Shown: positions 1-63,205, counted from the first letter of the stretch. The stretch is 63,205 bases of DNA from a candidate division NPL-UPA2 bacterium Unc8 (GCA_003574845.1 NDHY01000001.1:135043-198247), one strand, 5' to 3'. Numbers and translations: made by a program. Notes: generated by a model from the letters alone, not told the origin.

Positions 1-445
1 TACTCTGCCACCACTGCGGGAAAGGAAAGGAGACATTCCTCTCCTCATTGAGAATTTTTTGGCAAAATACCGGGGGAAAGAGAGGGAAATAAAAATTTCT
101 GCCGAAGCAAAAGAGCTGCTCATGAATTACCATTGGCCCGGTAATGTGCGGGAATTAGAGAATGTCATTGAGGGAGCAATTGCTCTAAGCTCCGGAAGCA
201 TCATTTCCGCCAAAGATATTGCTCTCAATATGGGTCCAGCGACTACAAGAGAAACGGCAATAGCTGTCAACGAAAGGTTAACGCTGAAAGAGGCAAAGGA
301 AAAGCTTGAGGAGAAATTTATAAAGAAGGCGCTGGAGAAAGCCCGTGGAAACGTGGCACAGATTGGGAGAGAACTCGGGCTAAGTCGCAGGCACCTATAT
401 GAGAGAATGGACCACTACGGCATTAACCCGGGAGCATATAAATGA
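1..445 (+). CDS. Sigma-54-dependent NtrC/PilR-family regulator, C-terminal part (5' end outside window)
   Basis: Frame open from position 2: [15 protein letters not shown]...[14 protein letters not shown], ending in a Fis-type HTH. Confidence 0.9.
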
Positions 446-1551
446 AGCGTTCATGGTTTTTGTGGGACGTAGCATACCTGGCGATTTTGGGCTTGCTTAT
501 GGTTCTTTTTATCCTCGGCGCTGTTGCAGTACTCCGATGGGAAGGGCAGCAGCAAATGGCAATTATAGGCGGAATATTCTTCGTCCTGGGATACTTAAGC
601 CACCCCTACCTCTCCCGATCGATTTGGAGCCCGCTGGCAAAACTAATGCGGGAGAGCCGGGGAAGAGACAATAGTCAGCGCGCGCTACCGCAGGAGCTAA
701 TAGAGGATTTACGCCTCTCCCGGCTGGAGGTGAAGCGCTGGTCAGAAGAGTTAGAAAAAAGAGTAGAAGAGAGAACAAGAAAGATAATTGCTCTCCGGAG
801 GAAATTGATTCACTTTGAGAAGATGGCCTCATTGGGTGGGATGGCAGCAGGGGTAGCACACGAGATAAGAAACCCTCTTGGAATTATCGGCATTGCTGCC
901 GGGTACCTGAATAGTTCAATAAGCGCTAACAATGACTCCCTGAGTAAGAGTGAGGTGGCAGTCTTAAGAGAACAGGTTGCAATCATTGAAGAGGAGGTTG
1001 AAAGAATGAGAAGAACCACCGACAACCTTCTCTCCTTCTCCCGATTTTCTCTGGAAGGAGTGCCAGAACCAATTCACATCAACGATGTAATAGATGAGTC
1101 CATTGCTTATCTGCAGGATACTACTCTGCAAGGGATAGAGTTGCTCCGGGACCTTGACCGCACTCTTCCTCCAGTAAGGATTGACCGGGACCAGTTACGT
1201 CAGGTGTTTTTAAACATTATCCAGAATGCTTCCCAGGCAATGTTAGATGGAGGGACAATAGAAATCCACTCTAAGAGGGGAGAGAAGCGCTCAATGGTTG
1301 AGGTCTCCTTTCGAGACACTGGCTGCGGAATCCCTTCAGGGGACCTGAAAAGAATATTTGACCCGTTTTGGACGACGAAGAGCGCCGGGAGGAAAGGGTT
1401 CGGCCTGGGACTGGCAATTTCGCACAACATTATCCGCAAGAACAGAGGAGATATCAGTGTAAAGAGTGTCCTCGGGGAGGGAACAACCTTTACAATCAAG
1501 CTCCCGATAACGGAAAATGGTAAAGAAAGGCACAAAGGCACAAAGTTATGA
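442..1551 (+). CDS. Membrane sensor histidine kinase (NtrB/PilS-like)
   Basis: Two TM segments; H-box AHEIRNPL; N-box [23 protein letters not shown] and GLGLAIS motifs. Confidence 0.92.
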
Positions 1552-1561
1552 TAAAATAAAG

Positions 1562-1687
1562 GTAAGTATTCAGTGAACACGTTATTCTTGGTAGCCGCAG
1601 GCTTCAGCCTGCGCCGAAGTAACGCAACCTAAAGGTTGCGGCTACCTTCAAACCTGCTTTTATACCACGTCTTTACTGAATATTTAC
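1562..1687. mobile_element. MITE (126 bp) with 21-bp imperfect TIRs and 8-bp target duplication
   Basis: TIRs GTAAGTATTCAGTGAACACGT vs GTAAATATTCAGTAAAGACGT (18/21); AAATAAAG at 1554-1561 and 1688-1695. Confidence 0.75.
1591..1645. repeat. REP doublet (REPIN-like), copy 1
   Basis: GTAG + hairpin cgcaggc-ttca-gcctgcg, then inverted unit cgcaacc-taaa-ggttgcg + gCTAC; near-identical copy at 31654-31749. Confidence 0.8.
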
Positions 1688-1738
1688 AAATAAAGACACA
1701 GACACCTTAAAAACTAAGTCAATAAAGGAATTAATGAT

Positions 1739-3262
1739 ATGTTGAGAGGTTCGGTTGGACTGGACATTGGTGCCAATGCAATAAAAATAGTAGAACTTAG
1801 GAAAGTCGGCGAAAAGGTTCAACTGATAAAGGCAGGGATGGTAGGGATTCCCGACGATTCATCCAGGCAAAAAGACATTCTCTCCAATCTTCTAAGAGAC
1901 TTCAAGGGAAGAGGGAAAGCATTCTCAGTCGCTGTCCCCGGGCAATCTGCCTATATCCGCTATGTAGACCTCCCTCCGCTGGATACTTCTCGCCTTGAGC
2001 AGATGATGGGGTATGAGGCCAAGCAACAGATCCCCGTTCCTTTAGAAGAGGTCCTCTGGGATTATCAGCGCCTGCCTGCAAGAGACCCGTCCAAAACAAG
2101 CATCGTTCTTGTAGCTGCAAAATCGGAGGCAATAGAGAGGCTCCTGGACAATATTGGGAGATTCGGCATTGAACCCTATGCCATTGATTATAGCCCTCTT
2201 GCATCATATAATGCCTTGAAGTTTTCCGGCAGCATAAGTAGCGAAACATCCATTCTTATTGACCTCGGGGCAGAATCAACAAATCTCAGTATTGAGACAA
2301 GAAACTCTCTTTGCTGGACGCGAAGTATCCCGGTTGGCGGGATGTCTCTTACGCGGTCTATAGAAAAGTCTCTCGGAGTAACCCTTATTGAGGCAGAGAG
2401 ATTAAAAAAGGAGGAAGGCGGTGCCCCGGGAAGCGCAGGCAGGGACAGGGTAGTAGAGGCGATGGCTCCATCGCTCAGGCGTCTGGCAGATGAGATCCAG
2501 CGGTCGTTGACGTTTTTCCAGGCAGAGTTAGGTGGTGAAGCGGTCAATAGAGTGATCCTTAGTGGAGGAGGTGTTCATATCAAGGGCATTTCTCAGTTCC
2601 TTAAAGAGGAGCTCGGGGTTAGCGTAGAGACAGCGTCCCCATTGGCGGCACTTTATTCTCCCCTCCCCATTATCTCCCGCGACCAGGAGGCCTTCTTTCA
2701 CGTAGCCATTGGATTGGCACTTCGACCTCTCCTTAAATGCCCTGTTGAGGTAAACCTTCTTCCCCCAAGCATCTTAAAAAAGAAAGAGTTCCGGGCAAAA
2801 AAAGCAGCTCTTGTTATATCACTCATTCTTGCCTTTCTTTCTGCAATCACTTTCCGTGAATTTTTCGCGCAGGATTACAGGATGATAAGAAGCCGCATAG
2901 AAGTGATTGAGGCTGGATTAGCCGAATACAGAAGACATGAGCCGGAAATGAAAATAGCAGCCAAAGAAAAAGAGGACACGCGAGAGCAAGTAGAGGAACT
3001 GGCAAGATTGGCGGCAGAAAGAGTATTCTTGCCCAATCTCCTCCTTGAGCTAACCACGATGCTCCCCGAGGAAATACACCTGAGGAGCTTCTCTTTGGGC
3101 GAGGAAGCAATCAATATTGAGGGAGTTGCTCCACGGCTTCCCCTGATCACAGATTTTGAAACAAGGATTAAGGCATCCCCGCTATTTGGAGCAGTTACCA
3201 CTGAACTGGCCGGCAAGCCGGGGGCACACGAGTTCAGTTTCACAATAAACATAAATGAGTAG
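1739..3262 (+). CDS. pilM: Type IV pilus assembly protein PilM fused to a PilN-like domain
   Basis: VGLDIG actin-like motif, EAKQQIP, LIDLGA, VILSGGG; then VNLLP, a TM segment, coiled coil and PilN-like C-terminus. Confidence 0.88.
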   Translation: MLRGSVGLDIGANAIKIVELRKVGEKVQLIKAGMVGIPDDSSRQKDILSNLLRDFKGRGKAFSVAVPGQSAYIRYVDLPPLDTSRLEQMMGYEAKQQIPVPLEEVLWDYQRLPARDPSKTSIVLVAAKSEAIERLLDNIGRFGIEPYAIDYSPLASYNALKFSGSISSETSILIDLGAESTNLSIETRNSLCWTRSIPVGGMSLTRSIEKSLGVTLIEAERLKKEEGGAPGSAGRDRVVEAMAPSLRRLADEIQRSLTFFQAELGGEAVNRVILSGGGVHIKGISQFLKEELGVSVETASPLAALYSPLPIISRDQEAFFHVAIGLALRPLLKCPVEVNLLPPSILKKKEFRAKKAALVISLILAFLSAITFREFFAQDYRMIRSRIEVIEAGLAEYRRHEPEMKIAAKEKEDTREQVEELARLAAERVFLPNLLLELTTMLPEEIHLRSFSLGEEAINIEGVAPRLPLITDFETRIKASPLFGAVTTELAGKPGAHEFSFTININE

Positions 3263-3342
3263 GAATTGACATAAAAGATGAAAAATGACATAATAAACAT
3301 AAATGAGTAGGAATTGACATAAAAGATGAAAATTGACATAAT
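3244..3342. repeat. 48-bp tandem duplication across the pilM stop / next start
   Basis: aataaacataaatgagtaggaattgacataaaagatgaaaa(a/t)tgacat at 3244 and 3292. Confidence 0.95.
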
Positions 3343-4126
3343 CGAACGCTGGACGAAGTTCCTGCCTATTATAAGCATATTTGGACTCTTTATTGTGGCT
3401 GGTTGCCTGTATTTTTGGGCAGCCCTGCCGATTATCAATAAAATTGACGGGGCAAATCTGGAACTGAAAGAGAAAAAGGCAGAAATGGAGAGATTTCTCC
3501 TCAACCCGCCTTCCCGAGAGAGGATAGCGGAACTCCATAAGGGAAAAGAAATGTTTGCAACCCAATACATGGAAATGGTAAAGAAAATGGGCTTTCCCCG
3601 CCCGGACCCATTATTAAACTTTCCCCTCCATTTTGATGGCATGGAGATGGAGTCCCTGCTCAGGTTTTTTGGCACCAGGATACTTCACGATTACTTTGAG
3701 AAAGAATTAGAGGCAAGCGAAATAAGGCTTCGCCACCTGGGGGCGGGGCGCGGCTTAACCATCCCCCAAAGGTTAGGTTTTGAAGAAGAGAAGCCGAAAA
3801 CCCCGGCAGAGCTTGCTCTGCTTCTTGCCGGAGTGACGATGACAGAGAAACTCCTCGTCACTGCCATTAAAGCAGAAGTGGAAGAAGTCTCCTCAATAGA
3901 GGCGCCGGCGCCTCCCTACAAAGCAATTGCGCCGGAGTTTAAGAAGCTAAGCGCCGAACTTACTCTAAAGACAAGCGCCCTGGCTCTCATTGAGCTTCTT
4001 GACCGGTTGGCAACCGGTGAATATCCCTTCATCATTGAAGACATAGCGGTTGACACTGCCCCTCCGCACCTTAAAGTGAAGCTTCGTGTCTCGACCCGGG
4101 TCCTTCTTGAAGAGGAGAAAATGTGA
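3326..4126 (+). CDS. PilO-like / Amuc_1100-like pilus assembly protein
   Basis: N-terminal TM, coiled coil, C-terminal PilO-like region (ELLDRLATGEYPFIIEDIAV); follows pilMN. Confidence 0.6.
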   Translation: MKIDIIERWTKFLPIISIFGLFIVAGCLYFWAALPIINKIDGANLELKEKKAEMERFLLNPPSRERIAELHKGKEMFATQYMEMVKKMGFPRPDPLLNFPLHFDGMEMESLLRFFGTRILHDYFEKELEASEIRLRHLGAGRGLTIPQRLGFEEEKPKTPAELALLLAGVTMTEKLLVTAIKAEVEEVSSIEAPAPPYKAIAPEFKKLSAELTLKTSALALIELLDRLATGEYPFIIEDIAVDTAPPHLKVKLRVSTRVLLEEEKM

Positions 4127-4677
4127 TAAAAGAGCGCTTAAAAAAAATTATAAAGATAATTGGTAACAATCCGGAAAAAGTTATTCTGTGGTTTTTTATC
4201 CTTATTCTTGTGGCTATGAGCTCATACCTCGTAATAAAGTGGCGCGCAAAAGAGGCTCCGGATGATGTGGCGCCGGTAGTAAGAAGACCATTGGAAGCTC
4301 CGGTGTTAGTAGATTTTGGCGGGCTCATAAAGAGAGAGGGTTATTATCGCGAGAGGTTTCCGAGGGACCCATTCTCTCATCAGCCGCTGGTGCCGGACCC
4401 GGTAGAGGACCCGGTAGAGGACCCGGCGCTGGTGCCGGACCCGGTAGAGGACCCGGCAGAGGATCCCATTATAAGAAAGCCACGGCCACGGTTAACAAGA
4501 ATGATGACTATTGGAGGGAGAAGAGTAGCATTCATTAGAATTGGGAGGGAAACTCATCAGGTAACCGGAGGGGAGAGTATTAATGGATGGAAGGTTCTCA
4601 ATATTAGAGAGGATGGTGCCACCCTCTACAACGAAAAAAGGGGACAAAGGCTTACTTTATTCATTAAAATTCATTAA
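4123..4677 (+). CDS. PilP/GspC-like membrane protein with Pro/acidic linker
   Basis: TM, RDPF motif, PDPVEDP repeats, C-terminal beta domain (VTGGESINGWKVLNI). Confidence 0.55.
   Translation: MIKERLKKIIKIIGNNPEKVILWFFILILVAMSSYLVIKWRAKEAPDDVAPVVRRPLEAPVLVDFGGLIKREGYYRERFPRDPFSHQPLVPDPVEDPVEDPALVPDPVEDPAEDPIIRKPRPRLTRMMTIGGRRVAFIRIGRETHQVTGGESINGWKVLNIREDGATLYNEKRGQRLTLFIKIH
4385..4467 (+). repeat. Coding 12-bp/42-bp tandem repeats (DPVE)
   Basis: gacccggtagag units; cgctggtgccggac at 4385 and 4427. Confidence 0.85.
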
Positions 4678-4700
4678 AATTCATAAACAAAAAATAAAAC

Positions 4701-4729
4701 TTGAAAATACTTAAAAGCTGTTGTATAAT
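4701..4729 (+). promoter_or_regulatory. Sigma70-type promoter for the secretin genes
   Basis: TTGAAA-17 bp-TATAAT, 18 bp upstream of ATG 4748. Confidence 0.65.
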
Positions 4730-4747
4730 GAGGTCGGTGAGAGAAAC

Positions 4748-6448
4748 ATGGAAAGAATAAAGAAAATATGGGTAGTAGCAGCCTTGCTCCTGGTGAGCAG
4801 CAGCATCTCCGCCCATTCCCGGGTGGAGATGATAGACCTCAAAGTAGAGAGAGTAGGAGACGATGTGGTGATAACCATTGAGACCGCCGCACCGGTGGAT
4901 TACAGGTCATTCACCCTGAGAAACCCCCCCAGAACAGTAGTAGATATCACTGGGGTTGCTTTTAAGAGGGCGCCCCTGAGTTTAGAGGTTGAGGGAATAG
5001 CGACTGTCAGTGCCACGCAATACAGGCCCGATATTGTCCGCGTAGTTGCTGACCTTGCGCGACCAATGGAGGCAAAGGTCTCCCGGAGAAGAAATAAGAT
5101 ATTCCTTCGCCTGAGGGTAGGAAAAGAACTGATAGCAGAAAAAAGAGCGGTAGAGTCGGCCATTGAAGCGGTAAGGAAAGATGCCGGGTTGAGAGCGCGC
5201 GAGGCTGCACGAGAAAGAGAGAAAGCCGCAAGAATTACCGACAGAGAGGCGATGAGAAGATTAGGGGAGATAAGAAGGCTTCTTGATGAAGGAAAGATAT
5301 ATCTTGAAAAGGGTAAATTTACAGAAGCAGCTGAAAAATTTGAAGAGGTTCTTTTCCTGGACCCGGGCAATAGAGTGGCGCTGGTTTACTTTGCCCGGGC
5401 AAGTGATGAAGCCGCTATCAGCGAACACCTCCTCAGGGCTCAGCGGCACTTTAACGAAGGCCGCTTTCATGACGCCATTACTGAATTGGAAAAAATACTT
5501 GAACTCTCCCCGAGGCACCGGTCCGCAGAGGACTTAATTTTTACGGCTCAAAAAGCGCTTCTGGACAGAGAGGTAGAGATAGCGAAGATTGAAACGGGGC
5601 TGGTAAGGAGGGAAATGATGGCGGCGGTAGAGAGGGCCGCTCAACCAATGATTGATTATTTTGCCGCTCCACCCCCCCGAAGAGTTATCGGAGAGCTGCC
5701 CGAGGAGGTTTATAGACACCGAGCACAGCTCCTTGGAAGAGAGGTCTCGGAGTTCACCTTTAAGGGTACACCAATCAGAGATGTTCTCTCATTCCTCTCC
5801 GAAGCAAGCGGGGTGACCATCGTCCTTGATGAGAGAGAGATCTGGGCGCTTCACAGAGTAACCGCTCTTACTGTTAACCCGATGCCGCTCTCCTCTGCCC
5901 TGAGCATTCTTCTCAGGCCAAGGGGGTGGGGATATGCCGTAAAGGAGCACTATATCTGGGTCAGCACCAAGGAGCGCCTGGCATTGGGGGGCGGAGGAAA
6001 TCCCCACGGAGGGCATGGTGGAGGAAGGACAAGAAGAGACATAGACAGGGTAATATTACAGGAGTTTGAGTTTATCGGTGTCGACCTGCGAGAGATTCTT
6101 TCTTTTCTTGCCAGAGAAAGTGGGATAAGCATTGTAATGGATAATGAATTATTAGAGGAAGTGACAAAAAAGGTTGTAGTAGGAGAAGAGCTCATAGATG
6201 GAGAAATAACGGAGATTACAGAGGAAATGACTGTAATGAAGGCTCCCGCAGTAACGGTTTCCACGGTCAACCCCATGCCGCTTTCTGCTGCCCTAAGTGT
6301 TATCCTCAGGCCCGGCGGGATGGGTTATACAGCAGAGGAGCACTATATCTGGGTCAGCACTGAAGAGAAAATAGCAGCAGGCGAGGAGGGGAGGAGAGTC
6401 ACAAGATTTTTCCAGCTCCGTCACCCCGTCCACAGAGAGAAGAGGTAG
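4748..6448 (+). CDS. Secretin N-terminal module only (signal peptide, AMIN, TPR, two STN/N0-like domains; no secretin core)
   Basis: AMIN-like FTLRNPPRTVVDI; TPRs; duplicated FKGTPIRDVLSFLSEASGVTIV / FIGVDLREILSFLARESGISIV; ends TRFFQLRH. Confidence 0.75.
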   Translation: MERIKKIWVVAALLLVSSSISAHSRVEMIDLKVERVGDDVVITIETAAPVDYRSFTLRNPPRTVVDITGVAFKRAPLSLEVEGIATVSATQYRPDIVRVVADLARPMEAKVSRRRNKIFLRLRVGKELIAEKRAVESAIEAVRKDAGLRAREAAREREKAARITDREAMRRLGEIRRLLDEGKIYLEKGKFTEAAEKFEEVLFLDPGNRVALVYFARASDEAAISEHLLRAQRHFNEGRFHDAITELEKILELSPRHRSAEDLIFTAQKALLDREVEIAKIETGLVRREMMAAVERAAQPMIDYFAAPPPRRVIGELPEEVYRHRAQLLGREVSEFTFKGTPIRDVLSFLSEASGVTIVLDEREIWALHRVTALTVNPMPLSSALSILLRPRGWGYAVKEHYIWVSTKERLALGGGGNPHGGHGGGRTRRDIDRVILQEFEFIGVDLREILSFLARESGISIVMDNELLEEVTKKVVVGEELIDGEITEITEEMTVMKAPAVTVSTVNPMPLSAALSVILRPGGMGYTAEEHYIWVSTEEKIAAGEEGRRVTRFFQLRHPVHREKR

Positions 6449-6453
6449 AATAA

Positions 6454-7470
6454 ATGGCAAGAGCAAGGTGTTTTTTCTTCTTAATTTTATTTTTGATTGG
6501 GCTCCAGACTCTTTCCTTTGCCAGAGAGCCCGATATTATTCCGCAGTTAAGAGAGGACTTCCCGGGGGCAATCATCTCCTTTGACCCGGCGACAAACACC
6601 ATAGTTGTCACCGCCACCCCCGAGGAGCAGCAAAAAATCGGGGAGATGCTTGAAGTGCTGGATACCCCCCCTCCCCAGATTGCCATTGAGGCAAGGTTCA
6701 TTGAGTTTATTGTTACCGATACAGGTGAGTTGGGCGGCGAACTTCGGCTCCCTGACCTTGAGGTAGGAGAGATAGCCGCAGATGCAACCGTGGATATCGT
6801 TGTCAACTGGGCATTGGGCGTAACGCCTTTTCCGGTGGATGCCGCCGCAGGTATCATCAGGCTGCTCCGGGACCCCCCGAGAGTGACCCCGGCAGTAACC
6901 AAAGCCATCATACGAGCCCTGGCAAAAGAAGGAAGAGTAGAGGTCATCTCTGCCCCACGGGTGGTGACCTTAAGCGGACATACAGCCGAAATTAAACTTG
7001 AAACGAAGGTTCCTTATCTCACTGAGGTAAGGTTTGTTGAGGGGGTGCCAGAGTTTCCACCTCCAGCAGAAAAAGAAGCGGGAATCTTCTTAGAGGTAAC
7101 CCCTGCTGCCATTGAAGGAGGTGCCCTCATTACAATGGAGATTAAGCCGACCGTTAAGTTCCTGGTGAGGAGAGTGCCGGGAGTGCCGGGAGTTCCAAGA
7201 GACTTTGCCCACCCCATTATTGATGAGCGCACTACTCAGACTCATGCAGTAATTGAATCGGGAGAGACAATTATCTTGGGAGGGTTAATCGGGAGGGAAG
7301 AGAGGATGGTGGACAGGAAGCTTCCCATCCTCGGGGATATCCCCGTTTTAGGACAACTTTTCTTCAGGCACAGGTATCACCTTGATGAAAAAAGAAAGCT
7401 TCTTATTTTCCTCACCGCCCATCTCGTTGACCCCTGGGGTGAGATTATTGTCGCAAGGAGGGAGAATTGA
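6454..7470 (+). CDS. Short secretin core paralog 1 (partial N3 + secretin domain)
   Basis: Signal peptide; DPATNTIVVTATPEE, PQIAIEARFIE, ISAPRVVTLSG, LGGLI, KLPILGDIPVLGQLF. Confidence 0.88.
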   Translation: MARARCFFFLILFLIGLQTLSFAREPDIIPQLREDFPGAIISFDPATNTIVVTATPEEQQKIGEMLEVLDTPPPQIAIEARFIEFIVTDTGELGGELRLPDLEVGEIAADATVDIVVNWALGVTPFPVDAAAGIIRLLRDPPRVTPAVTKAIIRALAKEGRVEVISAPRVVTLSGHTAEIKLETKVPYLTEVRFVEGVPEFPPPAEKEAGIFLEVTPAAIEGGALITMEIKPTVKFLVRRVPGVPGVPRDFAHPIIDERTTQTHAVIESGETIILGGLIGREERMVDRKLPILGDIPVLGQLFFRHRYHLDEKRKLLIFLTAHLVDPWGEIIVARREN

Positions 7471-8444
7471 AAGGTGTAGGAGCAATATTATTGGTGGCAC
7501 TCTTCCTCGTCTGGTCCACTCCTGTCCGGGGAGAAAATATTGTTACCATATTAGAGGAGCGATTTCCTGAGATAAAAGTCAGGCTGGACCCTGTTCACGG
7601 CATCCTTACCATTGACGCCACCCCCGAAGAGCATGAGGAGATCAGGAAAATTCTTAGAAAATTAGATATCCCTACTCCTCAGATCAGTATTGAAACAAAA
7701 TTCCTTGAGCTCACCGTTACCGAGCTTGGTGAGGTGATGGTTGACCTGGACGCATTAGGAATAACGATTGAAGGAGAACCTGTTCAGCTTGAGATACCCT
7801 GGGACCCGAGGTATCCAGAGACAGCCATCACCTTCTTCGGAAGGAAGGGCGACCCCAGGGCGCTGACGGCAGTGCTGCGAGCACTTGAAGAAGAAGGTGA
7901 GGTAGAGGTCATCTCTGCCCCACGGGTGACCACCCTTAATAACCGGGAAGCAACCATTGACATTATGGTATCGGTCCCCTATGTCGGTGAGATTACGCGT
8001 GAGAACATAGGAACAGTAGAAGCGCCAGTCTGGGTGGTAACTTACCATATTGAGGAGGAGGAGGCGGGTGTCCTTCTCAGGGTAACTCCTTCGGTTACCC
8101 CGGGGGGGACGCGGATTACCCTGCACCTTGAACCCACAGTCAGAATAGTAGAGGAAAGGCTGTCTCTCTTTGGTGTAGGCGCTGAGCTTGACTGGCCGAT
8201 TATGGCTGAGCGGACAGTCACCACCCAGATGGTGGTTGAGTCTGGAGGGACAGTTGTTCTTGGCGGGATGATTGATAGCAGAAAAACGGCGGAGAAGGGA
8301 AGAATCCCGCTCCTTGGAGACATTCCTATTTTAGGGCATCTTTTCAGGTTCCAGCACTATAGAGATGAAAAAAAAATGCTCCTTATTTTCCTCACACCCC
8401 ATATTCTCTCCCCTGCCGGCGAGAAAATTGTGGCTGCGCGGTAG
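7467..8444 (+). CDS. Short secretin core paralog 2 (partial N3 + secretin domain)
   Basis: Signal peptide; PQISIETKFLE, ISAPRVTTLNN, LGGMI, RIPLLGDIPILGHLF. Confidence 0.88.
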   Translation: MKGVGAILLVALFLVWSTPVRGENIVTILEERFPEIKVRLDPVHGILTIDATPEEHEEIRKILRKLDIPTPQISIETKFLELTVTELGEVMVDLDALGITIEGEPVQLEIPWDPRYPETAITFFGRKGDPRALTAVLRALEEEGEVEVISAPRVTTLNNREATIDIMVSVPYVGEITRENIGTVEAPVWVVTYHIEEEEAGVLLRVTPSVTPGGTRITLHLEPTVRIVEERLSLFGVGAELDWPIMAERTVTTQMVVESGGTVVLGGMIDSRKTAEKGRIPLLGDIPILGHLFRFQHYRDEKKMLLIFLTPHILSPAGEKIVAAR

Positions 8445-8470
8445 TTGGCTAATCCATCAAAAAAAATAAA

Positions 8471-8560
8471 ATGCCATCAGGAAGAAAGAAAAAAAAGACA
8501 AAAATGGCCAAGCACAAGCGCAAAAAGAGACTGCGCCGCGACCGGCACAAGAAAAAATGA
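8471..8560 (+). CDS. Small basic AURKAIP1/COX24-domain (bS22/mS38-like) protein, not in ORF track
   Basis: MPSGRKKKKTKMAKHKRKKRLRRDRHKKK*; stop overlaps the bamD start (ATGA). Confidence 0.8.
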   Translation: MPSGRKKKKTKMAKHKRKKRLRRDRHKKK

Positions 8561-9525
8561 GTACAACGATATTAAAAAATCTCCCACTGATCGCTTTTCT
8601 TTTATTTAATGCGCCAGCAGGCATCAGCTTCGTCTCGCACATAGACCACTTTGAAAGCGGAAGGGAATATTTTTATCAGGGAAAAACAAAAGAGGCAAGG
8701 ATAGAGTTCAGGAAGTCTGAACGGCTTAATCCACGTCTTGACGAAATAGATAAGCAGCTCGCCGCTGAAGTTATCAGATATCTAAAAGAAATTAAAGAGA
8801 AAGAAAGGCATGCCGCCAGCTCAAGATACACAGCGGCGAGAGACCATGAGGCAAAAGGCAACTTCATTGCAGCAGGTAGAGCGTATCGGGAGCTAATTGA
8901 GCAGTACCCTGGCAGCAAGGAGGTGACCTCGGCGCTGGATGGTCTCTACCGGGTTGCCACAGGTATCCTCAAGGACGAAGACAGACCGCGGCTTTTTGCA
9001 GAGAGTAATTATTCCCGGGCAAGAAGGCTTTTTCAGTTTTTATCAGAAAGGCTCCCTTTTGGTGAAAAGGCAGCCCGGGTTCAATACAAGATAGGGTTGT
9101 CTTATTTTTATGACGATGACTTCCCTAAAGCAGCGCTACACTATAAGAGAGTCATTGAAAATTATCCACAAAGCCCGTACGCAGAAAAAGCCCTCTTCGG
9201 GATTGCAATGGCTTATTTAAATCAATCTACTGCTCCGCCCCGTGACCAGACAATGACTAGGCGCGCCCGGGAGAAGCTCAGGAACTTCCAACAGCTTTTC
9301 CCTGATAGCCCTCTGCAGAAAGATGCCGAAGAAAAATTATTTTCTTTAAATGAGCAATTAGCCGAGCACCTCTACAGAATTGGAACATTCTATAAGAGGC
9401 AGGGTGAACTTGCCGCTGCCAAAATCTACTACGAGAGCATTTTAAATGACTACTCGGAAACCAGCTGGGCGGCTCCGGGGAGGGACCGATTAAATGAGCT
9501 CACGACAAAAGCTGCTGTGCGCTAA
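8557..9525 (+). CDS. bamD: Outer membrane protein assembly factor BamD (TPR)
   Basis: TPRs; YPQSPYAEKA, PPRDQTMT, LAEHLYRIGTFY; bamD-lptE-holA order. Confidence 0.8.
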   Translation: MSTTILKNLPLIAFLLFNAPAGISFVSHIDHFESGREYFYQGKTKEARIEFRKSERLNPRLDEIDKQLAAEVIRYLKEIKEKERHAASSRYTAARDHEAKGNFIAAGRAYRELIEQYPGSKEVTSALDGLYRVATGILKDEDRPRLFAESNYSRARRLFQFLSERLPFGEKAARVQYKIGLSYFYDDDFPKAALHYKRVIENYPQSPYAEKALFGIAMAYLNQSTAPPRDQTMTRRAREKLRNFQQLFPDSPLQKDAEEKLFSLNEQLAEHLYRIGTFYKRQGELAAAKIYYESILNDYSETSWAAPGRDRLNELTTKAAVR

Positions 9526-9949
9526 TCTCGCAGCGCTCCTTCTCTTGGGAGGGTGTTATACGCCCTCTCCCCCCGATGTGGCAGAATTCAGGTCTATTGC
9601 CATTAATATTGAAAATAAAACATTTGAGGGTGGCATTGAAGTTCAGATAAAGAAAAAAATAAGAGATGAATTTATATTTGACGGAAGACTAAGCGTTGCG
9701 AGGGGCGAAAACGGCGCAGACCTCAGGCTATGTGGTCAAATTACAAGTTATGTTGAGGGCAAGAGGGTTGGAGAGCCCTATGTGACCATCGGAGGTATCT
9801 TCACCGTTAGAGACCTGCGGAACAACAGGGTTTTATGGGAAAACAAGATAATTAAGGGAAGCTCCGTCGCTCCAACCAATCGTGAGGCAAAAAGGGGGGC
9901 GCTCACTAACCTGGCAAGGAGCGTTGTTAAGGAGACGCTGGGGGGGTGA
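9494..9949 (+). CDS. lptE: LptE-family lipoprotein
   Basis: Lipobox LLLGGC-Y; IENKTFE, ADLRLCGQI; directly upstream of holA. Confidence 0.7.
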   Translation: MSSRQKLLCANLAALLLLGGCYTPSPPDVAEFRSIAINIENKTFEGGIEVQIKKKIRDEFIFDGRLSVARGENGADLRLCGQITSYVEGKRVGEPYVTIGGIFTVRDLRNNRVLWENKIIKGSSVAPTNREAKRGALTNLARSVVKETLGG

Positions 9950-9958
9950 AAATAGAAA

Positions 9959-10816
9959 ATGAAGATTAGCTACCAGGAATTTCTTTCTCGCACCCAGAAA
10001 GGAATGGCGCCGCCAATCTACATTTTCTCAGGTGAAGATGAATTCTACAAAGAGAGGGCAGTAAAAAAATTAAAAAAGCTTATCCTTAAGCAGGGGGTGG
10101 ACGAACTAAGTTTCAATCTTTTCTACGGAGAAGAATCTACTGGCACTGATATCATTAAAGCCGCTTCTACTCCTACACTTACCGGAGACAGACAACTTGT
10201 TATTGTTAGGAATGCTGACAGGGTAGGAATTTCGGCAAAAGCTATAATTAAAAACTACTCCCGTTCCCCTTTTCCCCCTACCTGCCTTGTCCTTTTGGTG
10301 AGGAAAAATGACTACAGGTTCGGAATTGAGGTGGTTTTTGCTCTCCCTTCCGAGGGTGAATCTATAACCTGGATTACGAAGCAGGCCAGAGAGAAGGGGT
10401 GGAGCATTTCCCCCCAAGCTGCCCTTGAGTTAAAAGAAAAGGTGGGGATGGATACCCGGACATTAAACAATGAGATAGAAAAACTCGTTCTTTACTGCCG
10501 GGATAAAAAGAACATCACCCCCGAAGACATAAGGGTTTTAGTGGGTGACTCAAAAGAAGTAATTACCTCTGGCATCATCAGTGCAATTAACAAAAATGAG
10601 GCAAAAAAAGCACTTGCAATACTAAAAAAACTCTCAGTGGATGAAAAAAAGACACTTATCAACGCCATTGCCTGGCAGATGAGGCGACAGGGGCTGGGGT
10701 GGGACAGGTTTAAAAAAGGCTTTCGTTCTATTCTTCAGGCAGAGCTTGATTTCAAATCAGAAAGATTCTCACCTGAGTTAGTGTTAGAGCTACTTGTCAT
10801 AAGGCTTTGTAGTTGA
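9959..10816 (+). CDS. holA: DNA polymerase III delta subunit
   Basis: PIYIFSGEDEF, LNNEIEKLVLY; convergent with rpsT as is common. Confidence 0.85.
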   Translation: MKISYQEFLSRTQKGMAPPIYIFSGEDEFYKERAVKKLKKLILKQGVDELSFNLFYGEESTGTDIIKAASTPTLTGDRQLVIVRNADRVGISAKAIIKNYSRSPFPPTCLVLLVRKNDYRFGIEVVFALPSEGESITWITKQAREKGWSISPQAALELKEKVGMDTRTLNNEIEKLVLYCRDKKNITPEDIRVLVGDSKEVITSGIISAINKNEAKKALAILKKLSVDEKKTLINAIAWQMRRQGLGWDRFKKGFRSILQAELDFKSERFSPELVLELLVIRLCS

Positions 10817-11067
10817 TTTACTTTACGCGCGAAGCGCGACTTCTTTCTTGCCGCCCTCTTTTTATGAATCACCCCCCTGGAAGCCATTTTATCAAGTATC
10901 GCTATTAACCCGGGCAGCATCGTTTTTGCCTCACCGGGTCGCCCGGATTTTACCGCTTGCTCGCATTCCTTGAGTGAAGACCTTGCCTTGTTTTTATATT
11001 TGATATTATAAGCCTTTTTCTTCTTGTTAATCCTGAGCCTCTTTTTTGCAGATTTTGTCACTGGCAT
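10735..11067 (-). CDS. rpsT: 30S ribosomal protein S20 (C-terminally extended)
   Basis: MPVTKSAKKRLR...LDKMASRGVIHKKRAARKKSR. Confidence 0.95.
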   Translation of the reverse strand: MPVTKSAKKRLRINKKKKAYNIKYKNKARSSLKECEQAVKSGRPGEAKTMLPGLIAILDKMASRGVIHKKRAARKKSRFARKVNQLQSLMTSSSNTNSGENLSDLKSSSA

Positions 11068-11113
11068 AATTATCCTCCTGATTCTTTTGTGGCAATAAAT
11101 GGGGGGCTGGTTT

Positions 11114-11196
11114 TGGGGAGAGGAGGATTCGAACCTCCGAAGCCGTACGGCGGCAGATTTACAGTCTGCTCCCTTTGTCCACTTGGGAACCTCCCC
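11114..11196 (-). tRNA. tRNA-Tyr(GTA), CCA not encoded
   Basis: GGGGAGG acceptor; GCAGA-CTGTAAA-TCTGC anticodon arm; long variable arm; GGTTCGAATCC. Confidence 0.95.
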
Positions 11197-11201
11197 TTTC
11201 T

Positions 11202-12311
11202 TTATGGTCTTATTGGCATAATCACATAGGTGTATTTTTCATCTCCATCCGGCTTCATTACCCCTGAATCCAGTGGGCCGTTTAAATCCAGGAACACATC
11301 AGCGCTTTCCTCGTTTTTTAAAAAATCCATTATATATCTTGGTTCAAAAATAATATTAATTAACGGGACATCAGGACATGGTTCTTTATGTTTTAAATCC
11401 ACCTCCTCTTTCACCTCTCCGATACCAGGAATATTTGCTTTTAATATTATTTTATCTGCCAATACATCAAACCCCACCGCAGCTGATTCTTCACTTGTTA
11501 GAACAGCGACCCTCTTTAGATTATCAAAAAACTCTTTATTTTTCAATCTCACTCTCCTTTTAAAATCAGGTGGGATGGCTTTTTGGTAATCAGGAAACTG
11601 TTTATTAATGAGCCGGGATACCAACCTGTCTTTATTTTTTATTTGAAAGGATATTTCGTTTTCTCCAAAGGAAACCTCAACCTCTCCTTTATCTAAAATC
11701 TTTGAAAGTTTATTAATTGTTTTAATGGGAATAATAATCTCTTTTTTACCCCGACAGGAATTCTTTATTGTGCTTTCAATACAAGCCATTCTTCTTCCAT
11801 CCGTAGCTATTAATCTTAAAATATCCTCAACTACCACAAAAAGAACGCCACTAAGTGCAGGACGAGCATCATCATAAGAGACAGCAAAGGATGTCTTTTT
11901 TATCATTCTTTTTAAGTCTGTTTGCTTAATTGAAAAAGTATTGCTTTTTTCTATTTGTGGTAGTTCAGGAAAGTCCTCTACCCCCGATCCGTTAATCCTG
12001 AAAAAACCTTTTTTATAATTAATAATAAAGGTATTATTTTCTGTATTTATGTTTATTTCAACATCAGGTAATGATTTAACTGCTTCACTGATTTTGTGGG
12101 CTGGAACTGTGATTTTACCCTGTTCTATTACCTGGGCAGGAATATAACACTCCATTCCTACTTCCAGGTTAGTAGTTATCATATGTAGAGAGTTCTCGCT
12201 TGTTTCAATAAGTAGATTAGATAGAATTGGTAATGTATTACTTATTAAGATAATATCATCTACCATATTTATTCCTTTAACTAAATCCTTTTTTAAACAA
12301 TTCACTTTCAT
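11202..12311 (-). CDS. dnaN: DNA polymerase III beta clamp
   Basis: LPILSNLLI, ATDGRRMA, SRLINKQFPDY, YVIMPIR. Confidence 0.97.
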   Translation of the reverse strand: MKVNCLKKDLVKGINMVDDIILISNTLPILSNLLIETSENSLHMITTNLEVGMECYIPAQVIEQGKITVPAHKISEAVKSLPDVEININTENNTFIINYKKGFFRINGSGVEDFPELPQIEKSNTFSIKQTDLKRMIKKTSFAVSYDDARPALSGVLFVVVEDILRLIATDGRRMACIESTIKNSCRGKKEIIIPIKTINKLSKILDKGEVEVSFGENEISFQIKNKDRLVSRLINKQFPDYQKAIPPDFKRRVRLKNKEFFDNLKRVAVLTSEESAAVGFDVLADKIILKANIPGIGEVKEEVDLKHKEPCPDVPLINIIFEPRYIMDFLKNEESADVFLDLNGPLDSGVMKPDGDEKYTYVIMPIRP

Positions 12312-12348
12312 GGTATTCCTATTACTCCTTCTCTTCTAATATAAGTTA

Positions 12349-12458
12349 CAGTAGTAGTAACTGTAATGACTATTTTTAATAGAAAACCGAGTTTTTAATT
12401 ACATACCAAAGAGATAACCTGTTAATTTAATATTAATAACCCAATAAGTTTATCCACA
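12349..12458. promoter_or_regulatory. Probable oriC unwinding region (DnaA-trio-like run, AT-rich tract, DnaA box)
   Basis: CAG TAG TAG TAA at 12349-12360; perfect TTATCCACA at 12450-12458 in the dnaA-dnaN spacer. Confidence 0.6.
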
Positions 12459-12463
12459 AAAAA

Positions 12464-13762
12464 TCAATTTTCTATTTTTTTTCTTATTCGTTCAATATTA
12501 TGCTTCATTATCGTGTTGTTTTTTATTTCCTCTTTTATTTTTTTACATGCATGAATAACTGTTGTGTGATCTCTGTGCCCGAAACTATCTCCTATTTCGG
12601 GAAAGGAATAATCTGTTAAATCCCTTATTAAAAACATTGCTATCTGCCGCGGGAAAACAACCTCTTTATTCTTTTTTTTATCTTGCAGGTCAGAGGTTTT
12701 TAGTCCATAAAATTCAGCTACGCTTTCTTTAACAAGCTCCATTGTTATTTTATTTTTAAATAAAATATCTCCCAGGACATCTTCTGTTAGTTTTAAATTT
12801 ATCGTTGTTTTAGTTAATGCAGCATGGGCAAAAACCCTGGTTAACGCTCCTTCAAGCCGCCTTATATTTGATTTAATCTGGCTTGCGATAAAAACAATCG
12901 CTTCATTGGGGAAAGGCACACCCTTCTCATCTATTAATTTTTTAAGGATGGCAATTCGCACCTCCAGCGTTGGTTGTTGAATATCAACAACCAATCCCCA
13001 CTCAAACCGCGAGAGTAATCGCTCATGAAGCGTTGGAATCTCTTTTGGGTGACGATCACTGGAGAAAACAATTTGCTTATAACTATCATGTAATGTATTA
13101 AAGGTATGAAAAATCTCTTCCTGGGCAGACTCTTTCCCAATAAGAAAATGAACATCATCAAGCAAGAAAGCATCTGTGTTACGATATTTATCTCTAAAAT
13201 CTTGCATTGTACGATTTTGTATTGCCCTGACAAATTGATTAAAAAAAGCCTCTGTTGACATATATGAGATCCTGACACCATTTTTTTTCTCTCTTATAAA
13301 ATGGCCAATTGCCTGCATAAGATGTGTTTTCCCCAATCCTGCACCACCATAAATAAATAATGGGTTATATGCTCGTGATGGGGACTCGGCAACGGCAAGA
13401 GAGGCAGCATGGGCAAGGTGGTTGCTTTCCCCAACAATGAAATTATCAAAGATATATCTTTTATTAAGGCGGGGCTGTGATGATGGGTGTTCTGCGAGCG
13501 GTGGGTGATTTTTATAACAAGAAGTAGTGATTAGGAAATTCAGGAGAACCTCCTTTTTATTAATATCTAATAATGCTTCCTTGATTAAATCAAGGTAGTG
13601 TTCTTTAATCCAGTTACAAAAAAATCTACTGGGGACACCCAATGAAAGCGTATTATCAGAGAAAGAGATAAACTTTATCTGTTTAAACCAGCTGTTGAAG
13701 ATGCGAGAGTCTACTTTTTTAGTGATTATACTTAATGTTTGTTCCCAGGGATTCAATGTCAA
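12464..13762 (-). CDS. dnaA: Chromosomal replication initiator DnaA (start uncertain: TTG 13762 or 13756)
   Basis: YNPLFIYGGAGLGKTHL, LLDDVHF, SRFEWGL, RDHTTVIHA. Confidence 0.97.
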   Translation of the reverse strand: MTLNPWEQTLSIITKKVDSRIFNSWFKQIKFISFSDNTLSLGVPSRFFCNWIKEHYLDLIKEALLDINKKEVLLNFLITTSCYKNHPPLAEHPSSQPRLNKRYIFDNFIVGESNHLAHAASLAVAESPSRAYNPLFIYGGAGLGKTHLMQAIGHFIREKKNGVRISYMSTEAFFNQFVRAIQNRTMQDFRDKYRNTDAFLLDDVHFLIGKESAQEEIFHTFNTLHDSYKQIVFSSDRHPKEIPTLHERLLSRFEWGLVVDIQQPTLEVRIAILKKLIDEKGVPFPNEAIVFIASQIKSNIRRLEGALTRVFAHAALTKTTINLKLTEDVLGDILFKNKITMELVKESVAEFYGLKTSDLQDKKKNKEVVFPRQIAMFLIRDLTDYSFPEIGDSFGHRDHTTVIHACKKIKEEIKNNTIMKHNIERIRKKIEN

Positions 13763-13776
13763 CACCCTTCCTTTGT

Positions 13777-13901
13777 TTTTCCACAACCTATCCACAGGTT
13801 ATAGTATCTTTACCATACACAGATAGTTGTGGTGTAAAATAGAGACTAATAATAAATCCTTGTTATTAATAGCATAAGAACCCATCTTGCATTTATCCAC
13901 A
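13777..13901. promoter_or_regulatory. DnaA box cluster upstream of dnaA
   Basis: TTTTCCACA 13777, CTATCCACA 13788, TTATCCACA 13893. Confidence 0.7.
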
Positions 13902-14031
13902 ATAGACCTATGCCCCTTGATATTGTAATAAATATGCTCTTATGTTATTATTAAATTGCGTTATCAGGTACTTGAACGAGCCTGATTTTATCATACCAAT
14001 GATATTTGAGCAATAGATTAGGTAAATTATA

Positions 14032-15096
14032 ATGAAGGTTTTGTCGTTTTATGTTGTAAGGGAATTTTTGTTTGCGCTCCCCCCCTCTTTTTTAATTTTT
14101 AATTTTATTTTTTTTGTCGGGAGGCTTCCGCAATTAATAAATGTTGTTATTGATGGAGGGGGGGGTGTTTTATTTAGACTGCTAACCCATATCTTCACCC
14201 TTTCCCTTCCTTATAGCCTGCCAATAGCTGTCCTTGCTGCGATATTAGCGGTTACAGGAAGACTCTCTGATAATAATGAGTTCCTTGCTGTTAGAGCGAG
14301 CGGAATCAGGGTGTGGCATCTATTTACGCTGGTGTTCCTGGTCAGTTTTTTTGCCAGTCTATTCTTGCTTTACTTTGGGAACAATGTCTCGCCATTAGCT
14401 AAATACAGGCTTGAGACTACTATTCACAGGCTGGCGGAGAAGGGGCCGTATGTTCTCTTTGAGGAGCGAGTTTTTGTTAAAGAGTTTACTGGTTACCGAT
14501 TTTTTGTTGAGCAAGTAAAGGGAGAGGAATTGCGCGGGGTTCATATCTGGCAGTTGCGCGGAGAAAAATTCCCCGTGACAATCTCTGCCAGGCGCGGAAG
14601 AGTGGTTTCCGATGCCAGCGGAGAAAGAATAATTTTATTGCTTTTTGATGGGGTGAAAGAAGAGGTAGTGGCTGCTGATCTCCGTGACTATCGCCGCTCA
14701 AGGTTTAAAGAGTACCATCTTTCTGTTTTACTTCCACAAACGATAGAGAGGGGTAGAAGGCTAAGAGAGATGACGCTTCAGGAGCTGCGAGACGAGGTGG
14801 GGGTGCTTAAGGGAAGAAAGGTCTATGCTCTACTCACCGAGATTAATAGAAGAGCGGCCCTTGCATTTACACCCCTCATCTTTGTGGTCATCGGGGTACC
14901 ATTAGGAATTATCGTTAAAAAAGAGGGCAGATCGGTCGGGTTCGGGTTAAGTGTTTTAGTTGTTATCATCTATTACATAATGATGATGTTTTTTGGCGCC
15001 CTCAGTGAGGGGGGCATGCTCCCTCCTGCCATTGCGATGTGGCTCCCCGGGGGGGTGCTCGCTGCCGCCGGCACCTTTTTAATTAAAGGTAGTTAA
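14032..15096 (+). CDS. lptF: LPS export permease LptF
   Basis: YjgP/Q topology; GRLSDNNEFLAVRASG; GVPLGI. Confidence 0.85.
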   Translation: MKVLSFYVVREFLFALPPSFLIFNFIFFVGRLPQLINVVIDGGGGVLFRLLTHIFTLSLPYSLPIAVLAAILAVTGRLSDNNEFLAVRASGIRVWHLFTLVFLVSFFASLFLLYFGNNVSPLAKYRLETTIHRLAEKGPYVLFEERVFVKEFTGYRFFVEQVKGEELRGVHIWQLRGEKFPVTISARRGRVVSDASGERIILLLFDGVKEEVVAADLRDYRRSRFKEYHLSVLLPQTIERGRRLREMTLQELRDEVGVLKGRKVYALLTEINRRAALAFTPLIFVVIGVPLGIIVKKEGRSVGFGLSVLVVIIYYIMMMFFGALSEGGMLPPAIAMWLPGGVLAAAGTFLIKGS

Positions 15097-15115
15097 AGGG
15101 ATTAGTTTAATTATT

Positions 15116-16180
15116 ATGAGAATTCTTGACCGTTACCTCGCGGCAGGTTTTTTAAGGGCATATTTCCTCGCTTCTGTAATCTTTATTGCCATTTATCAGG
15201 TGGTTGACCTCTTTGAGAAATCCGATGAGTGGATCGCTATCGGGCTTCCGGTGGTGACAATGATTAATTATTATTTAAATCGCGCTCCCGAAGTTTTTAT
15301 TATTATTGGTTCATTATCCTGTATTATGGCTGTTTTGTTTTGGTTGGGTAGATTAGTAAGAAAGAATGAGTTTGCGGCAATGATGGCGGCGGGTGTAAGC
15401 TCTTATCGGGCAATACTTCCCCTGCTTGTAGCTGCTTTTCTTGTCAGTCTTTTTGCTGCATTTGTTGGCGAGGTGGTTGCCCCTGAAGCAACAAGACGGG
15501 CAAATATAATAGAAAAAACAAGAAGAGGAGATATCTCCCCGCTCATCCTGACAAACCTACTTCTCTATGGAGAGAGCGGGAATATCTTTTTCGCCAGAGA
15601 GTTTAATGGGGAGACAAATACCATTATAGGACTGGAGGTCCTGAGGTTCTCGCGGGATGGGGTATTAGAGTGGAGGGTTAATGCCGAAGGGGCTGTGTGG
15701 CAGAATAACCGCTGGGTTCTTTGTGGGGGCTTTACAGTAAAGTATGTTGACGGGGAGAGGGTTTTTGGTCCGGAGCCGCTTAAGGAGCTTGATGTCGTTG
15801 AAACCCCTACTGATTTCCTTGTTGGTGAAAAAAAAGTGGCGGAACTTACTTTTCAAGAGCTAAGGATGCGTATCAGGGCGCTAAAAGGAGGTGGACTCCT
15901 ACCCAGAGAGGAGTTGGTTGCAATTCACTCAAGGCTCTCTCGTCCCATTGCTAACCTTATTGTTGTCCTGATTAGTATCCCTTTTGTAATGGGAGCAAAA
16001 AAGGTGGGAGTAGCGGCTGGATTTGGAGGAGCGCTCGGGTTGGCATTTATCTATCTGGTTTTATTTAATCTGGGGCAGTTGTTAGGGAAGGGCGTGCTTC
16101 CGCCTGTTATAGGCGCCTGGCTTGCCAATATTGTTTTTATTGTGGCGGCGATTTGTTTTATAAAGAAAACATTCTTGTAA
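15116..16180 (+). CDS. lptG: LPS export permease LptG
   Basis: MRILDRYL, KNEFAAMMAAGVS, PVIGAWLANI. Confidence 0.85.
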   Translation: MRILDRYLAAGFLRAYFLASVIFIAIYQVVDLFEKSDEWIAIGLPVVTMINYYLNRAPEVFIIIGSLSCIMAVLFWLGRLVRKNEFAAMMAAGVSSYRAILPLLVAAFLVSLFAAFVGEVVAPEATRRANIIEKTRRGDISPLILTNLLLYGESGNIFFAREFNGETNTIIGLEVLRFSRDGVLEWRVNAEGAVWQNNRWVLCGGFTVKYVDGERVFGPEPLKELDVVETPTDFLVGEKKVAELTFQELRMRIRALKGGGLLPREELVAIHSRLSRPIANLIVVLISIPFVMGAKKVGVAAGFGGALGLAFIYLVLFNLGQLLGKGVLPPVIGAWLANIVFIVAAICFIKKTFL

Positions 16181-16260
16181 CTACTCAAAATTCTAAACTG
16201 CCTGCGGCAGGCAGGTAAATCCTACCCTGAACTTGATTCAGGGCTAAAACCTAAATTCAG
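16177..16260. repeat. Heptamer array interrupted by two micro-palindrome inserts
   Basis: TAAA[ctgcctgcggcaggcagg]TAAA and CTA[ccctgaacttgattcaggg]CTA inside aaattct/aaatcct/aaaacct repeats. Confidence 0.7.
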
Positions 16261-16274
16261 CCTTCAGTCTATAG

Positions 16275-16886
16275 CTATCTATCTGATATTGGGCGAACTC
16301 TTCCTGGTGGCCAGACGATTAAGACCGCCCTTCCTTTTACTTTCCTCTGGCAGAGCCATCCCCACGAGCGACTATCAAAGCTGATGGCGGCGTTGTCTCC
16401 GAGGACAAAGAGCTTTCCCGCAGGAACCTCTACCTCGTTATAACCATAAGACCCCGCTCTGATTGGATAATAGCGCTCCCTGGGAATCTGCGGTGGCTCG
16501 TCAACAACAATGCCATTTATATAGATTTCTCCATCTTTTATTTTAATCCTGTCCCCGGGGGTTCCGATTACTCGCTTGACGAAATTTCTTCTCCTTCCGT
16601 CATTGTCAAAAAGAAAGACGATAATGTCTCCTCTTTCCGGGGCTCTTCTCTGGAGAATCCACCTCCCGCTAAAAGGAATTCTTATGCCATAGGCAAACTT
16701 AGAAACCAATATTCGGTTTCCTGGTTGGAGGACTGGCTCCATTGAGCCGCTGGGAATTCTATACAACTGGGCAATAAAGGTGATGATGAAGAGAGCAGCA
16801 GCGGCAGCAGGAATTATTGTATCAATAACCCATATTCTCCAGAGTGATTTTTGCCCTGCGCTGTTTTTCTTGGTCAATCTGCTCAT
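16275..16886 (-). CDS. lepB: Signal peptidase I
   Basis: IPSGSMEP, FVKRVIG, LGDNAAISFDSRSWG. Confidence 0.95.
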   Translation of the reverse strand: MSRLTKKNSAGQKSLWRIWVIDTIIPAAAAALFIITFIAQLYRIPSGSMEPVLQPGNRILVSKFAYGIRIPFSGRWILQRRAPERGDIIVFLFDNDGRRRNFVKRVIGTPGDRIKIKDGEIYINGIVVDEPPQIPRERYYPIRAGSYGYNEVEVPAGKLFVLGDNAAISFDSRSWGWLCQRKVKGRAVLIVWPPGRVRPISDR

Positions 16887-18226
16887 TGAAATTCCTTTAT
16901 TTTGCTGGTTATGAGCGATTTTATCTCTCTTAATTTTTCCTCGGAGCGTGCCTCAAACCGCAAAACAAGAATTGGCTGAGTATTTGATGCTCTAACCAGA
17001 CCCCAGCCATCGGCAAAAAGCACCTTCACTCCGTCAATATCAATTGTCTTGTACCGCTCACTAAAATATTTTTTTACCCTCTCAACAAGTTCAAATTTCT
17101 GCTCATCAGGACACGGTATCCTTATCTCAGGAGTTGACTTGTATTCAGTGGTGCCGGTGAGAAGCCGGGATAATTTTTTATTCGTTGTAGAGAGAATTTC
17201 CATCAGTCTTGCGGTGGCAAACAAGGCATCGTCGTAGCCAAAGTAGTTGTCAGCGAAGTAGATGTGTCCGCTCATCTCACCCCCGAGAAGCGCCCCTTCC
17301 TCCTTGATTTTAGCCTCGATTAACGAATGCCCCGTCTTCCACATAATTGGAACTCCGCCTGATTTCTCAATTTCTTCTGTTAGGCTTTGTGAACACTTGA
17401 CATCAAAAACAATTTTTGCTCCCGGGTTTTTGGTAAGGATTTCCCTGGCAAAAATAATCATTAATTTATCGCCCCAGATTATCTCTCCTTCTTCATCAAC
17501 AACCCCAATTCTATCTCCATCGCCATCATATGCTATTCCCAGGTCTGCTCCCTCTTTTTTAACGGCAGTAATTAAATCTTTTAAGTTTTCCGGAATGGTG
17601 GGGTCAGGGTGGTGGTTGGGGAAGTTCCCGTCTGATTGGCAGTAAAGCTCGATTACTTCACATCCTATTTCTTTTAGGAGCCGCGGCGCCAAATTAGAGG
17701 TTGTGCCATTTCCAGCATCAACTACTACCCTTATGCCCTCCTTCATGCTTATCTTTTCTTTAATGCAGTTTATATAGCTGGAGACAGGGTTTTCTTTGGT
17801 GAGAAACCCCTCTCCTTTACTGAACGCCCCCGATTCAATAGTTCTTCTTAGCTCCTGAATTTCATCTCCATAAATGGACTTCTCGCCATAACAAATTTTA
17901 AAGCCATTAAACTCAGAAGGGTTGTGGCTTCCGGTGATCATTACTCCTGCGTCTTTACGGTAATGAATTATTGAGAAGTACAGTATTGGGGTGGGTAATT
18001 CACCAATATCTACGATGTTGCAACCGGTGGAAAGCAGCCCGGAGACGAACTCGTCCCTGAGCCGCTTTGATGATAAGCGATTGTCCCGGCAAATAACAAT
18101 ATTTTTTCCACCCCTTTTTTTGACACAGGTTCCAACAGCCCTTCCTAAGTTCTCTGCTAATGGCGGAGCAAGGTCCTCTTCCGCTATTCCCCGAATATCG
18201 TATTCCCTGAATATTTGCTGGTTCAC
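16883..18226 (-). CDS. Phosphomannomutase/phosphoglucomutase
   Basis: IFREYDIRG, ITGSHNP, DGDGDR, GEMSGH, RASNTQP. Confidence 0.95.
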   Translation of the reverse strand: MNQQIFREYDIRGIAEEDLAPPLAENLGRAVGTCVKKRGGKNIVICRDNRLSSKRLRDEFVSGLLSTGCNIVDIGELPTPILYFSIIHYRKDAGVMITGSHNPSEFNGFKICYGEKSIYGDEIQELRRTIESGAFSKGEGFLTKENPVSSYINCIKEKISMKEGIRVVVDAGNGTTSNLAPRLLKEIGCEVIELYCQSDGNFPNHHPDPTIPENLKDLITAVKKEGADLGIAYDGDGDRIGVVDEEGEIIWGDKLMIIFAREILTKNPGAKIVFDVKCSQSLTEEIEKSGGVPIMWKTGHSLIEAKIKEEGALLGGEMSGHIYFADNYFGYDDALFATARLMEILSTTNKKLSRLLTGTTEYKSTPEIRIPCPDEQKFELVERVKKYFSERYKTIDIDGVKVLFADGWGLVRASNTQPILVLRFEARSEEKLREIKSLITSKIKEFQ

Positions 18227-18604
18227 CTATTTCCTCCCTTCAACGAATTTGCGACCCACGATAACTATCTCTCCTTTTTTACCATTAATTTTCCGATAAA
18301 AACACGATTTGTAACCTGTATGGCAGGCAAATTTCCTCTGGTGAACGCGGATGAGCAGCGCATCTTCATCGCAATCAAATAAGATCTCCTGTACAATTTG
18401 CTCGCATCCTGATGTTTCTCCTTTTTTCCAGAGCTTTTCTCGTGAGCGGCTCCAGAAGTGTGTTCTGCCCGTGACAATAGTTTCTGTAATCGCTCTCTCA
18501 TTCATATAGGCCAACATCAACACCTCATTTGTCCCTGCCTCCTGGATAATGGCGGGAATAAGGCCCTTTTCATTAAATCTTAGCTCTTTGAGAAATTGAT
18601 TCAT
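18227..18604 (-). CDS. hisI: Phosphoribosyl-AMP cyclohydrolase
   Basis: VLMLAYMN, SRSREKLWKKGETSG, DCDEDA, ACHTGYKSCF. Confidence 0.95.
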   Translation of the reverse strand: MNQFLKELRFNEKGLIPAIIQEAGTNEVLMLAYMNERAITETIVTGRTHFWSRSREKLWKKGETSGCEQIVQEILFDCDEDALLIRVHQRKFACHTGYKSCFYRKINGKKGEIVIVGRKFVEGRK

Positions 18605-19460
18605 TTCTCCCCCATATTCTGTAAAACATACTCCACTGCTCAACATAACGACTGATATAGGTTTCCAGTATCCCGATAACCTTCTTTGTTGCTTCCATAA
18701 TATCCTTTTCTTTGTTTCCCGTTGGAGTAAGGAAAAAAGGCTTTTCTATGAAAAGACAGAATCTATCATTCTTCCCCCGCACTGCGAAACCGGGAAGAAT
18801 AGCGGCGCCCGTAGAGAGTGCCAGACTGATCGGGCCACGAGGGATAGTGGTATCTTTGCCAAAAAAGGTGGCATTGATGCCCTGTCCCATTATGTCGCGG
18901 TCTCCTAAAAGAGCAACTATCTCCCCCCTCTGGAGCGCTCGATAACACCCTCTTGCCGCTGAACCAAAAGGAATCCCTTTTACTCCACACTTTTCTCTTT
19001 GCCTGATAAACAATCTATCTATGTAAGGGTTTGGCTGTCTCAGGGAAACGGCATTTATCTGGTAACCCAGGAGAGAAAGTGCAGCTCCTGCCAGCTCAAA
19101 GTGTCCCAGATGAGCCGATAGGGCAACCACCCCTTTTCCATATCCGAGCGCCTCATCCAGGTGCTCTTTCCCCTCAATGATTATGAATTCATCCAGGCTT
19201 TCTTTATTTATCATTGGAAAGCGAAAGAAATCAACCACATATTTAGCGAAGTTTTGAAAACACGCCCTCGCTTTAGCGTCAACTTCATCGCCATCACCCA
19301 GAACCTGCTGTATGTTCTCCCTGACTGCAAGGCGCGCCTTTTTTCTCAAAAAATAGCTTGCACTCCCGGCTTTGCGGGCTAACCAGTAGCTGAGCCATAG
19401 AGGACTCCGACGAGAGAGGAAGCTGCCTAATTGATATAAAAGGTATTGTAGATATTTCAA
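18573..19460 (-). CDS. Lipid A / lysophospholipid acyltransferase (LpxL family); start approximate
   Basis: GKGVVALSAHLGHFE, ALLGDRD, FFG, EQWSMF. Confidence 0.85.
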   Translation of the reverse strand: MKYLQYLLYQLGSFLSRRSPLWLSYWLARKAGSASYFLRKKARLAVRENIQQVLGDGDEVDAKARACFQNFAKYVVDFFRFPMINKESLDEFIIIEGKEHLDEALGYGKGVVALSAHLGHFELAGAALSLLGYQINAVSLRQPNPYIDRLFIRQREKCGVKGIPFGSAARGCYRALQRGEIVALLGDRDIMGQGINATFFGKDTTIPRGPISLALSTGAAILPGFAVRGKNDRFCLFIEKPFFLTPTGNKEKDIMEATKKVIGILETYISRYVEQWSMFYRIWGRNESISQRAKI

Positions 19461-19560
19461 AGTGCTCTTTACTTCTAATAAATTGGTTATATGGTTAATA
19501 GCAACAAGGACAATTCTACCCACAGTTTGCTAAAATGGCAAGAGAAATTGAGGCTGGACT

Positions 19561-19980
19561 TTATTCTCCTATTATTTTGACCATCACTCTTTTCCTGCGA
19601 CATCCATCAAATTCACCATAGAATATCTGCTCCCAGGGGCCAAAATCGAGTTCTCCATTAGTAACAGCTGCCACAATCTCACGACCCATTATTGTTCTTT
19701 TCAGGTGTGCATCGGCATTGTCTTCTCCTGTCAAATTGTGTCTGTACTGAGATATGGGCTCATGAGGAGCAAGTTCCTCAAGCCATTTATCAAAGTCCTG
19801 ATGTAATCCACCCTCATCATCATTTATGAATACGCTTGCAGTTATATGCATAGCATTGACCAGGCATAATCCTTCTGTTATTCCACTCTTTCTCAGGCAC
19901 TCTCTAACATTCAGAGTTATGTTAATAAATTCTCTTCTCTTGCGAGTGGTAAACCATAAGTATTCAGTGTGGGATTTCAT
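19561..19980 (-). CDS. yjbQ: YjbQ/UPF0047 family protein
   Basis: [33 protein letters not shown]. Confidence 0.92.
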
Positions 19981-20157
19981 AACTCACCTCCTCCTCTTAA
20001 CTTTCCACGTCTCAACTGCTCAACAGGTGGATGCTACAGTAGTATTCATATAGAAGTTAACAAGAAAAAACAAGAAAAAGCAAGTTTTCTTGACAAATAA
20101 GACCAACATAGTATAGAAGAAAATGAGGAGCGAAGCGGCGAGTTTTCTTATGAAAGT

Positions 20158-20793
20158 ATGTTACAAGAAAAAATAGCAAAAATAATAAAGATATTGCGTA
20201 AGACATACCCTGAAAGCCGCACCGCGCTTCACTACGAAACACCACTTCAAATTTTAGTAGCAACAATCCTTGCTGCTCAATGCACTGATGAAAGAGTAAA
20301 TAAAATAACCCCGCATCTTTTCAGCAAATACAAGACTGTATTTGACTTTGCTGAAGCAAAGCAATCTATTTTAGAACGGGAAATCCGCACTGCGGGTTTC
20401 TACAGAAACAAGGCAAAAAACATTATCGCTGCAGCAAAGAAGATTGTGGAAAGTTTTAATGGCAATGTACCTCAGAGCATGAATGAACTTGTTGCTTTGC
20501 CGGGCGTTGCCCGAAAGACAGCAAATATAGTGCTGTCAAGCAGTTTTAAAAAAACAGAGGGCATAGCAGTTGACACTCATGTCAAAAGGCTCTCAAGAAG
20601 GATGGGTTTAAGCAAAGAGAAAAACCCTGATAAAATAGAGCAGGATCTTATGAGAATTGTGCCAAAGAAAGACTGGATTGACTTTAATTATATGTTTGTG
20701 GATCACGGCAGAAAAGCCTGTCGGGCAAGAAAACCCTTATGTCAGGAGTGCGAAGTAAAGCATCTCTGCTCTGCAACCCCCAATCTTCCCTAA
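20158..20793 (+). CDS. nth: Endonuclease III
   Basis: LAAQCTDERVN, LPGVARKTAN, VDTHV, CX6CX2CX5C. Confidence 0.96.
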   Translation: MLQEKIAKIIKILRKTYPESRTALHYETPLQILVATILAAQCTDERVNKITPHLFSKYKTVFDFAEAKQSILEREIRTAGFYRNKAKNIIAAAKKIVESFNGNVPQSMNELVALPGVARKTANIVLSSSFKKTEGIAVDTHVKRLSRRMGLSKEKNPDKIEQDLMRIVPKKDWIDFNYMFVDHGRKACRARKPLCQECEVKHLCSATPNLP

Positions 20794-20838
20794 TTGGAGG
20801 CCGCCCAGGGTGGGTATCTTAAAAACTGGAGTTATTAT

Positions 20839-21738
20839 ATGACAGTTAAGCATCATCATAAACCTAAGGTCAGGGATTCCTTCGCTCATATATATAAAAG
20901 TATAGAGCGGAAGAAGCTAAAACTTGTAATGGTCATTACTGGAATTGTAATGATCATTGAGGTAATAGGTAGCGTTCTAACAAATAGCTTAGCTTTACTT
21001 AGTGATGCCGGACATATGTTTACCCATTTCTTTGCTTTAGGGATTGGTTATGTGGCAATTATTATAGCCCGTAAAGATTCCTGTCATCATAGGACATACG
21101 GGTTTTATCGGGTAGAAATTCTTGCAGCACTTTTTAACAGCCTTTTCCTTTTTGCTGTGACAGCTTACATCTTTTTCGAAGGAATTAAACGACTCATTAG
21201 TCCTGAACCTGTTTTAGGGCTTCAAGTGTTCCTCGTAGCAGTAGTTGGTCTTACTGTAAATGCAATAAGTGTATTAATCTTGCGGGGAAGCGCCAGAGAT
21301 GATATAAACACCAAAGGAGTTTTTCTCCATGTGATAGCAGATACATTATCTTCTGTCGTAGTTGTATTCGGAGCAATTATCATGTATTTTACCGGTTGGT
21401 ATATTGTTGACCCTTTATCGAGCATCGGTATTTCTTTGGTGATTTTTATGTGGGCGCGAGGGCTCTTTAAGGATTCTATTAATGTCTTGTTAGAAACTGC
21501 GCCAAAGGGAATTAACATAGATAATGTAAGCGCTGAACTTAAAAAAGAAATCCCTGAGGTTCGAGATATTCGCGATATGCATATCTGGGAGATTACCTCT
21601 AACATGTATTCATTAACAGCACATATAGCCATTAATGGTGTAAACCAAAAAAAATCAACAGAAATTCTTAATAGAATAAATAAATTCTTGAACGAAAGGT
21701 ATGATATTGAGCATACTACAATTCAGTTTGATATATAA
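20839..21738 (+). CDS. Cation diffusion facilitator (CzcD/ZitB-like)
   Basis: SLALLSDAGHM, TYGFYRVEILAA, FLHVIADT, HTTIQ. Confidence 0.92.
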   Translation: MTVKHHHKPKVRDSFAHIYKSIERKKLKLVMVITGIVMIIEVIGSVLTNSLALLSDAGHMFTHFFALGIGYVAIIIARKDSCHHRTYGFYRVEILAALFNSLFLFAVTAYIFFEGIKRLISPEPVLGLQVFLVAVVGLTVNAISVLILRGSARDDINTKGVFLHVIADTLSSVVVVFGAIIMYFTGWYIVDPLSSIGISLVIFMWARGLFKDSINVLLETAPKGINIDNVSAELKKEIPEVRDIRDMHIWEITSNMYSLTAHIAINGVNQKKSTEILNRINKFLNERYDIEHTTIQFDI

Positions 21739-21750
21739 AGATTTAAGGAT

Positions 21751-24700
21751 ATGCCTAAAAGAACTGACATAAAGAAAATATTAATCATTGGCTCAGGGCC
21801 AATCGTCATTGGCCAGGCTTGTGAGTTTGACTATTCAGGAACCCAGGCTTGCAAGGCTTTAAAGAAGGAAGGTTATGAGATAATACTGGTAAATTCAAAC
21901 CCGGCAACAATTATGACTGACCCTCAAATGGCTGACAAAACCTATATTGAGCCGCTTACTGTTGAGAATATGGAGAAGATAATTATCAAGGAAAGGCCGG
22001 ATGCATTACTTCCCAATCTTGGCGGTCAGACCGGGCTCAATCTTTCATCTGAACTTAGTAAAAAAAGAATATTAGATAAATACAATGTGGAGTTGATTGG
22101 TGTAAGCGAAGAGACTATACAAAGAGGTGAAGACCGGATTATCTTTAAAGAGACAGTGACTAAGCTTAATATTCCTGTGCTTAAAAGTTCGCCTGCATAT
22201 TCTGTTGAGGAGGCAGAAAGGGTCGCTCAAGAGCTTGGATATCCGGTGGTTCTAAGGCCGGCATATACTATGGGAGGAACAGGCGGAGGCATAGCCTATA
22301 ATGTAGAGGAATTGAGAACAATTGTTGTTAGGGGATTGTCAGTAAGCCCGATAGGCCAGGTGCTCATAGAGGAGTCGGTTTTAGGTTGGGAGGAGCATGA
22401 ACTTGAAGTGGTCAGGGACGCGAAAGGCAACAAGATTACAGTTTGTTTTATTGAAAATGTTGACCCAATGGGAGTGCATACCGGGGATAGCTTTTGTGTT
22501 GCGCCAATGCTAACTGTTTCAAAAGAATTGCAAGAAAAACTTCAGGAGATGTCTTACAGGATTGTTGAGGCTATTGGCGTCCTGGGCGGTTGTAACGTGC
22601 AATTTGCTCATAATCCTCAGGATGGCAGGGTTGTTATTATTGAGATTAATCCCCGGACTTCACGCTCTTCAGCCCTGGCCTCAAAAGCAACGGGTTTTCC
22701 TATTGCCCTTATATCTGCAAAATTAGCGGTGGGCATAACTCTTGATGAGCTCCCTTACTGGAAGGAAGGTACGCTTGATAAGTATGTGCCGAGCGGAGAT
22801 TATGTGGTGGTAAAATTCCCCAGATGGGCATTTGAGAAATTCCCTCAAGCTGAGGATAAACTTTTCACGCAGATGCAGGCTGTGGGTGAGGTGATGAGTA
22901 TAGGTAAAAATTTCAAGGAGGCATTTCAAAAGGCGATACGTTCTCTGGAGATTAAAAGATACGGCCTGGGAGGAGCTAAAGACTTTACCTCGCTTTCTCT
23001 TTCTGAGATTAGAGCGAAATTGGTTAATCCCTCAAGTGAGCGCATTTTCTTGATGTATGAGGCGCTGCGTAAGGGTATATCAGTGGATGAGCTTTATCAG
23101 ATGACCAAAATCAATAAATGGTTCATTGGCCAGATGCAGGAGTTGGTAGAATTTGAGAAAGAGATAAAAAAGTTCACTAACAAACGTTTGCCCCAAGATT
23201 TGCTTATAAAAGCCAAGGAGCACGGTTTTTCGGATAGATATCTCGCTCAAATTTTAAGCAGGACAGAAAAGGAAATCCACACCCAGCGACTTAATGCGGG
23301 AAAAATAGCGGCATATGAAGCAGTGCCGGTAAGTGGCGCTGATGCTGCCTATTATTTTTCAACATACCTGCCTGCGCCTGCCTGTACTGTGCCCGGCACA
23401 GCAGACAGGCCTGCCTGTGCAGGACGCCTAAACAAGCGAAAGATAATGATTTTAGGTGGAGGACCTAACCGCATTGGCCAGGGCATAGAGTTTGATTATA
23501 CCTGTGTTCACGCTGCCTTCACATTACGTGAAGAAGGAATAGAGTCGGTAATGGTCAATTGTAATCCTGAAACTGTCTCAACTGATTATGATACCTCGGA
23601 TAAACTCTACTTTGAACCCCTGATAGTGGAGGATGTCCTGAGTATTTATGAAAAAGAAAAGCCCGATGGAGTAATTGTGCAATTTGGAGGCCAGACCCCT
23701 TTAGATATAGCAAAGGAACTTTACGAAGCCGGTGTAAAGATTCTTGGCACAAGTCCTGAGAGTATTCATCTTGCTGAGGATAGGCAGAAATTTAAAGAGA
23801 TAATACAAGAGCTTAATATCCCCCAGCCTGAAAGCGGTGTTGCCTGTTCAGTGGAAGAGGCACTAATTGTAGCTAATAAAACAGGATACCCCTTAATGAT
23901 GCGTCCCTCTTTTGTTCTGGGGGGGAGGGGCATGCAGGTTGTATATAATGAAAAGATACTTTTGGATTATGTAAAGCAAGCCATAGAAATTAGTCCGGAG
24001 TATCCGCTGTTAATTGATAAATTCTTAGAGCAGGCTATTGAGGTTGAAGTTGACGCTATTAGTGATGGTGAAGACGTGTATATTCCTACGGTAATGGAAC
24101 ATATAGAGCTGGCAGGGATTCATTCAGGGGACAGCGCTTGTGTAATTCCTGCACGCAGTATTTCCAAAGAAAACCTTATCATCTTGGAAGACTACACAAG
24201 AAAGATTGCTAAGGCGCTTGGGGTCGTCGGTTTGATGAACATCCAGTATGCCATAGTAGAAGGAAAGGTTTATGTATTAGAGGCTAATCCTCGTGCCTCG
24301 CGAACTGTCCCGATAGTAAGTAAGGTTATGGGTATATCAATGGCAAAAATAGCAACACTGGTTTTAATAGGCAAAAAATTAAAAGACATAATCCCTGCAG
24401 GAAAGAAAGAGGTTTCTCATATTGGCGTAAAAGAAGCTGTGTTTCCTTTTAATATGTTTCCTGCGGTTGACCCTATTTTAGGACCTGAAATGAGAGCAAC
24501 TGGTGAGGTAATGGGAATTGATACAGACTTTGGACGAGCCTTCTATAAGGCGCAGCTTGCCGCTCACATGAGGCTTCCACAAAAAGGGACCATCCTGATT
24601 ACCATAGCTGACAAAGACAAGCCGCAGATAGCCGCTATAGCCAGAGTGTTTGATGAATTAGGTTTCAAAATTCTCTCTACCTCAGGGACAAAAGACTACC

Positions 24701-24966
24701 TTGAGAAGCAAGGAATCAAAGCGCAAAGTATTTTCAAGCTCCATGAGGAACGACCGCACATCGTAGACTATATCAAAAACAAAGAAATAGATTTGGTAAT
24801 CAATACTCCTATTGGCAAAGGCGCCAAATATGATGACAGCTACATCAGAAAAGCGGCTATTCAATATGGGATTCCTTACATTACTACAGTGGCAGGAGCA
24901 CGGGCAGCTGCATCGGGCATAAAAGCGGTCATAGAAGGAAAGCTGGAGCTGAAATCCATTCAATGA
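21751..24966 (+). CDS. carB: Carbamoyl-phosphate synthase large subunit
   Basis: MPKRTDIKKILIIGSGPIVIGQACEFDYSG; duplicated ATP-grasp domains; MGS domain. Confidence 0.98.
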   Translation: MPKRTDIKKILIIGSGPIVIGQACEFDYSGTQACKALKKEGYEIILVNSNPATIMTDPQMADKTYIEPLTVENMEKIIIKERPDALLPNLGGQTGLNLSSELSKKRILDKYNVELIGVSEETIQRGEDRIIFKETVTKLNIPVLKSSPAYSVEEAERVAQELGYPVVLRPAYTMGGTGGGIAYNVEELRTIVVRGLSVSPIGQVLIEESVLGWEEHELEVVRDAKGNKITVCFIENVDPMGVHTGDSFCVAPMLTVSKELQEKLQEMSYRIVEAIGVLGGCNVQFAHNPQDGRVVIIEINPRTSRSSALASKATGFPIALISAKLAVGITLDELPYWKEGTLDKYVPSGDYVVVKFPRWAFEKFPQAEDKLFTQMQAVGEVMSIGKNFKEAFQKAIRSLEIKRYGLGGAKDFTSLSLSEIRAKLVNPSSERIFLMYEALRKGISVDELYQMTKINKWFIGQMQELVEFEKEIKKFTNKRLPQDLLIKAKEHGFSDRYLAQILSRTEKEIHTQRLNAGKIAAYEAVPVSGADAAYYFSTYLPAPACTVPGTADRPACAGRLNKRKIMILGGGPNRIGQGIEFDYTCVHAAFTLREEGIESVMVNCNPETVSTDYDTSDKLYFEPLIVEDVLSIYEKEKPDGVIVQFGGQTPLDIAKELYEAGVKILGTSPESIHLAEDRQKFKEIIQELNIPQPESGVACSVEEALIVANKTGYPLMMRPSFVLGGRGMQVVYNEKILLDYVKQAIEISPEYPLLIDKFLEQAIEVEVDAISDGEDVYIPTVMEHIELAGIHSGDSACVIPARSISKENLIILEDYTRKIAKALGVVGLMNIQYAIVEGKVYVLEANPRASRTVPIVSKVMGISMAKIATLVLIGKKLKDIIPAGKKEVSHIGVKEAVFPFNMFPAVDPILGPEMRATGEVMGIDTDFGRAFYKAQLAAHMRLPQKGTILITIADKDKPQIAAIARVFDELGFKILSTSGTKDYLEKQGIKAQSIFKLHEERPHIVDYIKNKEIDLVINTPIGKGAKYDDSYIRKAAIQYGIPYITTVAGARAAASGIKAVIEGKLELKSIQ
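23367..23423. repeat. Nested CCTGCCTG palindromic inserts inside carB (in frame)
   Basis: cctgcctgcg-cctgcctgtactgtgcccggcacagcagacagg-cctgcctgtgcagg, encoding LPAPACTVPGTADRPACAG. Confidence 0.7.
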
Positions 24967-24981
24967 GAGGCACAGAGAAGC

Positions 24982-27006
24982 TTAAACTCGAAACTCGAAA
25001 GATGTTGGAAATCTCCTATTGAGTGTCTGGCGGAGCAGGTAATGCTCGCCATCTCTTAACTCGGGGTCGGCGGCAAGAATGAGGCCGGCTTCCCGTCGGG
25101 CAAGTTCCATCAGTTTCATATCGGAGGCGATATCTCCAATTCGCAGCTCAGGCATTCCTGATTGCCTGATTCCAAAAAACTCTCCCGGACCGCGCAGCTC
25201 TAAGTCTTCCTCGGCAATCCGAAAGCCGTCGCTGGTCTCGGTCATCACCTGGAGTCGTTTTCTGCCTTCCTGGCTGGCGGGACTCCCGAGCATAAGGCAA
25301 TAAGACTGGTAATCTCCCCGTCCAACACGACCACGCATCTGGTGCAATTGGGCCAACCCAAACCTCTCTGCATTTTCAATAACCATTATCGAGGCATTGG
25401 GTATGTCTATCCCTACCTCAATAACCGTAGTGGAAACGAGAATGTCAATCCTCCCTTCCTTAAAGAGCTGCATTACCTTTTCTTTCTCCTCTCCCTTCAT
25501 CCTTCCATAAAGCAACCCTACCCTGAGATGGGGAAAAATGTCTCTTTGAAAATGCCGGGCCATTTCGGTAGCTGCCTTTACTTCCAACTTCTCCGACTCT
25601 TCTATTAAAGGATAAACGATATAAGCTTGCCTTCCCTTTTTAATCTCCTCTTCTAAAAACTTGTAAGCTCCCGGGCGGTCTTTCTCCCCCACCAGGTAGG
25701 TAGCCACCGGCATTCTCCCCGGGGGCAACTCATCAAGGGTGGAGATATCCAGGTCTCCATATACGGTAAGAGCTAAGGTGCGGGGGATGGGGGTAGCCGT
25801 CATAAGCAAGACATCGGGGGTTTCCACCCCCTTCTCCCTCAAGGCCGCTCGCTGTTTCACTCCAAACCGATGCTGTTCGTCAATGATTATTAAGCTTAGC
25901 CGGGAAAACTTAATCTTTTCCTGAATAAGAGCATGGGTGCCCACGACAATGTCCGCCTGGCCCGATTCTATCTCTTTTAGGGATTCCCTCTTCATTCGGG
26001 GACTGAGGCTCCCGATTAAGAGGGCAACTTTTACTCTCAGGGGCAGGAGCCATCTTTGCAAATTAAGAAAATGCTGTTCGGCTAAAATTTCCGTGGGCAC
26101 CATAAGAGCGGCTTGAAATCCCCCCTCTACCGCCGTGAGGAGAGCAGAGGCAGCTACTACCGTCTTCCCCGAACCCACATCTCCCTGAAGAAGACGGCTC
26201 ATAGGTCTATCCTTCTCCATATCGGCCCGGACCTCCTCTATCACCCTCTCCTGAGCGGTGGTCAATTTAAAGGGCAGAAGCTCCTTCAACCTTTGGGAAA
26301 GTTTCCCCGAAGCTTTATGCCCGATTCCCTTACTCCGAATTTTCCCCGCCTTACTAAGAGCTAAGCCCAATTGCAAAAAGAAGAACTCATCAAAAACCAG
26401 ACGGTAGCGGGCCGATTCTTTGTCTTCTTCGCTCTCCGGGAAATGGATATGGATGATAGCTCTGGGAAGGTCAATTAAAGAATGCCGGCGGCGCATATTC
26501 TCCGGCAGGATATCGGGCAGCCGGTTAGCATATTTATCAAGAACGTCTTTGATTAAGGAGCGCAGTCTCCTCTGGGTCAACTTTTCCGTCAGGGAATAGA
26601 TGGGAACAATGCGGCCCGTATGGATAAGGTCCTCTTCGTCCCCGGCAAGGATTTCGTAAGCCGGGTTGACGATTTGAATCTCCCGGAATCTGTCCACCCT
26701 GCCGCTTAAGATGACGGCAGTTCCGACGGGAAAAGATTTCTGGAGATAGGATTGGTTGAACCAGACGGCATAAACGATTCCTGTTCCATCGCTAATAGCT
26801 ACTTTGAGGATTTCCAGACGGGGTCGGGGTTTTTTCAGGCCCGAGGCCAGGACTTTTCCTTTGATGGTCTCCGTTTTACCTACCTGGATACGATTAATGG
26901 GCTTTAGGTTGCTTCTATCCTCATAACAGCGTGGGAAGTAGTAGATAATATCCTCTATTGTTTCAAGACCAATGCGGGATAAGGTTTTTGCCCTTTGGGG
27001 GCCCAC
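24982..27006 (-). CDS. recG: ATP-dependent DNA helicase RecG (true start unclear)
   Basis: LLQGDVGSGKT, DEQHRFG, MTATPIPRTL, QLHQMRGRVGRG. Confidence 0.97.
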   Translation of the reverse strand: MGPQRAKTLSRIGLETIEDIIYYFPRCYEDRSNLKPINRIQVGKTETIKGKVLASGLKKPRPRLEILKVAISDGTGIVYAVWFNQSYLQKSFPVGTAVILSGRVDRFREIQIVNPAYEILAGDEEDLIHTGRIVPIYSLTEKLTQRRLRSLIKDVLDKYANRLPDILPENMRRRHSLIDLPRAIIHIHFPESEEDKESARYRLVFDEFFFLQLGLALSKAGKIRSKGIGHKASGKLSQRLKELLPFKLTTAQERVIEEVRADMEKDRPMSRLLQGDVGSGKTVVAASALLTAVEGGFQAALMVPTEILAEQHFLNLQRWLLPLRVKVALLIGSLSPRMKRESLKEIESGQADIVVGTHALIQEKIKFSRLSLIIIDEQHRFGVKQRAALREKGVETPDVLLMTATPIPRTLALTVYGDLDISTLDELPPGRMPVATYLVGEKDRPGAYKFLEEEIKKGRQAYIVYPLIEESEKLEVKAATEMARHFQRDIFPHLRVGLLYGRMKGEEKEKVMQLFKEGRIDILVSTTVIEVGIDIPNASIMVIENAERFGLAQLHQMRGRVGRGDYQSYCLMLGSPASQEGRKRLQVMTETSDGFRIAEEDLELRGPGEFFGIRQSGMPELRIGDIASDMKLMELARREAGLILAADPELRDGEHYLLRQTLNRRFPTSFEFRV

Positions 27007-27109
27007 TCCTTTAAGATACTGGAGAGGGCTTTCTATTGTCCCTTTCCATTCTGACTCCTGAATTCTGACTTCTGGCTCCTGAGTAGTTACTGATTTACTT
27101 TCTATCTGA

Positions 27110-27460
27110 TGGAGGCGGCGGGAATCGAACCCGCGTCCCGGAAGGGAAGAATAAAGAAGCGTCTACATGCTTATCCTATTCTTTGAATTCGCTTCACTCG
27201 GGCTCCAACAGGCAGGATCCTGAGGAAGCTATCCCAAATCTCTCTCATCCTGCCCACTTCAGGAAAAAGGCAGGACCAGCCTGCTACCGTCGTCTTCCTT
27301 ACCCTGCAGGCAAGGCTAAGGAGACGTGTCAGCTTTAATTAGCTGGCAAAAGCGTACTGCTCGTTGGCAGTTAGTTTTTCGCCAGGTTTTTTCGAGGCCA
27401 CCTGGCACCCTCGACATGCAACCTCAATGCCTCCTCTCCGGTCGAGACCATATCGCCCCC
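27110..27460 (-). ncRNA. ssrA: tmRNA; tag reading frame ANEQYAFAS* at 27339-27368
   Basis: 5' GGGGGCGATATGGTCTCGAC; 3' GACGCGGGTTCGATTCCCGCCGCCTCCA; TAACT-GCC resume context; near smpB. Confidence 0.93.
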
Positions 27461-27472
27461 TACCGTGAACGG

Positions 27473-28483
27473 CTAACGAAATCTAATTGCAAAGCCTAAT
27501 GTATGCGTATATTTGTCCTCACTGGGAGTGCCGGGAGGATGACCTCTCTCGTAGAGAACGGCGTAATTTAACTCTCCACTAGTAAATATGCCTTCCTGTT
27601 CTTTAATTCTACTCCCGAGCCCAAATGTGTATTTTTGTGGCTTCCAGGTGTCAGGGTTCACAAGATAGGCGCCTGCCCTTACCGCAAAGTTTCCAATCCA
27701 TCTCTCAAGCCCGATGCAGAGAAATCCACTTACATCGCCCGGGTGTTCCCTTCTCTCTCCCAATGCATCATACATATCTATGGCAATAACAGTATCATCA
27801 TCGGGCCTGATGGCTATTCCTGGACGGAGGTTTCTGATGTATCTTCTTCCAAAAATTTCAGGCTTATTTGCGTTCTGATAGAGAACGCCAACTGAGAACA
27901 TCCCCCATCTCCCGAGCAGACCCACATCTACTCCAAAGGTATCGTCCTCCCACCTTCTGTAAGCAGGGCCGATAACAGTTTTTCTCCTATGAGTATAAGT
28001 CCGCCTTGCCCCAACTCTCAATCTTTCCTCCTGAAACTGCTTCCTTAAATTGACTCCCGCTGAAACCCCGGGAAAGAGCTCTGTCCCAAAGGAAAGCCAT
28101 AGCCATCGGTCGGTCCAGTCTAATTCGCCCCAGGGCCCTTTAGCAAGGAGATTTCTCGTATTTACATAGCTAACCCCGAAGCCCATCTCTGCCAATTCTC
28201 CCAGATAAAGAGGGCTAACAAAGCTCACAAAGTCACTATACCTCAGCTCTTCCCGACGATTGAGAAGGGCACTGTAGGCAAGCTCTGAGCGTCCCTCTTC
28301 CCAGTCGAGGACAAAGGTTAGACCTGCTGGATTCCAGTAGGTGGTATTAACATCATCCGCTACGGCAATAAATGCTCCGCCCATTCCCATTGGCCTGGCG
28401 CCCACACAGGCATAGCTATTAGGGAAAGCAACTCCACTAATGCAGGCGGCTATAACAATGCATTTTATTAGTTTTTTCTTCAT
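27473..28483 (-). CDS. Outer-membrane beta-barrel protein (PorV/FadL/UPF0164-like)
   Basis: Signal peptide; GARPMGMGGAFIAVADD...YWNPAGL; amphipathic strands; C-terminal FAIRFR. Confidence 0.75.
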   Translation of the reverse strand: MKKKLIKCIVIAACISGVAFPNSYACVGARPMGMGGAFIAVADDVNTTYWNPAGLTFVLDWEEGRSELAYSALLNRREELRYSDFVSFVSPLYLGELAEMGFGVSYVNTRNLLAKGPWGELDWTDRWLWLSFGTELFPGVSAGVNLRKQFQEERLRVGARRTYTHRRKTVIGPAYRRWEDDTFGVDVGLLGRWGMFSVGVLYQNANKPEIFGRRYIRNLRPGIAIRPDDDTVIAIDMYDALGERREHPGDVSGFLCIGLERWIGNFAVRAGAYLVNPDTWKPQKYTFGLGSRIKEQEGIFTSGELNYAVLYERGHPPGTPSEDKYTHTLGFAIRFR

Positions 28484-28488
28484 TAGGA

Positions 28489-28941
28489 TTACCCCCTTTT
28501 CACTTTTGCTGCTCTTCCCATCTCCCTTTCTGCTTCTCTCCTGCGCAGTAGCTCTCTTTTGTCATACTGCCTCTTCCCTCTGGAGAGGGCAAGCTCTGCT
28601 TTTGCCAATCCACGCTTGAAGTAAATTTTTAAAGGAATAACCGTTAGCCCCCGCTCGGTTGTTTTCCCCTTTATCCTCTCTATTTCTCTCTTGTGAAGAA
28701 GGAGCTTCCGTCTTCTCCCCGGGTCCTCATCGCGCTCACTATCGCACTCATAAGGGGCTATATAAAGATTATAAATGAAAGCCTCGTCTCCGTCAACTCT
28801 AACAAAGCTATCCTTCAGGCTTACCATGCCACCCCGCAATGATTTTACTTCTGCTCCCCGGAGAGCAATCCCCGCTTCATAGGTTTCCAGTATTTCATAA
28901 TCATACCACGCCCTTTTATTGGTAGCAACGTTTGCAGACAT
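28489..28941 (-). CDS. smpB: SsrA-binding protein
   Basis: NKRAWYDYEILETYEAGIAL, EVKSLR, RKLLLHKREI, GKRQYDKR. Confidence 0.97.
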   Translation of the reverse strand: MSANVATNKRAWYDYEILETYEAGIALRGAEVKSLRGGMVSLKDSFVRVDGDEAFIYNLYIAPYECDSERDEDPGRRRKLLLHKREIERIKGKTTERGLTVIPLKIYFKRGLAKAELALSRGKRQYDKRELLRRREAEREMGRAAKVKRG

Positions 28942-28998
28942 TGACCTTCTATGCTATGATTTTACAACCCGTTTTCAGATAAATCAAGAGAAAGTCCT

Positions 28999-29082
28999 GC
29001 CGAAGTGGTGAAACTGGTAAACACGCTACGTTCAGGGCGTAGTGGGCGCAAGCTCTTCGGGGTTCAAATCCCCGCTTCGGCA
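28999..29082 (+). tRNA. tRNA-Leu(CAG), CCA not encoded
   Basis: GCCGAAG/CTTCGGC acceptor; CTACG-TTCAGGG-CGTAG; variable arm; GGTTCAAATCC. Confidence 0.95.
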
Positions 29083-30251
29083 TCCCCTTTACTGCTTCCC
29101 ATTCCTACTTTTTGCACTGCCTGGAAAATCTTTCCTTCAGTCTGGATTGCCGGGGCAATGATTATCTCGGTTAATTGCATCTCACTGATATTTTTAACGC
29201 CCAGGCTCCCCATTGAAGTTCGCAGCGCCCCGATCAGATTTTGTGAGCCATCGTCCAATCTTGCTGGGCCAAATAAGATTTCTTTCAGGCTTCCCGTTAC
29301 GCCAACGTAAATCCTCGTTCCACGAGGAAGATTGACGTCAGAAGTAGCCATTCCCCAGTGATAACCCTGCCCCGGGGCTTCCTTTGTGCGCGCCAGTGCT
29401 GAACCAATCATCACCGCATCAGCTCCACACGCGAACGCTTTGCATATATCCCCGCCGGTGACCATACCGCCATCAGCAATAATAGGAACGTATTTCCCTG
29501 TCTGCTTGTAATGGAAGTCTCTTGCCGCTGCGGTATCACACACAGCAGTAGCCTGAGGAACCCCTATTCCCAATACACCTCTTGTGGTACAGGCTGCTCC
29601 AGGGCCAATTCCGACGAGAAGACCTGCTATTCCAGTTTTTATTAGAGCCAGTGCAACCTCGTATGTTACGCAGTTACCGGCAATTACAGGAATTCTCATC
29701 ATCTTGCAAAATTTCTCAAGGTCAAGGCTCTTGTAAGTGGAGGAAATGTGTTTCGGCGCCGCTACTGTAGATTGAATAACAAATATATCAGCGCCTGCCT
29801 TCTGGGCAATCTTGCCAAATCTTTCTGCTCGCTGGGGAATTGCCGAGACGGCAGCATAACCACCACCTCTCTTTATTTCCTCTATCCTTTGCGAGATAAG
29901 AGTTTCCTTTATTGGCTTGCTGTAGGCTGCCTGCACCGATTCTATGTCCTTCTCTGAAGCCGGGCTGATGATCTCCTTAATTATCTCCGAAGGGTCATCA
30001 TACCTTGTCTGGATGCCTTCTAAGTTCAGGATGGCCAGGCCGCCAAGATTGCCCATCTCAATGGCAAAGCGGACATCCACCACCCCATCCATCGCTGATG
30101 CCAGGATGGGTATTTCAAGCTCCAGTGTCCCTATCCTCCATGTCAGGTCAGTGTCTTGAGGGTTGATTGTCAAAGACCGCGGAATGAGAGCAATCTCATC
30201 AAATCCATAACACCGCCTTGCTTTTACTCCTCTTCCAATCCACATTCCCAT
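29064..30251 (-). CDS. GuaB3-family IMP dehydrogenase-related protein
   Basis: YGFDEIALIP, ASAMDGVVD, GIGPGAACTTRGVLG, IADGG, HWGMAT; no CBS domains. Confidence 0.9.
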   Translation of the reverse strand: MGMWIGRGVKARRCYGFDEIALIPRSLTINPQDTDLTWRIGTLELEIPILASAMDGVVDVRFAIEMGNLGGLAILNLEGIQTRYDDPSEIIKEIISPASEKDIESVQAAYSKPIKETLISQRIEEIKRGGGYAAVSAIPQRAERFGKIAQKAGADIFVIQSTVAAPKHISSTYKSLDLEKFCKMMRIPVIAGNCVTYEVALALIKTGIAGLLVGIGPGAACTTRGVLGIGVPQATAVCDTAAARDFHYKQTGKYVPIIADGGMVTGGDICKAFACGADAVMIGSALARTKEAPGQGYHWGMATSDVNLPRGTRIYVGVTGSLKEILFGPARLDDGSQNLIGALRTSMGSLGVKNISEMQLTEIIIAPAIQTEGKIFQAVQKVGMGSSKGDAEAGI

Positions 30252-30304
30252 TTAATCTCCTCCTATCAAAAATAGTGCACCAGTTCACCTGAACACCAGT
30301 TTAA

Positions 30305-30424
30305 GAACTAATTCAAAAGTTAAAAGTCAAAAGGCAAAAGTGCAAGTTAAAAGTTAAAAGTTTTTCAAATCAACTTCAAATTTTGAATTTTGCATTGTAA
30401 TTTTGACTTTTGATTTTTGAATTT
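30305..30424. repeat. AT-rich 7-mer-based dispersed element with inverted symmetry
   Basis: aaaagtt/aaaagtc...gcattgtaattttgacttttga; related copies at 31590-31633, 44370-44399 and (reverse) 51296-51390. Confidence 0.8.
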
Positions 30425-30450
30425 ATCTCCTCAGTCTTCAGTCTATTTTC

Positions 30451-31578
30451 CTAATATGCTGAGGTGAGTATGTCTATCAATTCTTCCTCTGTCGCTGGAC
30501 GCGGATTTCCCCTTAAAGAAGCGGCATCCTTTGCATCTTCAGCCATCCCGGGTATACAACCTCTCTCTACCCCTACATCGCTCAAATGCTCCGGCATCTT
30601 CATCTTCTGAAGAAGATTGCGAACAGCCTCCACTGCCATGGCGCCCTTTTTCTCTTTACCAAGGGCAAAGGCAACCTGAGCATATTTCTCCTCCTGTGTT
30701 CCTATATTAAACTCCATAACATAGGGAAGCAGAATTCCGCATGCCACTCCGTGAGAAACTCCAAATTTAGCCCCGAGCGGATGCGCCAGCGCGTGAGCAG
30801 CCCCCAGTCCTGAGTTGGCAAATGACATTCCTGCCACAATGCTTGCCAGGGACATATTCTCTCTCGCATCAATATCTTCCCCATTACAGAAAGCTTTCAT
30901 TATGTTTCCTGCCACTAACTCTATAGAATAAATGGCAAGCGTCTCTGTGATAGGATTTGCAGCATTAGAGACATATGATTCAATGGCATGGGTAAGAGCA
31001 TCTATCCCGCTGTAGCCCGTAACCTCTGGCGGGAGTGAAAGCGTAAGTTCAGGGTCAACAAGTGCCAAATAAGGAGTTAGATATCTGCTGCGCAAACTTT
31101 TTTTTGCCTTGTCCTGGAGATTTCTAAGAACAGAGTTGCTTGTTACCTCGGTCCCGGTGCCAGAAGTAGTGGGAAGAGCAATAAAAGGGATGCCCTCTCT
31201 CTCTATCTCTCGCCCTTCATAGTACTCCCATATAGAACCTTCCTGCCACACTATACCCGCTATTATCTTGGCACAGTCAAGGGCACTCCCACCGCCAAGA
31301 CCAATGACCATATCACATTTTCTCTCTTTTGCCAGCCTGATTCCCTTCTCCACAGTTTCAAGAGAAGGGTCGGGCTCTACTTTATCATAGAGCTCTGTCT
31401 CTATCTGGCAATTTCTTAGCAGAGCAATGACTTTTTCCAATGTACCGGTTTTTCTCATTGCACTGCGCCCGCTGACAAGAAGCGCCCTCTTACCAAGCTC
31501 TCTAACTCTAACTCCAAGCTCCCCGATAGCGCCTTTGCCAAAAACAATCTTGTGTGATAAGCAAAACTCAAATCTCAT
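30451..31578 (-). CDS. Iron-containing alcohol dehydrogenase
   Basis: GLGGGSALD, PTTSGTGTEVT, DALTHAIE, HALAH, HG. Confidence 0.93.
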   Translation of the reverse strand: MRFEFCLSHKIVFGKGAIGELGVRVRELGKRALLVSGRSAMRKTGTLEKVIALLRNCQIETELYDKVEPDPSLETVEKGIRLAKERKCDMVIGLGGGSALDCAKIIAGIVWQEGSIWEYYEGREIEREGIPFIALPTTSGTGTEVTSNSVLRNLQDKAKKSLRSRYLTPYLALVDPELTLSLPPEVTGYSGIDALTHAIESYVSNAANPITETLAIYSIELVAGNIMKAFCNGEDIDARENMSLASIVAGMSFANSGLGAAHALAHPLGAKFGVSHGVACGILLPYVMEFNIGTQEEKYAQVAFALGKEKKGAMAVEAVRNLLQKMKMPEHLSDVGVERGCIPGMAEDAKDAASLRGNPRPATEEELIDILTSAY

Positions 31579-31653
31579 AATTCTCAAGAAAAAAAGTTAA
31601 AAGTTAAAAGGCAAAAGTGCAAGTTAAAAGTTAAGACTTGACCCCTTTCTGGC

Positions 31654-31749
31654 TTATTCTTGGTAGTCGCAGGCTTCAGCCTGCGCCGAAGTAACGCAAC
31701 CTAAAGGTTGCGGCTACCTTCAAGCCTGCTTTTATACCACGTTTTTACT
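31654..31749. repeat. REP doublet copy 2 (lacks intact MITE ends); contains the proS stop
   Basis: Near-identical to 1582-1677. Confidence 0.85.
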
Positions 31750-33037
31750 TGTGCTCTTTGTGCCTCTGTGCCTCTGTGCCTCTGTGCCTCTCTTTAAGGT
31801 CTTTAAGGAGCCTTATTACTTCTCCTGTTGCCTCTGGACGGGGAATGAGGAGTTTTATCTGGTCGCGGCGACGCTTCATCTCAACTTTTTGCTCGGAAAT
31901 CCGTTTGCGGCTGATGATGAGGTGGATAGGAATACCAATCAAATCGGCATCGTTAAATTTTACTCCTGCTCTCTCGTCCCGATTATCCAGGAGAGTCTCA
32001 ATTCCTTTATCTCCTAACTCTTGATAGAGCTGTTCTGACTCTGCAACCGTTGTCTCCTCGCGGTCAAGGCAAAGAACAACTACGGAGTAGGGGGCAACTT
32101 CCAGTGGCCAGATGATTCCTTTTTCATCAGAATTCTGCTCAATGATTGCAGCTACTGTCCTTGTTATTCCAATTCCGTAACATCCCATAAACGGGAGGCA
32201 TTCCTTGCCATTAGGGTCAAGGAATTTAGCGGATAGAGCCTTGCTGTACTTCCTGCCAAGGTTGAATATGTGTCCCACTTCTATTCCTTTTATCTTCGCC
32301 ATCCTGCCACCGCAATCAGGACACTTCTTTGCCGCATCTGCTCCGGTAGCGTAATCACAAGCCTCACAAGCAGCAAGGACATCCTCTCCATTCTCAGCAA
32401 CAGCGATAAATTCTTCGGATTTTTCTCCACCCATTGCCCCGGGGTCAGCTTCAACAATGCGAAAATTAAGCCCGCACCGGCGGAAAATGTTGATGTATGC
32501 TTTACGCATATCGGCATAGCTCTTTCTTGCCATTTCCTCGCCCACATCAAAGCTGTAGGCATCCTTCATAATGAACTCTCTTGCTCTAATCATTCCAAAT
32601 CTCGGTCTCATCTCATCGCGAAATTTTGTCTGTATCTGATATAAGTTAAATGGAAAATCTTTGTATGACCTTGCCTCTCCCCGAACAATGCCGGTAATGA
32701 TTTCTTCATGGGTTGGGGCAAGAACAAATTCCGAACCTTCCCTGTTTTTGAGCTTTAACATACCTAACTCCTGGTCGTTCCAGCGACCGGAGACTTCCCA
32801 CAGCTCTCGCGGCTGTAGGATTGGCATAAGAAGCTCCTGGGCGCCATATTTTTCCATCTCATCTCTGATAATTGTCTCCACCCTGCGAATTACCTTAATT
32901 CCCAGCGGCAGATATGCATAGAGTCCGGCAGCAATCTTTCTTGCTAATCCTGCTCTGAGCATTAACTGATGACTTAAAGCCTCCGCTTCCTGCGGATTTT
33001 CCTTCAGAGTTGGAATTAACGCTCTTTCCCAGCGCAT
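31745..33037 (-). CDS. proS: Proline--tRNA ligase (short form, reduced editing insertion)
   Basis: LAPTHEE, QIQTKFRDEMRPRFG, REFIMKDAYSF, GIEVGHIF, MGCYGIG. Confidence 0.97.
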   Translation of the reverse strand: MRWERALIPTLKENPQEAEALSHQLMLRAGLARKIAAGLYAYLPLGIKVIRRVETIIRDEMEKYGAQELLMPILQPRELWEVSGRWNDQELGMLKLKNREGSEFVLAPTHEEIITGIVRGEARSYKDFPFNLYQIQTKFRDEMRPRFGMIRAREFIMKDAYSFDVGEEMARKSYADMRKAYINIFRRCGLNFRIVEADPGAMGGEKSEEFIAVAENGEDVLAACEACDYATGADAAKKCPDCGGRMAKIKGIEVGHIFNLGRKYSKALSAKFLDPNGKECLPFMGCYGIGITRTVAAIIEQNSDEKGIIWPLEVAPYSVVVLCLDREETTVAESEQLYQELGDKGIETLLDNRDERAGVKFNDADLIGIPIHLIISRKRISEQKVEMKRRRDQIKLLIPRPEATGEVIRLLKDLKERHRGTEAQRHKEHK

Positions 33038-33045
33038 AAGAACCT

Positions 33046-34179
33046 CTATTCCCTTAGCCTTTTTTTATGTTCATCAAGTGCAAAGCGGTCGGTCATTCCT
33101 GCAATGTAATCACAGATAATCCGGCGCAAAGGCTCGCCATTAGCTCTCTTGCAAACCTCAGGAGGAAGTTGATCGGATTCCATGAGATAGGAACGAAAAA
33201 GTTCATTTATGACCCGATGTGCCTTCTCAGCCATTCTGGTAACCCGGTAATGACGGTAGAGATTTCTGGCAAGAAAATCTTTGAGCTGCTTATTTTTTTT
33301 CTCCATCAAAGAACTAAAGGAAACAAGTGGGAAAGAAAGACGCGCAACTTGCCGATGCGAGGTGATATTAGCTTTCTCAATCCTCTTTTCGGTCTCTTTG
33401 ACAAGGTCTATTACCTGAAGATTAATCAATGCTCTTATTATCTGATATCTCTCTCTTTCTTTGCCAGCATTCGGGGACGCCTTCTTAACCTCCTGAAGCA
33501 TCTTATCCCAGAGAGGTATTTTTTGTAGCTCTTTCTCAGTTATCATCCCGGCAGCAAGTCCATCGTCAAGGTCGTGATTGGTATAGGCAATCTCATCAGC
33601 CAGATTTACAACCTGAGCTTCCAGTGTGGGAAAGTTTGCGACCGGGAGATTCTCTGGTTGGTCATAAAGCGTAAAGTGCTTGATAATTCCCTCCCTTACT
33701 TCAAAGGAAAGATTCAGTCCGTTGAAGTTAGGGTAGCGCCTTTCCAGCTTCTCAACCACTCTTAAGCCCTGCCTGTTGTGCTCAAATCCACCATCATTCT
33801 TCATCAACTCTCTCAGTGTCTCCTCCCCGGAGTGCCCGAATGGAGTGTGCCCAAGGTCGTGGGCAAGAGATATTGCCTCTGTCAGGTCCTCATTTAGTCT
33901 CAGCAGGCGGGCAATGGAGCGCGCAATCTGGGAGACTTCAAGGGTATGAGTAAGGCGAGTGCGGTAGTAATCTCCTTCATGATTGACGAAAACCTGAGTT
34001 TTGTACTCAAGACGTCGGAAGGCAGCTGAATGGACAATTCTGTCCCGATCGCGCTGGAAGACAGAGCGGTATTTATCCTCTTTCTCAGGATGAAGTCTCC
34101 CCCTGGTCTCCTTGCTATGCATTGCGTATGGAGCAAGAAGCCTCGTTTCCGCCTCAATTACCCCCAGCCGCGTCAGCAC
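33046..34179 (-). CDS. dgt: Deoxyguanosinetriphosphate triphosphohydrolase
   Basis: FQRDRDRIVHS, RTRLTHTLEV, HDLGHTPFGHSGE, DYIAGMTD. Confidence 0.93.
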   Translation of the reverse strand: MLTRLGVIEAETRLLAPYAMHSKETRGRLHPEKEDKYRSVFQRDRDRIVHSAAFRRLEYKTQVFVNHEGDYYRTRLTHTLEVSQIARSIARLLRLNEDLTEAISLAHDLGHTPFGHSGEETLRELMKNDGGFEHNRQGLRVVEKLERRYPNFNGLNLSFEVREGIIKHFTLYDQPENLPVANFPTLEAQVVNLADEIAYTNHDLDDGLAAGMITEKELQKIPLWDKMLQEVKKASPNAGKERERYQIIRALINLQVIDLVKETEKRIEKANITSHRQVARLSFPLVSFSSLMEKKNKQLKDFLARNLYRHYRVTRMAEKAHRVINELFRSYLMESDQLPPEVCKRANGEPLRRIICDYIAGMTDRFALDEHKKRLRE

Positions 34180-34191
34180 TGTTCTTTTCTC

Positions 34192-34872
34192 TCAAAAAAG
34201 GCCGCTGACAAAATCAACTACTGGTTTTATGAACTCCGGGATAGCGATATCCAGAACGGGCAAAACGAGAATTCCGATGGAAGCAAGGATTATGACAAGT
34301 GAGAGCAAGGAAAGGAAAATAAAAAACGGGCTCTTTCTGGGAGCCAGCTCACGAGGCCCAAAAAGAACTAACTCTTCTCTCTCTGGCTCTACCCCCGGCT
34401 CTGCCTTGGCTTCGTCTTCTGACTCAATTGGTTCAATGCGAAGCCCTTCATCTACAGCGGGTACCGTCTCTTCTATGGGTGGGAGCACTTCCTTTTCCTC
34501 TACTGCTGTTTCCTCATAAGGAATAAGGAGCTCTATTTCCTCCTCTTTTTCTTCCTCCACCACCAGCTCTTCTATGGGTGGGAGCACTTCCTTTTCCTCT
34601 ACTGCTGTTTCCTCATAAGGAATAAGGAGCTCTATTTCCTCCTCTTTTTCTTCCTCTGCAACCAGCTCTTCTATGGAAGGCAATATCTTCATTTCTTCTT
34701 CTTCCAGCTCGGGAGGATACTCCGTTGCATATATAATGATATCTTCTTCGTCAAACTTGCCTTCTTCCTTTTCCTGAAGTTTTCCTTCTTTCACCAGCGC
34801 ATCAAGCCTTTCATCATTTATTTTTAAAATCTTTAATACGTCCTCGCGGGTTAAATAAGTTTCTTCAGCCAT
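34192..34872 (-). CDS. Hypothetical: N-terminal HTH-like segment, acidic repeats, C-terminal TM
   Basis: YLTREDVLKILKINDERLDALVKEGKL; Glu-rich 33-aa repeat; hydrophobic tail. Confidence 0.6.
   Translation of the reverse strand: MAEETYLTREDVLKILKINDERLDALVKEGKLQEKEEGKFDEEDIIIYATEYPPELEEEEMKILPSIEELVAEEEKEEEIELLIPYEETAVEEKEVLPPIEELVVEEEKEEEIELLIPYEETAVEEKEVLPPIEETVPAVDEGLRIEPIESEDEAKAEPGVEPEREELVLFGPRELAPRKSPFFIFLSLLSLVIILASIGILVLPVLDIAIPEFIKPVVDFVSGLF
34468..34676. repeat. 99-bp coding tandem repeat (about 2.1 copies)
   Basis: ttctatgg recurs at 34471, 34570, 34669; unit IEELV(A/V)EEEKEEEIELLIPYEETAVEEKEVLPP. Confidence 0.9.
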
Positions 34873-34883
34873 AGCTTTCTCCG

Positions 34884-35828
34884 TTATCTGATAATTTTAA
34901 TCTTATCCCCTCTTCTGATTCCTCTTACATCCGGTACTTCCACAGTAACGCTCAGGTAGATTTTCTCCGGAATTATTCTTCCAACCAATGCTCCCTTACG
35001 GTAAATAGAGACGTCCGGCCATAATGAAGCTGCTGTGCCCAGATCTACATTTAAAAAATTAGGAGCGATGGCATCCGTTACTTTTCCATTTTCAACAAAG
35101 GCTATGATATCTTCTGCCTCCGGGAGAAGAAAAACTTCTGCTTTATCATTTTCCCTTATCCCGTCAAGCGAGATCCCTGGAGGAACACGGACAAGAAGCG
35201 TTGCGTGAGATACTCCTTTTATTGAAAGCTCACGCACCATTCTCCCTCTTCTAAAGAGCTCTATCCGTAATGGCCCGGCTACCAAATCACCAATTCCAAT
35301 GGCAAGAAAATCAGGCGGGTGGACGACAACTACTTTCCCCGTAAACATTGTCGGGTCCTGTGCCGGAGTCATTGCCAGCACCTGGAGCTTATGTCTTGCT
35401 ATTACCGTGCGCAGCTCTGTCTCTAACAATCCAAGCTCCATTTTATGCCTCTCTTTAATGTCTGCTTTTTCCTCTGTTAATTTCTCTGTTCCCTTCTTTA
35501 ACTCACTGCTCCTTTTCCTTTCTTGCTCAAGGCTGGAGGTTATTTCTTCAATCTTGACTCTTAGCTCATCAGCGAGCCTCTCCATCTTCTCTTTTTCACT
35601 AATTGCCTCAAGGCGCGCCGCTTTATCCTCAACTATTTTTATCTTGAGCTCGTCTCTCTCTGTTGTGAGCTCTTCATGCCTCTCCTGGAGCTTCTGGTAC
35701 TCCTCCCGGGCAGTTCTCCGCTCCATCTCCCATCCCTCAATAATACCTACTACCCTGAGTGAGAGAGCAAGAATTACAATGCTGATAATAAAGGATATAA
35801 TAACTCTCATCTTTTCCAATTTAGTCAT
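34884..35828 (-). CDS. Hypothetical membrane-anchored coiled-coil protein with repeated C-terminal beta domain
   Basis: TM, long heptad region, two GKV...F(L)...(I/L)G...R.G..V segments. Confidence 0.6.
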   Translation of the reverse strand: MTKLEKMRVIISFIISIVILALSLRVVGIIEGWEMERRTAREEYQKLQERHEELTTERDELKIKIVEDKAARLEAISEKEKMERLADELRVKIEEITSSLEQERKRSSELKKGTEKLTEEKADIKERHKMELGLLETELRTVIARHKLQVLAMTPAQDPTMFTGKVVVVHPPDFLAIGIGDLVAGPLRIELFRRGRMVRELSIKGVSHATLLVRVPPGISLDGIRENDKAEVFLLPEAEDIIAFVENGKVTDAIAPNFLNVDLGTAASLWPDVSIYRKGALVGRIIPEKIYLSVTVEVPDVRGIRRGDKIKIIR

Positions 35829-35945
35829 TTTTTCTCCAATTAACTCCTTTACATAAAGAAGTAACATCTACCAACCTTGCTTACTTGAGTGAGTTTAACA
35901 TACTCCTCAATCATAAGCAAGTTATTATTCATAAATAATCGCTTT

Positions 35946-36110
35946 TTATCTTTTCTCATTGGCTTCTTCCCTCGTGGGCTCGCTTATTCGGTATTTCCCG
36001 TCCAGCCAGTCTCCAAGGTCAGCTAACCGACAGCGGGAAGAGCAAAATGGAAAGTATTTATTATTGTCATTCTGGTACGACTTCTTACAAATCGGGCACC
36101 TGGGTTTCAT
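35946..36110 (-). CDS. yacG: DNA gyrase inhibitor YacG (not in ORF track)
   Basis: MKPRCPICKK...YFPFCSSRCRLADLGDWLDGKYRI. Confidence 0.9.
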   Translation of the reverse strand: MKPRCPICKKSYQNDNNKYFPFCSSRCRLADLGDWLDGKYRISEPTREEANEKR

Positions 36111-36114
36111 AAAA

Positions 36115-36339
36115 TTAATTACATGTATTGCAGTTCTTGCTGGAGCAGGTAGAACAATTAGAACTACCGGAAGGTCCTACTGCTACCGACCCGGATCTAA
36201 ACCCAAAGAGAGAGGGGACTCGCTCCATTTTTTCCTTCCCGCAAGAGGGGCATGGGACCTTCCTGCTCCCGTTGAAAGAGTGGAAAAAAGCCTCAAGCCT
36301 CTCTTTACAATCCGAACACTGAAACTCGTAAATCGGCAT
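36115..36339 (-). CDS. FmdB-family zinc-ribbon protein
   Basis: MPIYEFQCSDC...CPSCG...CSTCSSKNCNTC. Confidence 0.88.
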   Translation of the reverse strand: MPIYEFQCSDCKERLEAFFHSFNGSRKVPCPSCGKEKMERVPSLFGFRSGSVAVGPSGSSNCSTCSSKNCNTCN

Positions 36340-36347
36340 TTTACTCA

Positions 36348-36420
36348 AGCGGGCAAGGGGATTCGAACCCCTGGCATTCAGCTTGGGAAGCTGACATTCT
36401 ACCAACTGAATTATGCCCGC
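36348..36420 (-). tRNA. tRNA-Gly(CCC), CCA not encoded
   Basis: GCGGGCATAATTCAGTTGGTAGAATGTCAGCTTCCCAAGCTGA...GGTTCGAATCC. Confidence 0.95.
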
Positions 36421-36440
36421 ACTTTAACCGCACCCCCATC

Positions 36441-36770
36441 TCATCTTCCCCTTATCTCAGTGATGGGGAGCGTGAAGAGGATGCTGCCTCCTGACTCACT
36501 AAATGGTCCGCAGATCTCCTCAATGACCATGGCAGCCTCAGTAAACTTTTCATCGTCAATAATGGCAAAGATTGTTTTGCTGTATGGCCTCTCTCCTCCT
36601 CCTCCTAAGAGATGACGCAGCCCGGCAAAAATAGGAACATCATGAACTAACACTTCCCCCATTCCAGCACTATCAATAATTGTTGCCTCAGTTATGCCGA
36701 GTTCAACAAAAGCAGATAAGACATCATCCAGGCATTCTTCTTGATTAAGAACCAGTATTAAAAGTTGCAA
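36441..36770 (-). CDS. P-II-like small regulatory protein
   Basis: ELGITEATIIDSAGMG, PIFAGLR, GSILFTLPI. Confidence 0.65.
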   Translation of the reverse strand: MQLLILVLNQEECLDDVLSAFVELGITEATIIDSAGMGEVLVHDVPIFAGLRHLLGGGGERPYSKTIFAIIDDEKFTEAAMVIEEICGPFSESGGSILFTLPITEIRGR

Positions 36771-36787
36771 TAACTCCCTCCTTCATA

Positions 36788-37990
36788 TTATGCTAAATAC
36801 TTTGCAGTTTTTAGAGCATGGGCAAGGAGAAGCGACATTACCTCAACAGCGCCAAATCTTCCCAGCCCACCCATAGAGCAGGCGTTTTCTGAGAATTGCC
36901 TCACGCTATCTGGTCGGACCCATGTAGAATGAATAAGAATCGGAACTGGATGCCAGCTGTGCCTCTTTAAAATTGCTGGCGTCGAATGGTCTCCGGTAAT
37001 GGCAACAACGTCAGGGTTTAGCTCCATTAAAATCGGAATTTGCTTATCTATTTCCTCAATTATTTTTACTTTTTGGTCAAAGTTCCCATCCTCACCAGCA
37101 CTATCTGTGTCTTTGATGTGAAGATAGAAAAAATCATGCGACTGGAAATTTTCTTTCAATGTCTGAAACTCTCCTGCAATCCCTTCTGCTGCTCTTAGTA
37201 TCTCCATTCCAACAATCCTGGCTATCCCGCGGTACATTGGATAAAGAGCAATGGCCGCAGCATGCAACTTATAGATATCGTTAAATTGAGGTAGTTGAGG
37301 ATATTTAGCAAAGCCACGCAGCAAAACCATATTTGCCGGGTAAGAGCTCTTGAGCCGCTCCTTTGCCCTGTCAATAAATGAGTTAGCTACTTTGACGGTC
37401 TTCCCTGCGCTGGCGGAAAGCGCTGCCAGTGGCTGCGGCGGAACAGCTGTTGCCTGAGGGTCAGAGCCGCTTAATTCCTCGGAAAGCTCTTCACCGCGAA
37501 ATATTACTACTGCCCGATGTTCCTTCTCAGTTCTCAGAAAAAGTTCAACATCATCCAGGCTTATCCCCTCAAGCAGCTTGCAAAGCTCCCTGTTTTTTGC
37601 CGTGGAAATCCTCCCTGCCCTTCTATCAACAATTTTTCCCTCTTTATCAATGGTGGCAAAGTTCATCCTGACAGCGATATCTGATGGCTGCATATCAAAC
37701 CCCACTCCGGCGGCGGACAATGCTCCTCTTTCAATAATAAATCTGAAGGGGTCATATCCAAGCAATGCCAGATTAGCAGGCCCACTTCCCGGAGTAATCC
37801 CGCGGCCAACCGGATCAATTATTCCACAGATTGCATCTCTGGCTAATGCATCCAGATTGGGAGTATGTGCCTTCTCCAGTTCGGTTGCACCATTGACTGG
37901 CAGCCCTCCAATGCCATCAATGACAATAAGGACTATCTTTGAGGCATTGGAGATACTGAGCTTCTCTATAATCTCAAGAGAGGCTTTCAT
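36788..37990 (-). CDS. apgM: 2,3-bisphosphoglycerate-independent phosphoglycerate mutase (ApgM type)
   Basis: DGIGG, TPNLD, PGSGPANLALLGYDP, DRRAGRI, TGDHSTP. Confidence 0.92.
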   Translation of the reverse strand: MKASLEIIEKLSISNASKIVLIVIDGIGGLPVNGATELEKAHTPNLDALARDAICGIIDPVGRGITPGSGPANLALLGYDPFRFIIERGALSAAGVGFDMQPSDIAVRMNFATIDKEGKIVDRRAGRISTAKNRELCKLLEGISLDDVELFLRTEKEHRAVVIFRGEELSEELSGSDPQATAVPPQPLAALSASAGKTVKVANSFIDRAKERLKSSYPANMVLLRGFAKYPQLPQFNDIYKLHAAAIALYPMYRGIARIVGMEILRAAEGIAGEFQTLKENFQSHDFFYLHIKDTDSAGEDGNFDQKVKIIEEIDKQIPILMELNPDVVAITGDHSTPAILKRHSWHPVPILIHSTWVRPDSVRQFSENACSMGGLGRFGAVEVMSLLLAHALKTAKYLA

Positions 37991-38171
37991 TTAATATTCT
38001 GCGCTCTTTTTGCTTTGCTCTAAGTAATTTGCGGCGCCTTTGCTGGCTCGGCTTTTCATAATGCTCATGCTTCTTTAATTCCTTAAATAGCCCCTCCCGA
38101 TCCAGCTTTCTCTTAAAACGTCTCAGCGCCCTTTCCAGGGGCTCATCCCCCTTAATTCTGATAAACGGCAT
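37974..38171 (-). CDS. rpsU: 30S ribosomal protein S21
   Basis: EPLERALRRFKRK...HYEKPS. Confidence 0.95.
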   Translation of the reverse strand: MPFIRIKGDEPLERALRRFKRKLDREGLFKELKKHEHYEKPSQQRRRKLLRAKQKERRILNESLS

Positions 38172-38241
38172 AAATTATCTCACTCCTTTCAAAATTCTGA
38201 TTAACCAAATGATTGTACTCTACATAAACATTGCTGTCAAT

Positions 38242-39063
38242 TTATAAATTATCTCTTACATACTGGACGCCATTTCTAAAGAGCGCTATTCCATCTCCTT
38301 CCCGCGGAATTCCTGTTCCTCTTCTTATCAGCTCTTCCTTTTTCTTTGTCCAGTTAGGATGATTAATAAAGTAAAGGAATCTTTCAGGGTGTGGCATCAT
38401 CCCGAATATTCTTCCTGAAGGGTCGCAGATTGCAGCAATATCTCTTTCAGAGCCATTCGGATTATGGGGAAATTCTCCTTTAGCAGGTTCACCTTCTTCA
38501 TTAACATATTTAAAGACTATCTGTTGGCTCTCCTCCAGATTAGTAATGGTTTCTTTCTCGGCGAAGAATTTACCTTCCCCATGAGCTACAGGAAGATAGA
38601 TTCTCTCAATACCTCTGGTCCAGATGCACTTCTCACTCCACTTGCGGAGATGAACCCATCTTGCCTCAAAGCGCCCTGAGTCATTAAAAGTAAGAGTTGT
38701 TGCTTGAGTCACACAATCACTTATGTCAGGAAGCAAGCCCGCTTTAACCATCACCTGAAACCCGTTGCAAATACCGATAATAAGCTTTCCTTCGCTTATG
38801 AACTTTCTCACCTCATCGCCTAAATTTATCTTAATTTTATTAGCAAGGACCTTTCCTGAGGCAATATCATCACCGTAGGAGAACCCACCGGGAAGGGCAA
38901 GGATATGGAAGTTCTCAAGTCTATATTTAGAGTTTATCAGATTATTTATGTGCACCCGCTGCACCTGGGCGCCTGCCATTTCAAAGGCAAGCTTTGTCTC
39001 CCTGTCACAGTTGATTCCATAGCCAATCAAAACCAACACCCGCGGAGTTTTCACCAAAGACAA
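38242..39063 (-). CDS. purQ: FGAM synthase glutaminase subunit
   Basis: GINCDRET, PGGFSYGDD, GICNGFQ, AHGEG, NPNGS, MPHPER. Confidence 0.95.
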   Translation of the reverse strand: MSLVKTPRVLVLIGYGINCDRETKLAFEMAGAQVQRVHINNLINSKYRLENFHILALPGGFSYGDDIASGKVLANKIKINLGDEVRKFISEGKLIIGICNGFQVMVKAGLLPDISDCVTQATTLTFNDSGRFEARWVHLRKWSEKCIWTRGIERIYLPVAHGEGKFFAEKETITNLEESQQIVFKYVNEEGEPAKGEFPHNPNGSERDIAAICDPSGRIFGMMPHPERFLYFINHPNWTKKKEELIRRGTGIPREGDGIALFRNGVQYVRDNL

Positions 39064-39081
39064 CCTTCCTGTTTCTAAACC

Positions 39082-42000
39082 CTAAATAGCTATCAGCTCT
39101 TGTGCCTCTGTGCCTTTATATGCCTGCTTCAGGTCGCTGCTCCTTGCGCTAATAATTACTCTGCCATCAAGACCCTTGATTGCAAATTTTCCATTGCTCC
39201 TCAAACAGCCGATGGAGGCACATTCGCTCTCCCTCATCATCTCCTGGAAATCCCGCGCGTTTTTCGGCGATACGGTTATGATAAATCTTGATGCAGATTC
39301 AGAAAAGAGCAAGAAATCATCCCTTTCTACTCCTTTACGTGGAACCTTTGACAGGTCAACCTCCATCCCCAATTCTCCGGCAAAGGCAACTTTAGCAAGC
39401 CCTACCCCCAGTCCACCATCAGAGAGACTGTGAGCGGAGGAGATAATTCCTTCCTCTATTGCCCGGTATAGCCTCTGATATAATAGTTTTGCACGCTCTC
39501 CATTAACTACAGGAACTCTGCCTGCTTTGTGCTCCTCCCCCATCAAACAAAGGTACTCCGACCCTCCTAACTCAAGAGCCGTCTCTCCGAGTATATAAAT
39601 AATATCTTCCGGTGCTTTTCCGTCCATCGTAATACATTTTCGCACATCACTGATTATTCCAATTGCCGAGATAAGAAGTGTTGGAGGGACAGCTATTTTA
39701 AGAACCTTCCCCGCCTCACTAAATCCGTCAAAATCATTAAACATACTATCCTTTCCTGAAATAAAGGGAGTTCCAAACAAAATTGCATAATCATAGCAAG
39801 CCTGAGCCGCGCGCTTTAGCTCACCTAATCTCCATTCTTCTTCAGTTCTTGACCAGCAAAAGTTATCCAATAGCGCTATTCTATTAGGGTCGCTGCCGAT
39901 TGAGATGGCATTCTTTACGGCCTCATCAATACAGCAGGCTGCCATATGATAGGTATCTAAATCACTGTAATTAGGCTTTATGGCAGTGGTAATGGATACT
40001 CCCTGCCAGGAGTCAGCGAGCGGCTTAATAACGACGGCATCACTATGCACATCACACCTTACCCCTACCAGCGGCTTGATGACAGAGGTTCCCTGCACCT
40101 CATGGTCGTACTGACGAACGATGTGCTCTTTGCTGCATATATTTAATCTTGAAAGCATTTCTTTTAGAACTCCAGTCAGGTTCTGAGGCGGAGGGACCTC
40201 TACCATCCTTAGAGATGGAGGATGGAATACCCCGCGCATCCTCTTCTGTGGCAGTCCATTGTGAAGAAAATCAAGGTCAACAAACATTACTGTTTTTCCT
40301 TGATATTCTACGTGACATTTCCCGCTGTCAGTAAATTTTCCCAAAACCGTTCCTATAACATCCCACTTATGACACAGCTCCATAAACCTGGTAAGTTTTT
40401 CCGGCTCTATCGCCAATGTCATCCTTTCCTGTGCCTCGCTAATCCAGATCTCCCAGGGGTCAAGTCCGTCATATTTCAGTGGCGCTGCCGTCAAATTGAC
40501 AGTGCACCCTCCGCTTTCTTGAGCCATCTCGCCAATTGAGCAGGAAAGCCCACCTGCTCCATTGTCAGTAATGCTGTTGTAAAGGTCAAGGTCTCTTGCT
40601 TCTAAGAGCATATCACTCATTTTTTTCTGAGTAATGGGGTCGCCAATCTGCACTGCCGCTGCCGGACTTTCTTTCTGAAGGCTTTCTGAGGAAAATGTTG
40701 CCCCATGGATGCCGTCTTTTCCAATTTTTCCTCCTACCATCACAATTAAGTCTCCCGGCATCGCCTTTTTTTTATGCGATGGCTTTCCATTAATCACTGC
40801 CGGCATTATTCCTACCGTTCCTACATAAACGAGCGGCTTGCCGAGATATCGCTCATCAAACCTCAGGAATCCCCATGCAGTGGGAATTCCCGACTTATTT
40901 CCTCCGTCCTCAACGCCTTTTCGGACTCCATCAAGAATCCTGCGTGGATGCAGCAATGGATTTTTCCCGTTTTTATCCCGACAGGGCAGTTCCTTCTCAT
41001 AATTCGGAGGGGCAAGGCAATAACCATAAATATTCAGTATTAGCCTTGACCCCTTTCCAGTTCCAAGCGGGTCGCGGTTAACTCCGACAATCCCCGTTAT
41101 GGCTCCACCATAGGGGTCAAGCGCAGATGGACTGTTGTGTGTCTCTACTTTGAAGGTAAGATTCCAATTCTCATTAAATCTAACGATGCCTGAATTATCC
41201 GTGAACACCTGGACGCACCAGTCATTTTCCCCCGCTTTTTTTCTGATTTCATGTGTTGCTCCTTTAATGTAAGTTTTGAACAATGAATCAATTAGTTCCG
41301 GTTCTCTTTTGCCGTTCTCCTCATATGCAAGAAGTCCGTTAAAAATTTTGTGCTTGCAATGCTCGGATTGCGTCTGAGCAATGGATTCTAATTCAATATC
41401 AAGAGGGTTCTTCCCAAGCCCGACTTCCTTACGTGCAGCAATGACATTGCCTCTGTTAAAATAATCTCTTATGGTGCGCATCTCAGGCAGGCTCAGCGCT
41501 AATGGCCCGCGGCTTCCTTCTTTCCCCATAATCCCGTCTTTTCCAATTCTCTCTAACTCTGCATCGCTTACACCTAAATTGACTTCAATAACTTGCGGTC
41601 CATCACTGAGTTGTACGTGGGGTATGTAGGGCTCTGCTTCTCCCCTCCCCTCTATAGTGCGCCTATCAATTATCTTCCAGCGCTGAATTAATTCATTGGC
41701 GAGGAAGTCTCTAACAATGCGTTCTACTTCTGCCTGTTTTAGCCCTCCGCTGATCAGATATTCTCTGGAAGCATAAACGCTTTGCCTGGCAGTAAAGCTT
41801 ACCCCTAACAATTCTTCAATTGCCTCACGGGCAGTGTGCCCGACAGGGTCGGTAACACCAGGGCGGCAACCAACCTCCACAAGCCAGTCAAAATTTTTCG
41901 TTAGTGACTTGCACGAGGATATCTGAACCAATGGGTCAGTAAATATTTCCTTGCGCACATGCTCTAACTCCGAATATGACAGTTCTTTATCAATAGTATA

Positions 42001-42123
42001 GACTTCAACCGTTCCTACTTTATCTACCTTGAGCTTCAGATGCTTTAGGATTTCCTCCTTGACCCTCTCGCCCAGGGTATCTCTCGCCTCATCCTTAAAA
42101 TAGACCCTGATTATAGAAGCCAT
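39082..42123 (-). CDS. purL: FGAM synthase PurL with fused N-terminal PurS-like region
   Basis: SEHCKHKIF, KVETHNSPS, DGIHGATF, DNGAGG, SEAQERM, QYDHEVQ, SGKDSM. Confidence 0.95.
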   Translation of the reverse strand: MASIIRVYFKDEARDTLGERVKEEILKHLKLKVDKVGTVEVYTIDKELSYSELEHVRKEIFTDPLVQISSCKSLTKNFDWLVEVGCRPGVTDPVGHTAREAIEELLGVSFTARQSVYASREYLISGGLKQAEVERIVRDFLANELIQRWKIIDRRTIEGRGEAEPYIPHVQLSDGPQVIEVNLGVSDAELERIGKDGIMGKEGSRGPLALSLPEMRTIRDYFNRGNVIAARKEVGLGKNPLDIELESIAQTQSEHCKHKIFNGLLAYEENGKREPELIDSLFKTYIKGATHEIRKKAGENDWCVQVFTDNSGIVRFNENWNLTFKVETHNSPSALDPYGGAITGIVGVNRDPLGTGKGSRLILNIYGYCLAPPNYEKELPCRDKNGKNPLLHPRRILDGVRKGVEDGGNKSGIPTAWGFLRFDERYLGKPLVYVGTVGIMPAVINGKPSHKKKAMPGDLIVMVGGKIGKDGIHGATFSSESLQKESPAAAVQIGDPITQKKMSDMLLEARDLDLYNSITDNGAGGLSCSIGEMAQESGGCTVNLTAAPLKYDGLDPWEIWISEAQERMTLAIEPEKLTRFMELCHKWDVIGTVLGKFTDSGKCHVEYQGKTVMFVDLDFLHNGLPQKRMRGVFHPPSLRMVEVPPPQNLTGVLKEMLSRLNICSKEHIVRQYDHEVQGTSVIKPLVGVRCDVHSDAVVIKPLADSWQGVSITTAIKPNYSDLDTYHMAACCIDEAVKNAISIGSDPNRIALLDNFCWSRTEEEWRLGELKRAAQACYDYAILFGTPFISGKDSMFNDFDGFSEAGKVLKIAVPPTLLISAIGIISDVRKCITMDGKAPEDIIYILGETALELGGSEYLCLMGEEHKAGRVPVVNGERAKLLYQRLYRAIEEGIISSAHSLSDGGLGVGLAKVAFAGELGMEVDLSKVPRKGVERDDFLLFSESASRFIITVSPKNARDFQEMMRESECASIGCLRSNGKFAIKGLDGRVIISARSSDLKQAYKGTEAQELIAI

Positions 42124-42145
42124 TTTTTATTCTCTGGTATAATTC

Positions 42146-42433
42146 TCATTCAATAATTCTTGGCACTTTGAAATACTTTCCTTTAGTTGCAGGGGCATTG
42201 GCAAGCGCATCTTTAACAGGAAGGGAGTCTTTCACCTCATCCTTGCGCATGATGTTCTGAAGAGGAACAATATGAAGAGCTGGCTCTACGCCTTCAGTGT
42301 TTAGTTCGTTCAATTTCTCAATATATTTTAAGATTTGACCTAATTGCCGCCCAAACCTCTCCTTTTCTTCTTCGTTCAGTTTCAGGCGAGCAAGCCTTGC
42401 TATATGCTCAACCTCTTTTTTCTCAATCTTCAT
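42146..42433 (-). CDS. gatC: Asp/Glu-tRNA amidotransferase subunit C
   Basis: VEHIARLARL, LNTEGVEP, FKVPRIIE. Confidence 0.95.
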   Translation of the reverse strand: MKIEKKEVEHIARLARLKLNEEEKERFGRQLGQILKYIEKLNELNTEGVEPALHIVPLQNIMRKDEVKDSLPVKDALANAPATKGKYFKVPRIIE

Positions 42434-42447
42434 TGACTCTCTACTCT

Positions 42448-43302
42448 CTAACTCTCCTGTAAGATGTCTGCAAGTCGGGCAAATTCGGTGGCGCTAAGTG
42501 TTTCCGGGCGGCGCCTGAAATCAATCCTAACTTTCGTTAACCTTTCCCTGAGCTGTTCTCTTCTCCAATTAAGATGATAGAGCAGCGCATTCTCTATTGT
42601 TTTTCTTCTTTTGCTAAAAGAGGCTCTGACAATAGAGAAAAAGAAATCCTTGTCTCTTGTCTTTACCAGCGGATGCGGCATTACAACCAACTTTAAGAGA
42701 GCAGAATCAACCTGCGGCTGTGGGAAAAAAGCCTTTTTCTCTACTTTGCAAATTAGTTCCGCAATGCAGTAGTACTGGCAGGCAATAGAAAAAGCTCCAT
42801 AGGACTTCGTTCCAGGGTGGGCGGTTATCCTCTCTGCCAGTTCTTTCTGCACCAAAATCACCAATAGGTTAGGTGCGGGCTTTTGCTGAAGGAGGTTAAT
42901 AATAATAGGGGTAATGATGTAATAAGGAAGATTGGCGACTACTTTAACTGCACTAAACGTTGAAGGTTTCACGCCTGGCAATTCAAGAAGCCCCTTGAGC
43001 CCTATTTTAAGGATATCCCCCCGCACAATTCTAATATTGTCAAATTGAGCGAGCCGCTCGGCAAGTAAAGGACTCAGTCGCTCATCAATCTCAATGGCAA
43101 TGACCTTTGCAGCGAGCGGGGCAATTCTCTCGGTCAAGCTTCCGGTCCCGGCTCCAATCTCAATCACCAGGTCATTTTTAGTTAACTCACTTGTCTCAAG
43201 TATTTTTTCAAATGCCCGATTGTCAATAAGAAAATTTTGCCCTAACTTCTTCCGCGGTCGTATTCCATATCTTTTTAGAAGCTTTCTCTCATCCTCAATC
43301 AT
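42448..43302 (-). CDS. rsmA: 16S rRNA adenine dimethyltransferase
   Basis: KKLGQNFL, EIGAGTG, ANLPYYIT, FFPQPQVDSA. Confidence 0.95.
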   Translation of the reverse strand: MIEDERKLLKRYGIRPRKKLGQNFLIDNRAFEKILETSELTKNDLVIEIGAGTGSLTERIAPLAAKVIAIEIDERLSPLLAERLAQFDNIRIVRGDILKIGLKGLLELPGVKPSTFSAVKVVANLPYYIITPIIINLLQQKPAPNLLVILVQKELAERITAHPGTKSYGAFSIACQYYCIAELICKVEKKAFFPQPQVDSALLKLVVMPHPLVKTRDKDFFFSIVRASFSKRRKTIENALLYHLNWRREQLRERLTKVRIDFRRRPETLSATEFARLADILQES

Positions 43303-44245
43303 GAAGCTCCATTAACATAATTCGGACATATGACTTATTCCTCAGAGCATCCAGCCATTCCTGGTAACGTTGCCTCATTTTGCGAGCAAAAAGAGTTCTC
43401 CTGATTTCTCTCTCCACCTCTGCTAACTCTTTCTGCCGCTCCTCATAGCGGGCATCCAATCTGAAAATGTGCACTCCACCCGGGGTTACGACGAGGTCAC
43501 TGAACTCACCTACCTCCAGAGCAAAGACAATTTCTCCAATCTCAGGAGGCAACTCCCTCCGCGTAATTAGCCCTAACGTTCCTCCAGCCTCAGCCGTTGG
43601 TCCATCGGAATGCTCTCTGGCAAGAGAGGCAAAATCCGCCCCTTCTCCTAACTTCTCCAGTAACTCAGCACCTTTTTTCTCTGCCTCTGCCAGCCAGCGG
43701 TCTTCCCCTACCCTGATAAGAATCTGGCTTATTTCTACCTGTGGAGGCACCCGAAATATCTCTTTATTTTTCAGGTAGGATGCCTCTATTTCTTCGTCCT
43801 CAATCCGGATATGATCACTCACTTCCCTTTTAACCAACGTTGCAACGGCAATCTCTTCGGCAATATTTTTGCGAAATTCTTCTTCGGTAAGCCCCTGTGC
43901 TTGAAGAGCAAGCTGAAACTCTTCTTCTGATGCAAATCTTTCTTTAATTGTGCTTATCCCTTGCTCAACTTTTTCTTGAGTTACTTCTATACCTCTTTTT
44001 TTTACCTCATTCTGCAGGAGTTTCTGCTCAATGAGCCTATCAAGGGCATAAACTTGAACAGCATCCATTTTCTCCCCTGGTATCCATTCTGCTGCTTCAC
44101 CCAGGTTAGCGGCAATGAACTCTTTCAGCTCGCTCATCATAATGATTTCATCCTCAACTACCGCAACAATCCTCTCTACTATCCTTGCCTCACTGACCCC
44201 CGCCAGAAAGAGGAAAAATAATATCCCACAGAGTATTTTTTTCAT
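43295..44245 (-). CDS. surA: SurA-family chaperone / PPIase
   Basis: Signal peptide; RIVAVVEDEII; rotamase FASLAREHSDG..GGTLG; surA-rsmA order. Confidence 0.8.
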   Translation of the reverse strand: MKKILCGILFFLFLAGVSEARIVERIVAVVEDEIIMMSELKEFIAANLGEAAEWIPGEKMDAVQVYALDRLIEQKLLQNEVKKRGIEVTQEKVEQGISTIKERFASEEEFQLALQAQGLTEEEFRKNIAEEIAVATLVKREVSDHIRIEDEEIEASYLKNKEIFRVPPQVEISQILIRVGEDRWLAEAEKKGAELLEKLGEGADFASLAREHSDGPTAEAGGTLGLITRRELPPEIGEIVFALEVGEFSDLVVTPGGVHIFRLDARYEERQKELAEVEREIRRTLFARKMRQRYQEWLDALRNKSYVRIMLMELHD

Positions 44246-44257
44246 AACATCTCCTCC

Positions 44258-44453
44258 TGAATTCTAAATAGCTATCAGCTATCAGCATTCAGCCTTCCAA
44301 TTTTCAATTTCTAATTTTCAATTAATTTTCAATGACCCAATTTCCAATTTCCAATTTCTAATTTTCAATTTTGCATTGTAATTTTGACTTTTGATTTTGT
44401 TTCGAGTTTCGAGTTTCGTATTTAGAGTTTAAGCTTCTCTGTGTCTCTGTGCC
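44258..44453. repeat. Patchwork of different 7/8-mer tandem arrays
   Basis: gctatca, aattt(t/c)c, tttcgag and ctctgtg(t/c) arrays in series. Confidence 0.8.
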
Positions 44454-44575
44454 TTTATTTTTTATGTTACCACAGTTTCTGGAGAAAAGCCAGTTTTTTA
44501 TGCCTTTGCGTTTGACAAAGTCATAGGTAAAGTGTTAAAAAAGAAGGTAACGGTTTACGGATTCAAGGTGAATGG

Positions 44576-44803
44576 ATGCCAGTTCTTAAAAGTCGCTTGA
44601 ATACTAAAAGCAAGGAATACCAGGAGAATTTCCTCTATCATAAGAGTCTGGCTAATGAACTAAAGGAGCGCCTTGCTCAAGTGCAGCGAGGCGGTCCGGA
44701 AAAGGCGGTCCGACTTCACCAAAAGCGCAACAAGCTACTGGCAAGAGAGCGAATAACTCGTCTTATAGATTCGGATTCACCTTTTATGGAATTGTCTCCT
44801 CTG
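44576..44803 (+). pseudogene. 5' remnant of an acyl-CoA (methylcrotonyl-CoA-type) carboxyltransferase
   Basis: GGPEKAVRLHQKRNKLLARERITRLIDSDSPFMELSPL, then runs into IS sequence. Confidence 0.75.
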
Positions 44804-44837
44804 GAAAGTTATAATGTTCTCCAAAAAGGAGGGCATT

Positions 44838-45958
44838 ATGGACAAAAAGGACATTATCAGGATGACTGGCGAGGAATTAAGAAAGATAAACGTAATAAAT
44901 CAAGCTATGGAGGGATTAATAACACAAACGAAAGCTGCCGAGAAGATCGAAATATCTGATAGGCAGGTAAGGAGACTCATTAAGAGGGTAAGAGAAGAAG
45001 GTGACACTGGGATTATACATAAATCCAGAGGCAAGCCAGGGCACAGAAGGATTGATGAGGAGATAAAAGCTAAAGCCATAGAGCTTTGTAAAGAGAAGTA
45101 CCGGGACTTTGGTCCTACCTTTGCTAGCGAGAAGCTTTATGAGTTGGATAAGATTAAGGTGCACCATGATACCCTCAGACGTTGGCTGATAATTCAAATA
45201 AAAGACAGGTGGGATTGGCAGCGCAAAGCCCGACCCCACCGACAGTGGAGACAAAGGAAAGATTATTTTGGTGAGATGGTACAGATAGATGGTTCTCATC
45301 ATGATTGGCTGGAAGAGAGAGGGCCGAGGTTAGTATTTATGGGATATATAGACGATGCTACAAGCACCGCATTTGCAGGATTTTATGACTATGAGGGTAC
45401 CCTACCTGCCATGGATAGTTTCAAGCGTTACATTGAAAAATACGGTCTTCCCCAGAGCATCTATCTTGACAATCATACCACCTACAAATCTCCGAGGAAA
45501 CAGACAATACCTGTCTGCGTGTCCGCACAGGCAGGGAGGAGCAACTCAGGAACGAGACACCAATGACTCAATTTGGAAGAGTGATGAAGGAGCTAAAGAA
45601 GATCCTTTGTGTGAGAACAAAGAGAACTCTTCGTAATGATGCAGTAATAAGGCATAACAACAGATTCTATCAGGTAGAAGCTCTTCTTAGAAGGAGAATA
45701 AAGGCAGTTATGGTGGAGGATAGATTAGATGGTTCTATGCACATAAGGAACAACGGGCAGTACCTGAAGTACAGCGAGATAGCCCCGGGTTTTATCAGAA
45801 GATCAGATGGTGATAGGAAGCTAATTGACAGGCCAAGAAAGATTTACATTCCGCCTAAAGATCATCCATGGAGAAGATTTAAGCTGAAAGGTTCTCTACC
45901 GAGCAACAGTTATCAGCAAAAACAACACGCTCTCAAAAAAGAAGAAGAACTAAATTAA
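44838..45958 (+). pseudogene. ISNCY/IS1202-like DDE transposase, frameshifted and internally deleted
   Basis: DFGPTFASEKL, GEMVQIDGSHHDW, IDDAT, YGLPQSIYLD, TQFGR, PPKDHPWR; the PQAKGRVER region is absent. Confidence 0.85.
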
Positions 45959-45969
45959 CAAACAATGAA

Positions 45970-46047
45970 AATAGGACATTTTAAATTTGCTAAGAATAGG
46001 ACATTTTAAATAAGTTAAGAAAGGGACATTTTAAATAAGTCTTGACA
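45970..46047. mobile_element. IS right end with three subterminal repeats
   Basis: ggacattttaaat x3, ending ...cttgACA. Confidence 0.75.
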
Positions 46048-46062
46048 AACGTGATTTTTTTC

Positions 46063-46128
46063 TTGACAGAGATATAGGGGTATGGTACAAGTGAATGTTA
46101 GTTTGCATTTTGTATGTAAGAGTTATAG
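46063..46128 (+). promoter_or_regulatory. groES promoter and degenerate CIRCE-like site
   Basis: TTGACA-17 bp-TACAAG; TTTGCATTT-N9-GAGTTATAG at 46102-46128. Confidence 0.4.
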
Positions 46129-46156
46129 AGAGTAAATGAAAGGAGGGATAAGGTAG

Positions 46157-46447
46157 ATGAAAGCACAGCCATTGGGTGATCGGATCGTAGTGAAGCAGGT
46201 TGAAGAAGAAGAGGTAAAAAAGGGAGGGATTATTATCCCTGACGTTGCCAAGGAGAAGTCACAGCGCGGCGAGGTCAAGGCGGTTGGTCCCGGAAAGAAG
46301 AACGAAGATGGAAAGGTTATTCCATTAGAAGTAAAGGTTGGAGACAAAATTTTCTTCAGTAAATACGGCGGAACGGAAGTAGAGATTGATGGCAAAGAAT
46401 ACGTCATAATGAGAGAAGATGACGTTTTGGCAATTATTACTGGTTAG
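46157..46447 (+). CDS. groES: Co-chaperonin GroES
   Basis: [23 protein letters not shown]. Confidence 0.98.
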
Positions 46448-46468
46448 AAAGGAGGTTAGAAGGAAAAG

Positions 46469-48100
46469 ATGGCAGCTAAACAATTAATCTTTGGTGATGA
46501 AGCGCGGCGGGTAGTCTTGAAGGGTATTCAGCAATTAAGTAATGCCGTTAAAGAAACTTATGGTCCTAAGGGACGCAATGTTGCACTTGACAAAAAGTTT
46601 GGCTCTCCAACTATTACTAAGGATGGAGTAACCGTTGCAAAAGAAATAGAACTTGAAGACGCATATGAAAATATGGGTGCCCAGATGGTAAAAGAGGTGG
46701 CAGAGAAAACATCAAGTGTCGCCGGGGATGGAACAACCTGCGCTACCATTCTTGCTGAATCTATCTATAAAGAAGGCTTGAAAAACGTTACTGCTGGTGC
46801 TAATCCAATGGCAATAAAAAGAGGCATTGAAAAGGCGGTAAATAAAGTAGTAAGTGAGCTGAAGTCATTAAGTAAAGAAGTAAAAGGGAAAGAAGATATT
46901 TCTCATATAGCGACTATTGCTGCCAATAATGACCGCGCCATCGGTACCATTATCGCCGATGCGATGGAAAAGGTAGGAAAAGACGGCAGTATTACCGTAG
47001 AAGAGGGAAAGACACTTGAAACAACAATGGATTTGGTAGAAGGGATGCAGTTTGACCAGGGGTATCTCTCCCCGTACTTCATTACGAATATAGATACCCA
47101 GGAGGTTGTACTTGAAGACGTCTATATCCTTCTCCATGAAAAGAAGATAAGCAGTGTAAAGGATCTTCTCCCCGTATTAGAGCAAGTGGCAAAACTCGGA
47201 AGGCCATTCTTGATTATTGCCGAAGATGTGGAAGGAGAAGCATTAGCAACCTTGATAGTGAATAAGATAAGGGGCACTCTCTCCTGTGCAACAGTGAAGG
47301 CACCAGGGTTTGGCGACAGGCGCAAGGCTATGCTTGGAGACATAGCTGTCTTGACTGCAGGACAGGTAATCTCAGAAGACCTTGGGTTAAAGATAGAGAA
47401 TGTCAAGATTAATATGCTTGGTCAGGCAAAGAGAGTAAAAATCAACAAGGATGATACGACAATCATTGAGGGTGCCGGAGATAGTAAAGCAATAAAAGCT
47501 CACGCCAATCAGATTCGTAAACAGATTGATGATACTACATCAGACTATGACCGCGAGAAGTTAGAGGAGCGGCTGGCAAGACTTGCCGGTGGTGTAGCGG
47601 TGGTTAATGTTGGCGCAGCTACCGAGACTGAGATGAAAGAGAAAAAAGCTCGTGTAGAGGATGCTCTCCATGCTACCAGAGCAGCTGTTGAAGAAGGCAT
47701 TGTTCCTGGTGGAGGGGTGGCGCTACTGCGAACAATTTCTAAATTAGAAGGGCTCCCAGCTGAGGGCGATGAAAAAATCGGTGTGGAAATTATTCGCCGG
47801 ACATTAGAGGAGCCAGTCAGGCAGCTGGCGGCTAATGCCGGAAAAGAAGGTTCGGTAATCGTTCAACATCTCCTTCAAGAGAAAGTAAATATTGGTTACA
47901 ACGTAGAAACCGATAAGTATGAGGATATGCTGAAAGCAGGAGTGCTTGACCCCGTCAAGGTGGTGCGACTGGCACTGCAGAATGCCTCCAGTATTGCCAG
48001 CCTTCTTCTGACAACTGAAGCGCTGGTTACCGAGGTTCCCGAGAAGAGACAGCCCGCATATCAAATGCCAGGTGGAATGCCGCCAGGAGGTATGTACTAA
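46469..48100 (+). CDS. groEL: Chaperonin GroEL
   Basis: [25 protein letters not shown] tail. Confidence 0.98.
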
Positions 48101-48117
48101 GTACTAAACAAGGAAGT

Positions 48118-48156
48118 AAAAGGCAGGCCGCTTTCTCAAAAGCAGCCTGCCTTTTT
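48118..48156 (+). terminator. Intrinsic terminator after groEL
   Basis: aaaaggcaggc...gcctgccttttt. Confidence 0.7.
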
Positions 48157-48169
48157 AAGATTTAAGAAA

Positions 48170-48427
48170 ATGTCAAGAAAATGCGATCTGTGTGGGAAGA
48201 CTCCGTCAACAGGTTTCAATGTGAGCCATTCCCACCGCAAGACAAAAAGAAGATGGCTTCCTAATCTGCAGACAGTCAGAGCAATGGTCAATGGAGGAGT
48301 GAGGAGACTTCGTGTTTGCACTGCCTGCATACGTTCCGGTAAGATGGTGAAGCCCTCAGTAAAAACTAAGCAACAAGAAAACCCAGAAGATATAAAAGAG
48401 AACAATTCCCCACTCGCTCAGTCCTAA
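48170..48427 (+). CDS. rpmB: 50S ribosomal protein L28 (extended tail)
   Basis: [10 protein letters not shown]...[17 protein letters not shown]...VCTACIRS. Confidence 0.95.
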
Positions 48428-49351
48428 TCTTAAAATTCCATTCCTGGGGCGGTAGACAAGGCCGAGTATTACCATGCCAATTCCCCAAATGACGAAAACC
48501 CCACTCATTGTATGAATTAATGCAGCTGACTGCAAAATGTCTCCGCGCTGATAGAAGATATCGGCAAGAAATACAATTGCAGAATTGAATGTAATACTGC
48601 CCATTATGTTGGCAGCAGCCATATCGTATAGGTACATCTTTACCGCAGCAAGGGAGATGACTAATTCTGGAAGGCTTGTCGTCACAGCAAGGAGGATGCT
48701 TCCTACAAAAGTGGCTCCAATCTCTACTTCTCCTATTGGAATCTTTGCAATTAAGTCAGCAGTTCTGGTTAAATATATTCCAGAGATGATGAGTATCACT
48801 GTAGTAATGAATGCGCCAGAATACACTCTCAGATGGGAAGTAGACTCATAAAGAGCCGCTTCATCTTGCGGTTTATTTTTCATTTCATGCTTAAAGATAA
48901 GATGCGTACCAACAAGATAAGTAAGCAGAATGAGTATGCTTACAGGTCCAATCCGCCATGCCTGAAAAAAATGCCCCAATCCGGGGGCAATAGCAATACC
49001 GATAAGTATCATTAAAGTAAGAAGGGCTCCAAATAAAGCAACGAGGATGTGTTCTTTGTGAAGCCTGTAAAAGAATGGCGCTCCGATCGCAAAGCTAAGA
49101 ACAGCAAAGATAAGTAAATTAAACATATTTGACCCCAAAAGCGTCCCGATGGCTAAGTCTGCATCTCCAATGTATCCTGAAGTAATTACAACAATAGCCT
49201 CCGGAAAGGAGCTAACCGTGGCGAGAAATGTTATCCCGATGACTATTCCTCCTGCTCCTGTCTTCTCGGCAATGATGTCCCCAAATTTTACTAACTTTAC
49301 ACCAGCAAATACCACGCATCCTGCCAGAGCAATAAATTGTAGCCAAACCAT
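48356..49351 (-). CDS. Sodium:calcium (CaCA/YrbG-like) antiporter
   Basis: Two alpha repeats: SSFPE...GSNMFN and TSLPE...GSITFN. Confidence 0.85.
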
Positions 49352-49411
49352 AAGAAAAATTATATAATAAGGCTTCTCTTTCTGTCAATTTTCCTGAAAT
49401 GCAGGGAATAG

Positions 49412-50008
49412 ATGATGAAGTTAAATGAACTGTACAAAAAGATAGAAGATTGCCAGCAATGCTCTTTAGGGAAGACAAGAACAAAACTTGTCTTTGGAAC
49501 TGGTAGTGAGGAGGCAGAGGTGGTCTTCGTCGGAGAAGCACCCGGATATTATGAGGACCAAAAAGGTGAACCGTTTGTCGGTGAGGCAGGAAAACTTCTT
49601 ACCGAACTATTGGAAAAGATTGGAATCAAAAGGTCAGAGGTCTACATTGCAAATGTTCTTAAATGCCGCCCGCCAGGAAACAGGGACCCTGCTCCGGAGG
49701 AAGTGGAGATTTGCAAAGAGCATCTCCTTCAGCAGATTGAAGTTATCAAGCCGAAGGTGGTCTGTACATTAGGAAATTTTGCTACTCAGGTGATTCTTGG
49801 GAAAAAAGTTCCCATCTCCAGGGTGAGGGGAACACCAACCCTAACAAAAGAGTTTTTTGTGTTTCCGCTCTATCATCCGGCTGCTGTCCTTCATCAGAGG
49901 TGGATGCTGGAGCCACTTGAGGAAGATTTTCAAAAGTTAAGAGAGTTCCTGAATTCTCCAATATCAGTGCCACAATTGCAGAAGGCAGAGCAACTTGACT
50001 TATTTTAA
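49412..50008 (+). CDS. Uracil-DNA glycosylase family 4
   Basis: CQQCSL, VGEAPG, PFVG, KCRPPGNRDP, YHPAA. Confidence 0.93.
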   Translation: MMKLNELYKKIEDCQQCSLGKTRTKLVFGTGSEEAEVVFVGEAPGYYEDQKGEPFVGEAGKLLTELLEKIGIKRSEVYIANVLKCRPPGNRDPAPEEVEICKEHLLQQIEVIKPKVVCTLGNFATQVILGKKVPISRVRGTPTLTKEFFVFPLYHPAAVLHQRWMLEPLEEDFQKLREFLNSPISVPQLQKAEQLDLF

Positions 50009-50030
50009 TGACAAACAATCCTGAAAAGAT

Positions 50031-51275
50031 ATGCGTTTAATTATTTTTGAAGATGAAAAATGTGAGAATTTTTACCCGCTGACATTGCTGCGTCCGGTGT
50101 TTGAATTAAAATGCGGACACACAACACTCCTATCAAAGATTTTACGAGCATTTGAGAAGATGGAGACTGGATTTTTTATCCGTGACCATTTGGCTCCCAC
50201 CTTCAGAAAAAGAACCCCTTCAGGCATTATCAATGACAAAGAAATGCTCAACGGCGATGACTTGCTCATAGTCAATGGGAGATGGCTGATTACCGATGCT
50301 GTTCAATTAGGCACTGATGAAGTCGGTATATGCAATGGGAGTGTTACCTACCTCAGGATAAGCAAAGAAAAAGCATTAACGATTAAGGCAGAAGATTTTC
50401 CCTCCTTCCTCGCTATAGCGAGAGCGAAAGTCAGAGAAAAAAAAATCCCTGCCAGGCTCATTAACTACCCCTGGGAACTGATTAGATATAATAGGGAAGT
50501 AATGGAAAGTGAGTTTGCCTTTCTTAAAAAATCTGGCATGGAAGGGAAAGTTTCCTCTATGGTAGCTATTTACGGTTCAGAGAAAAACCTCTATGTTGCC
50601 ACAACAGCAGAGCTTCATCCCTTTGTTGTTATTGATACTACCAATGGCGCAGTTGTAATTGATGAGAAGGCGATAATATTGCCTTACTCACGGATAGAGG
50701 GACCTGCTTACATAGGAGAGGAAACACATATTCATTCCGGCAACATCTGCGGGGGAACCTCCATTGGGCCCTTTTGTCGTATCGGCGGGGAGGTGGAAGA
50801 CTCCATCATTCAAGGCTATACGAATAAATATCACAGTGGCTTTCTTGGTCACAGCTATCTCGGTGAGTGGGTCAACATCGGCGCTATAGCAACGACCAGC
50901 GATCTTAGGAACGACTATTCTGCGGTAAAAGTTTACATAAAGGGGAGTCTTATAGATACCGGTGAAATTAAGATGGGTTCTTTTATCGGAGACCATACAA
51001 AGACAAGTATTGGCACCCTTTTTAATACGGGGACGATGGTTGGTATTATGTCTAATATAATTAGTGATGGAGGACTTCTTCCCAGATTTATTCCCTCGTT
51101 CTGCCTTATTTTTAATGGAAAAGTGTCCAGAGGTCGCGGATTTAATGCACTGGTGGAGGCAGCCCGCCGGGTGATGAGTCGGCGCGGCAAGATATTAAGT
51201 GAGGAGGACGAAAATCTTCTAAAAGCGGCTTATGAGCTAACCGCGGAGGAACGGGGTTACTTGACAGAATTTTAG
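50031..51275 (+). CDS. GlmU-related putative sugar nucleotidyltransferase / left-handed beta-helix protein
   Basis: FYPLTLLRPVFELKCG, GGEVEDSII, NKYHSGFLGHSYLGEWVN. Confidence 0.8.
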   Translation: MRLIIFEDEKCENFYPLTLLRPVFELKCGHTTLLSKILRAFEKMETGFFIRDHLAPTFRKRTPSGIINDKEMLNGDDLLIVNGRWLITDAVQLGTDEVGICNGSVTYLRISKEKALTIKAEDFPSFLAIARAKVREKKIPARLINYPWELIRYNREVMESEFAFLKKSGMEGKVSSMVAIYGSEKNLYVATTAELHPFVVIDTTNGAVVIDEKAIILPYSRIEGPAYIGEETHIHSGNICGGTSIGPFCRIGGEVEDSIIQGYTNKYHSGFLGHSYLGEWVNIGAIATTSDLRNDYSAVKVYIKGSLIDTGEIKMGSFIGDHTKTSIGTLFNTGTMVGIMSNIISDGGLLPRFIPSFCLIFNGKVSRGRGFNALVEAARRVMSRRGKILSEEDENLLKAAYELTAEERGYLTEF

Positions 51276-51295
51276 AAGTGTAATATACTTCAAAG

Positions 51296-51390
51296 TATAA
51301 AATCAAAAGTCAAAATTACAATGCAAAATTCAAAATTTAAAGTTGATTTAAAAAACTTTTAACTTGCACTTTTGACTTTTAACTTGCACT
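51296..51390. repeat. Reverse copy of the AT-rich dispersed element
   Basis: tcaaaagtcaaaattacaatgcaaaattcaaaattt...aacttgcacttttg matches the reverse complement of about 30330-30415. Confidence 0.8.
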
Positions 51391-51415
51391 GGTGCCACTC
51401 AAAGAAAGGAGCGAG

Positions 51416-52099
51416 ATGGAGCGTCATTTTGACGAGGAATTAAATGTCTTAAGAAAGAACCTTGTGCATGCATCTTCACTTGCTGAAGAAGCGATTGCTA
51501 AAGCTATCAAGGCTTTAGTGGATAGAAATATTGAGCTGGCAGAGGAGGTAATTCATCAGGATGATGCCATTAATGAATTGGAAGTAGAGATAGACGAACA
51601 GTGCCTGAGGCTATTTGCTCTTCGGCAGCCCTTCGCCATTGATTTGAGATTCATCAGCTCAGCGATGAAGATTAATAGTCAATTGGAGCGCATTGGAGAT
51701 GAGGCGGTAAATATTGCTGAAAGGGCATTGGGTTTACTCAAAGAACCTCCCCTTAAGCCGTTGATTGACATCCCTCGCCTTGCCACCCTATCTAAGGAGA
51801 TGGTCAAAGACAGCATCAATAGCTTTATCAATAAGGATGCTGATTTAGCTCGCTCTGTCTGCAAACGTGATGACGAGGTGGATGATTTGAACAACCAAAT
51901 CTTCCGGGAGCTTCTCACCTATATGATGGAGGACCAGGGAACAATAAGCAGAGCCATCCGGCTTATCTTTACCGGTCGCCACCTGGAGCGCATTGCTGAC
52001 CACGCTACTAACATTGCTGAAGATGTCATTTATATGGTCTCGGGCAATGACATTCGTCATCACATGAATATGCGAAAGAAAGAAAAGGAAAGAAAATAG
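51416..52099 (+). CDS. phoU: Phosphate signalling protein PhoU
   Basis: RQPFAIDLR, LERIGD, DDEVD, LERIADHATNIAE. Confidence 0.95.
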   Translation: MERHFDEELNVLRKNLVHASSLAEEAIAKAIKALVDRNIELAEEVIHQDDAINELEVEIDEQCLRLFALRQPFAIDLRFISSAMKINSQLERIGDEAVNIAERALGLLKEPPLKPLIDIPRLATLSKEMVKDSINSFINKDADLARSVCKRDDEVDDLNNQIFRELLTYMMEDQGTISRAIRLIFTGRHLERIADHATNIAEDVIYMVSGNDIRHHMNMRKKEKERK

Positions 52100-52114
52100 G
52101 GTCAACTCTGTTTT

Positions 52115-52561
52115 CTACTTCTCAATCTGGATTCCGGCCTCACAAAGTAGCTCTTGTGCCATCTTATCAGGATAACCACTGGCAATTACAATGCGTTTTA
52201 TCCCGGAATTAATAATCATCTTGGCGCAAATGCTACAGGGTTGGTGCGTACAATAAAGGAAAGCGCTTCTGATACTTATTCCATAGAGCGCAGCTTGAAT
52301 AATTGCATTCTGCTCAGCATGCAGCCCGCGGCACAGCTCCTGACGCTCACCGCGTGGAATGCCCTCATTTTCTCTCTTGCAGCCAACTTCTGCGCAATGA
52401 GACAGTCCCTGCGGCGCCCCATTGTAGCCAGTAGCAAGCATTCTCTTCTCTATAACAATAGCTGCCCCTACCTGTCTGCGCAGACAGGTAGAACGGCTGG
52501 AGACAAGTCCGGCTATTTTAAGAAAATAATCGTCCCAGGAAGGGCGCGGGTCAACTTTCAT
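52115..52561 (-). CDS. dCMP deaminase family protein
   Basis: [35 protein letters not shown]. Confidence 0.93.
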
Positions 52562-53807
52562 AGATAGAAAAATTCCTACAGAGCCCTGCGACCTTTTTCT
52601 TTATTCTACTGAGCACTATTGCCTCATTAGAATTTCGCAGCGCCTCAGCAATCATCCGCCCAATCTCTCTCATCTCGTCCTCTTTCATTCCTCTTGTTGT
52701 CAGAGCAGGAGAGCCCAGGCGAATCCCATTGGTTATTACCGGTGGCTCCTCATCAAATGGAATGCTATTCTTGTTAACACCAATCCCTACCTGGCTCAGA
52801 ACTTCCTCTGCCTCACGGCCGGTTAACCCATCGGCTCTCAAATCAATGAGAAGAAGGTGGGTATCTGTACCTCCTGAGATAAGCTGCAATCCCTGTTTTT
52901 TGAGCTCTTCCGCCAGAGCATGAGCATTTTTAACTATCTGCTCCTGATAAGCCTTAAATTGAGAAGATGCCGCCTCCTTAAGGGCGACAGCCTTAGCAGC
53001 AATTATGTGCATAAGAGGACCACCCTGAATTCCAGGGAATATCATTTTATCAATATCTTTAGCAAACTCTCTTTTGCATAGAATCATTCCTCCACGCGGG
53101 CCGCGCAATGTCTTATGCGTCGTTGTAGTAACAAAATGCGCCGGTGAAACAGGGTCTGGGTGGAGCCCGGCAATGATAAGCCCTGCAATGTGAGCAACAT
53201 CAGCTAAAAGATATGCCCCTACCTCATCGGCTACTTCCCGAAAGGCGCTAAAATCAATCTTCCGCGGGTATGAACTCGAACCAGCAATAATCATCTTTGG
53301 CCTATGCTGTTGCGCCAGACTCTTCAGGCTGGTAAAATTAATCAAATGGGTGCCCCTGTCCACACCGTAGGAGATGGCATTGTACAGGCGCCCGGAGAAA
53401 CTTACGTGGCTCCCATGGGTTAGATGACCTCCATGAGCAAGGTCCATTCCCATAATTGTATCTCCATGTTTTAGCATGGCAAAATATACTGCCATATTTG
53501 CCTGAGAGCCCGAATGTGGTTGCACATTTGCATGCTCGGCGCCAAAGAGCTTCTTTGCTCTCTCTATAGCCAGGCGCTCGGCTGCATCAACATACTCACA
53601 GCCGCTGTAATACCTGCTCCCAGGGTAACCCTCAGCATACTTATTAGTAAGAGATGAGCCCTGAGCGAGGAGAACTGCCGAAGAAACATAGTTTTCAGAT
53701 GCAATGAGATTAAGTGTATTCTCCTCCCTCTTCATCTCCTGGCGGATGACCCTGGCAATTTCAGGGTCAACTCTTTCTAACTTTGACAAGTTTTTCAATC
53801 TCCTCAA
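52551..53807 (-). CDS. glyA: Serine hydroxymethyltransferase
   Basis: [29 protein letters not shown]. Confidence 0.98.
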
Positions 53808-54225
53808 TTTTTTTAAGTCTCCTTATATGGCGACCGCCGGAAAATCTGGTTTCCAGCCAGACCTGTGTCATCTCTTCAATCTCAGCTTGCGTATGTGTCC
53901 ACCCGCTGAGACATAAGACATTAGCATCATTATGAGAGCGACTCGTCCGAGCAATGAATGGATTATGACAGGGAGCTGCCCTGACTCCAGGGACCTTGTT
54001 AGCGACAATTGCCATGCCAATCCCGCTGCCACAGAGGAGTATCCCTCTTTCAAACTTACCATTTGACACTGCCTGTGCTACAGGTAATGCATAGTCAGGA
54101 TAGTCAACTGAATCGGTGCTGGACACCCCAAAGTCTGTTGTATCGTACCCTAACCCATTCAAAAATAGCTTTAATTTCTCTTTGGCTTCAAAACCAGCGT
54201 GGTCAGATGCCAGAGCAATTTTCAT
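53767..54225 (-). CDS. rpiB: Ribose-5-phosphate isomerase B
   Basis: ASDHAG, VDYPD, CGSGIG, HNDANVL, GGRH. Confidence 0.96.
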
Positions 54226-55979
54226 TTTAAATATTCATCCATCTTTCCAAGGAAACTGATTATAGATTCCTTGATTTCAGCAAAAGTTTCATAATAAACC
54301 GATAGTGGCTTTCCAATGGGGTCATAGATCTCAATTGAGGCGCCTTTCTCCCGGGAGGGACTAAACTCTTTAAGCAGAAATATCTTCTCATCTGCTTGTG
54401 GAGAAATGTTTAAAATAGATTTGCGGTGATGCCTTTCCATAATCAGAATTAAATCCGCCTCAGAAATCAATTCCCCAGTAAGAGGAGCAGAGCGATGATG
54501 AGAAACATCCACCCCCTCTTCCTTCATCATTATTACAAAGACCTCATCAAGGGCTTTCATTCCTACTATACCAAGAGTTCCTGCTGAAGTAACATTTATT
54601 TCATTTCTTCCCTTTTCATTAAGGAGCTTTCGCAAAAACGTCTCTGCCATCACACTGCGGCAGCTATTTCCTGTGCAGACAAAGAGGACTGTTTTAGTCA
54701 ATTTCTCTGTTTTTGAGATGTTGCCAGTGCCAATGTCCCGACGATAATACATTCCATCAAACTCTATTTTTTCTATCGCCTGATATGTCTTGCTAATAGC
54801 TTCACTCAAGGTATTACCGGTTCCAGTTACCCCCAGGACCCTTCCACCATCAGTAACTACCTTTTCATTATCAAACGCCGTCCCGGCATGAAAGACGATA
54901 ACCTCCTCGCTGCCACGAAGCGTATCCAGCCCCATGATTTCTTTTCCCTTCTCATAACTTCCAGGATACCCCTGAGAGGCAATAACCACGCAAACTGCTG
55001 ATTCATTCCTCCATTCAAGGCTAACTTTATGCAGGTCTCCATCAATAGAAGCAATAATCGGTTCCAGGATATCAGATCTTAATAGCGGCAACACTGCCTG
55101 CGTCTCCGGGTCTCCGAAGCGGGCATTAAATTCTAATACCTTTGGTCCGGCAGGAGTAATCATCAGCCCGGCATACAGTGCTCCTTTAAATTTTCTTCCC
55201 TCGGAAGCCATTGCAGATACAGCAGGAATAAACACTTCATTCATTACCCTTTCTTTCATCTCTTCCTCCACCTCCGATGCTGAAGCATGCGCACCCATTC
55301 CACCTGTATTTGGTCCTATGTCGCCGTCATAAGCCGCTTTATAATCCTGGGCAGTAATCATCGGTAGAACAGTTTCCCCATCAGTAAAGGCAATTAAAGA
55401 GGCTTCCTCTCCCTCAAGCCATTCCTCAATAATCACCTTCTCTCCCGCAGCGCCAAAAGCTTTTTTTACCATAATCAGTGCAATTGCCTCCTCAGCCTCG
55501 CCAGTCGTTGAACAGAGGATAACACCTTTTCCGGCGGCCAGTCCATCCGCCTTAACTACAAGGGGAGCATCTTGACCTTTAATGTAACGAAGAGCTTCCC
55601 GGGGATTATTAAAGATTTTACCCTGAGCTGTTGGGATATTGTATTTTTGCATTATCTCCCTGGCAAAGGACTTGCTTGACTCAATTTCTGCTGCTGCCAT
55701 GGTGGGCCCAAAAATTCTCAAATCCCTTTTCTCAAATTCATCTACAATGCCTGCAGCAAGAGCCGCCTCTGGACCAACAATAGTCAGTTCAATTTTTTTT
55801 TTAATTACAAGATTAATCAGTGATGAAACCTCAGTTATCTTAATATTTATACATTCGGCAATTGAAGATATTCCTGCATTCCCCGGAGCAGAATAAATCT
55901 TATTTACTCTTGGACTGGAGGCTATCTTCCAGGCAAGAGCATGCTCCCGCCCTCCACCACCAACTATCAATACTTTCAT
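54222..55979 (-). CDS. purD: PurD fused to a C-terminal low-molecular-weight (YwlE-like) phosphatase
   Basis: GGGGREHA...EFNARFGDPE...YYRRDIG, then VLFVCTGNSCRS...IYDPIG. Confidence 0.92.
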   Translation of the reverse strand: MKVLIVGGGGREHALAWKIASSPRVNKIYSAPGNAGISSIAECINIKITEVSSLINLVIKKKIELTIVGPEAALAAGIVDEFEKRDLRIFGPTMAAAEIESSKSFAREIMQKYNIPTAQGKIFNNPREALRYIKGQDAPLVVKADGLAAGKGVILCSTTGEAEEAIALIMVKKAFGAAGEKVIIEEWLEGEEASLIAFTDGETVLPMITAQDYKAAYDGDIGPNTGGMGAHASASEVEEEMKERVMNEVFIPAVSAMASEGRKFKGALYAGLMITPAGPKVLEFNARFGDPETQAVLPLLRSDILEPIIASIDGDLHKVSLEWRNESAVCVVIASQGYPGSYEKGKEIMGLDTLRGSEEVIVFHAGTAFDNEKVVTDGGRVLGVTGTGNTLSEAISKTYQAIEKIEFDGMYYRRDIGTGNISKTEKLTKTVLFVCTGNSCRSVMAETFLRKLLNEKGRNEINVTSAGTLGIVGMKALDEVFVIMMKEEGVDVSHHRSAPLTGELISEADLILIMERHHRKSILNISPQADEKIFLLKEFSPSREKGASIEIYDPIGKPLSVYYETFAEIKESIISFLGKMDEYLK

Positions 55980-56017
55980 TTAAATCCTCTTATGCGGATA
56001 GGCTGTAGGCTTCTGCC

Positions 56018-57583
56018 TCAATGTCTAAAGTGCCTCCTTCCAGTAAAGACCATTGCCACTCCATGTTTGTTGCAAGCAGTGATTATTTCAGTATCTCTCT
56101 GGGAGCCACCAGGCTGAATAATTGCCGTTGCCCCGGCGCGGGCAATCTCATCAATTCCATCACGATATGGAAAAAAAGCATCAGACGCCACCACCGTTCC
56201 CTTAAGCGGCGTTCTTGCCTTCATTACTGCAATCTTACAAGAGTCCACCCGACTCATCTGCCCCGCCCCAATACCTACCGTTGCCTCATCTGTGGTAAAC
56301 ACAATGGCATTAGATTTAATGTGCTTAACTACCCGCCAGGCAAAGAGAAGCGCTTTAAGCTCCTCCTTAGTAGGCTTTCTCTCTGTTACTGTCCTCATCT
56401 TCAGCGCTTCTTTTGATTGGTCAGCATCCTGAAGAAGAAGTCCACCTCCCACCTTCTTGAAATCAAACTCAGTTGGCAGCGGTCGGCTGTTCCGCTTGAC
56501 TTCACCAACCGTCAATAGCCTTATAGCTTCTTTCCTCTTTAATATTTTCAGAGCCTCATCATCAAAGCCTGGAGCAATGAGCACCTCAATAAAGGTTTTG
56601 TTTACTTCTTCAGCAAAGCTTCGGTCAATTTTCCTATTCACCCCCACTACGGCTCCAAAAGCAGATACCGGGTCGCACTCCCTTGCCCTGTTATATGCTT
56701 CAAGAAGTGTTCTCCCGCAGGCAATCCCGCAGGGGTTATTGTGTTTAATAATGACAACGCAAATCTCTTCAAAATCTCTGACTGCCTTCAAGGCAGCATC
56801 TAAATCAAGAATGTTATTGTAAGATAGTTCTTTGCCGTGTAACTTTTTTGCCTGGGCAAGAGTTTCCATGCCAGCATCAAATTCTTTATAAAAAGCAGCC
56901 TGCTGGTGGGGATTTTCGCCATACCTCAAGCTCTGAATTTTTTGAAAAGCAAGGGTTAGCCTCTCAGGGAAAGGGCTGAGAGCTGAAGGCTGAAGGCTGA
57001 GAGCTGACTTCAGATAATTACTAATTGCCGCATCGTATTGGGCAGTCCTCAAAAACACCTTGAGGGCAAGAGCACCTCTCCTCTCCATAGAGATTTTACC
57101 ATTATGCTTTATCTCTTTCAGGATTGGCTGATAATCTTCAGGGTCAGTTATCACCACAACATCCTGATAATTCTTGGCGGCAGAGCGGAGCATGCTCGGT
57201 CCCCCGATATCTATGTTCTCCAATATCTCCTCTATGCTCACACCTTCTTTTCTTGCTACCTCTTCAAATGGATAAAGATTAACGACCACCAGGTCAATGA
57301 GCTCTATCTCATTCTGCACAATTTGCTTCATATGAGACTTTTTTTTACGGCGCGCAAGGAGAGCACCATGAATTTTAGGATGCAGAGTCTTTACTCGTCC
57401 ATCAAGTATCTCCGGACAGCCTGTGTAATCAGATACTAAACGCACCGGGATTCCTGCCTCACCAATCAGAGTTGCCGTCCCTCCGGTGGATAGAATTTCC
57501 ACCCCCATCTCATGTAACCCACGAGCAAATTCAACAATTCCCTTTTTATCTGAAACGCTAATCAGCGCTCTCTTTATCTGCAT
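56018..57583 (-). CDS. purH: Bifunctional AICAR transformylase / IMP cyclohydrolase
   Basis: RALISVSDK, GRVKTLHP, RYGENPHQ, SDAFFP, RHFRH. Confidence 0.97.
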   Translation of the reverse strand: MQIKRALISVSDKKGIVEFARGLHEMGVEILSTGGTATLIGEAGIPVRLVSDYTGCPEILDGRVKTLHPKIHGALLARRKKKSHMKQIVQNEIELIDLVVVNLYPFEEVARKEGVSIEEILENIDIGGPSMLRSAAKNYQDVVVITDPEDYQPILKEIKHNGKISMERRGALALKVFLRTAQYDAAISNYLKSALSLQPSALSPFPERLTLAFQKIQSLRYGENPHQQAAFYKEFDAGMETLAQAKKLHGKELSYNNILDLDAALKAVRDFEEICVVIIKHNNPCGIACGRTLLEAYNRARECDPVSAFGAVVGVNRKIDRSFAEEVNKTFIEVLIAPGFDDEALKILKRKEAIRLLTVGEVKRNSRPLPTEFDFKKVGGGLLLQDADQSKEALKMRTVTERKPTKEELKALLFAWRVVKHIKSNAIVFTTDEATVGIGAGQMSRVDSCKIAVMKARTPLKGTVVASDAFFPYRDGIDEIARAGATAIIQPGGSQRDTEIITACNKHGVAMVFTGRRHFRH

Positions 57584-57603
57584 GTTTATAAGCTGTCTCG
57601 CCT

Positions 57604-58641
57604 CTAAATAATCTCTATTTCTTTTTTCCCAGAAACAATCTCGCCAATGATTGAGGCTCCTTCTCCTTTTTTCACTAATTCAGATTTTATTTCTTCTGCT
57701 TCTTCAGAGGAAACAACCAGCGCCATTCCAATTCCCATATTAAAGACCTTGAACATCTCATCATCAGGGACATTACCTTTTCTTTGAACAATTTCAAATA
57801 TGGGAGGCGCCTGCCACCTATTCCTATGGACAATGGCTTTGCACCCATCAGAGAGGATGCGCGGAATGTTTCCTTTCATCCCTCCTCCGGTAATATGAGC
57901 AATCCCATTGACTTTAAATCTTTCAAGAACAGTAAGCATTGATTTAACATATATCTTCGTTGGCTTAAGGAGCTCCTCTCCCAGGCTGCATCCTAAATCT
58001 CCAATGAAGCTGCCCAGTATTGTCCTTGCTCGTGAGCGATCATCATCTATGCCAAAGACTTTTCTCACCATAGAATATCCGTTACTGTGCAGTCCGTTCC
58101 CGGCAATCCCGATGATTTTATCACCAACTTTTATTTTTGAGCCATTAATTATTCTGTCTTTCTCTACCACCCCGACGGCAAACCCGGCCAATTCACATTC
58201 ACCTTCAGGATAAAACCCCGGCATCTCAGCCGTCTCTCCTCCTAAAAGAGCGCATCCGGCTAATTCACAACCCTCAACTATTCCCTTAATCACCTTCTCT
58301 GCACGGCTGGAGTCCAATTTTCCCATTGATAGGTAATCAAGAAAAAAGAGAGGCTCTGCCCCCTGTGCCAAGATATCGTTAACAGACATTGCAACCAGGT
58401 CAATACCAATCGTATTCCATTTATCAAGGATAGCAGCAATTCTTGACTTTGTTCCCACTCCATCAGCTCCAGCCACGAGCACCGGACACCGATATTTCCT
58501 AACATCTATCTGAAATAGTCCACTAAAAGCGCCAATACCGCCCAGAACTTCAGGACGGGAAGCCCGTCGCACCAGAGACTTAATCTTCTCTACAAATCTA
58601 TCGCCAGAGTCTATATCCACTCCTGCTTCTTTATATCTCAA
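57604..58641 (-). CDS. purM: AIR synthetase
   Basis: YKEAGVDI, DGVGTK, GGETAEMPG, HITGGG, FNMGIG. Confidence 0.97.
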   Translation of the reverse strand: MRYKEAGVDIDSGDRFVEKIKSLVRRASRPEVLGGIGAFSGLFQIDVRKYRCPVLVAGADGVGTKSRIAAILDKWNTIGIDLVAMSVNDILAQGAEPLFFLDYLSMGKLDSSRAEKVIKGIVEGCELAGCALLGGETAEMPGFYPEGECELAGFAVGVVEKDRIINGSKIKVGDKIIGIAGNGLHSNGYSMVRKVFGIDDDRSRARTILGSFIGDLGCSLGEELLKPTKIYVKSMLTVLERFKVNGIAHITGGGMKGNIPRILSDGCKAIVHRNRWQAPPIFEIVQRKGNVPDDEMFKVFNMGIGMALVVSSEEAEEIKSELVKKGEGASIIGEIVSGKKEIEII

Positions 58642-58663
58642 AGAATTCTCCTTTATAAGCTAT

Positions 58664-59641
58664 TTAGTCCAATAATGACAGGCGCTTGACTCTCTTTAGC
58701 ATATTAGGATGAGTGGTAAAGATTTCCATCATTTTTTCGGCGCGTGTGAGCTTTGGCTTCTTGCTTCTTAAAGCCAAGAGCTCTTTCTCATCTATCGTTC
58801 CCGATAAATCTTTGTCAACTTCTCTTAACTCTTTAACCTCGTTCCATGCCCGCTCAACGTCGTTTAAGAAAAAAGCCCTGACTGCCCCTACCCTTCTTAG
58901 TTCTTCTGTTCCATGAACAGTTTCCCTTGCCCGAGCAGCGCCGTAGACTAATTTATACAGAGCCGAAGCTAAATGATGAGGAGGATTTCCAAGCTTAACG
59001 CTTCTTTCGTCAGCATAGTATTCTCTGATCCTTGAACCATACAAAATCAGCAGGTTAGTCAAAAAATAAAGCAAAAAAGCCCCAAGACCAATTAAAAGAG
59101 CATAACCGCCACTCTGCCTCCGCCCCCCGAATGCTCCACCCCACATCATGCTAAAGGCAATCCAGTAAAGAATGAGTGGGATGACGGAAAGCAAAGTAAT
59201 AATCATCATATCCCTGTGCTTAAGATGAGCAATTTCATGACCTAACACTGCCCTTAACTCATCTTTACTGAGCAATCTCCGTATTCCTTCGGTTATGCAA
59301 ACCCTGCCATCTTTTATCGTTCTGCCAAAAGCAAAGGCATTGGGTATGGAAAGCCGGGAGATGCCAACTTTTGGTTTGGGAATTCCTGCCTTTCGAGATA
59401 GCTCAGCTATCTGGCGATGAAGCGCTGGTTCCTCCTTTTCTGAGACATATCTCACCTGCATCATCCTGGAAACCATTGAAGGCCCAAACCAATATTGAAA
59501 TCCTATAAATAAGACAGCAAGGATAATATAGATGATGGCATTGCCTACTCCCAGATAACTGCCAATCCCGGCAATCACTCCGTATAGAATACCAAACATC
59601 AGCGTCATCAGTAACCACATCTTCATCTGAAGCTTTATCAT
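58664..59641 (-). CDS. htpX: Zinc metalloprotease HtpX (M48)
   Basis: PNAFAFG, HEIAH, SRIREYYAD, THP; RBS GGGAGG before ATG 59641. Confidence 0.92.
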   Translation of the reverse strand: MIKLQMKMWLLMTLMFGILYGVIAGIGSYLGVGNAIIYIILAVLFIGFQYWFGPSMVSRMMQVRYVSEKEEPALHRQIAELSRKAGIPKPKVGISRLSIPNAFAFGRTIKDGRVCITEGIRRLLSKDELRAVLGHEIAHLKHRDMMIITLLSVIPLILYWIAFSMMWGGAFGGRRQSGGYALLIGLGAFLLYFLTNLLILYGSRIREYYADERSVKLGNPPHHLASALYKLVYGAARARETVHGTEELRRVGAVRAFFLNDVERAWNEVKELREVDKDLSGTIDEKELLALRSKKPKLTRAEKMMEIFTTHPNMLKRVKRLSLLD

Positions 59642-59980
59642 ATAATTCCTCCCATAATTTCCCGCGACAGCTTCTCCCTGACGAAGGATATCTAAATTGG
59701 TAAACTTCTCAGAAATTTCCTCCTCATTTCTACCTTCCTCATCGGGCAATAAGTTTTTCAAACTTTTCTGAATACTGTTTGCCTTTTCCAGATGCCTATC
59801 AGGTTTCACTGTGCCTCCTCTTACAATTCTGTTTGCAATTATACCATTTTTAACCATTTTTGCAACTATATTTGCAAAATTAGTTACCAAAGATATCAAA
59901 ACTATGCCTATGTTGCATTATAATTTTCTCAAAACCACCCCTGATGATTTATATACCTTAATTTAGGGCACAGCGATGGC

Positions 59981-60062
59981 GTATAACGTTCCCAGCATAT
60001 ACGAAGTTTCGGCATAGCCGAAATTTAGGCGAACGAAGTGAGCCGTATATGCTGTGTTAGGC
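59981..60062 (-). mobile_element. Integron attC-like site
   Basis: Minus strand: GCCTAAC-a-CAGCATATACG...CGTATATGCTG-ggaac-GTTATAC with internal hairpins. Confidence 0.75.
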
Positions 60063-60090
60063 GAAGCTGGCCTCATTAAGACTATCCCCT

Positions 60091-60528
60091 CTAGCCCTCT
60101 ACCTTTTCTAACTCCGCTAACGCTTCAGTTGCACTCAACCTTCGGAAGGGCAAATTTTTAAGTTCCTCTAAAAAGTGCCGATTCTCTGTGATTAGTGTCT
60201 CCACCTCTAACTCCTCTAATTGGGCTGCTATTGCCGCATCGCCAAGTTTACAGCCAAGACTTTGGTATTTGCGGACGGTCTCCATCTCCGCCTTCCCACA
60301 ATGAATCACGATTTGTTTTGGGAACTGTTTCAGCAAGTGAAAGAGTGTTCTCAATTCGCTCTCTGTAAGATTAGCTTGCAATTCTCGCAAGACCTGGCTT
60401 GGGAGAATCACCTGTATTTGACCTAATCGTTCCAAAAGAAGAGCACAAGCTGGAAGCTCCGGGTGATGCCGTAAGCCAAATATCCAAACGTTGGTGTCCA
60501 GAACAACTCTTTCATCCCGGATAGTCAT
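60091..60528 (-). CDS. PIN-domain (VapC-like) toxin
   Basis: VVLDTNVWI, GDAAIAA, LITENRHF. Confidence 0.85.
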   Translation of the reverse strand: MTIRDERVVLDTNVWIFGLRHHPELPACALLLERLGQIQVILPSQVLRELQANLTESELRTLFHLLKQFPKQIVIHCGKAEMETVRKYQSLGCKLGDAAIAAQLEELEVETLITENRHFLEELKNLPFRRLSATEALAELEKVEG

Positions 60529-60754
60529 GTGCAGCAATCTCTTCACGAATCTGTTTTAAATCCGCTAAAATCTCTTCAACCGAGCGGTCTAATTGTCCTT
60601 GCTGCCGCAATCTTTCTCGATATTGTTCTGAAAGGGCAGATAGGCCACGACGGAAGTTTAACTCAGCCACACGTCCCCAGAGTGCTTGTTGCTTATGCTC
60701 TCCCAAAGCTGCAATCTTAGCAGCCAAATTTTCCACTTTCGATGTCATCCTCAA
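60512..60754 (-). CDS. Putative antitoxin
   Basis: Small helical ORF overlapping the start of the PIN gene. Confidence 0.6.
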   Translation of the reverse strand: MRMTSKVENLAAKIAALGEHKQQALWGRVAELNFRRGLSALSEQYRERLRQQGQLDRSVEEILADLKQIREEIAAHDYPG

Positions 60755-60791
60755 CCCCCTCTCTTAAGATATTCTTTTCTTTTATTAAAAA

Positions 60792-60824
60792 GCCAGTTTC
60801 GCCTAACTCGTTATTATATGAAGT
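60792..60824 (-). mobile_element. Cassette upstream junction (attI-like or secondary site)
   Basis: ACTTCATATAATAACGA-GTTAGGCGAAACTGGC; inverted match to 60056-60071 (15/16). Confidence 0.6.
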
Positions 60825-60899
60825 GTTTTTGTAAAACAACTAAAAATAGGCAGGTATGAATTGAAAATTCGCAACTACAGCCAAAAACCACAAGATGAT

Positions 60900-61151
60900 T
60901 TAGGAAGATAATTCTTCTGATTTTGTATTATCTTTGCCCACCTCTTCTTCATCTATCTTTCCAAACTCTTTTTTTACCTCTTCAAACTCATTTTCAAGCT
61001 TTTTCAATTCGCTTTTGCTTTCTTTAATTAAAGCTACCCCTTCTTTTACCTTTTCAAGGCCGGCCTCCACATCTACTTCCCCTTGAGCGTCAAACCATTC
61101 CACGATTGCTTTGAGTTTTTTTAATGAATCTTTTAATCTATCTTTAGCCAT
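60900..61151 (-). CDS. xseB: Exonuclease VII small subunit
   Basis: LKKLKAIVEWF...DVEAGLEKVKEGVALI; follows xseA. Confidence 0.8.
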   Translation of the reverse strand: MAKDRLKDSLKKLKAIVEWFDAQGEVDVEAGLEKVKEGVALIKESKSELKKLENEFEEVKKEFGKIDEEEVGKDNTKSEELSS

Positions 61152-61165
61152 AACTTTAAGATTAT

Positions 61166-62650
61166 TTATCCCGCATCTTCTTGAATAACACGAGCCACCT
61201 TAGACTCTATCTTACCATCAGAGATTTGGATATCAATCATCTCTCCTCTGCTGACATTCCTAACGCTTTTAATTATCTTACCATTAATTGTTGCGATGCT
61301 ATAACCGAACTTAAGTTGACGAATAGGATCCAAAATCTTTATTCGTCTTCCAATATCATCTAAAAGATTATTTGTTTTTTCAACATCTTTTTGAAAATTT
61401 TTTAAAAACAAATCAAGTAAATTCTTTGATGTTTTTCTAGTATCTTTAATCTTATAATTAATACTCAACAATGCATTTTTAAGCCGATGTTTTAATTCGT
61501 TGAATTCCTGGAAGATAAGATCAAAACGCCTTCTTATCTTATCAGACAATCGGTCAAAATTATATCTTGCGTCTGCCAGCGCTCTTTGCTCCTTATATAT
61601 TATGTCTCTCTCAAAAATTGTCAAATTTCTTAAGACGTTATTCCATGTCTCATTAAGGATATTCGCTGCGGCTGTTGGCGTTGAAACAGATTTGTCAGCA
61701 ACAAGCGAAACTAACGGAATGTCTTTGTCGTGCCCAATCCCGCAAACAACCGGGATTTTACATTCTGAAATTTTACGCGCCAGCGCTTCATTATTAAACG
61801 CCTGAAAACTTTCCAGACTTCCGCCGCCTCTGATAATTACCAGGACATCAATATTTTGATTATTAAAATAGGTAATGGCAGAGAGCAAATCCTGAACAGC
61901 GATTTGGCCTTCAACCCTTGAATCTATGAATTTGGTCCGATATCCATATGTGCCGAGATTATTTAAAAAATCATGGATAACCGCTCCTCTTTTTGATGTG
62001 ATGAGTCCGATCTTTTGAGGAAGTTCAGGAATGGCTCTTTTACGTTCTTCGACAAATAGCCCTTCTCTTTCTAATTTTTTTTTCAATTCATCGTATGCTT
62101 TTTTTAGCGCTCCTTCGCCAACAAGCTCTATCGCTGAAACCCGAATAGAAAGCCTCCCTGTCTTTTTATATATCTCTGGAAATCCATCAATAATGAGCTC
62201 CATTCCTTCTTTTAAAGAGATGCCATATAGCTGATAATTGCTATCCCACATAAAACAATTGAGAACGCTCTCATCGTCTTTGTCTTTTAATGTAAAAAAC
62301 AGATAAGTATTCCTAATGTCTAAACTGCTAATCTCTCCCTGGATGCGCGCTTCATTCTTTCTAATTTGGCTATTAAGCAGATTGAGATAATTGCTTACTG
62401 TGTATGGTCTTTCGTCTTTTGCAACTTCATCCGTCTCCTTATTTACCAATGACAATAGAGCAATGCCATACTTTTCAAACTTTCTCTCCCTGATGCCTTT
62501 GATAGCTAACACTTCATCTTTCGTCTTTGGCTTCAATTCAGCAATGGTTTCAATGGTCTTATTTTGCAAGACACGATAGGGTTCTATCTTTTCTCTTTGC
62601 GCAACAGCGCTTCTCCAATCTTTTAATTTTTGTAATAATTCCAAATCCAC
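61166..62650 (-). CDS. xseA: Exonuclease VII large subunit with N-terminal HRDC domain
   Basis: LKDWRSAVAQREKIEPYRVL...IKGI...KYG (HRDC); then OB fold, IGLITS, RGGGSLE, GIGHDKD, TPTAAA. Confidence 0.9.
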   Translation of the reverse strand: MDLELLQKLKDWRSAVAQREKIEPYRVLQNKTIETIAELKPKTKDEVLAIKGIRERKFEKYGIALLSLVNKETDEVAKDERPYTVSNYLNLLNSQIRKNEARIQGEISSLDIRNTYLFFTLKDKDDESVLNCFMWDSNYQLYGISLKEGMELIIDGFPEIYKKTGRLSIRVSAIELVGEGALKKAYDELKKKLEREGLFVEERKRAIPELPQKIGLITSKRGAVIHDFLNNLGTYGYRTKFIDSRVEGQIAVQDLLSAITYFNNQNIDVLVIIRGGGSLESFQAFNNEALARKISECKIPVVCGIGHDKDIPLVSLVADKSVSTPTAAANILNETWNNVLRNLTIFERDIIYKEQRALADARYNFDRLSDKIRRRFDLIFQEFNELKHRLKNALLSINYKIKDTRKTSKNLLDLFLKNFQKDVEKTNNLLDDIGRRIKILDPIRQLKFGYSIATINGKIIKSVRNVSRGEMIDIQISDGKIESKVARVIQEDAG

Positions 62651-62752
62651 TACCCACTAATCAAGACAATTCCAACAACCAAAATCCCAATCAAGATTTT
62701 AATTTTTGAATTCATAATTCTTCTCATAAGTTATTTTATTTGTAGAGCATAG

Positions 62753-63025
62753 TTAACCACTTATAGGATTGATAATGTCATCAGCAGCAACCTGTGCAAT
62801 TTTTGCACAGGTTGAAGTTTCAGACAATTCGCCAGCTCTATAAATATTATGAATATGTTTTACAATTACGGTTCTATCAATATCAAAAACTTACCCCATC
62901 TGATACGCATCAAGCCAAACCGTTTCCCTCTCCAACCGCACTCTTAACTGCACCTCTTTTTTGGCGGTCCGGTAAATAACAATTTCACCTTTGTTGATAT
63001 TTTTATTGATATTATTTTTCTTCAT
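62753..63025 (-). pseudogene. RhuM/virulence-protein N-terminal remnant with in-frame stop
   Basis: KGEIVIYRT...ETVWLDAYQMG*VFDIDRTVIVKHIHNIYRAGEL...STCAKIAQV; TAA at 62891-62893. Confidence 0.75.
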
Positions 63026-63205
63026 TTTTTATAAATAATCCTGTCCAAGGCTTTCTTTCTTTTCCTCATGAAGTTTGATTAAATCTTCTATGGTCGTGGC
63101 TTTCTCATAATGAAAAGATACTTAAAACCTCTCAAATAAAAATTAAACTGCCTTGCCCTATTGTGCCAAACGCCCGTGTTTGATGTTTGATTATGTCTTG
63201 TCAAA

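Follow-up and report, generated by a model that had tools for sequence, protein, structure and literature searches.

A probable three-gene secretin, with one periplasmic N-module and two paralogous cores, beside pilus genes of a candidate division NPL-UPA2 bacterium

Genes and features of the locus

Secretins are usually single chains. A sequence-only reading of a 63,205-nt stretch of DNA (the window) from the candidate division NPL-UPA2 bacterium Unc8 (GCA_003574845.1 NDHY01000001.1:135043-198247) had described a secretin divided among three genes, and the open reading frames and Pfam matches bear out that description. Three plus-strand genes in tandem, each in a different frame, encode one protein that lacks a secretin domain (the N-module) and two paralogous short secretins (cores A and B; Table 1). 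The N-module is separated from core A by 5 nt, and the two core genes overlap by 4 nt (TTGA). As the N-module start codon the ATG at 4748 was preferred over the TTG at 4721, because the latter overlaps a -10-like hexamer. The promoter that had been proposed upstream is present as a sequence (11/12), but similar sites are plentiful, with 15 observed between positions 1500 and 9800 against 7.6 +/- 3.1 in shuffles, and it is therefore retained as a pattern match only. All three proteins begin with one to three Lys or Arg residues followed by a hydrophobic 12-mer (mean Kyte-Doolittle 2.5-3.2), making each N-terminus a putative signal peptide, and each core gene is preceded by a ribosome-binding-like purine run.

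Table 1. Features of the secretin locus, in positions of the window
Feature	Coordinates	Strand	Description
pilM-pilN fusion	1739..3262	+	507 aa; first gene of the alignment-complex/secretin block; Pfam PilM_2 E 1e-41, PilN E 4e-7
PilO-like protein	3326..4126	+	266 aa; N-terminal membrane helix, coiled region; assigned tentatively from operon position and sequence by eye
PilP-like protein	4123..4677	+	184 aa; membrane helix, Pro/Asp-rich linker, small C-terminal beta domain; assigned tentatively from operon position and sequence
Sigma-70-like promoter pattern	4701..4729	+	TTGAAA-17-TATAAT, 11/12; within the 70-nt gap upstream of the N-module
N-module	4748..6448	+	566 aa; putative signal peptide, AMIN, TPR, two N0, C-terminal strand; no secretin domain
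AMIN domain	4838..5074	+	residues 31-109; Pfam PF11741, E 4.3e-11
TPR repeats	5285..5530	+	about residues 180-261; Pfam TPR_2 E 1.5e-10, TPR_14, TPR_16
First N0/STN-like domain	5738..5983	+	about residues 331-412; weak Pfam STN; aligns with N0 of fused relatives
Second N0-like domain	6032..6382	+	about residues 429-545; alignments; blastp to fused S1 residues 309-405, E 5e-11
C-terminal strand VTRFFQLRH	6398..6424	+	residues 551-559; detached first strand of the Secretin_N domain
Core A secretin	6454..7470	+	338 aa; Pfam Secretin E 2.7e-35; AlphaFold2 model pLDDT 79
Truncated N domain of core A	6535..6660	+	helix 28-35, strands 40-44 and 49-53, helix 56-69; first strand absent
Core B secretin	7467..8444	+	325 aa; paralogue of core A, 41% identity; Pfam Secretin E 4.7e-42

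The neighbouring genes are those of a type IV pilus machine. The pilM-pilN fusion scores 179 bits against NCBIfam pilM (TIGR01175, cut-off 133) and also matches Amuc_1101_fam (E 2.4e-76, 258 bits), below that family's cut-off of 650. The PilO-like and PilP-like proteins gave no Pfam or NCBIfam match. Three T2SSE-family (PF00437) ATPase genes lie on the same contig 2-6 kb before the window, with frames of 575, 361 and 522 aa; judged from these lengths, they may be of the PilB or PilT type. Searching the whole genome recovered only three secretin domains and a single gene of the N-module type.

The domain content previously read for the N-module (AMIN, TPR and two STN/N0-like domains) was recovered, the STN match being weak (residues 369-408, E 5e-4, 20.3 bits against a cut-off of 28.4) and the second N0 resting on alignment and blastp. 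This second copy is an internal duplication, observed solely within the window's own family. Pfam found no Secretin domain in the N-module. In the cores, by comparison, the Secretin match covers residues 155-326 of core A (121.9 bits) and 139-314 of core B (143.9 bits), both above the curated PF00263 cut-off of 27.5 bits, which places them in the secretin superfamily. Their Secretin_N matches are partial, spanning residues 20-75 in core A (profile positions 6-69 only) and 22-72 in core B (positions 11-69; 24.1 bits, under the cut-off).

At the level of named families, all three proteins fall short of cut-offs. PilQ TIGR02515 (cut-off 284.35) gave 133.9 bits for core A, 146.6 for core B and 22.3 for the N-module, since each piece covers only part of the model. 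For NF042912, the Amuc_1098 family (cut-off 750), the scores were 30.7 for the N-module, 96 for core A and 83.8 for core B, and the apparent likeness is thus one of architecture and operon type rather than equivalog membership. Matches to the type III secretion system (T3SS) secretin TIGR02516 (SctC) reached 78-99 bits against a cut-off of 238; with these scores and pilus genes as neighbours, assignment to the rhizobial-type split T3SS secretins (RhcC1/RhcC2) was rejected.

The three genes are real and conserved

Three abutting frames, each different, could arise from an assembly or sequencing artefact, or from decay of a one-chain secretin into a pseudogene. We regard this as extremely improbable and reject it. 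Contigs of DNA and of RNA libraries, taken from two studies, were used to check the gene junctions: one DNA contig (run X1) spans 6331-7803, RNA-library contigs of X3 span 4620-6848 and 6850-7789, and jointly they bridge both junctions without gaps and with the frames unfused. In a second strain (X4/X5, 95-99% alike) a single additional G follows 6438, which alters only the last residues of the N-module and leaves its stop before the core A ATG, so that all three frames are intact there as well. Each core, moreover, has its own signal-peptide-like start and purine run, and the layout is kept across two phyla despite deep sequence divergence. The earlier argument that separate signal peptides speak against a frameshift artefact is thus upheld both by conservation and by contigs from other runs.

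Related genomes carry the same arrangement. Among 13 species genomes of the window's small phylum it occurs in four (G000, G001, G002 and G011), and it was found at 23 of 26 loci from other metagenome-assembled genomes (MAGs), mostly labelled Omnitrophota, the other three loci ending at contig ends. The window has the Omnitrophota-type layout, namely a TPR-N0 N-module ending in a strand motif, followed by two tandem short cores that begin with a helix, and belongs to the same family. It differs in lying in another, small phylum and in its N-module, which is longer (566 aa vs about 365-378), carries the extra AMIN and duplicated N0 domains, and has a shorter tail. At 17 of the 23 MAG loci a 4-nt overlap links the stop of core 1 to the start of core 2. 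The N-module tree mirrors the core tree; cores 1 and 2 form separate groups across the 23 loci and persist through those lineages, and the window's two cores group with each other, not with either of them. A pair of cores is retained wherever the system was seen, whether split or fused. Eight near-length relatives of core A lie above 40% identity (P0004-P0011), all of them 326-362 aa long, whereas no protein of 593-2000 aa passes 40%. The three genes are therefore genuine and conserved; they are inherited together and match fused relatives collinearly (see below). Because the same layout recurs in many related uncultured bacteria, it is probably a functional design rather than an error.

Cores A and B are 41% identical overall, 42-45% in the N domain and least alike just after it (20-32% in 40-column windows). 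In G002 the N domains of the two paralogues are 82-89% identical against 63% for the whole proteins, and some Omnitrophota pairs show a mildly higher value in this domain; the N domains of the window's own pair are no more alike than the rest. Identity at third codon positions, in small counts, points tentatively to gene conversion, which would have affected the N domain in G002 and the genes' first half in the window.

Position of the cut and the detached strand

One-chain TPR-N0-N-secretin proteins, two in tandem, occur in three genomes of the same phylum (G008, G010 and G012). On these fused relatives the N-module alignments extend as far as residues ~401-420, and those of the cores run from ~410-464 through the C-terminus. 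Across the boundary, the fused forms have a strand (LVTKIYIL; METRYYHL in others), a variable low-complexity linker and then a helix; in the S2 paralogues the helix follows the strand directly, with no linker. The Pfam Secretin_N match starts at profile position 6-14 in 7/7 split cores scanned, compared with position 1-2 in 5/5 whole secretins of the same genomes. When the fused family was aligned by sequence profile to solved PilQ chains, the first N-domain strand of PilQ fell opposite the linker, not opposite the TKxYxL strand, a misplacement we attribute to the low-complexity linker. As the register is ambiguous at this level, assignment of the first strand rests on the models and the S2 forms.

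The AlphaFold2 model of core A (pLDDT 79) consists, from its N-terminus, of a signal helix (2-17), coil (18-27), helix 28-35, strands 40-44 and 49-53 and helix 56-69, with pLDDT 83-96 in the 10-residue blocks from 31 to 90. Its fold is that of a secretin, with Foldseek E values of 7e-15 to 1e-10 to GspD, PilQ, InvG and pIV, and VIA-align Z scores of 10-11.7 over 200-230 residues of solved secretins (rmsd 5.3-6.9). In place of the complete strand-helix-strand-strand-helix unit (PF03958), the model has helix-strand-strand-helix only, and core B begins, by its sequence, with the same helix-first N domain. The proposal of a shared N3 domain had depended on the cores not folding a complete one alone, and the core A model, with its two-stranded domain, agrees with it.

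An AlphaFold2 model of a fused relative supplies the missing element. Following its N0, strand E97-102 (pLDDT ~80; a strand by DSSP with no pairing partner assigned) precedes a loop at 108-143 with pLDDT below 50, and then H147-154, E162-166, E171-176 and H178-192. Ten solved GspD, PilQ and pIV chains were compared in both structural alignment lists, and in 10/10 the fused model is aligned from a point 8-14 chain residues nearer the chain's N-terminus than core A is; the first aligned residue is 96-98 in the fused model and 23-27 in core A. Matches of the fused model to solved N0 domains (Z 9-11) end at residue 87-95, and the alignments of N domain plus secretin begin at 96-98, so the strand is part of the N domain, not of N0. 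Collinearity with fused relatives, the two models and the structural alignments together support the proposal of the sequence-only reading that the cut is within N3: the break falls in the last Secretin_N domain (N1/N3-type), just past strand 1, in what is predicted to be a disordered loop.

That reading had the N-module ending in ...FFQLRH; its translation in fact continues and ends ...RRVTRFFQLRHPVHREKR. The tail strand, homologous to E97-102 of the fused model, follows the motif V-T-[RK]-x-[YF]-x-L-x-[YHF] in 29/29 N-modules, with the Leu invariant, and is similar to the strand that opens whole N domains in the same genomes, such as LGTRTFFLEF in this genome's other secretin. What follows it is GVRKIRxVxLxEF in Omnitrophota N-modules, shortened to PVHREKR in the window's lineage, where the extra G of the second strain frameshifts this very stretch; residues beyond the first strand are therefore dispensable in this lineage. 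When strand and N domain were tabulated together over 60 rows, the split forms beyond the window's own family showed K-L-K-[YF] in the strand, and their third strand had an Asp (TDTP for Omnitrophota; QDTP and RDTP for G011). Fused forms have no such lysines, and NT replaces DT, as in RNTP. The pattern, over very few independent events, is suggestive of a salt bridge gained by the split forms.

Donation of the strand in trans from the N-module to the cores appears well motivated by these results, given that core A is modelled without strand 1, the fused relative has it and alignments to solved secretins begin there. A quite unlikely alternative is that the cores are autonomous minimal secretins and the N-module a separate periplasmic adaptor or pilotin-like TPR helper. 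It would bind the pore, PilP or peptidoglycan by other surfaces, and its strand, packed on N0 for instance, would be part of its own fold. In other phyla, stand-alone secretins of 359-420 aa with Secretin as their only Pfam domain are common (P0013-P0017), so a pore half may function without a front half, and there is a single N-module gene for two cores. The TPR part also resembles what the available text of the Akkermansia study (PMC4960237) describes as pilotin-like. Against autonomy stand the incomplete N domain modelled for core A, the structural alignments that assign the fused relative's strand to the N domain rather than N0, and the motif itself, which in all 29 N-modules is the best conserved part of the tail.

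A predicted pore in three polypeptides

Our main reading, to which we assign a probability of roughly 0.6, is that the outer-membrane secretin encoded here belongs to a type IV pilus-like machine of the PVC/Akkermansia Amuc_1098-1102 type and is made naturally as three secreted polypeptides, in which the tail strand complements the cores. The N-module would contain the parts by which a one-chain secretin reaches the cell wall and the inner-membrane platform (AMIN, TPR and N0, the last a likely docking site for PilP), and its C-terminus would supply beta strand 1 of the last ring-building N domain. Each core, after its own signal peptide, would provide the rest of that domain (helix-strand-strand-helix) and the pore-forming secretin domain. 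Strand complementation in the periplasm is the most likely joint: the C-terminal strand of the N-module would slot beside the two-stranded sheet of the core's N domain, restoring the normal strand-helix-strand-strand-helix fold and tethering the periplasmic module non-covalently beneath the pore.

The docking itself, the stoichiometry of one N-module gene to two core genes, and the sharing of a ring by A and B are suggested rather than observed; a single N-module gene serving two cores would leave half of the N domains incomplete, unless the N-module is made in double amount. It is distinctly possible, if short of even odds, that A and B do not mix and build two separate homo-oligomeric rings, for instance one that extrudes the pilus and another for uptake or secretion, with the N-module common to both. 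All solved secretins matched here are homo-oligomers by their entry titles, the two cores have diverged as described, most of all after the N domain, and the core 1 and core 2 groups persist separately across the lineages of the 23 MAG loci. The 4-nt overlap of the core genes, in the window and in 17/23 loci, fits equimolar partners of one complex instead, and the pair is kept in split and fused forms alike, but neither point is decisive. Rather unlikely is an obligate hetero-oligomer with A and B alternating in one ring and the N-module clipped on below through the missing strand. If true, a non-covalent joint and not the chain would determine how many periplasmic arms there are and how they are spaced (one or two N0 per A/B pair), and this would be the first secretin ring of non-identical subunits, with a domain reassembled in trans.

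Known secretins resemble parts of this arrangement. Classical PilQ and GspD structures (6ve2, 6w6m, 5wq8, 5zdh and others) share the secretin fold of the cores and the N0 of the front half; unlike the system here, each is a single polypeptide whose N domain is complete, and their entry titles describe homo-oligomers of 12-15 subunits. The PVC-type one-chain secretins (NF042912, Amuc_1098) correspond in operon type, with matches of both N-module and cores to Amuc_1098_fam, and their order of TPR, N0, N domain and secretin is reproduced when an N-module and a core are placed end to end against the fused relatives of the same phylum. In contrast to these, the chain here is cut after strand 1 of the N domain, the pore half is duplicated, and AMIN and a second N0 are added. 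PilQ of Akkermansia muciniphila is a 907-aa protein located in the outer membrane, according to the available portion of PMC4960237.

The premise that PilQ and GspD are single chains holds as the usual case, although split secretin genes have been described for rhizobial-type T3SS (rhcC1/nolW with rhcC2) and for T3SS-2 of Pseudomonas syringae (hrcIIC1/hrcIIC2). In the accessible parts of these reports (PMC3574062, PMC3973906), that split is also kept in a whole lineage and its functional meaning is called unknown. By the same excerpts, it belongs to a type III rather than a pilus system, its genes are often far apart and differently regulated where those here adjoin, and the excerpts mention no duplication of the pore half; some strains have a third fragment, which resembles part of rhcC1. 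In PubMed Central CC papers and bioRxiv we found no paper on this three-gene form, nor on any split or heteromeric pilus secretin, only this split T3SS secretin.

With an N-module that lacks a secretin domain and cores that score under the PilQ and GspD equivalog cut-offs, annotation can readily overlook such a system or label it broken. The solved secretins matched here are all rings of one chain type; the locus presents a natural secretin cut within a ring-building domain, with two diverged pore halves, kept in at least two phyla of small-genome groundwater bacteria. It thereby offers a natural test of whether the periplasmic N0/TPR arms must be covalently attached to the pore, whether a secretin ring can be mixed, and how the symmetry of the pore matches that of the inner-membrane platform.

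A three-gene secretin behind a pilMN locus

Three abutting plus-strand genes, each in its own frame, lie between a pilMN-O-P block and a bamD-like gene: a secretin-less front half (the N-module) followed by two secretin cores, A and B. The first stop codon is 5 nt from the second ATG, and the second and third genes overlap in TTGA. By Pfam, the N-module has a signal-peptide-like start, an AMIN domain, TPR repeats and a weak STN/N0 match, with no secretin domain, as the sequence-only reading had described it; the C-terminal end given in that reading was wrong, the actual ending being ...GRRVTRFFQLRHPVHREKR. Alignment identified a second N0 copy (residues 429-545) that carries an acidic insert and is connected to the first by the Gly/His-rich linker GGGGNPHGGHGGG. 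This duplication is confined to the window's family, and the N-module gene is single-copy in the genome.

Features of the split locus, its neighbours and its tandem fused relatives (window positions, unless a locus is named)
Feature	Position	Strand	Length	Basis
pilM-pilN fusion gene	1739-3262
PilO-like gene, small, membrane-anchored	3326-4126			position, read by eye
PilP-like gene, small, membrane-anchored	4123-4677			position, read by eye
N-module gene (gene 1)	4748-6448	+	566 aa
N-module, linker between N0 copies	5984-6031
N-module, second N0 copy	6032-6382			alignment
core A gene (gene 2)	6454-7470	+	338 aa
core B gene (gene 3)	7467-8444	+	325 aa
bamD-like gene	8557-9525
dnaN and dnaA	11202-13795	-
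tandem full-length TPR-N0-secretin genes, genome G010	L016 5869-10436
tandem full-length TPR-N0-secretin genes, genome G008	L017 6440-11082
tandem full-length TPR-N0-secretin genes, genome G012	L021 1-2600

Cores A and B are short secretins with 41% mutual identity, each with a hydrophobic N-terminus and a Pfam Secretin_N match from which the initial 5-10 profile positions are missing. That the N-module has two N0 copies and the locus two cores may be more than coincidence. The genome (1.0 Mb, 24 contigs, 94.7% complete) encodes one further secretin domain, in an ORF of about 443-444 aa that is interrupted by the end of a 1.6-kb contig and combines N0/STN, a complete Secretin_N and the secretin domain.

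Contigs from other sequencing runs and a second strain retain all three frames, upholding the earlier view that the layout is no frameshift artefact. A DNA-run contig (X1) spans 6331-7803 and RNA-library contigs (X3) span 4620-6848 and 6850-7789, together bridging both gene junctions without gaps. A contig from a second study (X4/X5, strain 95-99% similar) covers 4606-7820; an extra G after 6438 in this strain causes a frameshift that alters only the last N-module residues, moving the stop to directly before the core A ATG. RNA-library contigs cover all three genes, which is compatible with expression but not proof of it, as DNA can occur in such libraries. The promoter proposed at 4701-4729 is present as a TTGAAA-17-TATAAT pattern, but such patterns occur here at only about twice the shuffle frequency.

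The product of the pilM-pilN fusion resembles the Akkermansia Amuc_1101 family (E 2.4e-76), and the two genes that follow it (within 1739-4677) had no Pfam or NCBIfam match. Amuc_1100 and Amuc_1099 presumably occupy the places corresponding to these two, whose PilO- and PilP-like look would supply a reading for the Akkermansia genes. Just before the window, the same contig carries three T2SSE-family (PF00437) ATPase genes with open frames of 575, 361 and 522 aa, read from their lengths as PilB-, PilT- and PilB-type. On the other side of the locus, G+C falls to 31-37% in the stretch containing dnaN and dnaA, against 44-50% in the surrounding 10 kb; this may be an origin region, although the two genes are AT-rich themselves.

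Position of the cut

Aligned to relatives in which TPR, N0, N and secretin domains form one chain (fused forms), N-modules extend up to residue ~401-420 and cores run from ~410-464 to the end. After N0, the fused forms have a strand, LVTKIYIL (METRYYHL in others), as a rule another short strand, and a linker that varies (acidic or low-complexity, ~15 to 50 residues by eye), then a helix, two strands and a helix before the secretin domain; in the second tandem paralogues (S2) the strand leads directly to the helix without a linker. Split N-modules end in V-T-[RK]-x-[YF]-x-L-x-[YHF] in 29 of 29 cases, with Leu invariant, and cores A and B start with the helix a few residues past the signal peptide. 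The tail motif corresponds to the strand with which complete N domains open in the whole secretins that these genomes also encode (LGTRTFFLEFA, LQTKTYFLNFA).

An AlphaFold2 model of core A (70-sequence alignment, pLDDT 79, pTM 0.69) has helix 2-17, coil 18-27, helix 28-35, strands 40-44 and 49-53, helix 56-69 and then the barrel; the first N-domain strand is absent. The model of a fused relative (first tandem paralogue, S1, of G010, residues 300-778, pLDDT 77) has N0, strand 97-102 (VTKIYI), a loop at 108-143 with pLDDT <50, helix 147-154, strands 162-166 and 171-176, and helix 178-192. We aligned both to solved secretins with VIA-align, whose ranges give first and last aligned residues only. 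N0-only matches reach fused-model residue 87-95, and N-domain-plus-secretin matches begin at 96-98. For core A, alignment with the same 10 chains (7ofh, 6ve2, 6ve4, 5zdh, 9k8v, 5wq9, 5wq7, 5w68, 6i1y, 6i1x) begins at core residue 23-27, 8-14 solved-chain residues later: at 123 rather than 109 in 7ofh_A, 11 rather than 1 in 6ve2_A, and 257 rather than 244 in 5wq7_A. These starts indicate that the modelled strand opens the N domain of the fused protein and that core A is predicted to be without it. Collinearity with fused relatives, the models and the structural alignments all agree with the proposal that the cores begin inside the last N domain, the ring-building Secretin_N (N1/N3-type) domain that precedes the secretin domain.

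Distribution and descent of split and fused forms

Among 13 species genomes of the window's phylum, the three-gene set follows pilMN-O-P in three: G001, from the same genus, where it lies on two contigs; G002, from the same order; and G011, from another family. G006 has a single core, on a 2.3-kb contig. In the same place as the three-gene set, G008 and G010 carry two tandem one-chain secretins (744-792 aa). These have TPR, STN and secretin domains, but Secretin_N was found in the leading member of each pair alone. In G012, one whole secretin follows the end of another. The tandem full-length genes of these relatives overlap by 4 nt. The query used did not find the split system in G003, G004, G005, G007 or G009 (58-90% complete), and G003 and G007 have other secretin types. 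Another pilMN operon in G007, of a sister family (L019 3701-8636), closes with genes for a 702-aa Big_2 protein and for a 900-aa secretin whose TPR repeats are C-terminal instead of N-terminal.

A pattern scan based on the N-module alignment and reaching beyond the phylum returned 26 loci, one being G001's own contig and the remaining 25 labelled Omnitrophota or Omnitrophica (15) or uncultured Planctomycetia (10). An N-module ending at the strand motif (218-378 aa, the shortest interrupted by a contig end) is followed by core 1 and core 2 in 23 of the 26; the other three end at a contig edge. Together with G002 and G011, these loci show that related genomes share the three-gene layout. Among the best 150 matches to an N0-plus-tail profile, searched against 1.84 billion protein representatives, 31 lack a secretin domain and stop no more than 40 residues from the tail match, a few of them apparently unrelated; 15 contain a secretin core, and 104 are other proteins, mostly multi-N0. 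The profile also finds very long proteins of 1381-1677 aa (P0135, P0136, P0142, P0149 and others) that contain 4-8 tandem N0-like repeats but lack a secretin domain. Core A relatives above 40% identity (P0004-P0011, n=8) are all 326-362 aa, and no protein of 593-2000 aa was more than 40% identical to core A.

In a 19-row secretin tree rooted on other secretins, the split cores fall into a single clade (support 100/99) whose sister is the clade of fused S1 and S2 proteins (95/91). For the 23 loci from other MAGs, the core 2 sequences group together (support 93) and the core 1 sequences make up the rest of the tree; the two parts branch in the same way internally. The N-module tree, with L025 and L044 left out, agrees with the core tree. 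Within the window's phylum, A and B pair up lineage by lineage, so that either duplication was repeated or gene conversion occurred; the latter is weakly hinted at by third-position identity. Forcing all first cores together was rejected (lnL difference 210, p-AU 2e-7) in a test that used 13 of the 23 loci and a group named after the tree was seen. In either case, two pore genes are retained in every observed instance of the system, and the tandem fused genes in the same phylum therefore extend this rule to the unsplit form.

A proposed donation of the strand in trans

The three-gene split secretin is confirmed; its interpretation as a cut N domain with a donated strand is partly supported. 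The best reading is an N domain completed in trans: the last strand of the N-module would complete the N domain of a core, and the AMIN/TPR/N0 arm would thereby hang under the pore, as in the one-chain relatives. The docking of the strand, its stoichiometry and a mixed A/B ring are features that we infer.

The window's system has a relative in the Akkermansia Amuc_1098-1102 cluster (PMC4960237), although all its equivalog scores fall far short of the cut-offs. Rhizobial-type T3SS have split secretin genes as well, whose meaning is stated to be unknown (PMC3574062, PMC3973906). A full-text literature search brought up no publication that describes a split or heteromeric pilus secretin. The window adds a split secretin in a phylum besides Omnitrophota, a version of the N-module with AMIN and a double N0, fused tandem relatives within the same phylum, and an argument from structure for the site of the cut.
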